From positions 434,001 to 498,000 of the forward strand of contig AP026167.1 in the NCBI GenBank assembly GCA_030295235.1: a DNA stretch of 64,000 nucleotides, given 5' to 3'. The notes beneath the pieces were generated by a model. The model was not told where the DNA came from. It did no database searches and saw only the letters and a list, made by a program, of their open reading frames with translations. Source of the stretch: Fistulifera solaris. Lineage: Eukaryota. Shown here piece by piece: positions 1 through 64,000 of the stretch (the first letter of the stretch is position 1; the number at the start of each line of letters is the position of its first letter). The position numbers were made by a program, and so were the translations under genes.

Positions 1-1634
1 GAAGAAGCAACCAAATCAAACGGAACTGCTCTCCACGTTGTGGTCTACAATCCGCTGGGCCAAAATCAATCAACTGTTTTGCGAATCCCAGTTGCATCAT
101 TAGCGTGCTATGAAATTACTGATTTATCCAACAATATCAGTATTTGCGATCATTCCATCAGGGCAGCCATGCAGCCTGCTGACACCTCTACATATGTCGT
201 ATACTACGACACCGGGTCGCTACCACCTTTGGGCTACAAAACATTTCAGATCAGCAAACAATGCGATTGCCCAACGACAGATATATTTCGAAATCCCTCA
301 CTTGTAATTGTCGAAAAGGAAAGAAGACGACTTCGAAAAGCCACCAGCACTACTATCGCAGTCACAAATGATTTCATGACAGTTGAATTCGATACGATCA
401 CGGGGCAAATGAAAAGAGCTGTATCTGATGGGACCGGGATAGATCTTGTTCAAGATTGGGGCTACTATACGTCATTCGACCATCAGTGGGATCATTCTGA
501 AGTTCCTGCTGTGGATCCTACGCAGAACTCGGGGGCCTACATCTTTCGACCAAGCACTCCAACTCAAGATATACACCATCTTTTGCCTCGAAAGGCGACA
601 GTCGTCGACACTCCTCAAGGCGCGGAAGTTCGCATCGAATTCCATCAAAATTGGATACGGCAAACAACCCGTATTTTCCAGTCTCAACCGTTCATTGAAG
701 TCGAATACGAAATAGGCCCAATCCCTATTGATGATCTTCGAGGAAAAGAAATTGTGACACGATACAGAGCGTCTATTGCCAGCAAGTCGGCCTTCTATAC
801 TGATTCGAATGGACGTGAGTTCCTTCGACGACAACGTAATTATAGACCATCCTGGGATCTCGACGTCTTTGAGCCTGTTGCTGGAAATTTCTATCCAGTC
901 AACACGGCCATTTTCCTTCAAGACAAAAATGCATCTCTAAGCGTAGTAGTCGACCGCTCTCAGGGTGGATCGTCACTGCAAGACGGAACGCTAGAGCTCA
1001 TGGTGCAGAGAAGGAACTTGGCCGATGATGCGAAAGGAGTCGGCGAACCATTAAATGAAACGTCTGGTGGGATGACACCATACCCACCTTATGGGAATGC
1101 GGAACGTGTTGGAGACGGTGTAATAATTCGAGGAACTCATCGAATCATGATAGGGAAAGGTTTGACCGGAGCTAAGCTTGCACGCTCGTTGATGGATTCG
1201 GCATTCGCCGAGCCGCTTATCTTTTTGGAAAATGCACAATCCCTTGCCCAGCTATCTTCCAAAGTGCTTCTTTTTCGTCTGGTCTATCAATCGGTTTGCC
1301 CAAGAATGTGATGCTCATAACGTTTGCGCGTTTGAACACGGCAAAGTACTTACTTCGACTTGGGCACCAGTATGGCGTGGACGATGATGACGAACTAGCA
1401 GAACCCGTAAGCGTGGATATCGGTCTCTTGTTTCTGGGCATTGGTGAAGTTGATACAATAGATGAAATGACTTTAAGTGGCAACCAAAAGTGGGAATCAT
1501 TGCAGAAGACTAAGCTGCCATGGTCAGGCGAAACTGGTAGCACTTCAGACAAGGATACTTCAAACAAGGGTAATATGGTTGTCTTGCGCCCAATGGAAAT
1601 CAGGACGTTTCACGTCACCGTAAAGGCACAATAA
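1..1634 (+). CDS. Alpha-mannosidase (GH38, lysosomal type), C-terminal part; 5' end outside the window; apparent frameshift near 1220-1300
   Basis: ORF 40..1311 has SGAYIFRP, FYTDSNGREF, PVAGNFYPVN, DRSQGGSSL..G.LELMVQRR and DDAKGVGEPLNE. ORF 1296..1634 continues with LLRLGHQY...LRPMEIRTF, the typical GH38 C-terminus. Confidence 0.92.
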
Positions 1635-2079
1635 TGGATGGACCATTTTACCTACCAAGTATAGCGACCACCTTGAAACAAGATTTACCAACGCAATTCA
1701 TCAAGAACAAGAACACCAGTGTCATCAAAAATCTTGCAATTAAATGCTGTGATCCTTTGGTTGAAAGTAGACCAACGGTACCTTTTGTAGTTGTAAGTTG
1801 TAACGGCCGACCCTTTTCCGGGACTCTTTAGTCAGTCCCATTGGAAACGTCACATCGATAGTTGCGAGTTGCAACGTTGCAACAGAATATTCACTTGCGG
1901 GCGGAAACAGACGCTTTTTGTTACATCCAAGCAACGAAGAGATGCAAAATGCGAAAATGTGGCCTTTTGTTTGTTGCAAGGAAAGAAGGAACAATTATAA
2001 ACAAAGACCAAGAAGAAGGACGTTTATCGCCTTTTACATTAAGTAAAAAAAATCTTCTTTATTACTGACTGGTTTGATA

Positions 2080-3624
2080 ATGGAGACCGTGAAGGAACAC
2101 AAAAGACGGCGCACGTCGAAGAAGCAAAAACGGATTGCCGCCGAAAAGAAGAAGATGATCGACTTACAGCGTTGCTCTTTGGTAATGGCGAGGTACTTGA
2201 AAGACCACAAGAAATAATGCAATCCAAAACTGGGGGAGATTCTTTGTTTGTGATTGATCGCCAGGGAGAGACACAGACGACGAAAGAATTAGAGAATGTA
2301 CGAGACCTCGAAATTGATAACGGCAACGATGCTGAAGAAAAGGATGGCCCGATTTGGCAGGATGACGACGATGACATCCAAGTCCAATTGAAAAGCAGAT
2401 TAGCAAAACTACGTCACAATCGACAGGAAGGTCCTGTGAGCACGCAACAACTTGAAGGACGCCTTCGAACCTACTATCAACAGTCGCTGACTGCTCAAAC
2501 GAATTGGGCTAAACTTCCCGAAGAAAACGATCAGACAGAGGGAAGAACACACCGTAGTTGACACAGATGAGCCCATGTTGTCACAAGGTGGGCTGAAGCC
2601 AACTATTTTAGCTACTGTTCGCTGTCCGGATGCCAATATGTCAGACCCGAATCAAGCTGCTGTTCAAGCCGTTCACTTTCATCCGGGCTCCGACCCAGAT
2701 CGGCCGCTTTTACTCACGGCTGGCTTGGACAAAACGTTGCGATTTTTTCAAGTAGGTGAAGAAAAGAGTGAGAAAATTCATGGAATCCATTGTAAGTCAC
2801 GAAGCCTTGAGAAGTTCTTTCTATTGCTTTCTGTCTTTGACCTCACAACTGTTATCCTTAGTCCCTAAATTACCGATCTTTAGCGCAAGCTTTCTAGGAG
2901 ACTCTGGGAGTGTCGTTGTGACGGGTCGAAGACCTTTTTCTACATTTATAATGCCATATCGGGAAACTTGGATCACGTGCCACGCATATTAGGACGAGAA
3001 GAAAAGAGTTGGGAAAAGTCGGTGACATCGCCCGATGGGAGCACAATAGCACTGATTGGCAATGATGGTTATGTCGTCCTGTGGGATGTGGCGTCAAAGC
3101 AAATAAACAAAACGCTCAAGATAAATGGCAGCGTTCGGGCAATAACATTCACTCCGGACAATCGTGAGATTCTTGCTAGTGGTAGTGATGGAGATGTGTA
3201 TCGATGGGATCTTCGCAACACCCGGCGGTGCGCAGAGCGATGGTCGAATCAAGACGGCACCATCACTTCAGCTTTGGCGGCATCGTCACGACATGTAGCA
3301 GTGGGAGCGGAAAGCGGTGTTGTCAACTTGTACAAGTCATCGCATTTGGTGAAATCTGTTCTTAACTTGTCAACCTCGGCAGATTTAGTGAAATTCAACT
3401 CCGACGGAGAAATTTTGGCTTTATCAACGCGACGTGAGAAGATGGGACTGAAACTTTTGCATGTGCCATCGGCTACCGTTTTCTCAAATTGGCCGACGTC
3501 CAAGACACCGCTCAATTATGTCTGGTCGTTGGATTTCTCACCGGCGAGTCGATTTTTAGCCATTGGTAACGACAAGGGAAAGTGTTTGCTGTATCAGTTG
3601 AAACATTACAGCAATGATAGTTAA
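2080..3624 (+). CDS. UTP18: U3 snoRNP-associated WD40 protein Utp18 (intron near 2792-2861; frameshifts near 2145, 2560 and 2940)
   Basis: Motifs W.DDDD, LLLTAGLDKTLRFFQV, LVHVPS-like LLHVPSATVFSNWPTSKTPL, DFSP...LAIGNDKGKCLLYQLKHY. ATG at 2080. GTAAGT donor at about 2792. Confidence 0.9.
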
Positions 3625-3990
3625 AGCTAAGTTATCCTCTGATCCAACTCAAATCTGCCTATTGCAACTAAGACATTGCTAATCGGATCATCTAGAGATC
3701 ACCCCAAGCTTCATATGTTCCAAGTGTCTTTACACGTAAGAGCTCGAGCCTTTCTCTTACAAAAAAACGTACCAGGTATAATGAACAGAATTCCCAGCAC
3801 TAGACTCAGGCATCGGGTCACGCGAAAACACTGACTCACTCGTCGTACTTTTCGTTCTATAGATACCAGGTTTTTCATTGATTATGCGCCTGCTCTCGCA
3901 TCTCACATCCTCGCAACCGACACGAACATTGGACATCACACAAGCACGATTTGCTGCTTTGCTTCTATCACCAAAGTTTATTCATTACAG

Positions 3991-4800
3991 ATGATTCAAT
4001 TAATATCAATATTCATTTGGGTGGCTTTTGCTGACGCGTGGACGTCCAGTCCCCTACAAACCCGCATCCGCACGTCTTTGCGACTCTCCAGCGCATCGTC
4101 TGAAAGTGTAGCTTCCTTGAAAGCGGATTTAATCGCAGCTTGCACTCGGGGAGGCCAACCGGAAAACATCCGTGGCCTTGTAAAAAACTTGATGCAAGTT
4201 GCCAAATCAAACGGAGAAGGGCAATCGAGTAGTTCGTCCGGTTTGCTGTCAGGCGAATGGGAATTATTGTACGGCACCGAAGACGAGACGCGGTCGTCGC
4301 CGTTTTTCTGGGCGTTTCGAAAGGCAACTGACACTGCGGATCAAATTTACAGCATCACCGATAGTATTCCTGCACCATTGAAAGAGGTCGGACCCGCGCG
4401 ACAAAACATCGAATGGATCGATACGGCACAGACAGGTCGTTTCGTATCGCGAGTCAAAGTTGCCACCTTGGGTGGTTTGGCGACGTCTATTATGACGACA
4501 CGAGGAACCATAGTCGGAACCGATGGAACAGATGGTGTTGTCTTGCAGATTGATTCTACCAAACCCGAGAAAAGCACGGCTTTGTCGACAATATTGGGCC
4601 CATTGGGTGGTGTGTTGAACGAGAATGCCCCTCCATTTCCTAGTGGACAAGCTCTCGAACAGCTCCGGCCGGGTTCATCGAAAGTAATTATGCGTACAGG
4701 ATATTGTGACGAAGGTTTGCGAATTAGTTGGGATGATGCACGTCCGGATGATTTCTTTGTGTGGAGACGAAATGAGTTTGCAAATTATGACTTCTTGTAA
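3991..4800 (+). CDS. Plastid-targeted PAP/fibrillin-family protein
   Basis: Signal peptide ending ADA-W, then a Ser/Arg-rich transit peptide. 'LKADLIAAC...LLSGEWELLY' and a terminal 'YCDEGLRIS' match the fibrillin pattern. Confidence 0.72.
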   Translation: MIQLISIFIWVAFADAWTSSPLQTRIRTSLRLSSASSESVASLKADLIAACTRGGQPENIRGLVKNLMQVAKSNGEGQSSSSSGLLSGEWELLYGTEDETRSSPFFWAFRKATDTADQIYSITDSIPAPLKEVGPARQNIEWIDTAQTGRFVSRVKVATLGGLATSIMTTRGTIVGTDGTDGVVLQIDSTKPEKSTALSTILGPLGGVLNENAPPFPSGQALEQLRPGSSKVIMRTGYCDEGLRISWDDARPDDFFVWRRNEFANYDFL

Positions 4801-5066
4801 TGACGGGGAATCGATTAGATCAAATCTGGTAGCCAATTATTGACTACATATTGCTAGTTTTATTAATACAGCATAGTTTCTCGATCGATTGTAGGTCATC
4901 GACTTCGATCATCATGTGACATAAACTAATCGGACCAAGTCTTCTTTGCGGTCTCCGGATGTTGTTGTAGCTTTTTGGATGCGAGCCGAACAATGGGATA
5001 TCAATAATATAAAAAAGACAGAGTATCAAAGTGTAGATTTCGATATTTTGTCGAGATCTTGTTTAC

Positions 5067-5400
5067 TTACGAAGTCTCGGCGTCCATGTCTGGGTCAAAC
5101 TCTTGAAAACATTTCAACGCCACAGTCAAATAATCATAGAACGATGACACCGAAACCCTCAAAAATTTTGCCTGTGTTGCTTCAAACCGTCTAGCATACC
5201 AGTAAGTGAAAACAGGGAAGCATCTCCGTGAAGCTGACGACGAGCACTTACACTTTCATGCATCGAGGCTCTGCAAAGGCAAAGGTTCTTACTACCTGAT
5301 CGCTTAATTCCGAATCTACTTGCATCACTCGGACCGCTTTCTCCGCCTGTGACGACGTCGGAAAGTTGAGTTCAATCTCGCAGGCGTAGGGATAGTCCAT
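5067..5400 (-). CDS. PCC1: KEOPS/EKC complex subunit Pcc1/LAGE3 (two exons: 5400-5252 and 5190-5067; 90 aa)
   Basis: Manual translation: MDYPYACEIELNFPTSSQAEKAVRVMQVDSELSDQVVRTFAFAEPRCMKV|RFEATQAKILRVSVSSFYDYLTVALKCFQEFDPDMDAETS*. A 61-nt GTAAGT..TAG intron keeps the frame. The F.....A......VD.EL and LRVSVSSF patterns are typical of Pcc1. Not in the ORF track. Confidence 0.88.
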
Positions 5401-6154
5401 TGCTAAAGAATGATTATAATATTCGCCGTCTTGTGGTGGATTTTGTGTTGAAATGGCGTGCGCAGGGCGGGGTTGCGCAAGGGGAGAGCGCGTATAAGGA
5501 AAGATGATAATCTCTATCCCTAAGCTACATGAGTTTACGTTAAGGTTAGACGACTTTGTGCCGGTTCTTCGTATTACCAGCTAGCTAATCAAAGTACTTT
5601 GTACTTGTACCAGGTCCCCAGGTAGCGGTGCTGGTACCGGTACTTGATACTCCGTACAAAGTAGAAAGTGGAGAAAGCAGGGGCATAAGTGATAGTTCAT
5701 TCACGAATCACGAGCGACTCGACTCCTTATTCGAGATCCGAATTCCCGCCGCCGCACTCCGCGATTTCCAACATAATAATATTTAACCCCTACAAAAATA
5801 CTCTCCTTCATTTTGTACATCTTGCAACTTCGGCAATTCTCTATGTAGATTATACTGATCACTGCCAATTTCGGCGTCGTGTTGCTGCGTTTCCGATTTC
5901 ATTTTTCCCCTTAAGTATACGCTCTCGATGAATTTCTTACGAAGAGATAGACGCAAGTTTCACTTAAAGTACAGTGTACAGTTACGAGTGACGACCATCT
6001 AAATTCTGAAATCCGCAGCCTGCAACGAGAAGCTAAAACTCCTTCACCTTTCACCTCCTATCCTTGCTTCGAGCGCACCCTTTTGGTCAAACGAAAAAAA
6101 TCAGTATTGTTGCTGATCATTAGTTCCTCCTAAATCACCTTGAAGATCAATAAC

Positions 6155-7402
6155 ATGAGCAAAATAATATCTTGGAGCAAAGCATCGTCGGAAACATTGG
6201 ACCCTGAAAGTCTCACTATCACCAGCTTCAAATCAAAAGACGACAACGATGTCGGCACTGGAAGCGATGAGAGTAGCTTTGTTTCAAATAAGTTCAAATT
6301 CGGCCTGCTTCTGCTGGTCGTCCTACAAAACTCGTGTGCAATTCTAGTAGGACGATTCACGCGAACGAACGTACCTGCGTCAGATCTCTATGATATCAAT
6401 CACTTCATTGTCATATCCGAATTTCTGAAATTCATTTTTTCTGCTGTCTTGGAGTTTCGTTCCTCCTCTGGCAATCTTCTATCTTCGGTCGATCGCCATA
6501 TAATCCAGAAACCTTTCGACGCGAGCAAAGTCGCAATTCCTTCTTTTTTGTATCTTATTCAAAACTCGCTCATCTACTCAGCTTTTGCGAATTTATCAGT
6601 ACCTGTTTTCCAGGTCACCAATCAAGGGAAGCTGGTACTCACAGCGTTGCTAAGTGTAATTTTCTTGGAGCGACGATACTCGCTTCAGCAGTGGGTCTGT
6701 TTATTGGGGCTCTCCCTAGGCGTTGCTATTGTGATTCTGGATCAAGCAGAGGGAGAATCTGACATCGGCAAGAAGCGCGACTTGTTGATTGGTCTGTCTG
6801 CCATGGCGATTGCATCTTTCTGTTCGGCGACGGCGGGTGTGTACTTTGAGAAGGTTCTCAAGGCACCTTCAAGCGAGCTGAAACAGCCACAGGCCTCGCT
6901 TTGGATGCGAAACATGCAAATGGCGTTCTACTGCTGCAGCATCGGAATGATTCAGTCTTCGTTTCAAAAATCATCGAATGCGGAACATGCCTATCTACAT
7001 GGTTTTAGCGCCTGGGTTTGGTTATCAGTGATTCTTCAAGCAAGTGGAGGTTTGCTTATCGCATCTGTCATTCAACATCTTGACAATGTTTTCAAAGGCT
7101 TAGCCACTGGTGTGTCGGTTGTGTTATCGTCGGCACTCTCTACGGTTATTTTCGGGAACGTTCTCGGTGTGCAGTTTTGTACAGGCACGGTCATGATTCT
7201 GTGCTCGGTGTACTTTTTCAGCAATCCATTACCCAAGTCATCCCTGGTCAAGAGCTTGATTTCATCATTGGCGGGCAAGAGGTGGGTTCTATGGTTGCTC
7301 TTCACGGCTGCGGTAGGACACCGCGCTGTCCTCCTTATCGCAGCCAATCAAACTCAAAATACACTGGTTGTATTGGAAACATTGTATAAAGTAGAAGGTT
7401 AA
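6155..7402 (+). CDS. Nucleotide-sugar transporter, SLC35A (UDP-Gal/UDP-GlcNAc/CMP-Sia) family
   Basis: Multi-TM protein with IPSFLYLIQN, FQVTNQGKLVLTA, AGVYFEKVLK, SLWMRNMQM, GGLLIASVIQHLDNVFKG. Confidence 0.92.
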   Translation: MSKIISWSKASSETLDPESLTITSFKSKDDNDVGTGSDESSFVSNKFKFGLLLLVVLQNSCAILVGRFTRTNVPASDLYDINHFIVISEFLKFIFSAVLEFRSSSGNLLSSVDRHIIQKPFDASKVAIPSFLYLIQNSLIYSAFANLSVPVFQVTNQGKLVLTALLSVIFLERRYSLQQWVCLLGLSLGVAIVILDQAEGESDIGKKRDLLIGLSAMAIASFCSATAGVYFEKVLKAPSSELKQPQASLWMRNMQMAFYCCSIGMIQSSFQKSSNAEHAYLHGFSAWVWLSVILQASGGLLIASVIQHLDNVFKGLATGVSVVLSSALSTVIFGNVLGVQFCTGTVMILCSVYFFSNPLPKSSLVKSLISSLAGKRWVLWLLFTAAVGHRAVLLIAANQTQNTLVVLETLYKVEG

Positions 7403-7468
7403 CTATTAGGAAACTGGTTCCTTTTATTTGAAACATATGAATTAAAGACTTCGATAGCGGCAATCTGT

Positions 7469-9080
7469 TCACTCACGAGATTCCCATGTCATGTCGAGTG
7501 ATCGTGAGGCGAAGCTGCCGCTTTTGTTACTTCCCTTAGAAATAAGAGATTCGTCGTCGGAGCCAAGATTCAGAGGACTCCGTGTTGGAAAGCTGGCTCG
7601 ATCCCCCGAAGACGTTGGCCCGACGCTGTCCATACTCGTTTCGTGATCAAAAACACGCACGAGTGAGTTTCCTCCAATCGACATGTTGCCATCATTGCTG
7701 CTGCCTGATTCTTCCCCCCCACGAAAGTACGAAGACGCGGCACTTATTTGCTCGGGGAACCACGAATGGCAACTACCAATCGACGACATGCCCATCGAGC
7801 TAGCAGCATCGTAAAACGGTCGAGGTCGAACGTCCGGTGGGGGCATGGCACGCTCATCGGGAACAACTTGCTCCATGAGTTGCACCTCTTGACCCTCCCA
7901 TTCGACTTCTTCCATTTCTTCGTCCGCTTGGTTGCCCCCAGAAGATACTGGAAATGGTATTCTTGTGTCAGTACTATCATGTCCGCACATGACAGATACA
8001 GCATCAAAGGAACCAAGCGAACCCATCACCCGGTCAGCAAAGTGAGCTAAAACCGAGTTTGACGCTTCCGTGTTGTGTTCCATATTATGAGGCTCGTAGT
8101 CACTATCTGTCGCAACGGAGTTTATACTGCCGATCATAGGAGCATATTCATCTTTAAATTTGACCAATCGGCGTTTCCGTGACATGTCTTCGTGTATGTA
8201 AGAAATAGGTTTGCTGCGAGCAGACCGTGATCCGTGTCCGTCTCTCGACGACCCAGAAGGGATGACACTATTCAGGCTACTCGTGGCCCAGTTTTTAAAT
8301 GACTCGGCTCCTGCATTCACAAAGTCAAAAAAGGGTTCGATGGCTGACGTAGAAGGCCCCGTAGGCTGAGCATAGTAGTGAGGGTGCGGAGCCTCGTGTG
8401 TTGTATGTGCATGGTGCGAATATTCGTATTGTGGATGTTGCGGATGTTGATTATGATGAGGTGGGTAAGCTGAAGGCGTATGTGCAGGATAGTTTCCATA
8501 AAATGAATATCCACCCCAGCCAGCACCATAATACGGGGGAGGCGGGGGTGGTGGTGGTTGTTGCTGTTGTGAAAGGTTTTCTTCTCGTTTCATATCAGCT
8601 CTCTGTACGTTAATCTCGGTCTCAATTTCTGCTCGTATCGAAGGCGCATTTTCTCTTAAAGCCTGTGACGCCTTGTCGCGTGCTTTCTCATCTCCGATAT
8701 CTTTCCAGAAACCACATTTTGAATCTCTGGTTAAAAATCTCCCCGGAGGATTTAGACCCCGAATCTCCGAAACAATACTACTCGCGATCAATCGTTTTTC
8801 GCGCTTGAAACGAGCTGTAAGATATACACGCTTTCGTTTTTCTACGAGCAGGCGAAAGCGTTCATTTCCTGGATGGGAGTTGATGGAACCGCCTCTGAAA
8901 ATATTCGATAAATTAGAATGCGAGAGCAAAGTGAGGAAAACAGTGTGCCCAAAGCTATCATTCTTTCCAAGCATACCTTCCACACAAAACGTCCGAATCG
9001 GTTGTCTCTCGAATTATTTCATCAGACTCAAAGAAAGTCAAACCCTCTTCGCTGTTATCATCCGACATAGTTGGAGCCAT
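7469..9080 (-). CDS. DUF6824-type diatom protein (putative regulator); intron 8895-8976; upstream exons possible
   Basis: Splicing gives DVLCGR|GGSINSHPGNERFRLLVE...PPGRFL...W.DIGDEKARDKASQALRE, followed by a Pro/Tyr/His-rich low-complexity tail. Confidence 0.8.
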
Positions 9081-10101
9081 TGATTGTTTCCCGATAGTTC
9101 TTGCCTTCTGCTATATAATGCTTGCAAGAGCTTGCTCGTTCCTTTTCGATATTTGGTTCGTGCCTTCCTAAAACATTCCCTCCAATGTGTTCCCAGTTGT
9201 CTATCGAATCGTGCTCAAAAGGTCAAAGATCAAGGCGGTGCGTTCGATTTGAATACTATGGCAGATCAATCATCGCCAAAGCTCTATTCGAACCTTTGCA
9301 AAATACTACCGGAGTACATTTTTATCGCTTAGTTTTACCTGGTGGTATCGGCAGGTTGCTGTTTGCCCCGACCTGGCGTCTTTACTACGGTGGTCCCAGT
9401 CAGAGACAAGTGTACAAATTTTTCGCCAAATAGAAATACTATGGACTTGTTCGGAACTCATAACAGGATAACGTCTTCTTGTCGTCGGCAGCATTGTCCG
9501 GTATTTCCGGTAAGAGTATGAAAAGAAGCGGTTCTATTGCCGTTCGTCAGCCGTTGAAATCGGAAAGAGATATCTGTTGGGAATGGTCCCACTGCACTCC
9601 CAAGTGCCATCTGTTAAGCAACAATGTACTTGTATAGTAGCCTTTCGTCTATGTAACATGTTGTCAGGGAAAATGCTCCGACTCAACTGTCTTTCAGTCC
9701 CGGAAGCGGTTTCAGGCCTATGGAAACACAGATTGCTTACAGAACTAAGAACTAAAGGGCTTGGTCCGATGAATTATTTAGACTAGCTTTTTAGAGGACC
9801 ATTGTCACAAAAATGGTTGTTCCTTCCTTGTCTTCGTTACCCTAAACTTGGGGTGACACTTTGTCGATGTAGGACGCTCGCTTTTCAAATCGGTTGCTCG
9901 AACGATGAGAATCTATTGCCACGGTTTCCTGCAGTAGAGACTAGGAAGCTCAAAGGCCATTTTCGCGACCAAATGTGACAATAAAGCCGATCAAGTGTCC
10001 CATCTCAAGCATGAATACATGATCTACGAAGCTACAGTCATCCCCGTAGCTCAACGAAGTAGCAGCTCTTTTCCACATTAGACGAGGAGATGTCTTTCCA
10101 A

Positions 10102-12403
10102 TCATTTTGAATAGGAGAGGCTTGCGATGCTTCTATCCAAATCTCTCCAGCTCGTTGGAAACTCCCTGTTAAAGTATGCACCGTGAAGCCGCGCGTACTT
10201 ATGCATAGCATCGATATTTTCTCGGGGTACGTAGTAATAAGAAGTCGGAAGAAGGCCATCTTCATAGCCAGGCTCTCTGTGGTTTGTCGAATGGTAACCT
10301 CGTAAACGATGGATAAATCCTGTGAAACTGTTTCATAAAATGATAAGGAAAGTGAAACCCCAATAGTTCGTCCGATTGTCAATAACTTACGTCGAATGCC
10401 AACATCCGAAAAAAAGCCTTCCACGAGACGCCACCAGCTGATCTGAGATGCTATACGTCAGTCTCAAAAGAAGTATAGCATAGTAGAACCACTCCTTTTT
10501 TCTTACCAATCATTCCATAAAAATTTGTATTCACACCCTTTAACTCATCAACGAAATCATCAAGAAACTTGACATCGTAATGCTTCTTCAAGTCGCTAAA
10601 AAATGTTTTGTCTCTTTCGTCCGTAGCAATGTAGATGGTGGCATTCAGAGCAATATATTGCCTCACATTCTCATAAATTTCACTTGCTTCAATGCGGGTT
10701 CTCTTGTATTGGAAGTCACCACGTCGAATATGAAATGTATCGAACTCGCCAGTGCCTATCATCTGATGTCCAGGAAAATCCTCCCGGCGACTTTTGTCGT
10801 ATTCTCTCATAGCATGTACGATCCGAGCGGCAGCGCACTGTATTTCATCAATGTATCGTCTAAATCAACGTTTTCTTACGGCATGAGAACAGAACGAACA
10901 GCAAAAGCATATTCTGAAGGACATTGCACGTACACATGATCTCTCATAAAGCGTTTCATCCACAAGTCTTCCCGCCAGTCCTCAAAATACAAAAAGGCGT
11001 AGAAATGCACTAACATGCGTACACGCATTTTGTGATAGCACATGAAATGAACCACCAATTCACCTTGCATTTCTTCATCATAAACGCACAGCTCCTTGCG
11101 GTCGGCCAAATTCTCGCGCATTCGATCGAGTGGCGAGCTGTCCACAGCTGGAGGTGGATCGAGAATAATGTCTCGCATTGTCAAGGACTCTTTGTGAATT
11201 CGACGTTGCATATCTTGAAGTATATGTGCGTCCTCAGCATTTCCACTGGCGGGGAATGCGGCCATACATTGCGTTGGACTCCACAACGGCGTGTGCGTTA
11301 CGTTTCGAAGCCATTCTTTGTATAGTTTGACATCTTGCCCATTCCAGTTGGTTCGATTACCTGGAGGAAAGCTAATCTCGCCAGTGTTCTTGTCCCGCAA
11401 TTGTCCCGTCATAGCAACTTCGTTCAAAAATTGTTCCGTAGTGATCATATGCAATCCATCGTTCTCTCGGGCCAAATCGTGCATCGGGAAAAAATCCGCA
11501 AACGAAAAATCTGTCTTCTCTTGTCCACGATTTTTGGCAAGTAAATACATGCGCTGCTCCGGAGGTAACACCAATGTTCGACCCATGGCGATTGCTGTCA
11601 GGATTCAAAACGTCAGGATCATGAGAGGATGCTAATCAGGAAGGAGATGCATGTTGAGAATACAAAGTACACACCTAGACCAAGGACAGTTTCCCTGTGC
11701 ATGAAATACCGAGAAGGTGAGATCGTGAGCATTCATTCTGCGTCTATGCTTGGGTTTGAAGCATGAATAGAATCGAATCGAATCAAGATCATCCCTGAGT
11801 GTCGTGTGAGCACTTACATTGCCCTGTAAGGAAAGCAAAGGATCAAGTGAGTTACATGTTATGCACGAGATTCACACAGAGCATATATCGACTGCGTCAT
11901 AGATTTCGTCAAAGACCTTACATGCGAATATTATTCCAGCCTCCTCCATCGGGTTCAAATGTCATATATTTGCGAGGTTGATCTTTCGGAGGAGTAAATG
12001 GACTAACAAATCGTTCATCGGAACTGATGTTTTGCCAGTATACCATCTCCTGTGCAAATTCATCCGCGGGTCCGCCGTAAGCGGCACAAGACAAGTGCGA
12101 TAATCGCCGCTCCGGTGGTTCTTCATTCTGTCGATTGTTTCGATCCGGTTTGTCGTATGCATATTTGTAATAATCCGAGACGAAACTATCAACGATCTTG
12201 TCCATTGCTTTATCTGCTACGGCAAAATTTTGTAAGTCCGTTTTCAAGGCGTACAAAGCCTCTTCTTCTTGATAAACGTGTTGCAGATTCACTATGGCAC
12301 TAATGACGAAACAAATGACAATACCCAGCATCAATATTTTGGTGAGCGATGATGAACTGTTGGAGGTCGTCGGAGACAACGGATCTCGACTCGAAACTAC
12401 CAT
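10102..12403 (-). CDS. GDP-fucose protein O-fucosyltransferase family (POFUT2-like), paralogue 1; multi-exon with 6-nt and 20-nt micro-exons
   Basis: Type II TM N-terminus. Motifs TFEPDGGGWNNIRM-AM-ETVLGL-AIAMGRTLVLPP, HFYAFLYFEDW, FHIRRGDFQ, IYIATDERDK, DQLVASRG, REFPTSWRD. GT-AG introns traced by hand; stop at 10102-10104. Confidence 0.85.
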
Positions 12404-13634
12404 GGTACTGCGCCTACAAACTACGTAAATAAAAACCTCCTTTGCTGTCGTTCGGTCGCGAGGAAGGGATGAAAATTTGCTTGTTAAGAGGAGAAATCGA
12501 CGACTTTCGACAAAATGAAAACAACGCGTTCTCAATAAAAGCGGTCATGGTCGCGCATAGAAAGGCGAAATGTCGTCGGCTCGTACTGGTACTCATCTTT
12601 CACGAGGTTTGGGTTCGACGTGGGTTTATGGGCAAATAAAATCAGCACACATCATGCAACAGAGTAACAAACGACGCGATGAATTGCTTTATCATTGAAA
12701 TTTTAGTTAACCGGCTTGTTATCTACTTTACAGTTACTTAGAGCTGCCTTATTGGAACATCTTTGAGAGGAAAATGGAATGGATTATCCTCGTATCTATC
12801 AGAATCCGAAAATGATCGGCGATACGAAATGGTCGGCATATCGATTCGAAACGATCATGAATTATGAATCTCGAGCGATACTAATGGTACTAAGTCGGGC
12901 ATTGATGTGAAGTTACAGTTGATTTCCCAGACGCGTGTCCTTTCTTGTAGCTCTTGGTTGCTATCCGTTGACACGACGCCGATAAAGACTGTGTCACTTT
13001 GGGCAACTAGCTTTGGGCCAAATACACTCCAACATGCTTTCCAAGTCATCAGAGATAGAAAAATTGTCGACGAGGAAGTCTTCATTCTAAAAGGAACGGC
13101 ATAGTAAGAATATTGTACAAAGAGAACAAATGCCGAGCAACGAATTCATCCGAAGGAAAGAACGTGTATGATTGTCTCAACTTGCCTATTGTTGGATTAT
13201 GCTCTAATATAAATTGATATTATGAAGAGTGTGTAACAAATTTCAAAGAACGTTTCGTCGCTGATGGATCGTCAACAATGACTCGAACAAGGCGTTGAAA
13301 GAATGATTTGTGACACCAAGGAACAATTCGAGAAGGAGAAGATCGCAAACAAGATCCAAAAACTAAATTTAGCACATTCAATGAGATAGTCCGACTTGTC
13401 AGACAGTTTGATTGAATAGTGTTGTGTACTCAGTCCTGCATTTTGGGCCTAATCTGCTATTATCCGATTCGTGTTCTTTCCGTTCTACCAAAAGTCCAAC
13501 ACCTAAGCTAAGTTGCGGTGGTTGTTCTTGAAATTCTTCAAAGCTTTATTAACGAGGATTAAACGAATCATACCTTTTCTAAAACACGAGAAACGCCGTT
13601 ATAGCTCAGGTAATACAGGGAAGTACCGGATGTT

Positions 13635-15660
13635 TCAGGGCACGCCGGTGTGAAAATCGATCATACGCCAGCTTGTCGGAAACTCGCGCGCGTAAAAAAC
13701 TTTCTTGACAGGATAATAATGTTGCATATGATCGAAGCGGTCCTCTAAAGCATAATACCAACTATTCGAAATGCCTTGATCGTAACCAGGCACTTTTTGC
13801 TTACCCTCATGATAGCCACGTAAGCGCATGATGTAGCTCTGTTTGTAGCAACAAAATAAATTAGTCACGCGCAAGAGGTCTCCAGCCAAAAGTATATGAT
13901 TTACAACGTACCGAAAAGGTGGAAAACCAACAACCGAAGAAGATTCGTCCACGGGATGCAACGAGTTGGTCGATCATCCCAAAATAGTTCGAGTTTATTC
14001 CTCGTAATTCTGCCATGAAATCGTCAAGAAAAACGACATCGTAGTGTTCCATGAGTGGATTGAAATAGGATTTGTCTCGTTCGTCTGTCGCAATATAGAC
14101 TGTTGCCCCGTCTTTTATCTTTTTCTGCGCCTGCTGCAATATCTGCGAAGCTTCAACCCGTGTTTTCTTGTACTGAAAGTCACCTCTACGGATATGAAAA
14201 CTATCGAACTCACCACTCTCACTATTCCAGTTTAATCGAACACGCTGTCGAATCGCTTGAACAACCCGTGCTGCCGCGCATTGTATACTATCAATATATC
14301 GGCTGAAACGTTTGCTGACTGAATGAGACACCGAAACACAAGAAGCACACGACAAGAATGTTGTTGCTGAACGTACACATGATCCCGAATAAAGCGCTTT
14401 CCCCAAAGGTCTTGTTTCCAATCTTCCATGAACAAAAATGCGTAAAAATGAACTAGCAACCGTGCTCCCAACTTTTGATCACCCGAAAAGTGCACCAACG
14501 GAGAATGCTGCATTTCAGTATCGTAGATGCAAAGACCGTCACGTTCGGCCCAATTCTCCGCCAACCGGTCGACTGCGGGTGCATCTACGGGTACCGGATT
14601 GTCGACATAATCTTCCCAATGGGGTGGATTGTTTTTCATTTGTAGTTCCAGTTCTCTTAGGTTCGCATCATTGTCTCGTTCTTTCGGAAATGCAGCAAGA
14701 CACTTTTCCGGATTCCATGGCGCCACATGAGCTACCTTCCGTAACCACCGAAACAACTCATCCATCTCTGCCGGTGGTGCTCCGTCCCATTCCGTCCGAT
14801 TCCCCGGTGGAAACGTCGCTTGACCGGTCGCTCGATCCACAAATTGTCCCTTCATGACATGTTCGCTTAAAAATTCCGACATGGATATTATACTTAATCC
14901 AGCATGTTCTTCATGAATAGCTCGCATATTGAAAAAGTGCGCAAACGAAAAGTGTTTGCGTTGTTGTTGCCCCCTGGTGGTGCTTGGCGGTGAGCAGATA
15001 AAATTCCTTTTCGGGAGGAAGAACGAGCGTACGTCCCATGGCGAAAGCGAGAGCCAGAACCGTTTCCCTGTGTCAATGTGAAATATAAAAGATTTTATAA
15101 GAGAAAGATTTTCACCAGATGCGAAGAAAGAAGCACCGGAACGCAATTATCACTGATTTTGTTGATGACACAGAAACTTACATCGCCCTGTGTTCGCAAG
15201 TTGGAAAGAAAAACAAAAGTCAGTAGACGATCGAATGCTGAACGGTCTCCTTTGATTCCGTTTAAAAAGCAGCAACTTACATTCGAATATTGTTCCAGCC
15301 TCCATTGTCTGGTTCAAAAGTGAGAAACTGGTTGGGTCGATAGAATGGACTGATGTGACGATTGTCTTCTGGAATATCCGACCAGTATACCATTTCTTGA
15401 CTGGCCTCATCCGAGGGTCCTCCCCAACGCTCACAGGATAGCCCTGCTAAGGAGAAATTACTAGCAGTATAATCGGTTGCAGATTCAGCATCATCGTCGT
15501 CTTGCTGCGCGTTTCCTTCGGACAGAAAGGATTGGAGATGAGCGTGTTTGACCGTCGGTATATCTTGCAAGTGCAGTTGATTTACATACAAGGAAACTGC
15601 CGCAAAGAAGACCAGTAAAAAGGCGAAAGAGATGGTTGGATTGCATGCGGAAGAGGGCAT
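13635..15660 (-). CDS. O-fucosyltransferase family, paralogue 2 (6-nt micro-exon 15182-15187; frameshift near 14975)
   Basis: Same motifs as paralogue 1: TFEPDNGGWNNIRM, HFYAFLFMEDW, FHIRRGDFQ, VYIATDERDK, DQLVASRG, REFPTSWR. Confidence 0.85.
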
Positions 15661-15810
15661 CTTCTTCAAGTGGATCTAATGTCTATTGTTCATTCTCATC
15701 ATTGTTGGTTTTATTGCAAACAGGGCATTCTGGTCGCTTCCAAACTGCCGCAGAAGTTCATTTAGAAAGTCATAATCATGTTTTTATATTTTGATTTTAC
15801 CGCTTTACGT

Positions 15811-15928
15811 GGGAACGACCATACTACGATGACAGCACCGCTTCCCGTCTGCTCAGCGAAGTTAAGCATCGTCAGGCCCAGTTAGTACTACGGTGGGGGA
15901 CCACGTTGGAATCCCGGGTGTTGTTCTT
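15811..15928 (+). rRNA. 5S ribosomal RNA (single copy)
   Basis: GGGAACGACCATAC...GAAGTTAAGC...GTTAGTACTACGGTGGGGGACCACG..GGAA..CC.GGTGTTGTTC, about 118 nt with complementary ends (GAAC/GTTC), followed by a T run. Confidence 0.96.
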
Positions 15929-15940
15929 TTATCTTTTCTT
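15927..15940 (+). terminator. Pol III oligo-T terminator of the 5S gene
   Basis: TTTT then CTTTTCTT directly after the 5S 3' end. Confidence 0.7.
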
Positions 15941-16058
15941 CTAAGAAGAGTTCGCAGTACGCATTGGCGTTCTTCTTTTCTCTAAATTCATTATTTTTCC
16001 TACTTGTACTTCTAGTGAACAACCATTTCCAATACAACCATTAAGATCATTAAAGAGA

Positions 16059-16601
16059 ATGAGCAGCAAAAATAAAACAATTCTGGTAACGGTGGGAACG
16101 ACACAATTCGATGATCTCGTGCAATGCGTGACGGCCGATCAAGCGTTGCAAAGCATGGCGAATCTCGGCTATTATCGACTGGTGATTCAGTATGGGAAAG
16201 GATTAAGGCCCAGTACCATCAGCACAAAATACGAAATCGAAATGATTTGTTACGATTTCAAATCGTCACTACAAGAAGATATTTTACAAGCCGATCTCAT
16301 TTTATCACACGCGGGTGCGGGGACTGTGATGGAATGTTTGACGTTGCATCGCAAGCTGGTGGCAGTGATCAATTCCAAGCTCATGCACAATCATCAAATG
16401 GAATTAGCGGTAGCGTTGCAACAGCGGGGGCACTTGTACATGGTCGAACAGCCTCAAGATTTGTGGATACCGGAATTATGGGAGGCCATCGATCAGTTTG
16501 ATCCACTGCCTCATCCGGCTGGTGATGAGTATGCCTTTCCGAGGCTCCTAGATGAATTTTGTGGCTTCAGGAATAACAGCAATTCCTCTAAAATACAGTA
16601 A
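16059..16601 (+). CDS. ALG13: UDP-N-acetylglucosamine transferase subunit ALG13
   Basis: LVTVGTTQFDDLV, LVIQYGKG, ADLILSHAGAGTVME, VINSKLMHNHQMELA. Confidence 0.96.
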   Translation: MSSKNKTILVTVGTTQFDDLVQCVTADQALQSMANLGYYRLVIQYGKGLRPSTISTKYEIEMICYDFKSSLQEDILQADLILSHAGAGTVMECLTLHRKLVAVINSKLMHNHQMELAVALQQRGHLYMVEQPQDLWIPELWEAIDQFDPLPHPAGDEYAFPRLLDEFCGFRNNSNSSKIQ

Positions 16602-16975
16602 GCGAGCACGGTCAAACCAATAAACGATTAGAATTAGAGCTTGCGAAGGTATTTGGTCGTCACCATGAGTTGAACCAATATTTTTTTCAAGTGCTCACTC
16701 CGATGTTTGTTATCGAGCAAACATCCGACCATGCACTTGCTCGTTTGTAAGGGATTCGTCGCAGCGGTTTGTTTGATGGGAAAGAATCATACAGTACAAT
16801 CTGGACGGTCCGCCCACTTCGACTTTTGATTCCTATAAGAAATCGGGAGGAGGCTTTGAAAGAAGCCGCGACCTCTTGCTTTAATTAGAGTGTACGATAG
16901 GTGAGTGTATGACTTGACTCGTCCACCTTGAGCCTGAATTCAACCAGCGTATCCGCATTCTCCCCGATATTTTTT

Positions 16976-18615
16976 TTATGAAATGTCATGATCAATATCC
17001 CTCCAACTTGTGGGAAACTCTCTGGCATAAAGGGATCCAAACAATGGCCAGTATCCACGCATGCGGTGCTTTTTCTCAATGGGAGCATAGTAGTAGGATG
17101 AGACGATTCCGTGTTTGTATCCTTTTACTTTGTTCTTGTCCGCATGATAACCTCGGATGCGATTGATGTATCCGGTGAAAGTGCTAAACCAACAACCAAA
17201 GAACACTCTTGATTGACTTGCCACTAGCTGATCGACCATCCCATAGTACATAGTATCCATTCCGTCAAGTGAATGCACAAAGTCATCCAAGAAAACAATG
17301 TCAAATTGCTTTTGAAGATCCGCGAAGAACGTCTTGTTGCGCTCATCGGTGGCTACATAGACGACCGCTCCGTGGCGGATTTCTGGTTGCGACGCGTTGT
17401 ATATATCGCTGGCGGATATACGTGTTTTCTGACATTGAAATTCTCCTCGACGAATGTGAAACGCATCAAACTCCCGACGGCCGGTGCGCTTAAAGGCATG
17501 ATCCCGCACCGCCTGCACCACACGCGCCGCCGCACACTGGATATGATCGGCATAGCGAAGGTGATCCCGAACCAAGCGCTTGTAAAACAGATCATTGTGC
17601 CAGTTTTCGAAAAAGAGGAATGCATAAAAGTGGGTCAGTAGACGTCCGCTCAATTTGGGTTTGCCGTGAAAATGTAAAAGTCGTTGTTGCTGCAACGTAG
17701 CGTTGTAGACACAAAGTTGTTCACGTCCAGCGCGCATTTCACTCAAACGATCGGTGGAAGGAGCACCGACAGAAACGGGATGACCGAAGTATTGTTCTGG
17801 CTTGGGAAAGGCTTGATTCTCCAGCCTCATGGAAAACCAAGACTCCAGTTCTGACACACTCGACTCGTCGTCAGAAAACACGGCAATACACTTCTCTGGA
17901 TTCCACGAGGGCATCGTTGCCACACTCCGTATCCAGGGTTGAAACTCGGTAGCAATTTCGTACGACATGCCGTCCCAATGCGTGCGATTGTGGGGTGGCC
18001 GTAATAAAGGTCTCTCGCGACGCAAAAATTCTTCCGTGGAAATGATTTCCAACCCAGCTTGTTCACGGCTTATGCGCGAGAGTGGCAGGAAAGTGTCCAA
18101 TGTGATAGTATTCTTGCCTTTTTGGCTTTCTAGCAAATAATATTCCTGTGCCGGGGGCTAGAGAGAGAAGTGAGAATAACGAATTGAAGAGTCGACAACA
18201 AGCAATTATATGTCTTCAAACAGACCATCACCAAAGTTCGTCCCATAGCATGCGCCATAACAATGACTGTTTCCAGATTCATTCGAACATTATTCCAGCC
18301 TCCTTTATCGGGCTCGAATGTCAAGTATTTGGTCGTCTTGCTGTTGTAAAATGGTGATGTGTAGGCGGCATCTGTCGGTATATCCCTCCAATAGATCATT
18401 CCGGACGCATCTTCGGGCCCACCATACGACAAACAATTCAATTCTGCCAAAGGACTATGCTCATCGATCACAATATGGTTTTCGAGGGTCCATTGAGGTT
18501 CCGGTAGAAGGAACGGAAGCCCTATCGGAATGAAACATCCGAGAAAAAGCAAAATAAAAACAAGAGCGATGACCGCCATAGAACCAAGCGGTTTCCGTCG
18601 ACGCTGCTTTCCCAT
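16976..18615 (-). CDS. O-fucosyltransferase family, paralogue 3 (single intron near 18158-18225)
   Basis: TFEPDKGGWNNVRMNLETVIVMAHAMGRTLVM|PPAQEYYLL, HFYAFLFFENW, FHIRRGEFQ, VYVATDERNK, DQLVASQS, REFPTSWRD. Confidence 0.87.
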
Positions 18616-19046
18616 TTCAAATGAAACAGTAAACTACTGCTTATTACTTCGATACGTCATTGTAGTCATTACAATTTGATTCATTGCTGTTGTTACTGTT
18701 TGGAAAAGCTGTGATTATTGCGAAAAAAAATAAAAATAGCACCGAACCATTTTTCGGGTCAAAGATGCTACGCTTCGAAAAGTTTATCAGTATGCGACCC
18801 GGATGTTTTAGTACCTTTTTCCTTCAGAGTAATAAGTCTTACCAGGTATCGTGTTTCAGAACGGCGTTTCAAATCACGAGTGACATACTTCAAGCTTCAC
18901 CTTTTCAAAAATTTGCTCGACCATCATGCGAGCACAGACGAAATGCTATAAATACGAAATAATTGACAATTGACAATTGAAAACAACTATATTCTGCAAA
19001 AGGCTTTTAATTCGTCGAATTGATTGGTGGCGTCTATCCGGAAAGA

Positions 19047-22000
19047 ATGAATCTTAACACAATACTCCTGCTTTTTTTTTCTTGTCATTATTCCGATGCC
19101 TTTGCGCCTCGTCTGACACGAGGCATACACACTACACTGAGGGAAACGAGTACTAAACCATGGTTCTTTGCCGATAAGCAAGTCGTGAAGAAAGAAGAAG
19201 AACAAATCGATGCAGCCACAGAAACAAGAATATTGGGTTCACAAGAACTGCTCATGGCACCACGTCAATACAGTTTGAGTGATGAAACATTCCCCGCTAT
19301 GAATCATGTCGCGTGTGCCATTTTATCCGCTACTCCGGATTCCAACGTCATTCGACAAGCACTGAACTATGTTATGCAAACACACCCTTTGCTTAGAGCG
19401 AAAATTATTGGGGACGGAGAACCAGAGAAACGCATCGATCTCTTCCAAATGGTGCGAAAGGTACGTCTCTACAATTGTGTCAATCCTCGTTGAAAGACAC
19501 TCGAGTCGTCTCTATAATCTCATTCGTTTCTGGTAGGGCGATCCAAATCCGATGCAATTTCAAGTAGATTCTTCGCTCACCGCGGATGCAGTTCTACATA
19601 TCATCGATACGGATCAGTTGGAAACAAGCTGGCAAACTGCTTTTGCTCGGAACTTAGATGACGGGACGTGGTGTGATGTGACGGTAGGGCCTTTGTGGAA
19701 GCTAGAATTGCATCGAGACAAGAAAACGGGAAAATGCGCCCTCTTGTTTGCGTTCAATCATGCCATTTCCGATCAAAGTAGTGTCAACCGGCTGGTCGAC
19801 CAGATTTTGCGTAAAGTAGTCGTATTGGAGAAGGGCGAAACACTGCCCCTGCAGCCGCAACGTATACCCGTGGCATTGGAAGATTCCGTCTTGGGTATGC
19901 AACAGAGATGGTCGGATGTAACAACAAATGGGGTGTCGGTCGACACTATCCAATACGTTGCGAGTAAGGCGGCGGAGGGATTGCGCAATCCGGTCATTCT
20001 CCCGGAATCGTCGTCATCGAACAGCGGGAATCCACTGGGTGCACTCACGATCATTTCCGGACAAACTGCTGGAGGAATGGATACCGAACAACGAAAATCG
20101 ACGGTACAATTTCGGTCGTTGTCTCCGAGTCCTACATCAGCGTTGTTATCGCAATGCCGCGCCAAGAATGTATCTGTCACCAATCTTTTGACAGCAGCCG
20201 TTACGTTGACCGCAACTGATTTCATCGGAGACGGAACTGACACGAGTAGTGAGCGCAACTACAAAATATTACAGTCCATGGATATGCGTCGTTTTGGACA
20301 GCAACTTGATAAGGGCGAATCGGTGGCGTGTATGGCAGGTTCCATGGATTTGATGCACGGGCCTTTACCGGATCGTTCCGGAGAACGAGTTAGAACGGGT
20401 GAAGAAACCGAACTAGTATGGAAATTGGCCATGGAAGGAAAAGAGCAGACAGCACAGTTCATAGACAAGGGCGGACCCGAGCAAGCGGTTCGAGTGTTCG
20501 ATTTTGCCATGTCCGTTGCAGACTTGAACAATTTAGTTTACTTGACAGCTCAATCCAAAGACACAAAAGGCAGAGCATACAGTGCTGGAATAGCTAACAT
20601 TGGTGTATTCGAAAGCCAATCGGCATTTGGTACCAAAGCGGAGACTTTAAAGAGTAAACACGGGAGATATCAAGTGGAAAATATGTTCTTTGCGACCTCG
20701 CATGTACAATCGGGATGCCTGTATCAAGTATCGTGTATGACGGTAGATGGGAAATTGGAGTTGACATTCCACCCTGTTTCTCCTATTGTAAGCGAAGAGA
20801 CAAACCAGAAATTTGCCGATACATTTATGGAACTTCTCGAAGTTATTGCTGGCACGAAAGGTCCGGTGTCCATCGACTCCGCCAGCAGCAAGATCCCGAT
20901 TCTCCCTAAGAATATTCTCACTAGAGTTGCTGCGGTTATCGGAATCGGTTCCGTCTTGAGTCACTCAGCTGCTTGGGTTGATTTCTTCCGCTCCGTGTTG
21001 GAAATGAAAGCCAACATTGCCGATCCTGCTGACTTTTGGGCCGCTATCAACTTCTGGATCTTCTTCGCCGTCGGCCACCCTCTTCTACAACCAATTTTGT
21101 ATCTGAGCGATCTTCTTCATGGCAGTCCAGGTCCCCTGGTGGGAAACCTAGTTCCCTTTTCTTTCTTGGCGGGGAATGCTGTCGTTCTCTTCGCCATTAT
21201 GAAATTCAAAGATGTAAGTTGGATTTGTACGCTCATAAAGCATTCGACATCTCCATGGAGTTCAACTAACCCCGCGATCCCGCAGCTACGAAACGCGTTA
21301 AACGTTGCCGCACTGGCCGCGTTCTTCTCCTACGTGGGTGCTGGTTTAGATGGAACTGCGGGACTTGGAGACTTTAACCTTGCCTTAGATGACAACTACA
21401 AAGGCCAGATCGTGAAAGGATGCCCCGCATACGAAGACGTTCGACAGCCCAGTATGGACAACTTTGATCTAAACAAATATCAAGGCCTGTGGTACGAGCA
21501 GAAGTTTCACGATTGGACACAATTTAAAGAGGTCTACGATACCTCTCTCGATATCAGGGTGAGTCGATTGACCAAGTACTAACGCAAATTGTCTTGAACT
21601 GGTGCTTGAAGGAGTTACTCACACACTTGAAATTCTCAGTTAACGGAAGGAGGCAAGGGATGGGTGGATGACTTTGGCGTGAAGGGACCCGCTCCCGACG
21701 CTGCACCACTCTTCCTGGGACAAGAGTCCCGTGGCCAATGGCGCGCATTACTTTTTATTTGGACGCGTCGATGAGCGCGATCCTCCGGGAATTTTACGAG
21801 AAAAAGGATTTGGTGTTGAATTTCCCAATTACATTGTGGATGTTAAGAAAGATCCTAAAACGGGTGAATACACGGAATCGATACAATTTCAGTGCCTGGA
21901 ACGAGGCGGAGTTCGGGTTTTTGAAGGTATCAATTTCATGTCGCGCAACAAGGTTATGACCGACGAAGAATTGATGGCTATGCATGCTCGAGCTGAAAAA

Positions 22001-22171
22001 GCGGGCATGTATCCCTACGGAGCGAGTCCTGAGCAGATGCATCGCGTAGCACAGAGACCGGAGAATGCTCCGGCCATTGACAATAGTTGGCAGGCCATGT
22101 GGAGAGCGATTGGCCTAGACAAATTGCTAGAGTTGCTTACCGAGTCTATTGAGGATGGCGGACGAGAATAA
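19047..22171 (+). CDS. Plastid-targeted fusion: CoA-dependent (condensation/alcohol acetyltransferase-like, HxxxD) acyltransferase + TM segments + lipocalin domain
   Basis: Presequence MNLNTILLLFFSCHYSDA-FAP. Acyltransferase motifs HPLLRAKI, GPLWKLEL and FNHAISDQSS. Several hydrophobic helices, then lipocalin motif FDLNKYQGLWYE. Introns 19461-19536, 21214-21285 and 21559-21639. One-base frameshift near 21711. Confidence 0.78.
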
Positions 22172-22483
22172 AGTAATTTTACGAGTAGGGTAGCGTGATC
22201 GAACGTGTTTTCATCAAGCTACATAAGTTCGTTATTGCTGCATCTCGTCCGTATTGGCTTGTGTGACCCAACCTTAGGCAGGATGTTTGATTCTGAACTT
22301 GAACCTTATAGGTGCATGTATCGTCCGAACAACATGAAATAATAATAATACGGAGTAATAAAAATGAAACGTTCATCGCATCCGCATCAATCATTCTCTC
22401 TTTTGTTTCCTGTGCATGATTTCTAAAACCTGCTGTAGAACTAAACTAGAAGGAAACAAGTGAATGGTTCTCGGAAGGAAACT

Positions 22484-25400
22484 ATGGCAGCAGAAAGCGA
22501 TGAGGATAACAATAACAATCGACACAGCCAGCCTTTTCTGTTTGCCGAACAGGAGCAAGTCTTTGCAAATATTGAACTATTGCGATGCAGCCAAGACGAT
22601 TTGTCGGAAAAGGCACAAGAAACCCGCCTTATATTCGACAAATATCTTGAGTGTCCTACACTGCTGGACCCCTCCTTACCGAAACTAGTGGAATGCTTGA
22701 GTCGAGGGTATCTTCATCGTCCGCCCAACGAAGCAAACGGTGCCTCCATGTTATCCATCTTGTATTCGCTTTCTAAAGTAAGGGGGTGGAAACACGTCGT
22801 GCGCTTTTTACCCGCACATAGTGAACACATTCTTATCGTGTGGGAAGCCTTGCAAACGTCGTCGTCTTGGGAATCGATTTATATCCTGTGGCATTGGATG
22901 GCCGTATTAAGTCTCGTGCCGTTCGATGTACAAGTCATGGTGGCGGAAGAACAAACGTGGTTGTCCCAAATGTTCGACTCGGCCCGTCAACAGTGTCACG
23001 ATGCGGGCCCGACGCGCGAGGCTTCCGCAATTTGTGTGGCTGCGTGGTTGTCGCGTGCGGATGTCTTTGCGATGCAGTGGTCCGTGTACGAAGCCTATGT
23101 GCAGCAAACTATAACTCAATATTCAAGTAAAAGCCAGACGGATGTGTTATTTCCACTCTTGGGAGCTCTAAAAGTGCTTAACACAATGCTCAAAACCTGT
23201 CGCACCGATCGGGAACAGCTGGTGCAACACTTTTTGCCCTTTTGGGATCCATTGTGGAAAATTGGGGAAAAACAGAAAGATCTACTAGTGACACACCAAT
23301 TGATCAAGTGGTGGGCACGCATGGCGGCAGCGCATTTGCCGCCGCGGATTGCACCGTGGCGGTATCAACGGGGGAAGCGTCTCTTATTCGTATTGTCTGA
23401 AACTACCAGCGAGACTCTTAACGACGAAAGTATAGAAAAGGAAAGGGAAACATTATGGAAGGTTCCAGATTTAGTGGAAGATGTCATGGGTCGCATTCTT
23501 TTGCGTTGCGAAATTCTTCTACCGTTGTTCGGTGGTCGGCGGCCAAAGGAGTGGGTCGTCTCACGGAACGATTGCCGGCTCTTTGCGCAGATGATGTGGT
23601 GGACGCCTTGTTAGAGACAGTGGAAGAAGAATCAGATGATGATAAGGTTTGGCACGGAACTTGTTTGGCAGTAGCAGAATTGGCGCGTCGTGGGTTACTG
23701 TTGCCCCATCGACTCGAGGAAGTTGTACCATTTGTCATAAGGGCGATCCATTTTGATGCGAGTCCGCCGTCATCGTCATCCACAGCAACTTCTAGTGTAG
23801 GAGCTCATGTCCGCGATGCTGCTTGTTATACGTACTGGGCATTTGGAAGGGCCTTTCACCCAAGTGTATTACGACCTTTCTTACGGGAGCTCAATCACGC
23901 GGCTGTTGTCACGAGCTTGCTGGACCGTGAGGTCAATTGTCGGCGAGCCGCTAGTGCTGCATTTCAAGAAGTTGCGGGTCGTCAGAAAGGAAATGTGCCC
24001 CACGGGATCGACATTTTGACAACGGCGGATTTTTTTCTCTTTAGGGAATCGGACAAACTCGTATACAAAGATCGCCTGCTCTGTTGCAACTTACGTCGAA
24101 TACAGAAAACCCATCATCAACCATCTCTACCGAGAAAAGCTCTTCCACTGGGATATTTCCATCCGGACACTGGCAGCTAATACTCTTGGTCGAATTGTGC
24201 CACTGGATGCAAGCTATTTCTGCTCGATCATCTTGCCAGATCTACTGGAGAATTCCCTTGATATGAAAAATTTGCACGTGCGTCATGGTGCTGTGGTTGG
24301 AGTTGCGGAAATAACATTTGCTCTAGCGACAAACGGTAGACTCTCCCAAATCTCTAATAAACACATGACTGTGCTAAAACGCTTAGTTGCGAACATTGAA
24401 AAGAAAAGGCTGTATCGAGGACGCGGAGGAGAAATTATGCGGTCAGCTATTTGCCAGTTGGTGAAACGCATTTCACAGTCTCGAATCGACCTATCAGTGA
24501 AAGAGCAAGTTCAGTTGCTGGATTCTGTGGATGCCTGCATCCCTCACCCGTCCGAAAGTATTCAAAACGATGCCTGCCAAGCTCTCCATCAACTACTGAT
24601 GGCTTATTTCCCAGTTAGCGAACATGGGCCCTCCGACAGGCTACAGAATCGTGTGGTCGGCAAATTTACTGATACGTGTTCATCAAGCGAAAATCCAGCG
24701 GCTACCAGAGGCTATGCTCTTGCACTGGGTTATTTACCAGCGAAACTCGTCGCTCCCTCTGATGCTGTCTTAAGCTGTGTCATTTCTTGTCTTATTGAGT
24801 CTTCCAAGCACACGAGCCTTGTTGGAAGTGAAGGCGACGCCGAAACTCGAAGAAATGCTCTTTTCTCTCTTCGTCGGATCGCGACAAGGGCATTGACTGC
24901 TCGCGACACGTCAGAAACTTCATATCCTGTTGTCTTTATAAGCGTAGACTTGGTATTTCAAGTTTTGGATGCCCTTTATCTTGCTTTGAATGATTACAAA
25001 ACAGATCGCAGAGGCGATGTGGGTTCCTGGTGCCGCATGGCTGCGATCGACGGGATGGTCGAAATACTATTGCTTTCCGGCGATAACGCTGAGCTTGCCG
25101 GTCGTTTATCACATGGCCATGCTACAAGATTAGTTGCGGCCATTTTGAAGCAGCTTGGTGAAAAATTGGATGTTGTTCGTAAGTGCGCTGGTAACGGTTT
25201 AGCGAGAATTCTCTTGCATGAACCGCATATCACTGGAATTGACTTCAGAAGCGAACTTCAAAATGCTTTAGGGGTGGCAGGAACGCCTCCAAATTGGGCC
25301 GATTCCTCGCTGGCATTCGACCGTTTGAAGGATGTGATTTCACTACAAGACGTTCCTGACCTTTACGTCGATAACGTTCTTTTCGGACTTATAGTGAGTG

Positions 25401-26052
25401 TTGGCGGTCTTACCGAAGCCGTCAGCAAACACGCATTCTCTTCTCTTTACAATGGACAAGAGAAGGCGATGAAAGCCGACGATTAAAGCTGTGGGAGCTT
25501 ATAAACAACCTACTTGCACAAAATCGAGGCACGCGCCGCGTTATTCTCCCAGCTTTGAAATCAATGTCAAAACTTATCACACGCCAATGTTTTGATGACA
25601 TTGTGCAAAGACACGACACAGTATCAACTTTACAGGTTTTTATTGATTTAGAAGCACAAACCAGTAAAGATATGCAAACACTCTTTGCGTTGGTGGATGT
25701 ATCAGTGTCGCTCCTTCATTCTTCGCCTACTTTACATCAGCCTTCATTGCGGTTCCTGCTGCAAATGCTGATTCATCAATATCCGCGAATGAGATCATAT
25801 GCTGCAGATCAGTTATATGTCTTCCTCCTGGAACTGGAAGGGCAGCTGCCAGGTGGGAAAATCGCAACACGTAGTCTGGACATAGTGTCGAAAACATGTT
25901 GGGCAACGCAGGATGCTGCCGATTTGAAAGTTATCTTAACTGAACTGCGTACATTGCTTGACGTCCAAGGGAGCGCTGAAAGTATTTCAATTACAAGTCA
26001 TCCGTGTACCCCCGTAGCGACTTGGAGTGGCGAGCGCAATTCAGCGCTTTGA
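22484..26052 (+). CDS. TBCD: Tubulin-specific chaperone D (frameshifts near 23500, 24030 and 25450)
   Basis: KYLECPTLLDPSL, KVRGWK, TVVRWSAAKGVGR, WHGTCLAVAELARRGLLLP, VRDAACYTYWAFGRA, DREVNCRRAASAAFQE..GR, DY..DRRGDVGSW. Confidence 0.95.
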
Positions 26053-27205
26053 AACCATGGTCGATCTTGTACGGCCATCCGATACAACGACGACCCAAGA
26101 CATTCTCTAAACGCTCCACAATATTCCCAATACCAGCTCCTATGGATGATAGAGTCACATTCTGACGCCTCGGATTGTAGTCACAATCCGTCATCCACAC
26201 TGTCTCGTCAGCACGACTTCGTAAAAAACAACAATGCGGGTGTTCCACTATTCCCAGTGAATTGCGAAGCGCTTTACGCATTGCTGGAAAAATAGTTACA
26301 TTCATAAATGTTTCCGCATGCAACGCTCGACCTTCGTCGTTTTCAAGAATCCAGCGAGCATGTTCATCAATCCGTTCAAAGCGCTCCGACGCCCAGACGC
26401 GAACCGCTTCGTATGGGCCATACACCATTCGATCACTCACAGGGTATCGACCAAAACCGGGCACGACAGCAGTGTCATCAGCTGTGTATTCATCCAAGTA
26501 AATGGGGGTCAAATAGACGACATCGTTACGCAGCATAGCCACTCTCTTGTACTGAATATTTCGTTTGCTTGCTTCGCGTTCCATCAAAAGCCAAGCAGAC
26601 TCAATGGAATTCCACATTCGAATTACATTCTCGATAGTTCTGTTGCTGTAAGTCCGTTCTTTCCAAGGAAAATATAGTAATCGATCTTGTGGATCTTTTA
26701 CTGTCGAAACCTTTTGAAGAAGATCCCCGCGTTTTTCTATAAATTCTTTCTCCACCTCTGCTTGATAATAAACTGTAGAAGCATATTCATCGAGAAGGTA
26801 AACGTCATCAGGATGAATACGACCGCCTTTTCCCGATCTTCCTGGCCTGTCAAGAGTTTGATTGTAGTAATGAACGTAGATATCACATGCCGGATTTGTT
26901 TGCAGCACGTTTTTGCGAACGGAGGGGAGCACCAGCGACGCGAAGGCACGTGGTAAACCGAAGAAAAGGATGGCACAGGGCGTCGTTTCCTCGACCTCCG
27001 CCAGTAACGATCCACCTTCTCTTCGGTCCATCGCCAGATCAGGTGACGCACCAGGTAATTGAATCACTAGGAATAACCCAACCAAGGCGTATGCTAAAGT
27101 CATCAGAACGAGGTTCGTCCGTGGGGACGGCGAACGAAGAGGAAAACTCATTCTTCTTTTCCGTCTTTGTGCTCGTCTTGGGTGTGGCTTCGACGAAACG
27201 GTCAT
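25991..27205 (-). CDS. Type II membrane protein, putative glycosyltransferase-like
   Basis: Basic N-terminus plus one TM helix, then AILFFGLPR, DIYVH, RMWNSI, RVAMLRNDV and SDRMVYG. Resembles Golgi GT-like families; specificity unknown. Confidence 0.55.
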   Translation of the reverse strand: MTVSSKPHPRRAQRRKRRMSFPLRSPSPRTNLVLMTLAYALVGLFLVIQLPGASPDLAMDRREGGSLLAEVEETTPCAILFFGLPRAFASLVLPSVRKNVLQTNPACDIYVHYYNQTLDRPGRSGKGGRIHPDDVYLLDEYASTVYYQAEVEKEFIEKRGDLLQKVSTVKDPQDRLLYFPWKERTYSNRTIENVIRMWNSIESAWLLMEREASKRNIQYKRVAMLRNDVVYLTPIYLDEYTADDTAVVPGFGRYPVSDRMVYGPYEAVRVWASERFERIDEHARWILENDEGRALHAETFMNVTIFPAMRKALRNSLGIVEHPHCCFLRSRADETVWMTDCDYNPRRQNVTLSSIGAGIGNIVERLENVLGRRCIGWPYKIDHGFKALNCARHSKSLRGYTDDL

Positions 27206-27898
27206 TACAAAGCCATGCTTGTGGTTTAGAAGAAGAGGCGGATTTTAGATCGGAACAAAGAACATCAATTGTTGAGAAATAATGTGCAATAATGAGACGA
27301 AGAAGAAAGAAAAATATCATCTGTTATCTACTCCGTAAAAAAAATTGAAGCGGAGAGTAGCAATAATAATAAAACTGGCCGTTAAATAGACAGTAAATTT
27401 ATCGGTATCGGGACCGGTAGTGAGTAGTGAGTACTAGTAGGCAGTAATGAGGATAGAGGATACGTAGGTCCCCATTCCCCATAAGTAATGCGAAGTTGTA
27501 GAAAATGTCCCTGCCTGTCGCGCGCGCCGGCTCGCTTTGCTTGTAAAAATCACACCCGAATGCAAAGTGGTATCACATAGATTGTAAAGCAAATGACATT
27601 GTGTCCCGGACACCGCACGCAACCGGTACTGACGAGTCACTTGCTTCCTGTGCTAATGCTACGTAGTACGTAGTATCCTGGTACCAGGTATCAATTCGAA
27701 GACCACCATTGTTTTTTTTTGAACCGGCACTCGAAAGGACGCAACGACGGACGACGATTTGGATCTTCGCGCAGCTCTCGCGATACCTGGTGTAGTGGTC
27801 CTCCCACCCACGACAGCGCCCAACAGCACGCGCGTTCATCATCGTCAACACACATTTGTTTGCCAAAGCGTCTCTTCTCGCATAACAAATAAACAACC

Positions 27899-29631
27899 AT
27901 GAGAGAAATTGTTCACATTCAAGCAGGCCAATGCGGTAACCAAATCGGTGCCAAGTTCTGGCAGGTACGTTCAGTTTTCTTATCATTTACGATCGGGATA
28001 CCAACGCGGCCGCACCAATCCGATGCCGTCGTCCACGGAGACAGCCCTGGTAATGACGGTCCGGTTTTAGAGGGGAATGTCTTATTGGCTTCTCTTCCAA
28101 TAAGTAAAACTTCTGTTTGAACCTTTGCTGTTATACAGAAAACGTGTAGGACGGATTCCAGTTTTTCAATCCGCTCCTAATTGAATGACCATGGAGGTCG
28201 GAAGATCAATGAATTGGCTCTGCTGTGGGATTTTACTAGCATTTTCACAGTATTCACTTTAAACATGATGTGCTTTGCTTCAGAGATGCCCGAAATGACT
28301 TTGCCTTCTCTCAGGATCTTTTCAACTAACTATTAAATGTCGCCTCGTTTTGACAGGTCATGTCAGCAGAGCATGGAATCTCGGGAGACGGCTCTTATCA
28401 CGGAGATAACGAGAATCAACTGAAACGCATTGATGTTTACTTCCATGAAGGTATGGAGGGCCGCTACGTTCCCCGCGCTGTTCTTACGGATCTTGAACCT
28501 GGTACCATGGACGCGATTCGCGCCGGACCCTTCGGGCAGCTGTTCCGCCCCGATAACTTCGTGTTTGGACAGAGCGGTGCCGGTAATAACTGGGCCAAGG
28601 GACACTACACGGAGGGTGCTGAGCTAGTTGATGCCGTAATGGATGTCATCCGCAAGGAGAGCGAGAGCTGTGATACTCTGCAGGGTTTCCAGTTAACTCA
28701 CTCGATGGGTGGAGGAACCGGGTCTGGTATGGGTACTTTGTTGGTGTCAAAAGTCAAGGAAGAGTATCCCGACCGTATTTTGAGCACCTACAGTGTCGTG
28801 CCTTCTCCCAAAGTTTCGGACACTGTCGTTGAGCCCTACAACGCTACTCTTTCGATTCATCAGTTGGTGGAAAACGCGGATCAGTGCTTTGCTCTCGACA
28901 ACGAAGCCTTGTACGATATTTGCTTCCGCACCCTGAAGCTAGCGAACCCTAGTTACGGAGACTTGAACCATTTGATTGCTAACGCAATTGCAGGAACTAC
29001 CTGTTCTCTTCGTTTCCCTGGACAGCTCAACTGTGATCTTCGCAAGTTGGCTGTCAACATGGTTCCGTTCCCTCGCCTCCACTTCTTCTTGGTTGGTTTC
29101 GCTCCGCTCACTGCTGCCAGCTCGCAGAGTTTCCGTGTCTTGACAGTCCCCGAACTCACTCAGCAGGCATTTGACGCGAAGAACATGATGTGTGCCGCCG
29201 ATCCTCGTCATGGACGTTACTTGACTTGCGCCATGATGTTCCGAGGAAGCATGTCCAGTAAGGAAGTCGACGACCAGATGCTGCAGATGGTCACCAAGAA
29301 CTCTTCTTACTTTGTTGAGTGGATCCCGAACAACTTGAAGGCCTCTATTTGCGATATTCCGCCCAAGGGATTGGCGATGTCGAGTGTATTTATCGGTAAC
29401 TCCACCGCCATTCAAGAGGCATGGAAGCGTGTCGCTGATCAGTTCACAGTCATGTTCCGTCGTAAGGCTTTCCTCCACTGGTACACGGGTGAGGGTATGG
29501 ACGAGATGGAGTTCACCGAGGCGGAATCCAACTTGAACGATCTCGTCTCCGAGTACCAGCAATACCAAGACGCCACGGCCGAAGAAGAAGACATTTCGGG
29601 TGACTTTGAAGAGGGTGCTTATGCCGAGTAA
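27899..29631 (+). CDS. TUBB: Beta-tubulin (exon 1 27899-27964, intron 27965-28356, exon 2 28357-29631)
   Basis: [30 protein letters not shown] and an acidic tail. GTACGT..CTAAC..GACAG intron. Confidence 0.99.
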
Positions 29632-30000
29632 ACTTTTGTCGCCCATGTTTTACCTGCTGAAAGTCTGTCTTTGTGTTGATCGGGGGAATTCGTAGTGTCT
29701 TAAAGTAACATATTATAATCCTGGACGGCATCGCTTTTTCTTCTCGCTTCATACCGATCATCGTTAATATTAGCGAACCGAACGCTGGGTTTAATAGATG
29801 CTGAGGTATTCTCAAACTAATTTGGTTGATTACGTAACGATTGGCGTTTACTACCTCGTGAACAAGATTCCCACAATACACTAGACCTAGTCCTGTGATT
29901 CATTACTTTTTCAACAAGTCGACTTTAATTGAAAGCAAATACGATCAAAAAGAAGGCATCATCGCATCATCCTAAAGAGGATATTATTATTTAACAAAGC

Positions 30001-30567
30001 TTACTGAGCAGCTGTGCGCTGTTCCAATTGACGCAAACGCATTTCTAGCTCCGCCTCCTTCAACTTGGCCTGCTGAAGTTCCGATCGCGCATCGCGAATT
30101 TCGGATTCTTGACGGTATTCGCGCATTCCCTCGCTGATGCTACCGATCGCATTAATACCCAAAGCCAATCCAAGCCCGGCGTTGGGATTGTATCCGTAAC
30201 CGTAACCGTATCCAGGAGAAACAATGACCGGAGATGGTTGAACGATGGTGGTTTGTCGTTCCACGACGCGGGTGGGGGCTCGGGAAGGTGCTTTCGCACG
30301 TCCTCCGGAACGACCACCACTGCGACCGGCAATCACTTGCGAAGATCCCGCAAAATCTCCATCCCAAGCAAACGCGGGGGCTGCCGCGACGATGTTACTC
30401 ATGAGATAAGCTGCCGCTACGACGGAAGTCATGGCTTTACGAGAGGCTTCGTCACTGCGGGCCGAGTGGAGGACGGTCGCTGGGCGCGCACTTTGAACAG
30501 GCGCAAAAGCGTGTACGGAGCTTAATGCGAACAAGGTAAAAACAGCGAAGGATCGAAGAAATGTCAT
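30001..30567 (-). CDS. Plastid/thylakoid-targeted protein of unknown function
   Basis: Likely start MTFLRSFAVFTLFALSSVHA-FAP. Second hydrophobic segment ends APAFA. Then GRSGGRSGGR, a GY-rich segment, one TM helix and a coiled-coil C-terminus. Confidence 0.75.
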   Translation of the reverse strand: MTFLRSFAVFTLFALSSVHAFAPVQSARPATVLHSARSDEASRKAMTSVVAAAYLMSNIVAAAPAFAWDGDFAGSSQVIAGRSGGRSGGRAKAPSRAPTRVVERQTTIVQPSPVIVSPGYGYGYGYNPNAGLGLALGINAIGSISEGMREYRQESEIRDARSELQQAKLKEAELEMRLRQLEQRTAAQ

Positions 30568-30813
30568 GATTAGTATAAAAAAGGTCGCAACGCAGATATT
30601 TGACGTTTGTTTGTCACGTTGTTCAAATTTGTTGTTTGTTGCATGAAGAGCAGCTGTCCACAAGAGGTGAGATGCAAATGGCAAAAAGTGCTGCAAACTG
30701 GTGACGTAAGGCACCGAGGGCTAATTTTATATAGATCACAAAGTGCTGTTTACTGTCGTACTGGCTAAACCACGTCAGCGTTAAAGAATGTCGACTATGG
30801 GATTGGTTCCTTT

Positions 30814-30845
30814 AGCGTGAATGATGATGATTCATCATTCACGCT
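30814..30845. repeat. Perfect 14-bp inverted repeat with 4-nt spacer
   Basis: AGCGTGAATGATGA-tgat-TCATCATTCACGCT. Confidence 0.9.
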
Positions 30846-31235
30846 CATGATTTAAAGCTTTATTCCCGTTTGTTCTGTTGGGTCCCAAAATTTGAGGAAA
30901 AGTGAAAGTGCAACCACGCGCCACGGACGCGAAGCTACTGTTTCGAAGGACGTTTTCTTCATAATCCAAACGATTTCCAGGTTCGATTGTGGCATCGGAG
31001 AACTTATTTCACAACATTATGCTTTGTGTTCGTTACGACATCCATGTCACACAGGCCGAAGCTACTTTATCGCCAAGACGCGCAAGTGTAAAAAAAAAAA
31101 CGAAACTCAACCGTCGCACCTCCCTTCGCAAAAGAAAAAAGTGTCGGGTCACTTAAAACACAAAACACAGAACACGAATGTTCCCAACACATAGGCTGCT
31201 CTTCTACTACCGGTTCAATTAGTGAAACTACCAGA

Positions 31236-32363
31236 ATGTCGGACAAGAAAGACAAAAGGAGAAACGGGGATTCTTCGGGGCGAAGAAAAGCGGTGATGCT
31301 TCCGTTCGAAAATCAAAATCCTTCAAGCGGATTCGCGGTCTTTTGAAAGGAAGCAAGAGCAAAAAAGACCTTAGAGAAGCAAGAAAAACAACGAGACGAA
31401 GGAGATACGGTGTATGATGTTGATGTCGAAGATCGTTCGATTATGACTCGTCAAACGGTGGAAGAGACGAAACCGTTCCTGTTGAAAATCGTTTTGCTTT
31501 TGATGGACCCGGTGACTCGCCGATTCGAGTTACTGCAGCTGGAATTTGATTCCCTCAATGCCACCGTGAATGACATTTTGGTGCAGATTCCTGTCTCGGT
31601 CACCGAAGAAGCTTTACGTGAACAAAAGTATGTGGCGATATGTGGACCCGACGCAAAGAGAAATCGCCCACCGAAATGCTGTCCAACTTTTGTGCAGGAA
31701 ATGGGGTCTTGGTGGCCATTCCGGAGGGATTGCAGTCCAGAGAATGTGTGCGACTAGCGACACCCATTCTTTCGGATACAAAAGTGACACAAATGGTAAG
31801 TAAATACTTTGGATCATTTCATTACTTGAGAATAGAAACTCAATTTCCTTTAGCTCAAAGCCAGTGGTATTAACGCCTCAGAGTGGAAGGACGATGTTAA
31901 AAGCAAGAGTGTGCCGGAAGTTCGACAGAACAAAAGTGCCCCGAAGAAAAAGGCCAGGGGGAAGCGGTACCGCTCTCACAGTCCTCGTGATCGCTCTTTT
32001 GGCGGCAGGATTGCAGGTATTCCATCTCTACATTTCGGCACCTATTCAGAGAGGCAACGTCGTTTCTCCCAATATATGGCTACGGGAATGTGGTTTGAAT
32101 TTCTTTTCATGCGATAAAGAATCTTATTTCCGTATCAAGGATGGCAAGGCAATCCGCACGAATGGCCGAAACGAGGTGATGTGGGTGATGGAGGGAGCTG
32201 CTTGCGCTTCGGGAGAGTGCCAAAATGGTATGCAAGTAAAGTCAGACGGAAGTATTTTGATTGGAGAAAAGCCAGTAACGCATGTCACTATGTATAAGGA
32301 CGCTGCGTTGTCTCCGTGGCCTTTGCCGAGGAACCGCTTGTGAAGACTCGACATGCGAAAATC
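31236..32363 (+). CDS. Hypothetical membrane protein (several frameshifts, intron near 31796-31852); boundaries approximate
   Basis: Lys/Glu-rich start, then IVLLLMDPVTRRFELLQLEFDS, one TM helix (ALTVLVIALLAAGL) and a Cys-containing C-terminal domain, spread over ORFs 31410, 31640 and 31864. Confidence 0.6.
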
Positions 32364-32585
32364 CTAGTGAACTAATCAATTTATGGTTTAAGTGTGGTTG
32401 TGGATGTTAATGTGGCCGACCCAATGTGCGTGCGCTCCTGATATCAACAACACTGCTTGCCTATTGGATTCGTGTGATTGAGTTAAATTTAAAAATAGAC
32501 TACGTACGTTTTGGAATTGTTCGTTTTGTAAACTAACATTGTGGAATTGTTTAGGGGCTTGCCGTTTCATCTTCGCTGCCTTTAC

Positions 32586-33745
32586 CTAAACCCACGCCGT
32601 CGGAGTCAAACCAGAGGTGCCCAACTCTTCCAACGTCTGAAAAGCTTTAGTAAAGTCTTTGTTAAATTTTTCGGCATCTCCAGCGTAGATATCCACATAC
32701 TTCTTGAATTTCTTATCCTGTAGAAGAACGAGATCCGAAGGCAGCATCATTAGATTTCCACCGGGAGCGTTCACGTACTGATACGGTCCGTCCCAATCTT
32801 TGGCCACCCAGTTTAGATTCTTCAATATAGTAAAGTACGCATTATTGAACGTCGTGGGTGTAGGAGTCCACGGTCCATCGTAACCACTGGCAGTGCTGTG
32901 GAACAAAGAAAAACGTCCGACGTGAGGTGTGTGTTCTGCAAAGATACCGAATGACACAATTCGATACGCACGTATGACAGCGCCCGAGCGCATGAGCACC
33001 ACTCAGTGCCACGATTTCTTGATCGTTGAAACCCATGCGATTGAAGATAGCCCGAACGTGTGCGGCGTCTGCTGGATCACTCCCTTTGGGACCGCTGTCG
33101 GCATTTGGCAAACGACCATCCGGTGTCACGGCCGATGCATCGAGTGCATCGACACGACCACTGCTCCAAGGAATGACGGGGCCTCCCATGGCATGAATTG
33201 CCGCGACTAACGTACAAGTATACGAGTTGTGAGATGTTGTTTTCCTGACATCCAAGAAAGAGGGAGTCAAACGTACCTCCGGCCAATGTGTACAGATCCG
33301 CATACGAAATGAGTCCGTCGTACTTGGCATGAATGGGTTCCAGCCACTGTACGGCCGTGTCTTTCAATCCAGCATTGCCGCCATGTGCCAGTTCTTCAGC
33401 GAACCGAATGGTACCTTGTCCGGAACCACCGGTGTTTGATTTTTTGTCGTAAGTCCCCGAAGAATGCCACGCCAATCGCACCAAGGTCGGGCCTTTGTCG
33501 GGATCGGCACGAACGAGATCTTCGATATCTTTCGCGACTTCTTTGTAATCGACGGCCCACGAAAATGACGGCCAGAAACTGATGACGGCTGTCGCAACAG
33601 AACTGGCCAAGACATCTCGTCGCGTGGCTGAAAGAGTGGGCAATACGCTACGATGAGGCGTCGTCGTCGTCGTCGTCATCGTCGTCGGATGAAAGGCTTG
33701 TCCTGCGCACAGGAAAGAGAAAAGAAGAACCAGAGTGGGTAACAT
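32586..33745 (-). CDS. Class I heme peroxidase (cytochrome c/ascorbate peroxidase family), plastid- and probably thylakoid-lumen-targeted; introns 33207-33276 and 32896-32971
   Basis: [61 protein letters not shown]. Presequence GQA-F, then TRRDVL..hydrophobic..SWA. Confidence 0.93.
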
Positions 33746-34175
33746 GGAAGTGGGATGATAGGTAGATGGTAGTAATGATATAGAGTAAGAAATAATGGAG
33801 TATCCATCACACCATCGGCGTCGGATCTGGTTCCATCCATCAACAAGAACACCGAAAAAAGATCTCGGTACCTTGTACCCGGTACTTGGTTCGCTTTTTT
33901 CACAATATAATGACGTAGTAAACGGTACACAATCAAACTATAGACGCAAAGTGTTGACGGCACATTACTATGACTGGATTTCAGTCACGAGGCATTATTA
34001 TCCCCAATCCCCACCGTATCATCGTCGCCATCATCGTTACAACATGGACAACATTTACCAGGTATACCGACACTTGTTTCTTCCTCGTAAAGCTTCTTAA
34101 CTGTTGCTGTCAATTGTGCTTAGTTCTAAGAGGCGCTCGCGGGAACGCCCATTTTCTTTGCCCAACTATAACGAA

Positions 34176-35746
34176 ATGCACCTCTTTCGTTCCTCGAAAC
34201 GTTCGAAGGATGCACGATCCGTATCGCCCTCCCCATCCCCTCGTTCGACTCAAACACTGACGGCTTCTGCCGCTCGTTTTCGAAGACGACAACCCGATAC
34301 TACAACTCTGCCGTTACATGGAACGCCTCCCACACCGGCGTGGAAGAAACAAGGGAATTCCAACTTTTTATACGGAGGACAATATTATCCAGAAGGTCGC
34401 AGGAGACGAAAGATACGTCGCGATTATCCACTCTGGCAACGAATCTTTTGTTCTTCACCGACACGAATGATCATCACTCTTTTGGTGGTGACGTACGTTT
34501 CCCTTCTCTATGTATTATGGCCGTTACTTCATTTTCTGATGCAAAGTTATCGTCGCACGGCAGTACAATCGTGCGGGGAAACGATTTGTTATTGCATCTT
34601 TCGTACTCCTCCGAGAGCCTGACTCGCATCGATGCACTGTACGACGCAATACAACACATTCCTCCCTCACCGTTACTGACCACACGGTCTGAGTTTTTAC
34701 AACAAATGTACCCACAATTCTATCATCGGAATTCCGAACGAAAAAGCGAACAACCCAATCGGAGTCTGGTGGCTCCCGATCATCATCGAAGACCGCATTG
34801 TCCTACACCACCAACAACGACATTACAAGTGACTCTTGTTATTCAAACGACAATACATCGTCTTCCTGTTGTACAAGAAACATGTCGACGTTGGAAATCA
34901 TCACCCATGATTGTGGTGCTGGCGTTGGAGGAGGACGCGGAACTTTCCTCCATCGTTGATGATTCGTACGATTGCCCGAATACAAAGTGGATTACTTATC
35001 ACTTGTCGTCGACATTGGATTATCCCGTCAATCATTTACGGAACTTGGCATTGGAAGCCGTTTCCACCAGTCACGTATTGGTGGTGGATGCCGATTTTGT
35101 TCCCTCGACCGGTTTGGAAGAAGCCATTGTACAAAATTTGCCCGCATTGCCACCACGACAAGCTTTGGTGATTCCGGCGTTTGAACGAATCATGGAATGC
35201 AGCAATCAGAACGATTGTCTCGAACTGTTGCGGTACAATAGTTCCTTCATTCCGCATACCATGAAGGAACTAGAGACGTGTGTGCAGGCCCACGACTGTC
35301 GTGTGTTTCAAGCCAACAACAATCCAGAGGGTCATTCTTCCACCCGTTCGAAGGAGTGGTTGTACGATCGGCAGAAGGATGAATTGCGTACCATCGAATG
35401 CTTCGATTCACTGCGTTATGAGCCGTATCTGGTGTTACCGTGGTGCGCGAATGACGCGGTTCCGTATTACGACGAACGGTTTCATGGATACGGGAAGAAT
35501 AAAATTCAACACGTCCAGCACGTGCGATTCTTGGGGTTTTCGTTTGCCGTCTTACCACCACAGGGATTTCTCGTGCACGCTCCCCACCTTGAATCGGCTG
35601 TAAAAGAAGAATGGAATAATGTCAAGACATCTTCGTTGCATCGAGAAATGGATGCCTTGTATCGAGAATTCTTACGCGAGCTAGTGGAGGAAAGCCGCGC
35701 CAAGATGGTGGATGTCCATTCCATTGTGGGGCCATGCGAGTCCTAA
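34176..35746 (+). CDS. Glycosyltransferase family 49 (LARGE/B4GAT1-like), type II membrane protein; frameshift near 34540
   Basis: VTLVIQTT..RL, YPVNHLRNLAL, VLVVDADFVPS, ALVIPAFE, YEPYLV, YDERFHGYGKNK, FLVHAPH. Confidence 0.9.
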
Positions 35747-35820
35747 GCGAGTCCTAAAAGGATACCAATATTTCATAACAACAAGCTTAGCGATAAACTA
35801 CAAAGTGATCTTCTATACTA

Positions 35821-36425
35821 CTACTGACGTTCTTGCTCCATTCGAAGAATAGGAACACGACGACACCGCTCTCGAAATGCCGCGACTTGTTGTTTTCCGA
35901 CTTGCGGCAAAAGAAAGTCCAGTGAAGTCGCCAATAAAGGATCACGGCTGGTGATTTGCAGTTCCAGTGATACTTGAGTTTTGCTTTCTGATAAAGGTTG
36001 CAGGCGCCACTTGCTCTGCAAGGAATCAAAGAGACGACTTTCGATGCTCACAATGTCGACATGAAATTGTTCGGGATCGAACGTCACCGACGACACGTAC
36101 GAATCTTGAATCAAGGGCGGAAATTCGAACGACAGAGTTGCTTTCATGTGATTTCCATTTCTTTCCAAGACTTTGGATTGCGTGACGAAGGGAAGAAATT
36201 GGGAATAAGCATCGACGTCTTTGACAATTTGGAAACAAGTGATGGGCCGGTGTAGGAACGATTTGCCGTTCGATGTGTCGTTTTGTCACCGAAAGTGCAC
36301 GGAAGAGCATGGAATTTGAGAGTTCTGATAGAAGAGGATTGTTGTGTTAACAAGAAGTTCAAGCACGGCGGAAGAGAACCGTGATTTAGTCTCAAGGTTG
36401 CCGCAGCGATCATCATGGTCGTCAT
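35821..36425 (-). CDS. COQ10: Coenzyme Q-binding START-domain protein Coq10 (frameshifted)
   Basis: HIERQIV, V.DVDAYSQFLP (in a shifted frame), YVSSVT, LFDSLQSKWRL, AFRERC. N-terminus resembles a mitochondrial presequence. Confidence 0.8.
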
Positions 36426-36726
36426 TCGAGAGTTGCGTTTTTCGCTTTCTTCAGTGGTGACGTCATAGGACACTGAACGACTATACACGAAGGTGTAGAC
36501 AGCCTTTGTGCATGACTGGATCACATACTCGAGTCATGAAGGTCTCGTTAGGCTCCAGGTGCGCGCGCCGGTTACAACGGAAACTGGCCCGCGTTGGAGG
36601 GAAAATTGTCGTCCTCGCGATCTGCGCTCCTCGTAAAAAAGACTACCTTTTATTATCACCATGATGTTCGTATAATAGTAGCAAGCTGAAAGAAGATTCC
36701 ACACGCAACACACAATAACTAACAAT

Positions 36727-37908
36727 ATGACAGCTTTGTATACAGAAGATCAATTGCAAGAGGCAACATCCTGGATAGAAGATGAAGGTCGAAGTGTAAC
36801 AATTGCGACCGTCAGCCAATCGCTAGAATTTCGCGATCGCCAGCACAAGCGTTGCTGGAACAGTTGGGCCAGGGGACGAGCGCTCTTCGAGTCACTGTCA
36901 CTGATGCGGAAACAAAGATTCGAGGCAGCTCAATTCCGACGACCGGTATGTTGTCTGAAGCTTAAAAAGAACTTTTGCCGTGTCAATCATCTCACGTATT
37001 GGCGATTCCCCTCTACCTAAAATGCACTTTCGTTCGTGCAGTTTTCAGTCTTTCTCCAAGCTCCAAGGACGGGTACATGTATGCGATTTCGGGACAAGAG
37101 TCGGTAGCAATGGCTCACGAACGAGATATGGATCAAATGAGAGACATGCTAAAAAACAATCAATTGAGCCATTTGACCGCTTCGGCCACGGATAGCATTG
37201 CACCGTCCGAACAGGTTCTATCCTTGATGCAACACAATGTAGAGTTGTCGGATCGACCCATTGTGAGTTCACTGGATCGCAGCAAACCCACTGCACCTGC
37301 GAAAAAAGTTACCACGGCAGAATCCTTCTTTCAAAAGAAAAGTGCGACTCCGGCAGAGAAAACGAGCTCTTCTACCGCAGAGAAAACAACCACAATCAAG
37401 GACACGAAGCCTACTCTTGCCAAATCATCGAAAGGAAAAGAATTCAGCAAAGAGAATGAAAAGGAAAATAATAAGAAAGTCGGTCGCGTCGATGATTTGG
37501 TCGGCGATGAAGACGATAGCGAGGGAGGAGGATGTGGCGCCGCGCAAGAAAATTATTCGCGGACGCCAACCACCGAAGGAAGAGAATGTCGAGAAAGAGG
37601 AAGCACCCGTGGTGGAACCAGTGGTATCCGTCCGAGGGGCGATGGATGATTTTGCCACAGAAATGAAACGTCCGACGGCACCCACCACCACGACGGGACG
37701 AAGACGGCGCAAGAAACTCATTCAAAAGACGTCCATGGATGCTCAGGGTTATCTGCATACGGAAACGCAAGAGGTATGGGAAGATATTCTATCTGATGAA
37801 GAAGATGAACCGATCTTTGTCCCGAAAAAGCCAACGACACAACAAGCGGCCAATAAAAAGGTGAATATGAAGCAAGGTAGTTTGTTGGGATTCTTTACTA
37901 AGAAATAA
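36727..37908 (+). CDS. POLD3: DNA polymerase delta subunit 3 (Cdc27/p66); intron near 36946-37047; frameshifts
   Basis: N-terminal winged-helix-like segment (WIEDEGRSVT..VSQSL), a charged linker, 'MDAQGYLHTE' and a C-terminal PIP box QGSLLGFF. Confidence 0.82.
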
Positions 37909-37960
37909 TGCAAGCTGGTTTCATATTAACTTCATTTCTATACCGATCTGATGAACGCTT

Positions 37961-40245
37961 TTATCTTGTTTTGTCGGTTGGTAGGGCTCGAAACTTTTCT
38001 TTCATGTTGGCATCGGTTACTTGCACTGCCCCGACCTTCTTGGTGACGTAGAAGCATTTGTTCAGCGCGTTGGGTTCCATGACAGCGCTAACGCACACTT
38101 GAGCGATTTCAGCCCGTGACATTGATGTCACATATTCATTGCTTGGTTGCAGGTCGATTGTAGTCTCTTCCGCGGAGGGTATTTCGTTAAAACCGGAGAC
38201 CCGAACGATTGCGTAATTGAGACCGCTATTTCGTACAGTTTCTTCACCACGGTATTTGTAATACGTTTCCTCGGGACTGTTCAGTCTTCCTGCGCCATCC
38301 TTTGCCAAACTTTGGAAGGTGGAATCATCCAAAAGCTTAACTGTGTTGACATCGTTATTACTGCCGGCAAGTGCAAGTTGTCGAGCCTCGTGCCGAATCA
38401 TACTGTTTTGAACCACTGGGGGAATTTGGGCGTCGCTGAGATACACGAACTCAGGTTCAGGTTGCGACTTGTAGAGCTTGATGTAGCTTAGCGCTAAATA
38501 AAAACAACTCCACTCTCCTCTTTCTAGTTTCGCCTTCAATGGATTGCTGGAACTTCGGTATCGAAACCCTATATTGCGAACATCGCTGCCTTGAAACACC
38601 GGCACTGCATTAATATCTTTTGTAACCTTCTCCGTTTGTTGCACCGGCCTAAAGTTTTCAAATGGCAGTCGGACTGTCACAAACTTATTCCGCGACTTAT
38701 TTTTCGCTGTTTGGGATTTGCTCGCTGTGGAGAATTGACAGACGTATTCGATTCCGTTATCGTAGAACTCCTTCGTCCTAACGAACGCCTCATAAGAAGC
38801 GCCATCACTGCATACACGGACAATGAATCCGCCGAAACCAGCCCCAAGATCAATACCATTTTCAGGATCTTGTCGAGATCTTAGGCGGCTTGAAGTAATG
38901 GCAGCTTCGCCACCTGAGCGGCCTTCACTCGGTTTCGGAACTCGACCGACAAACACACCATGCCCGAATTGATTACGGATCCATTGTGTCTGCATTTTGA
39001 CCGATGCATCTTTTATCTTTTCGATTTCTGATTCATAAAGCTTCTCAACGTAGTCGTCGTCATCGTCATCAAAGTTATCATAGATATCAGAGAAATCATC
39101 GGGCTCGTAGCCCAGGTCCCCGCTTGTTGCTCCTGCGGATGCATTTTCGACGTCCTCATCGTCCAGAGAAAAAAGATTGAAATCTTCCGGCCTACCCTGA
39201 AACTTGAAGAGAGACCGCTTGGCAGCTTGAGACGTTCCATAATCGGAATGACGAACGTTCAAAAAGGCCTGAACAATATTATTCAAGCCAATTAAATCAA
39301 CTTGCTTAGCGAGTTGAGCTCGGACTTCCAGAACCGACTCCATCTGCTCCCACTCACGATCACTCGCAGTGCCCTTTTCGGCCAATTTAGGAGCCCCACT
39401 GTCTGTCATGATCTGATCGCCATCTAGATTCTCTTCCATGAACTCACGAAACTTATCCTGGAATTCATCTTCGTCAGCGCGTGGAGGATTCGTGCAAAAA
39501 TAATTTTGTCCACATCAGTCACCGCGTACTCCAGACTTTCAATGTTATTTAAATCCCCTTGACAGTACGTAACTCCTGTCCCCAACATGTTGAGCGTTTG
39601 CGTGTACAAATCGCGGACGAGTACCCGCACACGGGATCGTCCTTCTTGTAAAAGACGCTTCACCACGAGTCGCCCAATTTCACCCGTGGCACCGACAACG
39701 AGAATCTCGGGAATGTAATCATCTTCCGACAATCTTCCTAGAGACGAGGTCCCATCTTGAAAGTTGGTAAAACGATCATCCAGATAGTAGATAGATGATT
39801 TAAGCTCGTCGGATGTTTTAATGGAAGTCAGCGCCGTGTCGATCTGTTTTCGCAGATTTTGTCCCGCTTTGAAAGGATTAAATTTGTCGAGCAAATTTGG
39901 TTTTTCCTGCTCTTCATTTTGTTGTTGCTTGCTTCTCATACGCTCTCCGACCGCTTTTAATAGATCTCGTTTCTTTGCTTCCGCATCTTTTTGATCATTC
40001 TTTTTAGCTTTCTTTCGTTTTGACGGCTCTTTGTTATCACCGCTCACATCGCCAGAATCAGATTTATTCTTGTTGGTATTCGATTGAAGAATGATACGTG
40101 TTCGACTGGCGGAAGCAGGTGTAAACGGTTCGATATGAAGGCTATTCTTGGGTAGAGCAGGCATGGTGTAAGCCTGTGATTCCCAAACAGCCCACAGGAG
40201 CATGCATGGAATATATGAGATGAAACGTCGAGACGTCGAGGGCAT
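37961..40245 (-). CDS. NAD(P)-binding + CIA30-like domain protein (HCF173-like), probably plastid-targeted; frameshift near 39470
   Basis: Signal peptide ending SQA-Y. Rossmann motifs ILVVGATGEIGRLVV and VRVLVRD. CIA30-like insert (RVCSDG..YE, FVTVRLPFENF). Then PEFVYLS, YKYRGEETVRNSGLNYAIVR and SRAEIAQVCV. Confidence 0.78.
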
Positions 40246-40997
40246 GATCTCTTTCATTTTGTTTGTAAAACCTGGTAAAGGATTTAGCAGCAATGAACAT
40301 CACCTGGTATGTCCCTTTGCTATAGACCATGTTTTGCCTTTCCGTGTCAACTCTCATCGTTGTCATCGCGTTCGCGTTATCGACGTATTCCCAGTGAAAG
40401 TTATGGTTAGGGGTTAGGGACTTTCATTCTTCATTTTCATAACTTGTCGGTCCGGTATTACACTAACAAAGTTGAACATAGGTTTTCGCCAAAGCATCAT
40501 TAATCGAGCAACTTCATCAATTACATCCATATCGAACTGCATTGTAGAAGCGTACCTGGTACTGATAAATAATATCATCACTCCGGCAGATCAGTTACGA
40601 CAAAAGCCTTGCGGGTCGTTGTCTCTCGAACTTTACTATATGCTCCAAGTGTAGGCCAAACTTTACCACGACTGCTTTTCGGTCATGAGTCAAGAGTCAC
40701 GACTTTCAATTACGCTACTTCCTTTTGCGAACACATGTTTAGACAAATTGAACTTGAAAGCAACTAAAGCAGCATTTACGATGCACGCCTTCAATTAGTT
40801 ACGTCAAGACTGGAGGGTCGTTGGTCGTTCCCTTCCATCTTGACTAAAGTGTAATAGAGCATCAATGTTACCAAGACTGCATTATTTTAGTCATGATTTA
40901 CGTTCACGCAAAAATTGCTTCCCCTTAATTATTTTGCCTCAAAAACAGCGTTTGTCCCCAAAACGTTTCAGTGAAAAGCAAGCGAAATTCGAATGAA

Positions 40998-43672
40998 ATG
41001 CAAACAATACAAAAGAAACGTATCCCAGCTTTCTTTTTTCTAATATTCCACATCGTCCGATGCTTTCCTAATGCAAAGATTGGCTGGAATTCCTATCATC
41101 CAACGAAACGCGGGCTTCTGTTGGCCATCACCGCCGAAGAATTGGCGTCTCATTCGAATATCACAATTCGATATTCTCACAATTTTCGTCGTCATATTGT
41201 AGAAAAGAATGGAGTTGTCGTTCAAAGTTACTTTTGGCTCGACCAAGCGCTTCAGCAGTATCCAAGGGCCAAATTGCTTCCCGTGTATCCGATTGCCATG
41301 ATCGCGGGGACATCCTTCTATGATAGTCAAGCGTATCCTTTTCATGCAAATGCTCTTAGCGCCTCCGAAAATCGATTGCAACTCATCGATCTATTATGTG
41401 AACATCTGAAGTGGGGTTCTACTCAGGCAAATGGACTTTTGGATCGATGGTCGGGCTTTGAGCTTTACCCGGTGGACTTATTACGTGAAAGGATTGAGTT
41501 TCTAATGGCCCCTCTTCCCGAGGAAGAATTGCTCCTAAAAGTTAATTATACGGAAAATATAGACTGGCCGGTACAATTACTACGACATGGTCGTGGGTGT
41601 GGCTTGTCACTGGCACAAGTCTCACATGCGCTGCAAGTGCTTCCACAATTCATTTTACGACTGCCACAAGTCCCTTCTGCCCGGGCGGTGGATCCTTCTC
41701 TCTTAAAACTAAACGAAGAAACACCTTCGATCTCGGTCGTCATGACGGGAGATAGGATGGAAGCATGGTTGGCGGGAGCATCCGTTGCTGAAACGTTAGC
41801 TTTGGGGTATTTACAATGGAGGGGGTGGACCTGGATGGAATTCAAATTATTGCTGCATGCGTTTCCTTCGATTCTACAACCGGCGCTGGAACCAAACTGG
41901 GATATTAAAGGTCGTGTACGGAATCAATTGCGTCCGGATGTACTTCATTATTTACAGGCGAGGCTTCAATTACGGCCCTGGCATTTACAAGCCATGCTTC
42001 GAACACATTCAGCTTTGTCTACTTATAAATTAAGTTTGATTCAAAGAAACATGGATTTTCTTCAAGGAGCCCTGCAGCTTCAATCGGACCAGCTACGACA
42101 GATACTACTGGAAATGCCCAGCCTTCTGGGTGTGTCGACAATCTCGTTGCAGAAGCGTCTCGACTTTTGGAGGTTCGAGGTCGGTCTCACAACGTCTCGG
42201 TTGAAGGCCTGCTCGCTCGAAAAAGCGTCACTTCTGCATTGCAGCGTGGATGACAACTTGAGGCGAAAGCTTTCTTTTTTCGAAACGATTTAAATATAAG
42301 TGCAGAGAGCCTGATTGGGTTGACCATGTCACGACCAGTAATATGGGCCTATTCCTTGGAGAAAAATCTGGCTCCAACTGCTCAATCCTTTGTGAATTAC
42401 TGTGGGAATATGACTCTAAATGACTATGGACTTTTAGTGACGAAAGTACCACAAGTGTTGCGTAGCAGCTGGAAGACAAACCTGTCTATCAAACTGAAGT
42501 TCTTGAGAGAAACGCTCTCCCTGTCTGACTTTGAGCTTTGTGACTTAATCAAAGCTGTGCCTTGGGTGATGATACAAAGCATGAAGACTCTGGAGTTAAA
42601 AATGTCTATCTTTCGAGAGGAACTGGGGTCCGATGGGCTTTTGGCAGTAAAAAGAAACCCCTCGCTTCTGCTTAGTTCTCCTGACGCCTTGGATAAACGG
42701 GTCCGTCGATGCCTGGAGCATGCAACAGGTGATGTGTCGGTCTTTCATCTGTTAACCGGCTCAGATGAAGAGAAAGCATCGGTTCGTCGTAGACGCGTGT
42801 ATTTGCTCAAACGAGATTCTTCACAAATTGAAGCCGAATTTGCAGGGGTTCCAGACGCCGCCAACTATGCAGGAATGAGCCAGTCTAGGATGTATCGAGC
42901 TCTTCAGCTAGGTCTTCCTGTCCAAGGACGCCGCTTCGCTTATGCTAAGCCAACTGAACAAAGTAGCCAAGCAAACATCTCGCAGGTTATTATGGAGAGC
43001 GAGTTTGCGTCGCTTTCTCTTCTCGCAAGAAATGGTCCCCCGCTAGACCGTTTCTGTGTCGATGTGGCTGGCTACGCCTATCCGCCCGGGCTCCGTGTAC
43101 GGGGTAGAAAACGATCTGGTGGAGTGGCTCTTCACGTCGCCGCATGGTCCATCAGAGATTGGCGCAAGTATTTCCATGTGTGGAGTGGACGGAAGTATAA
43201 ACTTCTACAAGATGAAAAGACGATGATATTGGGCTATCACTACATTCGGGCCAGCCGACCACGCTGTAGCCTGTTCGCGTGTCACGAGGCGCTACGCATA
43301 GCTCGTCTTTGGCTTGCGGAGACGCGTTTAAAATCAGCTGACATTGAGATTCGGTCAGACTCTAGCTATGTCGTAGATCTATTGCAAAACACGACACGAC
43401 TTCTGAAATGGGGCAAAATGGAAAGATTGGAAAAGTGCGACTTTTCGGATCTAGGCGATCCTAAAACTACCTACACGGCCAACCCTGATATCCTCTACAC
43501 TGTCGCGCGATCTTATTATTTCCTGATCCGTCAAGAAAATATAGCAGACAACGAACGCGTGCAGGTTAAAGTTCATTTTAGTTTCTCACCTGCAAGCAGT
43601 AAACCTGGTGCATACGCTAGGAGGGGTGCAAAAGTAGCTGCTCAGTTAATATACGATGCAAGCAGGCCATGA
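40998..43672 (+). CDS. mTERF-repeat protein with C-terminal NUMOD1-like HTH and RNase H-like domains; frameshift near 42290
   Basis: mTERF-type repeats (LLEMPSLLGVS, PVIWAYSLEKNLAPT, PQVLRSSWKTNLSIKLKFL). Then VYLL....IEAEFAGVPDAANYAG and IEIRSDSSYVV...NPDIL. Presequence ends VRC-F. Confidence 0.72.
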
Positions 43673-43782
43673 TGGTACTTAAGTATGATTGAGCACGATG
43701 TACACACTAGATCAAATGAAATCAATGAGATTTTTGCTTACAAGTACAGAGACTGATGATATTATTTGCAATTGTATTGAGT

Positions 43783-45437
43783 CTAGAAAAGCGCAAAGAT
43801 AGCAAAGGCGATTCCGGCGCCAACCATCACCAGCGACATGGGACGGGCAGAGGAAACATAGTCCACACCAGCGCTAGGATCCCAATAAATAATGGACGCG
43901 CGATGAGCGGCATCTCCACCGACAAAAGAGTAGGCAATAGACTCCACCTGCTTGCCTTCTTGGGCACGTCGCTCAGCGCGCTCAACCAACGGTGAGGTCG
44001 CAACGACCTTGATTGTCTGTGAAGTCGTATTGACTGATCGCGAGGACATAATTTCTGTCTCATTCGTGGCCGCCGTTGTCGCATCTGTGGCATCAGTGGT
44101 CTGGTTGGTGCTGGCTCCTTTAGTAGTAGCTTCAGCGGTCTCGGCCCAAGAGTATTCACCAAAGGGTGTAAAGCTGGTAGTGTCGGCCACATCGTCAAAG
44201 GCAATAAAGACATCCTCGGCTTCCATCCTGGCGGCTTCCGATTCCATTCCTTTTCGGTACTTGACATCCACTTTACGCTCAGTTTCGACAGTAGAGAGCA
44301 ACGCAACGAAACTATCATTACTGGTCCAGGGGAAGTCTTTCAACTCGAAATCAATCTTCATTTTATTGGCACTGGCGCTTTCTCCCTTAGGGGCTTGATT
44401 GATGGTGAAGGTGAAAGTAATGTTTCCATCAGGGCTAGTGAGACTAAACGAGGACGTTTCATTGTCGGAGGCAACATCGGAAATCACATTCCAGGTGTTG
44501 AGACTGATAGTCTGTAACACCACATCATTTTCCCAGTCATATGCCTCTCCGGTCGTAGAGTTTTCACCCTTGGTGTATTCAATAATGCTATCGTAGATGA
44601 CTTCAAATTGAGTCTTAGTTTCCTGTTCCGCTTGCAACGCCCGTTGTCCCTCGGCACCTTCCGGCGAATCATCCGCTGCTTCCGTTGGGGGAGGAGTCTC
44701 CGGGAGCTGGGCCCCTTCATCATCAACCGGTGTTTCTTGTGTTTCTTCATCAGCCGGTGGCTCGGGAGTTTCTTCGTCGGCAGGTGGCTCAGGAGATTCT
44801 TTATCAGCCGGCGGCTCGGGAGTTTCTTCGTCGGCAGGTGGCTCAGGAGATTCTTCATCAGCCGGAGGTTCGGCACTCTCTTCTTCCGGAGACGGCTCTT
44901 CTTGGTCCTCATGTTCATGATCATGCTCTTCTCCCTCCTCGTGTTCATGTTCTTTTTCTTCATCTTCGACCTTGATTTTTTGTTCATACTTGATCTTCAC
45001 CATCACACCCTTCTCCGAAGTTCCCACAACGTAATCTATCTCATCCTTGACTTTCGCGTTAGTGTCGTCGCTCTTGGCCTTGCACTTGAACGACACTTCG
45101 TTGGTTTCGGTTTCTTGTCCTAAAAGCGAGCGAGCGTTAGGTCCATCGGATATTGATTGTAGATGCATGATTCGATGCATACAGCCGGATTTCACTTACT
45201 CAGTTTGCAATCACGTTTCTTCGGGGCAATCGGGGACTCTTTCTTCCCTCCTTTACTCTCCGGTTCATCACCGGAATCGTCTGGTTCTTCTGGTTCCGGG
45301 GTCTCCGCCTCCTGTTGCAAAAGGCGGTATTCCGACTGGGCAGTAACACCACGCACCAGAGATCGGCTACGGACGGCAGCACGAGCCGACGGGAGAATGT
45401 ATAGGGATGCAATCAAATAGGCGGAAGCAATCTTCAT
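43783..45437 (-). CDS. Secreted acidic RxL-motif protein with C-terminal membrane/GPI anchor, paralogue A (intron 45120-45199)
   Basis: Signal peptide MKIASAYLIASLYILPSARA. Motifs RSL, RLLQ and RALQ. Glu/Pro-rich repeats. Conserved domain ending YWDPSAGVDY plus a hydrophobic tail. Confidence 0.8.
44737..44871 (-). repeat. Coding 27-bp tandem repeat x5 (EPPAD[E/K]E[S/T]P) with 54-bp higher-order period
   Basis: EPPADEESP-EPPADEETP-EPPADKESP-EPPADEETP-EPPADEETQ. A near-identical DNA block recurs 54 bp apart. Confidence 0.92.
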
Positions 45438-46044
45438 GTTGGAGTTGTTTTAAATTAGAAAATGATTAGAAGGAATGACAATTATCGTTTGATGAAGAAA
45501 GAATAATGTGAAGATGAGAGGTGCGGAAAACGACCACAATCCACGATGCACGATCCACCGATGGACGTGGCTGGCGCGCCATGGTCCGTTGAATAGCCAC
45601 GTCCGATAACAATCGAAGACCGGTATTCAGATTTCCATAGTAAGCAAAAACTCCCTCCACCTGGAAAGGTAAAAGGTGCGCGTCGAAGGAGCAGTCGGAG
45701 TATCTTTTGCACTTCGAGCGAGTATAGTCAAATTTCAAATGTTGTCACAGTTCAACCGTTGTGTGGTGACGAAATCAGAAGCCTGCGAAATCAAAATACG
45801 GAGTACAAGTATCGTGAATGAATAGGAACGCCATCGATCTTTCGAATGATGTCACTGATGTTCACCCTGTGATCCATATCTTGTCGTCACGTCGCAACAA
45901 ATACGTACGTGTTGGAAAAGGAATATAGAAGCTCATCATCTTGCGATCGGTTTGATGCGCTAACGAGGCAAAAGATAACATAAGTTCTACAACAATGTTC
46001 TATCTTTAGTGTATATGGAGACCACAATTCTCAGAAAATGCATC

Positions 46045-47722
46045 CTAAAATGCTGTGAAGAGAGCCAAGACAAGCCCTGCACCCGCCATTGCCAAAGACA
46101 GAGGACGAGCGGACGATTGATAGTCCACTCCCGCGCTCGGATCCCAGTAAATGCGAGAGGCACGATGGGCCGCATTTCCACCGACGAACGAATAGGCAAT
46201 CGATTCCACCTGCTTGCCTTCCTGGGCACGACGATCGGCGCGCTCAACCAAAGGCGAGGTCGCCACAACCTTGATGGTATGGGGAGCCGAAGCAGTGGAA
46301 GAAGTATTGACCGAGCGCGAAGACATGATTTCCGTCTCATTGGTGGATGACTCGATCGTTGTCGTGTTCGTAGAATCATCGGTGTCTATAGGATTGTTGC
46401 TAGGCCCAGTGGAAGTCGCTTCCGCCGTCTCAGCCCACGAATATTTGCCAAATGGTGTGAAACTGGACGTATCTACAACATCGGCAAACGAAATAAAAAT
46501 ATCTTTCGGTGCCATTCCTCCTTCGGTTTCGACGTCTTGCCCGTACTCCACATCTACCGTGCGTTCAGTTTCAACGGTGGAAAGCAATGCAACAAAACTC
46601 TCGTCGCTGGTCCAAGGAAAGTTGTTTAGCTCGAAATCAATTTTCATTTTATTGGCAGTGATGCGCTGCCCATCAGCAGCTTGATTGATTGTAAAAGTAA
46701 ATGCCGTGGTATCATCCGGGCTAGAGACATTGAACCTTGACGTTTGACCATCGGTGGCAACCTCGGACATAACATTCCAAGTGTTGAGAGAAATGGTCTG
46801 AAGAACAACATCGTTTTCCCAATCATAAGCTTCGCCAGTGGTAGACCCAGATCCTTTCGTGTATTCAATGATGCTGTCGTAAACAACTTCAAATTCAGTC
46901 TCCGTTTCCTGCTCCGCTTGCAAAAGGCGCTCACCCTCAACACTCTCTTCTTCGTTTGCTTCCTCAGACGGTGGGGGGAATCTCTGGGCGTTCTGCCATT
47001 TCTTCATCCGCATTGGGCGACTCGTCAGGATAATCTCCGTTGGCAGAGGGTTCGTTCATTTCCTCGTCTTCCGGTTCAGCATCTGATTCCCCTTCTGCTT
47101 CGTCTTCCTCTTTGCCCTCCGATCCTTCATCAGCCTCGTTTTCTTCGACCTCAATTTCTTGTTCGTACTTGATTCGGACCATCAAACCCCTATCAGAGGT
47201 TTCTACTGTATAGTCGATTTCGTCTTTGACTTTGGCGTTGGCGTCATCAGACGTGGCCTTGCATTCAAAAGTAACCCCATTGGCTTCGTGTCCTGTTACG
47301 GTAATTTGGATAAGAAAGGTGTTCGCAACATGAAGTTAGTTGATTGACACAAAGTGTATGGGAACTTACTGGTTCGGCAATCACGTCTCTTTGGGGCAAT
47401 AGGAGACTCCTCGTCCTCGTCGTCGTCTTCATATTCCTCCTCTTCCATCTCGGGTTTTTTCTTCATCCGTCTCGGCGTCGTCCGTGTCGGTTTCTTCCCT
47501 CTCAGTTCCTTCTGTCTCGGTTTCTTCCATCTCCGTTGCTTCCACGCTGGGTTCTTCTGTTCCGGTTTCTTCCCCATCTCCATCCGTGGTTTCTTCCAAA
47601 GAACGAGAATCGACACGACCAGGAACTCCCCGCACAAGAGACCGACTGCGCACGCCTGCATACGCCGACGGGAGAACACAGAGAGAGACAATAAAGAGAC
47701 TGTAGGCAGAAGCAATCTTCAT
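46045..47722 (-). CDS. Secreted acidic RxL-motif protein, paralogue B (intron near 47294-47369; frameshifts)
   Basis: MKIASAYSLF signal. RSRSLVRG, SRSLEE and ERLLQ motifs. Shares ESPIAPK.RDC, TTGEAYDWENDVVLQTISLNTWNV, ANKMKIDFEL and YWDPSAGVDY with paralogue A. Confidence 0.8.
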
Positions 47723-48160
47723 ATCGATTGATCGATTTTAGAGCGTCTTTCAATAAAAAAAATCAGTTTTATTGATTTGTGAGATGAAAAAATAATGAAA
47801 AATGGATTGGATCGTGGATCTTTGGATCCTCTCATAGCAACGATTGATGACGTGCCAACACGTCCGTTGTAGGTGAAAAAGTAGTCGTGCAACTATCGGT
47901 TTTCTTCATCCCTTGGATCTCACGTTTTATCTATAGTAGCAAAAGTTGGAGCACGCGTTCATGACATCGTCATTGGTCGTGTCAAAAACTCTTCGACACG
48001 TCATCATCCACAAGCAACCACGCCCACTTTGCACTTTGGTCTTTGGTCTCAAAAGTAGTGTTGTGAAGGAATTTCTTTATTTAAGGTGAAGGTTGTTAAG
48101 TCTATAAGTATAACTTTAACCCTTGACGGGAAGTGTGATCATCGTTCGTCGCGATCGACC

Positions 48161-50039
48161 ATGGACGCATTAAAACTTTATGATAGCCTCGATCATCAAT
48201 CACTACAGCACTTGTATAACGGAAAGCGACGCAACTCTTGACGTCGTATTATACCGAGCCAAGCGAGAGAAGAACAGCATTGAATTCTTTAGAAAGCTAC
48301 GCCGCAGTGTACCATGGGAGCCGATTATGAACAGGATGAACCTGAATTTCTCCCTTTGGAGATCGATAGGACACTGCTGAACCCTTCACAGCGATCGCGG
48401 TATACCAGTACAGAGGATTCTCACGAACCCGAATGGATACGAGCGTATTGGTTGGGTTTTGGTATGTTTTTGATTCTTGCAGCCTTTTGGTTACTCGACA
48501 CATTGTAAGTCGGACGATTGCCGACGGATTGTATGATACACCCTTCCGTCCTCTCATCACCCATCACACAGAAAAGAGCCGACATTCGGGTCATTGGTGG
48601 CTGGAAATTTAGATCATCATCTTCCAATTGCCAAGTTAGTCAGCGTTGCTGCCACTTTAGTTCTGGTTTGTTGTGTCGAATATTTATCGAATCGCCATGA
48701 TCTCGAAATGCGACAAAGTACACTGCAGGAAAAAGAGGTATCGGAAGGACCCGAAACTTGGTCCACTATGAACGTGGCGACAACCTCCACCAATTTCGAT
48801 CGATTGTCGTACCATAGTGATATCACGGACGATCCACTCTCTTCACGGATATTCCTTTACGTATGCATTCCCTATTGCATCATCTTTGCCATCATGGCGT
48901 CATTATTGCAATTCAATCCGTTGGTGGCCCTGACCGATCCAGCGAAAGATCTGAATGCGACCACAACGTATTGGAATGTAGTTGGTTACTGTTGGTTTGC
49001 CGCCGTAGAATCCTTCGGGTCCATTGCCGTCGCCACGTTTTGGTCCTTTTGCAATTCGAATTTGTCGTTACACGATGCGGAACGATTTTACGGTATTATC
49101 ATTGCCTTGGCGCAGCTGGGAGCAATTTTGGGCAGCACCATGGTGACGACTCGGATTTGGACCAGTATTACACTGATTGTGCTCGCGTGTCTTATTATTG
49201 TTTTGCACGTGATTGTGATGCGTATATACAGTCGACGCTATCCGAGTACCAGCGATGTGCCGCAAGAGCCGACCGAAGACGACAACGATACAGACGGAGA
49301 CAGTTTCTGGACAGGAATATACCACATTGTTGGCAACAATTACGTCATTTTGATTATGGGTGCATCCTGTCTTTACGAAGTATCCCTCACTTGTTTGGAT
49401 TACCAACTAAAGCTTCTGGGTTACAGTCGTTTCGAAGAGAGTGATCACAAAATGTCGTTTAAGCAATTCATGGGACACTACGGTCAGCTAGTGAACGTCT
49501 CAAGTCTTTTTATATCGTCCATCATCTTCCCTCGGTTCATACAGCGATTTGGATTACGGATAACGATTCGTTTATTTCCTACCCTACTCTTGGTGATTAA
49601 TGTATTGACCTTTGGTGCGATACCAGGAAACCTGACCGTGCTCTTCTTGTCCATGTCACTTCTGAAAGCGATGACCTACAGTATGCACGATCCCGCCAAA
49701 GAAATATTGTACATTCCTACTTCCAATTCAATCAAGTTGAAGTCGAAGTTTTGGATTGATGTGGTGGGAGCACGAGTTGCCAAAGCCATCGGTAGCACCA
49801 TCAATAAAATGGCGGGAAGCGTGGATCGTAGTATCCGCGTGGCCAGTGCACCAAGTCTTCTAACGGCGGCTTTATTGTGGTGGGTCTGTTATCGCGTCGG
49901 GGAACAATTTGATGATCTTGTCGCGAGTGGGACTGTCGTTGGAGCAAAAAAGCAGGAACTCAACTCACTGGATCGAAGTCAGTTTCGTCCTGTTGACACG
50001 TACGAGGATGAAAAGGACGATGACGCTCAGTCGAGCTAA
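48161..50039 (+). CDS. TLC/NTT-family nucleotide transporter (start uncertain; intron near 48505-48571)
   Basis: FWLLDTL|KEPTF, ESFGSIAVATFWSFCN, AERFYGII, KAMTYSMHDPAKEILYIP, KSKFWIDVVGARVAKAIGS. About 12 TM helices. Confidence 0.85.
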
Positions 50040-50155
50040 GATATAGCTACAGAGACACCTAGGCATATTATCCATGCAATGTTATATAAATTCCCATCTG
50101 TGGCAATTGAAGCGTGTCCCGACTGGTAAGTTGCAACTTGACATTCGCGAATCCT

Positions 50156-51376
50156 TTAAAAGCAATTCTTGGAGGGATCGCAACAAGGGCAAGGATTCGC
50201 CTGGCAGTCGATACCAAAGTTTGTGAAAGGACCGTTGCACACTCCCTCCTCATCGCAAATGGGACAGAATTTTTCGGGCCACGCGCCTGTGAGCTGATTG
50301 CCTTGGAGATACAATGTATCTGTATCATATAGCTCGTGAGAATTGGACGCAGTAAGATCATGCTAAGAATCAGACCAGCAGTACTTACAAAGGTTTCCAG
50401 TGGCCAAAAAGTCCTGGGCAATGGGACCTGTCAACTGATTCTCTTGTAAGTATAGAATCGCAAGATTTGGCAACGAGGCAAAAATATCGGCGCGAATCGG
50501 TCCAGTAAGATCGTTCTTGTCGAGCCAAAGAATCTTGAGATCTTGGAGGAGCGTGAGAGCCGGCGATAACGTCCCTGTTAAGTTGTTATTCGAGAGATCG
50601 AGCTCCTGTACCTTGGCGTCGATATTGACCGAACATCCAACGCCTTCCCATTCACATACATCCTCGCTACTCATCCAATTCGTCGAACGCAACCAATCGG
50701 ATCCGCCGTTGGCGTAATATATGGTGGCGAGTGCGAACCGTACAAGTACCGCGTCTTCCGATGTAACGAGTGGATCTTCGACGATCCACTTGGCTGCCAA
50801 TGCGAAGGCATCGACTTCGTTCACTTCTTGGACCGATTCCGGTAAAGCCATTTCGGCGGCGAACGTCGAATTTTTGAGCGATTCTCGAATGAAATCGTAC
50901 TTGTCCTGACTCGAAGCAAAGACGACAGAGTTGTTGTTGTCACTTTCCTTCTTGGCAACGATGGTAAATGCCACGACCGCAGCCACCAGTACCAGAACAA
51001 TCAAAGCAACGACCACGATGATATCTTTGCGCGACACATCTTTACCCCATTTCTTCCCTCCTGCTCTGGAAGTGGTTGTGTGAATAGGCTTTGCTTTCGG
51101 TTCATTGAGATTCCTCGTTGAAGGCTTGCTGGGAGGAGAACTAGCAGGAGGACGCGGACTAGGTGAAAATGCAAGGTCCTCTCGATTCGGGCGAAAGTTT
51201 GTAACCGGGTTACTGTCTCGTTTCGGCTCTGGTGTCATGATGAATGATTGAGGTAATAACGACGACGAACGATGATGATTCTTCCCGCGATTGTGTTTTG
51301 TGAGTGTCTTTCCTGACGAGCTCGGTCTCAAAACGTCTCGAAGGGCGTGTGCAAGGAAAGTCTGGCTGACTTGCCA
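50156..51376 (-). CDS. Single-pass membrane leucine-rich-repeat protein (start uncertain; intron near 50320-50387)
   Basis: TM helix, then RFALATIYYA..G..W...TNW.S..VCEWEGVGC, LDLSNNNLTG.L and LWLDKNDLTG. Last exon TLYLQGNQLTG...IDC...CPCC..CF*. Confidence 0.82.
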
Positions 51377-52118
51377 TAACAGAAAAGTGTACTACAAGCT
51401 AATCATAGAATTGAAATGAAAAGGGCTTTCTAATTGTCCTTGCAGTTCGAATCACAGTTATGGCTACCACAAGCAACGCGAGTTGCGGGTTTAAGTAAGG
51501 TTGAGGATGTTTTTAATCGTCGACTACGACGAGAATGCAAGAAATGGAACTCTGACGTACTTATGGAAACAGCTTCATCAGCAACAAACAGCAACGTTAA
51601 GATAATATACTTTGACAGAGAATTGTTCTCAATCAATCCCGTCCAACAGTTTCAAAAAACTCGTCGGCGAAATGTTTTGCGTTCTATAATAAGAAACAGC
51701 AATTCGGCAGCAACTAGGAGACGGATGAATATCATAAAGTTTGACAAACCTGCAGTACAAACATATCTGATAAATTGTAGGAAGTAGCTTCTTATAGTAT
51801 TAACGAGGCCTCTAGAGAGAGGTGTTTTATCTCAACTATCCGTAAACCATACGGGACTGAAATCAAGTTGAGTCGTCGTCAGACGAAGTCAAGGATTCTT
51901 TCTACTACGGAGTATTTGATAGTCGAAATGGAACCGGTTGTTTTTCTTTTTTTCTGCACAGCGACGAAAGAAACGAATGCCAAAATAATTTGCTTGAAAA
52001 CAATTGGCATCTGCAATGACAAATTGATAATCGAATGATTTGCTCGGAAACGAAAGATGGACTAGTACATACTATTCGAGACGAAGTTTACGTGGTGGTT
52101 GCCTTTAAGTCTGTGAAA

Positions 52119-52556
52119 TCAAGCATCGTAAAGATGCATTGTTACGCTGAGCACTGCCACGAGTGCCAGGACAAGCATCGACAGTCCAACCATTTCAACG
52201 GAGCTGGAATCATCATCATCAATACAAACCAAATTGCAGTCTTTCATCTCTTGCGCAAGACATTCAAAATACTCCATGCTTTCTCTGGTGCACGTGCGTT
52301 GGCAGCAATAATGAACGACGCAGAACATTCCGTTCAACACATTGCACACCAGTTCTTCCGTGTCTAGTTCCGTAACAGAGTTAAAAACAGCTCCTTCGGC
52401 GGGGCAACCCTCTTCGCACAACGCTAAATGAGTTTCGACGCACGCGTGGTATTTGTTCGCTTCATCTATACACGCAGGACGTTGTTCTGCGCCGAGAATC
52501 ATCGCGGCGTGCAAGGAGATCAGGGGCGCGACGAAGACTTTTTTGAAGAGATGCAT
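52119..52556 (-). CDS. Small Cys-rich secreted protein with C-terminal hydrophobic anchor
   Basis: Hydrophobic N-terminus, about 12 Cys, a DDDDSSS linker and a hydrophobic C-terminus. Confidence 0.68.
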   Translation of the reverse strand: MHLFKKVFVAPLISLHAAMILGAEQRPACIDEANKYHACVETHLALCEEGCPAEGAVFNSVTELDTEELVCNVLNGMFCVVHYCCQRTCTRESMEYFECLAQEMKDCNLVCIDDDDSSSVEMVGLSMLVLALVAVLSVTMHLYDA

Positions 52557-52694
52557 GTCGAGGAATTAAGGGAGTGAAATGCTGCTGGTGCTGTAACTTA
52601 TTTGCTCGTTTGCAAAATAATGAGAAAATTCGCTCGACGTTGGTCGCAAGAAAGCCGGTTTCCTTCAGTCGTGCCGTTTCTGCTCACTCCGTTT

Positions 52695-54145
52695 TCACTT
52701 GAGAGGTTTCGTCGTTTCCTCGTATTCTTTCCACGCGTCGCGCAATTGTTGTAATACACTGAAGATTGAAGCACGGTCTTCTGGTACCGGCCTATGACAT
52801 GATGCGACAATCTCCATGAGTCGATGTTCGATGTGAGTGAAATTACGATCCATGAAAGGAGGTATCGCGGGAACTTCTCCCCGTAAAACGGCTTGTTGCG
52901 ACTCTTCGGTGTTGGCTTTTTCGATCCAAGGTTCTACTCCGGTGACAATGGAAAACAGAATGTTCCCAAAACTCCACATGTCATCCGATTCCATGGACGT
53001 GCGATCCGGCGAGAACGATTCGATTGGACGGTATTCACCTACTTTAACATAGGTAAAATAAGGGCAGTAGTCGTTTTGATCGTCATTCCACTCGAGGACT
53101 CGAATGGTATTCACGTCGTTCAAAAATGCTTCCCCTTTGTCATTCCAAAGCCATTGACTCATACTCACATCATCGTGACAGATGACGCCTTCATAATAAC
53201 CATGCAATTCGGCAAGTCCTTCGGCCATTTCCAAAGCCAACTTCAATTTTTCGTGCGGCAAAAGTTGGTTGTCGGGTATTTTTGGCAAAGGTGGTCGTTC
53301 GGCATCCAATCGCAACTTCCAGTTGGGTCTAGGGACCACCACATCTCCGAAGCCAACCCCTACTTGCGTCAATGTTGTGAAGGTGCAGAACCCATAGATA
53401 TCTGCCAATCGCGGTGACGACGACAACTTTTCCAGCAGCATGGCTTCGCCACGAATGTACCATGTCGAAACAATGTCAAAGCGAAAATTCTCGGTGGGTC
53501 GCAATGTTTTCAGTACGAACTGTGTCTGTTGGTCGTATCGTTGGAATCGAAATACTTCTCGATACAGTCCATTCCCTAAATGATCGACCGAATACTCTTG
53601 CTGTTCGGGTAAACGTTCGATCGATAGTTCATGAAGGAGGTTGCAGACGGGATAGGTGTCATATTTCCATTTGGGTGGACGGCATTCATCACGTTCAAAG
53701 TCCTGATCTTCGTACGGATCGTAATACGGCGATACGTTTTTGTCGATTTCCGACAAGAAGGCATCGCGTTGGAGATGTAGCAAAATTGTATCATTTTGGT
53801 CAATGTTACGTCGTTGTTTGCGCACGAAATGATCCAGAACACCAAAGTCAGGACTTATCGTCATATCTTCCAGAGGCGGAAGAGAATGCGATGAAATAGC
53901 AATCGAAGGCTTCCATGGTGTGTTTAGTTGTACGAGACGAGGATTCAGACTAGCAATTAAAGGATCCTTGACAAAAGAACTTGCTTTTTCGACAAGCCGA
54001 GCAATGATATGCGACTTTGTAGACCGATATATGCGAGGAAAATGATCGCAGCAACAGAATTGAGTATTCTGTGAAGAGAAAATCTCTTTCCTGCCCGAGC
54101 GCGTGTCCTGCCTGTCAGTTTCGAGTTCGTTGGCCTCAATAGCAT
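52695..54145 (-). CDS. Type II membrane (secretory-pathway) protein-kinase-like enzyme; frameshift near 54000
   Basis: N-terminal TM ILNSVAAIIFLAYIGL (ORF 53957-54238). Kinase motifs LGNGLYREV, VLKTLR, EAMLLEKL, LAELH, HDDVSMSQWL, LNDVN and DMWSFGNILF. Confidence 0.8.
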
Positions 54146-54437
54146 TGTTGCAATTGAGAAACAGCTGACAGAACGTGAAGCCTTGCCAGTGACCACGGAC
54201 GAAAAACTCGGTCCTTTTTCTGTGTTGCGAGGATGCAATTTGTCCTCTTCACGTTGCCAGCATCAATTTCTTGTCCTAAAATTCATACCACTCGCAAGCA
54301 AGGAGAAGACTTCGTTGGCTTGTCATTGTTGCGATGCAAGAAAATGGCATGATGTCAAAGATAGAAGGCCGCCCTTCGCCCGTATAATTGCCCTTTTCTC
54401 ATCAATGTCGCATAGGTTCTTGGTACCGTTTTGTTCC

Positions 54438-54461
54438 GGCCGATCCTAATTAGGATCGGCC
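54438..54461. repeat. Perfect 24-bp palindrome
   Basis: GGCCGATCCTAA|TTAGGATCGGCC with no spacer. Confidence 0.92.
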
Positions 54462-54808
54462 TCCTAACCTATAATCGAGTGAGAAGTCTTTCAATTCAAG
54501 TTGAAAGTTGCATTCTGACTTGAGGAAATTAGGAATTAGGAATAAATATCAGTATAGTCTAAGCCGGTTTAGATGATTTTCTATGCTTCGAGGCTCTTAA
54601 AAACGATTATGGTGTTCAAAAAGGATGGGTATGATAAGCGTCAGAATACCTGGTAAACGGTCGCAATTATTTGATTTCGTGACGACTTTGTCATTTTAGT
54701 CTTGTTTAACCATGCTTGGGTGTTTGCGACTTTGCGCAACAAAGGCCGCGTGACTGGACTCACTTTTCTCAAAAGTTATTGCTGTCGTGTGCGACAAAAA
54801 GGAACTCA

Positions 54809-54861
54809 TTTTTGTTAATTGTCTATTGTCCTTTTGTTTTTGTTAATTGTCTATTATCCTT
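54809..54861. repeat. 25-bp direct repeat, 28-bp period, one mismatch
   Basis: TTTTTGTTAATTGTCTATTGTCCTT and TTTTTGTTAATTGTCTATTATCCTT, just upstream of the ATG at 54905. Confidence 0.85.
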
Positions 54862-54904
54862 CGAATCCTAGTTGTTGCTCAGTCTCTCACAAATTTCACA
54901 AGTC

Positions 54905-57209
54905 ATGAGTAATAGAAACGATGACGATATTCGTTCGGACGAAGAACCGAAAGCAGAGGCAGCAAACAAGAAAATCAAACAGGAAACTCAGGCAGATGGA
55001 CTTCCTCCAGCAGCGCAACCTCGACTTGCGAACGAACCAATTCCAGCATTTTCAGAAGATTCTTCTAATCTACATTTGCCTCAACCTCCAGTGAACCAGT
55101 ATCCTGCGCAAATAGCTTACAATCCTCTCGGTCTTTTCGTACCGTCTCAATTTCCATTCATCCCCCAGCCTGCGTATCACGTACCGCACAATCTACCCTA
55201 TCCTGTCCATCCGCCGCCACCACCTTTTCATCTCCCTCAACAGCCGCAGTATCCGGAGTCCCCCGGCATCGATACAATACTACGAAGCGCGCATGCGCGA
55301 TCATGCCGCAGCCTAGTAAGTTCCTTTCGAAAAGACACGATGTTGACTGGTGAAATGATTCTCATTTAGTTCATTGCTTTGTTCTCTATCAAGTGCATCG
55401 GCTGCAGCGGGAGCCGCTTGGGCAGCAGCTCAGATGGCGGCAGCGGCTGCCGATTTTGCGGCACAAGGGCAAATGCCATTGTTTCGGAATGGTGAACATC
55501 CTCCCTTTTATCCACCATATCAACCCCCTCCTTTCATTCCATCCGAACACCACGACCCTCAACAACCGGATGCACAGTACGAATCGTCGTCAGATCCTCC
55601 GCACCGACGGAAACGTCGACCTCGTCTAGACGACGTTCCCGGACGCATCAGCACCAAGCAACACCGTGACCGGATTCGCCGCGGAGAAGACAGTAGCAGT
55701 AACAGCAGTTGTAGTACGTTTGTTCGAAAAAGCAAAAAGAAAGATCGGTCCGATGAATCGATGTTGGGCAAAACGGCTGTTGCCGCGCTGTACGAATGGT
55801 GCAGTCGGAGGAATCATCTTCCTTCGTTTGTTTTACAACAAATCACTCCGACGCATTTTCATTGTGTCGTGACTCTCGAAGATGACGTCGAGTGGGGTCA
55901 CGGACAAGGAGGAAACAAAGGTGCCGCTAAGAAAGAAGCGGCGAGACAAGCTCTGCAAAGTCTCTGTCCGACGGTGGTCTTTGATGAAACTAGCGGATTT
56001 GTGATTGCTTTGAGAAACGCCGTGGAAGATTTAGCGCCTCATTTAGCCAAACAACTCGCAATTGATGCCACTGACGATAATATCAGTAGCACCACGGATT
56101 TCTCAGAAGACGAAAACGATTTCTGGAAGTCTGGGCAAGGTGCTACAATCTTATCGAATCTGTTGTTTACAACGATTCAGATAGATCCACGTATCAAAGA
56201 ATCTGTTCCTGTCTTCACTTATCAGATAATGCCGGTGGTACAGCATCACCCACTGAAACGCAAAACAACGACATCTGATGTCAGTCGCGGGCGTTTCACG
56301 TGTATTGCCGAGCTAAAAGTCTACCATGACGAGGGTAGCGAAGATGTGTTGCAAGCCAAAGGCGTGGGAACATCCAAACGCGAGGCGCGGCATATGGCCT
56401 GTGCCGCTTTGCTGGTAAAGCTATTTCCCGAATGTGATGGCAATTTTGCCAAAGTCAAAGAGGCTGCCGAAGCAGCCCGTACGCGGTATAAAAGCACCCG
56501 CCTGAATTCTAGAGGTCCTCCCTTTCCCGAAAGTTTCGTATCGGGGTTTCAACGCGTACTTGACCACAATGACCTACCACAGACAGCAGCTGTGCGAGTA
56601 TCAACCCGAAGAAAACAACTTGATATTCTTGTGGAAAAGGCACTTCATAGCTATCATGATGGAAGTAATGCCGAGGACGAAAAGCTTTTGTTACAACGGG
56701 CAGAGCCACAAGATCTGACTTTAATTAAGAAAGTGTTGCTGTCGGATGAGGACGTCCGCACACTAAATTTCTTGAAACTTTGGTCAAGTTCCTCCATTGT
56801 CTTGCTTTTGTGCAAAGATGCTTGCTTCCAAGATCCGCTAGGATGTGCGGTGTTGACACTTGGTTTTAACTTTCACGATGGCCAGCTCCTTCGTATACAA
56901 CATTTATCAACCGAATCACGTCTTACCCGGGAACGTTTTATTGAACGACTCAGGGGTTTTGCAAATTCTATGAATTATACATTGGTTAACGATGAAAAGG
57001 ACAAATGCAAGAATGCCACATCAGTGAAACTCGAGTCTGCCCAGATTTTCGTTCAGCACCAACTCCGACTCAGATTAAGGACAACAACGTCCGTTTCGCA
57101 CACGCTCCAGTCCGTGCAAGAAGAGGAAGAAAACTCGGATGATTCCGAGAAGCGACCGGCGGCGAAAGTTGTCTCCACTAATCCCAGCAAGCGATCAAGA
57201 GTCGTCTAA
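54905..57209 (+). CDS. Protein with two double-stranded-RNA-binding motifs (intron near 55316-55393)
   Basis: AVAALYEWC...P.F....FHCVVTL...GHGQGGNKGAAKKEAARQALQSL and FTCIAEL...AKGVGTSKREARHMACAALL. Pro/Gln-rich N-terminus. Confidence 0.8.
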
Positions 57210-57412
57210 TCAATCGGTATTAGAAGCTGTTCTAAGTAATCGTCAAATAATCTATCACCACACGTCTGTCGACTCCTCGTTAGTATTGAAGCACATATAT
57301 TACTCTTCAAACATAGATTTAAGCAATAATGGAAATGGGCGCCTATATTTATGTTTACCCGTATAAGTAGAAGAAGAAAGTATACCTGATCAATGCATCA
57401 TCTCACAAGGTT

Positions 57413-58039
57413 TCATCGCCGCAGTTTGCCTGTTTTCTGTTTGGTGGCCGTGCTGTTCATCATCATACCGGTCCCCAACAATGCTTGCGCTTCGGCAATG
57501 AGTCCACTCGCATCATAGTCTTCGTTGGGAAACTTTTGATTGAAATCAAAGTCCGCGGGCAACAAGGAGCCACAATCCCAAGCCATGGCGCTGATCGGAG
57601 GCTTGCCAATGAACGCACAATCGGAGCATTTCTGACCATTCACTTCAACCTTGCAGCTTTGTGGGATATGGTTGAACGTAAAGACCCAATCTGGTTCGAG
57701 AAAGTAGCTTCCGTAGAAACAAGCCGTCGTCGAGGCATCAATTTCGTGACAGATCGCGGTATCTACGAAACCACCACGAAAAGTGAGATCGACGGTAATA
57801 TCCAAGCCGTCCGGTTTCGTGTACGAGCAGTTGGCGTCGATACCAAATCGGAAAAAGGGGATCTTTTTGTAAAAGAGAGTTGGCTCGTTGCTGCAAATGC
57901 AATTGTCACGCGTTCCAAAGTAGTAGTTAATGGCCGTGGTCACGTAAGGACAAATCACCTGGGCGTAATCCCAATATTGCAAGGGATAGGCCTCACAAAG
58001 AGAAACGAAAAATGCCAACGACAAGAACAGTTTGTTCAT
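57413..58039 (-). CDS. Secreted Cys-containing protein of unknown function
   Basis: Signal peptide MNKLFLSLAFFVSLCEA. Motif SCKVEVNGQKCSDC...DC. Confidence 0.68.
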   Translation of the reverse strand: MNKLFLSLAFFVSLCEAYPLQYWDYAQVICPYVTTAINYYFGTRDNCICSNEPTLFYKKIPFFRFGIDANCSYTKPDGLDITVDLTFRGGFVDTAICHEIDASTTACFYGSYFLEPDWVFTFNHIPQSCKVEVNGQKCSDCAFIGKPPISAMAWDCGSLLPADFDFNQKFPNEDYDASGLIAEAQALLGTGMMMNSTATKQKTGKLRR

Positions 58040-58455
58040 TCTAAAGGGAAGAGTGTTGATATACTGATGAACAAAATCTTTTTTTTGGAAAACACCGCAA
58101 AACAACGAGGGGGAGAAATTGTGTGTGTGTTTGTTTGTTCCGCGAGAGCGCCGCGCTCCTTGCGATATTTTTAGTACACAGTGTTTCTGTTGGAGAATGG
58201 GAAATTTTTCGCATCCAACGGATCTAATTCGTGACTCGCCTCTCGTGTTTGTGACGACGACATTCAGCGGAATATTGTATTGGTATTACTCAGTACTCCG
58301 TAATAATTACGGAGTATTTAATAATGCGACAACACATGCGATGCTTCCGAATTCATGCTTCGTTTGAGGCGAAATACGATGTTGCAAATGATAAATTTAA
58401 AGCCGCTTTTTCCAACATCTGCATAGAGCAAGATAGATAATGCTACTCAGCAAAG

Positions 58456-59736
58456 ATGTGGTTCAGGGCAAAGTTAAAACGAAGTGTATGGGAAGGTGAA
58501 AATCAACTCTACAGTCGTCGACGCCATCGCAAATTACTGCACAAAAAAGACTCGTTGCGAATCCTACTGGTTTCTGTTACCGTGATGATTCTGTTGATGG
58601 TCCTAACAACCCAACCAATCAGACTATTCAACGCGTACCTCTCTATCCCGGCAAACATCGAGCCGCTCATCGTCGAGTATCGCCAAACGGACCTTCACAG
58701 CGCTCTTCAACAATCAATTATGGGGCATCACAATGTTCTTTGTGCCGACGTGGCGGAACGGCAAACAAATTCACGGGAAGTGCTTCCCATACCGCCCAAG
58801 TTCCCTGTTCGAATGTCGTTTCGAATGCACTGTGAAGACCTTTTTGTGAACAATATATATGGGACCGGAAATGTGTTATTGATGTTGTATAATATTCGCC
58901 TGATTGCGCGTTTGTTGGGGAATGTATCCATTCAAATGGAATGTGTCGACGCTATGGAAACAAGAAGCAGTTTGGTCATTCCTTGGATCATGGGCTCGTT
59001 TCCGGCAAATGTATGGCCGGGCCCGTCTGCGAGTCTCGAAGATGCGTGTGACAGTTTTCAACCCAAGACGGCGCATATCATTGTCGATGACATTCAGTAC
59101 GAACTTCGCCGCATGGCTATTAGCTTAGTCGGAGTTCCGTCGATAAATCACCCAGCCGCAAACTTCACTGTAAAGGAATCCAAAGAACGCACTTTACAAG
59201 TACCCATGACCACTGCGCCACTTCGTTCCGACGTGGAACTGGACGACGTTGTCATTCATTTCCGCTGTGGCGATATTATCGAACTAAAAGCTCATCACAA
59301 ATATCATTATGTCCGATGGAGTGTATTGGCGAAAAGAATATCACCCGCCGCGCGAACGATTGGGATTGTGACACAACCGAGTCAAGGACAAACACGAAAG
59401 ATCGACAACCACAATCGAGATCGTTGTACCCAATTACTGGGACCCATGCAAACGTACTTGCAACAAAGGCTTCCGTGGGCTCAAGTCCGTATTCGCAATG
59501 CACCCGAAGAAACCATCGCTTTAGCTTTTAGTCGATTCATCATGGCCAATCAAAGTTTAGCCGGAGGTTTTTCGACGTTTTATCGTATGCCATTCTACGC
59601 CACATTCGGGACGGCCTACGACTATGACGAAATGGGCGACAATCACATGGTCTCTTCCGAGTTAATGATGGATCTTTGGCAGAATGAAACTGGGTTGCAA
59701 CGAATTCTGAGTCTTTTTACCAGTGATGAAGATTGA
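58456..59736 (+). CDS. Type II membrane protein, fucosyltransferase-like (HxRxGD)
   Basis: N-terminal TM, GTGNVL, VVIHFRCGD and FSTF. This layout resembles GDP-Fuc-utilising GT-B enzymes. Confidence 0.55.
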   Translation: MWFRAKLKRSVWEGENQLYSRRRHRKLLHKKDSLRILLVSVTVMILLMVLTTQPIRLFNAYLSIPANIEPLIVEYRQTDLHSALQQSIMGHHNVLCADVAERQTNSREVLPIPPKFPVRMSFRMHCEDLFVNNIYGTGNVLLMLYNIRLIARLLGNVSIQMECVDAMETRSSLVIPWIMGSFPANVWPGPSASLEDACDSFQPKTAHIIVDDIQYELRRMAISLVGVPSINHPAANFTVKESKERTLQVPMTTAPLRSDVELDDVVIHFRCGDIIELKAHHKYHYVRWSVLAKRISPAARTIGIVTQPSQGQTRKIDNHNRDRCTQLLGPMQTYLQQRLPWAQVRIRNAPEETIALAFSRFIMANQSLAGGFSTFYRMPFYATFGTAYDYDEMGDNHMVSSELMMDLWQNETGLQRILSLFTSDED

Positions 59737-59753
59737 AAACATGCTAATCTCGA

Positions 59754-60875
59754 TCAAATGGATTGCTTCTCCATGCAACAACCACAACGAAACCAACCCG
59801 TCCTTCGCCAGAATCGGAAGATGCTCCATAATGCAACAGGTGGAATCAAATATAAGAAAAGAACCGGGTATCTCGTGTCGGTTTCCAAATATTGATTATT
59901 CTCTGGAAGTTCGACCTGCTTCGGTGAAAAATAATTGTCTCGGCATAGCAAGTCAACCCCCGTCGTCTTCCAAACTTGCTCTATTTGCTGGTCGAACAAC
60001 TGTCGACCTATCTTGTACAATTCTTGATCAATGGATGTCAAGTTGTTTTCGATGAACTGCAAGGACTGTTCCGAAATCATATCGACCGAATGATGCGGAA
60101 CTCCGTGATTTTCTCGATGTTGCTGCTCTTGCGCAATGATTTTGCCCGTAGTGGGATCACATTGCCGACAGAGAGGAGATAAGGCACCATCGAGAGCAAG
60201 ATATTCCAATAAACGAAGCGACGCGGAATAATACTCGGTAATGCCCACAATGTCGATCTTTTGCAAGTTCATTTCGGCCAGATCCAAGTCAGGAATTCGC
60301 CCACTACGATCATTCGCGAAATGTGGATCATTCTTTCCCGATGCCGTCATATACCTCGCTTGCATATTCCATGGTTCATAGCATCGATAACTTGGTTCCT
60401 TTCCGTACTTGTTCTGCAATTCCATGTCGATGAAATTCTCTATCCATTCATCGAATCCGGCGGTCGCGTTGTCGAGTTCATTGTAACCTGGTAATGTTGT
60501 AGCGAAATTTCGAAAGTAAAGATCGTATTTGCATTCGAGAAACTGCGATAGTACATGACTGGTTGGTTGTCGTAAAAAGACGACCGAATAATAATAACGT
60601 TGGTTGTCATTGGAGAGAAAGAGAGAAGGAGTCTCATAATAGGTCTTTTCACGATTTCCTTGCATCGTACTACCCACACTTATGTGAAAGGGAGAATCTA
60701 GCAGGAAGGACTCGCCCGCCGTTTTCGGTATATGGATGTAATGAAACTCTTTGTTGGTAAAGGAGGTTTCGTTGGTGGCTTTCTCCGACCAATAAGAAAA
60801 GGGGTCGACTTGCCCCGGAAAGACTTTCCCATCCGCTTGCGATAACGAACGCGGACGTGTCATTTGAAGAATCAT
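59754..60875 (-). CDS. Sulfotransferase-like protein with C-terminal TM helix
   Basis: HIPKTAGES (5'-PAPS loop), FLRQP..HVLSQF, WNMQAR, VGITEYY..S and DQELY. Confidence 0.75.
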   Translation of the reverse strand: MILQMTRPRSLSQADGKVFPGQVDPFSYWSEKATNETSFTNKEFHYIHIPKTAGESFLLDSPFHISVGSTMQGNREKTYYETPSLFLSNDNQRYYYSVVFLRQPTSHVLSQFLECKYDLYFRNFATTLPGYNELDNATAGFDEWIENFIDMELQNKYGKEPSYRCYEPWNMQARYMTASGKNDPHFANDRSGRIPDLDLAEMNLQKIDIVGITEYYSASLRLLEYLALDGALSPLCRQCDPTTGKIIAQEQQHRENHGVPHHSVDMISEQSLQFIENNLTSIDQELYKIGRQLFDQQIEQVWKTTGVDLLCRDNYFSPKQVELPENNQYLETDTRYPVLFLYLIPPVALWSIFRFWRRTGWFRCGCCMEKQSI

Positions 60876-61266
60876 ATCATAATATGCAGCTTTTTATGGT
60901 ATTTTAGTTCAGATAACAAGGGGTACCACGTACCAGTATAGGGGCGCAAATAAATAATAAGGAAGAATGTTTGGCCAATGACCCGCTCGATGCGTTTATC
61001 GTCGTCGAGCATGAAAAAAAAGGAAAACACTTTATACCGATGCGATTTACTTACGGATCGACATTGTCTGTACTTCATCCGTCTTTGCAACACGGAAATG
61101 GCAGCAACGCGGGTGCCGATCGACGAAGAAAAAGGAAAACAACAACGCCGACCATGAATCAACTTCGACTTTGTCGCCGTCACCATTACACTCAATTGAG
61201 CATTCAAGAATAGATTCACTCACTCACTCTCTCTCTCTCTCTCAATCAATCTCGAGTGTCGTTCCC

Positions 61267-62133
61267 ATGATTGCCCCACAGATTCTCAGAAGATCATCGC
61301 GGACTCTTCTTTCGTCGACGTTCCTTGTGTCGAGTTGCCAAAAGTCACTTGATTCGTCGCGTCTCATGAGTAGTAGTAGTAGTAGTAGTAGTACTTCCGT
61401 ATCGGTTTTTCTCCAATCACTTCCTAATAGCGACACTTTTATTGGAAACGACATTACCGGTGCTATTGATAACTTGATGCAAGCCGATTGTGTTTGCTTT
61501 GATGTCGATTCCACTGTCGTCGATGAAGAAGGCATTGATGTCTTGGCAGATCACCTGGGACTCGGAGAAGCGGTGGCGGCCTTGACCAAACAAGCCATGG
61601 AAGGAGGATTGCCCTTTCAAGATGCCTTGGCGCAGCGTCTGGATCTTCTCAAGCCTTCCAAGCAGTCGATTGAAGAGTGTCTCGAGGCGCATCCGTTGCG
61701 ACTGACTCCCGGTGTGGCGGAATTCATTGGGGAATTGCATTCCCAAAACAAACACGTGTATCTGGTTTCAGGAGGATTTCGTATCATGATTGAACCGGTC
61801 GCTGAGATGCTCAATATTTCCGTCACTGATAACATTGTAGCGAATACAATTCTCTTTGACCAGGACGGTCAATACGCTGGATTCGATCCGAACGAACCAA
61901 CATCGAGGGATATGGGCAAACCCAAAGCATTACAACGAATTCAAGAAGCGGGTGGATACAAGACAATGATAATGATTGGTGATGGAGCGACGGATGCACA
62001 GGCCAAGCCACCAGCGGCTTCCTTCATTGGATTTGGGGGAGTGGCCCGTCGCGAGAAGGTGGTGCAATTGTCCGACTGGTTCGTCACCGACTTTGGTTTG
62101 CTGACGAAAGTGGTACGAGCGGCCGCAAAGTAA
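61267..62133 (+). CDS. PSPH: Phosphoserine phosphatase (HAD family, SerB/PSPH)
   Basis: CFDVDSTV..EEGID.LA, LTPGV, LVSGGF, GKPKA, MIGDGATD and FIGFGG. Confidence 0.95.
   Translation: MIAPQILRRSSRTLLSSTFLVSSCQKSLDSSRLMSSSSSSSSTSVSVFLQSLPNSDTFIGNDITGAIDNLMQADCVCFDVDSTVVDEEGIDVLADHLGLGEAVAALTKQAMEGGLPFQDALAQRLDLLKPSKQSIEECLEAHPLRLTPGVAEFIGELHSQNKHVYLVSGGFRIMIEPVAEMLNISVTDNIVANTILFDQDGQYAGFDPNEPTSRDMGKPKALQRIQEAGGYKTMIMIGDGATDAQAKPPAASFIGFGGVARREKVVQLSDWFVTDFGLLTKVVRAAAK
61369..61393 (+). repeat. (AGT)n microsatellite encoding poly-Ser
   Basis: About 8 AGT units, in frame within the PSPH presequence. Confidence 0.9.
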
Positions 62134-62265
62134 CAGGGAGAATCAGAAAAAGATCAAGTAATTTGGCAGTTTCTATCATATGACAATCGTCATATTCAAT
62201 TATATCTATGCTTAGAAAACTGTAGCCGGCCAAGAAACAACTCACATTTGAGCTTTATCCATCGT

Positions 62266-63945
62266 TCAAGTGTTTTTTGTTTGAAAATAGGCTTCCCGGA
62301 TGGTGGGATCCGTGGCGGCAAAGAGCAAGGCCGACATGCCGGTCATATCAGGAAGTTTCGACACCTTGAATAAAGGACTACGAAAGCGGATGCCCGTCTC
62401 GGTGTCCACAAGACCCAGTGACAACGCTGATTCCACATAAAATTGACCCATGGGTGAAGCGCGAGCGCCTTTGGCAGCTTTCACGCGCGTGTTCTGTGGC
62501 TTTTCACTGGAATACAGTTGCTCAAAGCGTGCCTTGACGTTGGTGGGAAGACTTTGACAGATAGTGAAGTGGTCAAACTTCATGTTGGAAACGGCGTGAT
62601 AGATTCCTTTCATTGAGGGAGGGTAACAAACAGCTCTTTTCAAGCGTTGTTGGGCCGGTAACGCAGCGCAATGGATGCAGCGAATGCCCACTTGACCGAG
62701 GATGATACGTTGACGGCGTCCTGGGGCTGGAGCATTGACATCGCTCGAGTCGGCTGCAAATACTTCGACTTGTTTGCGGATGAAGCAGTGGATTTCGTTC
62801 AAGTGCTGTTCGTCGCGTGGAGAAGATAGCAAAATGACACCAGCCCCTGGGGAAGGTTGTGGAGATAGAAGAGAAACATGCGTGTTGACTTGAGACACAC
62901 CTATCTTCTTGGGTGAAAGATAAGGTAACTTGACTTGCGTGATCCTACGTTTCTCTTCTTCCAAATTGAAGCGCGATTGGACAGTAGGAGAAAGTGCTTG
63001 AAGCATTCGAGGACGCTCATTCACAAGAAGAGGTTTCGGACTCATTTGATACTGCAACAACAATTTGGATACAGTAGAATCGCACAACGTAGGCGTGATA
63101 TGGCTGGTAGTCCTGGCTCGTTTTCTTGGAGGATCTGCTCTCGGTAGACTCTTCTGTAAGGCCAAGGTCAAAGCGGTAAGACTCTTTTCTTGATCTTTTT
63201 CTTTCGGAGTTGACACCTGATTTTTCATATAAACTCCTCCATCACGATCGATCATTCCCATCGATACCGCCGCATCATGATAATACTGGGCAGTCGAGGT
63301 AAACGATGACTTTCCAGCAGTCTTCTTTTTCTTCTTATCATGTTCTTTGTGAGACTTTTGACCTTCTCTCAGTTCACGGAGCTTGGCTCGCACGCTTTCT
63401 GGAAGACCCGCGCAGCGACTAAAGTGATCAAACTTCATATCACTGACTGCATGATAGACGCGCGCTACACTGGTCGGAAAGCAGACCGCCCGTTTCGCCC
63501 GTTGCGGTAAGTGGCGGCAATGAATGCAGCGCAAGCCGACTTGGTGCAAGCGGATTGGGTTCTTCCGTCCCGGAGCTCTCTGATCCATGTCGGCCTGTTC
63601 GACCATGAAGACTTCAATCTGCTGTCGAATGTATGAATGCAATGGTGGGAGAGCCGTCATGTCTTCACGCGGTTGTGCTAATAACCGGAAAGGTCGTTCG
63701 TCTCCTCCATCGGAAACGGTGCGCTTACGAGGATTTCTCTCTGAAGTGTTAGCCGAGTAATCGGGCACAGAAGGCTTTTGAAGAATTTCTGCACACAAAG
63801 ACTCGTCCGAAGATACGGTGGAGACCTCCGATTGATCCGAAACAGCGGGAGGGGAGTTTTTCTCGACACCATGGTTCTCAAAGAGGACTTGGCAGTTTTC
63901 CAAACGGATCGCTCGGGGCGTGAGCTGAGGATTCGAGTTCATCAT
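62266..63945 (-). CDS. Diatom-type protein with two 'QVGxRCIHC' domains (putative metal-binding/regulatory)
   Basis: Two copies of H.(Y/F)IR.Q.EVF...PGR......QVG.RCIHC......KRAVC(F/Y)P.S....YHAVS.MKFDHF..C. Confidence 0.75.
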   Translation of the reverse strand: MMNSNPQLTPRAIRLENCQVLFENHGVEKNSPPAVSDQSEVSTVSSDESLCAEILQKPSVPDYSANTSERNPRKRTVSDGGDERPFRLLAQPREDMTALPPLHSYIRQQIEVFMVEQADMDQRAPGRKNPIRLHQVGLRCIHCRHLPQRAKRAVCFPTSVARVYHAVSDMKFDHFSRCAGLPESVRAKLRELREGQKSHKEHDKKKKKTAGKSSFTSTAQYYHDAAVSMGMIDRDGGVYMKNQVSTPKEKDQEKSLTALTLALQKSLPRADPPRKRARTTSHITPTLCDSTVSKLLLQYQMSPKPLLVNERPRMLQALSPTVQSRFNLEEEKRRITQVKLPYLSPKKIGVSQVNTHVSLLSPQPSPGAGVILLSSPRDEQHLNEIHCFIRKQVEVFAADSSDVNAPAPGRRQRIILGQVGIRCIHCAALPAQQRLKRAVCYPPSMKGIYHAVSNMKFDHFTICQSLPTNVKARFEQLYSSEKPQNTRVKAAKGARASPMGQFYVESALSLGLVDTETGIRFRSPLFKVSKLPDMTGMSALLFAATDPTIREAYFQTKNT

Positions 63946-64000
63946 CGTGGCTTGTTGTATTCTTCTGAAATGGCTTCAGCGAATGTTTTCGCACTTCGAA

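Follow-up and report, generated by a model that had tools for sequence, protein, structure and literature searches.

The XACT enzyme family is already known (Cao et al., PNAS 2026, April; PMC13080032), and the protein encoded in the window, the 64,000-nucleotide stretch of Fistulifera solaris DNA analysed here, is included in the tables of that paper. Until XACT, the synthesis of fucoxanthin and peridinin had one step left without an enzyme, the acetylation; these are pigments that stand behind much of marine photosynthesis. According to the published account, disruption of Phatr3_J36932, which encodes PtXACT of Phaeodactylum tricornutum, abolishes fucoxanthin and causes fucoxanthinol to accumulate in the S32 mutant, and the mutant is rescued by the cDNA (PMC13080032). 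The inactive allele is a deletion of 3 bp in the HPLL motif, with L153 lost and the change H154N. PtXACT is reported to be strictly specific for acetyl-CoA and to act on allenic xanthophylls only (PMC13080032). Function was shown for P. tricornutum, for N. oceanica and for recombinant enzymes from five lineages, which acetylate allenic xanthophylls with acetyl-CoA (PMC13080032). Diatomista-type XACT has a C-terminal lipocalin domain, assigned to SUPERFAMILY SSF50814, and XACT of haptophytes and Chrysista is described as having no such module (PMC13080032). With the family in print since 2026, what is left to explain is the role of the attached lipocalin part.

Yeast-type alcohol acetyltransferases are another described group. 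They have HxxxD and a Pfam match in common with the window protein (PF07247; PTHR28037 according to PMC13080032), and the acetyl-CoA specificity reported for PtXACT is a further likeness. The algal proteins show very low similarity to them, are plastid targeted and use carotenoid acceptors. The Diatomista and dinoflagellate proteins carry a lipocalin, unlike the yeast-type enzymes.

The region 19047-22171 of the window is a single four-exon gene on the forward strand, encoding a putative plastid presequence, an HxxxD acyltransferase domain, hydrophobic helices and a lipocalin barrel. We consider it about 95% probable, judging from the sequence, that this gene is one of two homeologous XACT copies in the allodiploid F. 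solaris, that it is full-length and that it acts by the mechanism proposed below. Exons 1, 2a and 2b encode the first 788 residues of GAX17327.1 letter for letter. This F. solaris protein (P0121; UniRef A0A1Z5JTI7, 964 aa) has a homeologue, P0124 (A0A1Z5JXW6), and the two are 95% identical to each other. Dataset S3 of PMC13080032 gives A0A1Z5JXW6 as the XACT orthologue of F. solaris, with A0A1Z5JTI7 as its redundant sequence (64.1% identity); A0A1Z5JTI7 is also aligned in SI Fig. S3. By the definition of XACT used there, a BLAST E-value below 1e-20 to the acetyltransferase domain within the algal clade, the window protein is an orthologue, as compared with domain 1 of PtXACT. The exon-2 product matches the homologue P0005 with an E-value of 4e-267, 61% identity and 100% coverage. 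P0005 carries the landmarks of PtXACT: L153 and H154 fall within HPLLHC when counted from MMLQPD, and the residues are as in the SI Fig. S3 row. P0011, a variant of P0005, has 1020 aa, the length listed for Phatr3_J36932. PtXACT and the window protein share the architecture of (putative) presequence, AATase domain, hydrophobic segment and lipocalin, are 61-65% identical over the full length and both keep HPLL and HxxxD. Unlike PtXACT, the window gene belongs to another species, is one of two homeologues and probably contains a 1-nt assembly error.

The exons are numbered 1, 2a, 2b and 3. Exon 1 (19047-19460, 138 codons) is an exact match to residues 1-138 of P0121 and contains the start codon, a signal-peptide-like N-terminus, the SDA-FAP junction, a transit-like stretch and the first part of the acetyltransferase domain. 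Intron 1 (19461-19536, 76 nt, GTACGT...TAG) is seen removed in a contig of run X4 with the joint 19458>19535 (GT..AG, cut +2), and a loose end in run X2 includes the last part of exon 1. Exon 2a (19537-21213, 559 codons) encodes residues 139-697. It is followed by intron 2 (21214-21285, 72 nt, GTAAGT...CTAAC...CCGCAG) and exon 2b (21286-21558, 91 codons, residues 698-788), which encodes the final helix and the first part of the lipocalin with FDLNKYQGLWYE. Intron 3 (21559-21639, 81 nt, GTGAGT...CAG) interrupts the barrel, and homologues read ...LDI(K/R)-LT(E/D)GG... across its site, the hyphen marking the position. Exon 3 (21640-22171) encodes the remaining barrel and the C-terminal helices, ends with the stop codon TAA at 22169-22171 and has one surplus base at 21711-21713.

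The earlier note had described one uninterrupted ORF. The frame is indeed open from stop to stop at 19537-21582 (681 codons, first ATG at 19552), and GPLWKLEL, FNHAISD, four hydrophobic stretches and FDLNKYQGLWYE (21463-21498) lie inside it; it is not one exon, however, as it contains the 72-nt intron. Intron 2 is in frame, and its retention would lengthen the protein by 24 residues and introduce no stop codon. Its sequence is missing from the deposited P0121, from P0124 and from all full-length homologues. P0001, a 571-aa model that matches the homeologue P0124, runs into the corresponding copy of intron 2 and ends there. Among the assembled run contigs, no RNA contig covers intron 2 and none joins both domains of the window gene. 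The fusion of acyltransferase and lipocalin, also claimed earlier, is real: three exons (19047-19460, 19537-21213 and 21286-21558) reproduce P0121 residues 1-788 exactly. Homologues of about 1000 aa, including MMETSP transcripts marked 'complete', have both domains.

The DA-FAP junction named in the earlier note is present as ...HYSDA-FAPR, preceded by a hydrophobic N-terminus. An A/S-F junction recurs among the homologues. For PtXACT, ASAFind is reported to give 'Plastid, high confidence', with GHA-FAP (PMC13080032). A putative bipartite presequence of the window protein would direct its import into the plastid.

The acetyltransferase domain of AATase/condensation fold occupies 19227-20877 (P0121 residues ~61-585) and is interrupted by intron 1. 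The motifs named in the earlier note, HPLLRA in exon 1 (19383-19400), GPLWKLEL, FNHAISD and the lipocalin signature, can all be located in the window sequence. The HxxxD motif HAISD lies at 19759-19773, with H at 19759-19761 and D at 19771-19773. H213 and D217 are invariant in all 30 diatom sequences compared, as are H113, P114 and L116, and L115 is conserved in at least 90%. On the exon-2 product alone, Pfam AATase (PF07247) gives a borderline match with E 6.3e-5 and 22.2 bits against a gathering cutoff of 22, and there are weak Condensation and PapA_C matches. A profile of 30 homologues searched against PDB sequences gave a weak PapA5-like match (8s6l, E 0.0073). The full-length AF2 model, built from a 30-sequence diatom alignment, has a mean pLDDT of 65.7; its helices and barrel are poor, and it is useful for the acetyltransferase domain only, where pLDDT is high for most of residues 60-580. 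Foldseek matched this domain to AzeD (8s6l, E 1.3e-19, TMt 0.83) and to the TRI3 15-O-acetyltransferase (3fp0, E 1.7e-16), with further matches to NRPS C domains and PapA5 (1q9j). The prediction of an HxxxD acyltransferase fold thus holds in the AF2 model, and the fold is of condensation/TRI3/PapA5 type. These structural neighbours have the same two-lobed CAT-like fold (E 1e-19 to 1e-15, probability 1.00), but they are 11-18% identical in sequence, act on other acceptors and carry neither a lipocalin nor a hydrophobic helical segment.

The hydrophobic helical segment (20914-21351, residues ~598-719) spans intron 2. Its Kyte-Doolittle peaks are at residues 598-617 (1.45), 641-659 (1.39), 675-693 (1.81) and 700-718 (1.38), one of the four exceeding 1.6. 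The lipocalin barrel (21412-22072, residues ~740-932) has eight strands and a flanking helix. Following the poor result for helices and barrel in the full-length model, the module was refolded with a more diverse alignment, which gave a mean pLDDT of 92.0 and a pTM of 0.89. Five helices are predicted in this model at 8-22, 25-41, 45-77, 89-104 and 106-129 (positions in the protein are 590 higher), with pLDDT ~90-95. The helical segment holds the invariant block NFW.FFA..H..L.PIL. A wide PDB fold search gave no convincing match for it (best Z 6.5, DUF1311), which does not imply that the fold is novel, and it had no Atlas match.

For the module, the Foldseek matches are ApoD (2hzq, E 5.1e-7, TMt 0.80), Blc, sandercyanin and AtTIL. 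VIA-align Z scores are 17.2 for ApoD, 17.0 for AtTIL, 16.8 for both Blc and beta-crustacyanin, and 15.4 for the VDE lipocalin domain (3cqn). The earlier proposal of a lipocalin fold at the C-terminus is supported by these scores for the AF2 model. Neither the pieces of the window gene, searched at E <= 1, nor the free-standing relatives, searched at E <= 0.01, matched a Pfam lipocalin family (PF00061/PF08212), and the profile of 30 homologues retrieved no lipocalin among PDB sequences. The module is placed among the lipocalins by its predicted fold, not by a sequence profile. By its AF2 model and fold matches, the window protein has the C-terminal lipocalin that is described for Diatomista-type XACT. 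In the Atlas, clusters of chloroplastic lipocalins and of VDE come nearest, with scores of 0.79-0.84 (VDE 0.79) that are leads only. Pfam VDE (PF07137) matched neither the window pieces nor the free-standing relatives, and apart from the Atlas lead the likeness to VDE is one of fold only (3cqn). In VDE and VDL, the N-terminal domain is rich in Cys and the C-terminal domain in Glu. ApoD, Blc, plant TIL, crustacyanin and the VDE lipocalin domain share with the window module an eight-stranded barrel and a GxW motif. The module differs in that its GxWYE strand is followed by an invariant H-D-x-T-Q block, and the five-helix hydrophobic segment that precedes the barrel and packs against it is absent from all of these relatives.

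The module has a mean pairwise identity of 82%, compared with 57% for the catalytic domain. XACT of diatoms and bolidophytes carries the module as a fusion; in dinoflagellates, the lipocalin is fused to XACT without the helices. As a free-standing, signal-peptide-bearing protein, the module occurs in a clade to which a haptophyte (Prymnesium) protein belongs, in Euglena, and in diatoms as a paralogue with a clade of its own. The tree comes from a quick IQ-TREE search, and its deep branches, including the placement of Euglena, are tentative. Euglena contains diadinoxanthin. It is absent from the lineages with acetylated carotenoids given in a 2025 review. Every named carrier of the module belongs to a diadinoxanthin-containing lineage, with only about a quarter of the matches carrying names. 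There are no brown-alga or eustigmatophyte names in this named quarter, which does not imply absence from those groups. A haptophyte has a free-standing module, although haptophyte XACT is described as lacking one (PMC13080032).

The C-terminal unit, the helical segment packed against the barrel, would most likely serve to hold the protein at the membrane and to bind a hydrophobic ligand. The suggestion in the earlier note that the barrel is coupled to catalysis is not supported: the acetyltransferase domain alone (aa 1-640) is reported to rescue the mutant and to be active in vitro (PMC13080032). Domain 1 alone has an essentially unchanged substrate preference in vitro, and Domain 2 alone gives no rescue (PMC13080032). 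These results, together with the XACT of haptophytes and Chrysista that has no module, argue for a module that passively anchors XACT at the membrane or presents substrate to it and has no function of its own, a reading to which we give slightly less than an even chance. The conservation of the module above that of the catalytic domain (0.82 vs 0.57) speaks against passivity, as does the existence of free-standing, signal-peptide-bearing proteins and of a separate diatom paralogue clade. Furthermore, S32, the mutant used for the rescue, has a -3 bp allele that would keep the reading frame of the module. The published 'dispensable' result is compatible with a second job because the in-frame allele of the rescued mutant should still encode the module. 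In the available parts of the main text and supplements of PMC13080032, neither this caveat nor the module's higher conservation nor its free-standing forms were found.

On a tentative reading that we consider rather unlikely, the helix-lipocalin unit ('Domain 2') could be a plastid protein in its own right, under strong constraint and with a second job in xanthophyll metabolism, and so exceed the part of an accessory to the acetyltransferase. Its fused and free-standing occurrences and the diadinoxanthin-containing lineages of its named carriers speak for this. In its boldest version, which parallels the lipocalin-fold enzymes VDE, VDL1 and VDL2, the unit may be, or may feed, the missing neoxanthin-to-diadinoxanthin dehydratase. 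The phrase 'diadinoxanthin synthase' had 0 occurrences in the literature searched. This sharper question about the unit provides a concrete target for the query that the authors of PMC13080032 themselves raise on the ligand and role of the domain.

By orthology, the two-lobed HxxxD domain would use acetyl-CoA for O-acetylation of the 3-hydroxyl of allenic late intermediates. The proposed acceptors are fucoxanthinol, phaneroxanthinol and allenoxanthin, and their acetylation would complete fucoxanthin, a step shown for the Phaeodactylum orthologue and extended to F. solaris by orthology. The earlier note had offered a xanthophyll acyltransferase that provides the O-acetyl group of fucoxanthin; this is reported for the Phaeodactylum orthologue (PMC13080032) and would carry over to F. 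solaris by orthology, and its alternative of a thylakoid-lipid acyltransferase is not needed. A correct candidate was derived from raw sequence alone, which validates such sequence reading. It is very unlikely that the window protein, as an HxxxD acyltransferase from this superfamily, has another substrate; thylakoid lipids, alcohols of wax-ester or sterol type and xanthophylls for long-chain esterification would be the candidates. The weak and mixed Pfam matches (AATase, Condensation, PapA_C) and the very diverse acceptors of the structural neighbours (peptides, trichothecenes, phthiocerol) would allow it. A further AATase paralogue, more distant (36-38% identity) and lacking the lipocalin, is present in some diatoms (Dataset S3, PMC13080032), so that the substrate would not follow from family membership by itself. 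However, the window encodes the copy that bears the lipocalin, and this protein resembles PtXACT over its full length and is listed as an XACT orthologue in PMC13080032, and PtXACT has the strict specificity described above.

As written, the window shifts frame in exon 3 near 21711 and reaches a stop at codon 833, inside the barrel. If a single base is dropped at 21711, 21712 or 21713, the translation is identical to the 964-aa P0121. The base is left out in 40 of 40 covering depth in run X1, which is possibly source data of the window assembly and so is not fully independent, and in 10.1 of 10.1 in run X3. Two contigs of X1 cross the site with one gap each; one is otherwise the window sequence and the other has 23 differing letters. 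Absence of the base from all covering depth in both runs makes a sequencing or assembly error the most likely explanation of the frameshift. A decaying homeologue with a real +1 frameshift and a truncated lipocalin, full function being left to P0124, would agree with the literal reading, with the presence of two homeologous copies and with the reported sufficiency of the acetyltransferase domain for fucoxanthin (PMC13080032), which could make truncation tolerable, but it is highly improbable given that absence and a deposited protein that reads through. Past the shift, the correct frame is open and identical to P0121.

The gene at 19047-22171 (+) belongs to the xanthophyll acetyltransferase (XACT) family described by Cao et al. 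(PNAS 2026, PMC13080032). According to that paper, the mutant S32 lacks fucoxanthin, builds up fucoxanthinol and is rescued by the cDNA. The acyl donor of recombinant XACT is almost exclusively acetyl-CoA, and its acceptors are allenic late intermediates. XACT orthologues are restricted to lineages with acetylated carotenoids, and the lipocalin part of XACT is reported for Diatomista and dinoflagellates but is missing from haptophytes and Chrysista. Dataset S3 of the paper gives A0A1Z5JXW6 as the Fistulifera solaris orthologue and the window product, A0A1Z5JTI7, as a redundant sequence with 64.1% identity, and the latter is aligned in Fig. S3. The xanthophyll acyltransferase role that the earlier note raised as a possibility is thus correct and now published, and the enzyme is already known. 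The underlying observation is confirmed with two corrections, an in-frame intron and a probable 1-nt assembly error, and its interpretation is supported. The homologue P0005 is, by its sequence, the Phaeodactylum tricornutum enzyme PtXACT (Phatr3_J36932): when its HPLLHC motif is numbered from MMLQPD, L153 and H154 fall exactly at the published positions. A variant, P0011, has 1020 aa, in agreement with Dataset S3. The exon-2 product is 61% identical to P0005 over 100% of the length.

A stop-to-stop open frame of 681 codons at 19537-21582 (+) contains, in order, GPLWKLEL, FNHAISD, hydrophobic stretches and FDLNKYQGLWYE. The start codon (ATG at 19047) lies in an upstream frame, together with HPLLRA and a hydrophobic N-terminus that includes HYSDA/FAPR. 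The gene model, based on splice signals and homologues, comprises exons 1 (19047-19460), 2a (19537-21213), 2b (21286-21558) and 3 (21640-22171), all on the forward strand. These are separated by introns 1 (19461-19536, 76 nt), 2 (21214-21285, 72 nt) and 3 (21559-21639, 81 nt). Intron 2 is in frame and stop-free, with canonical GTAAGT...CTAAC...CAG signals. An uninterrupted ORF at 19552-21582 had been claimed; the frame is indeed open, but it is not a single exon, and it stays open because the intron inside it happens to be in frame. The translation of exons 1, 2a and 2b equals residues 1-788 of P0121, the protein of the gene, exactly in a scripted comparison. Intron 1 is removed in a contig of the public sequencing run X4 (joint 19458>19535, GT..AG). 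Retention of intron 2 would put 24 extra residues between two hydrophobic helices, and P0001, a 571-aa gene model matching the homeologue, extends into the counterpart of this intron and terminates within it. The fusion itself lies in the DNA and is not a gene-model artefact, since both domains occur in homologues of about 1000 aa, including MMETSP transcripts marked complete, and the Phaeodactylum XACT cDNA was cloned full length according to the SI of PMC13080032.

Exon 3 as written changes frame near 21711 and reaches a stop at codon 833. Omission of any single base of 21711-21713 yields the 964-aa P0121 letter for letter. The surplus base is absent in X1 at 40/40 depth, a run perhaps not independent of the assembly. 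Two X1 contigs cover these positions with one gap each, one otherwise identical to the window and the other differing in 23/347 letters. The base is also absent in X3, at 10.1/10.1 depth, and is a probable assembly error.

The N-terminal domain has the two-lobed HxxxD acyl-CoA transferase fold anticipated in the earlier note. Pfam places it marginally in AATase (E 6.3e-5; score 22.2 bits, cutoff 22), with weak Condensation and PapA_C matches. In the AF2 whole-protein model the domain is confident, and its Foldseek matches are AzeD (8s6l, E 1.3e-19, TMt 0.83), trichothecene 15-O-acetyltransferase TRI3 (3fp0, E 1.7e-16), the condensation domains of NRPSs, and PapA5. None of the sequence profiles searched detected the lipocalin, and the barrel is known from its predicted fold. 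The C-terminal 374 residues, refolded separately using a diverse 39-sequence alignment, gave a model (mean pLDDT 92.0, pTM 0.89) in which five helices precede a barrel of eight strands, with further helices at the C-terminus. By VIA-align the barrel resembles ApoD (Z 17.2; Foldseek E 5.1e-7), Arabidopsis TIL (17.0), E. coli Blc and beta-crustacyanin (both 16.8) and the VDE lipocalin domain (15.4).

By analogy with the orthologue, for which this course is reported, the protein would enter the plastid through a bipartite presequence and then, by way of its HxxxD histidine, move the acetyl group of acetyl-CoA onto the 3-OH of allenic xanthophylls. The HPLL motif that had been flagged in exon 1 is the site of the inactive -3 bp PtXACT allele (L153 lost, H154N; PMC13080032). 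In the same source, S32 is rescued by Domain 1 (aa 1-640) alone, which retains its substrate preference in vitro, but not by Domain 2 (641-1020) on its own. The module HMM begins at PtXACT residue 648, so Domain 2 equals the helices plus the barrel. The word "transmembrane" is absent from the main text of PMC13080032, and its only occurrence in the searched material is a DeepLoc label in Dataset S1. S32 is described there as biallelic, with one +1 and one -3 bp allele. The latter is in frame and should still make a dead acetyltransferase with an intact helix-lipocalin unit. S32 therefore probably retains the unit, and we infer that rescue by Domain 1 in this mutant is no test of its necessity. 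The authors call for finding the lipocalin ligand and regulatory role.

The module is more conserved than the catalytic domain. Mean pairwise identity is 0.57 for the acetyltransferase domain (residues 61-585) and 0.72 for the hydrophobic core (641-725) among 30 diatom sequences, and 0.82 for the lipocalin plus tail (726-964) among 27. Four Kyte-Doolittle peaks lie at 598-617, 641-659, 675-693 and 700-718, only one exceeding 1.6. C743, P744, F757, G764, W766, H772, D773, T775, Q776 and T783 (P0121 numbering) are invariant in 39 diverse sequences. When 1.84 billion cluster representatives were searched with HMMER for the module, 276 proteins matched at E <= 0.001, of which 200 reach E <= 1e-10 and 86 reach E <= 1e-30. 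These include free-standing proteins of about 410-520 aa with a Met start and a signal-like N-terminus that cover the whole module. The HMM matches 487 of the 488 proteins in the collected set, which is redundant and was gathered using the module itself, so that its classes (198 fused, 105 free-standing helices plus barrel, 16 barrel only, 168 unclear) are not frequencies.

The module is fused in Triparma, and in Euglena gracilis (EG_transcript_5513, 647 aa with a long presequence) it occurs without the acetyltransferase domain. The haptophyte protein KAL1522140.1 of Prymnesium parvum belongs to the clade of the homologue P0134, whose identity to the module of F. solaris is 59%. Dinoflagellate XACT (a cluster with Breviolum) has the barrel directly after the acetyltransferase domain, without helices, and dinoflagellates also have barrel-only proteins, e.g. 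in Yihiella. Diatoms also have a separate clade of paralogues, marked by the motif KYQGRWYWHKVHDWTQF, to which P0306 of Seminavis robusta and P0310 of Attheya belong; the free-standing diatom paralogues are P0139, P0300-P0310 and P0140. No Pfam family covers this paralogue, and the main text and searched supplement parts of PMC13080032 do not mention it. Dataset S3 there holds a 599-aa Seminavis robusta XACT model without lipocalin, which may simply be truncated; the free-standing module protein of this species, P0306, is of the paralogue type. A quick tree of 52 rows sets dinoflagellate barrels apart from all helix-bearing modules (SH-aLRT 99) and joins the Prymnesium protein, 11 free-standing and two unclassed proteins in a 14-row clade (91). 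Fused diatom and bolidophyte modules are sister to the free-standing diatom paralogues (100), and the position of Euglena is not settled by this tree.

A 2025 review (PMC11857680) gives the VDL role and describes the step from neoxanthin to diadinoxanthin as a dehydration whose dehydratase is unknown. That the module is, or feeds, this dehydratase seems to us improbable. All named carriers found here belong to diadinoxanthin-containing groups, Euglena carries the module without the acetyltransferase domain, and lipocalin-fold proteins (VDE, VDL1, VDL2) are already active in the pathway. However, PtXACT is reported in PMC13080032 as inactive on all-trans-neoxanthin in vitro, and the helix-free dinoflagellate fusion also speaks against it, as it argues for barrel and acetyltransferase on the same membrane side.

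The genes flanking the acetyltransferase gene have no evident tie to pigment synthesis. Upstream lies a GDP-fucose protein O-fucosyltransferase-like ORF (18130-18633, -; Pfam E 2.4e-5, below cutoff) and downstream a tubulin-specific chaperone D-like ARM-repeat ORF (22445-23614, +; E 2e-6). F. solaris is an allodiploid. P0121 is GAX17327.1 (UniRef A0A1Z5JTI7, FisN_10Lh192) of this species, and P0124 is GAX18601.1 (A0A1Z5JXW6, FisN_10Hh192), 95% identical to it. X1 has a second gene version with about 6-8% DNA divergence (28/369, 44/584 and 23/347 letters; window 19300-22000), which fits these two proteins. Given the Lh/Hh locus tags and this second version, we read the copies as two homeologues. 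Contigs of X3, a wetland metagenome, differ from the gene by about 7-10% (e.g. 51/743 and 33/469 letters; window 19312-22346), which indicates that a close relative of the window diatom occurs in the wetland.
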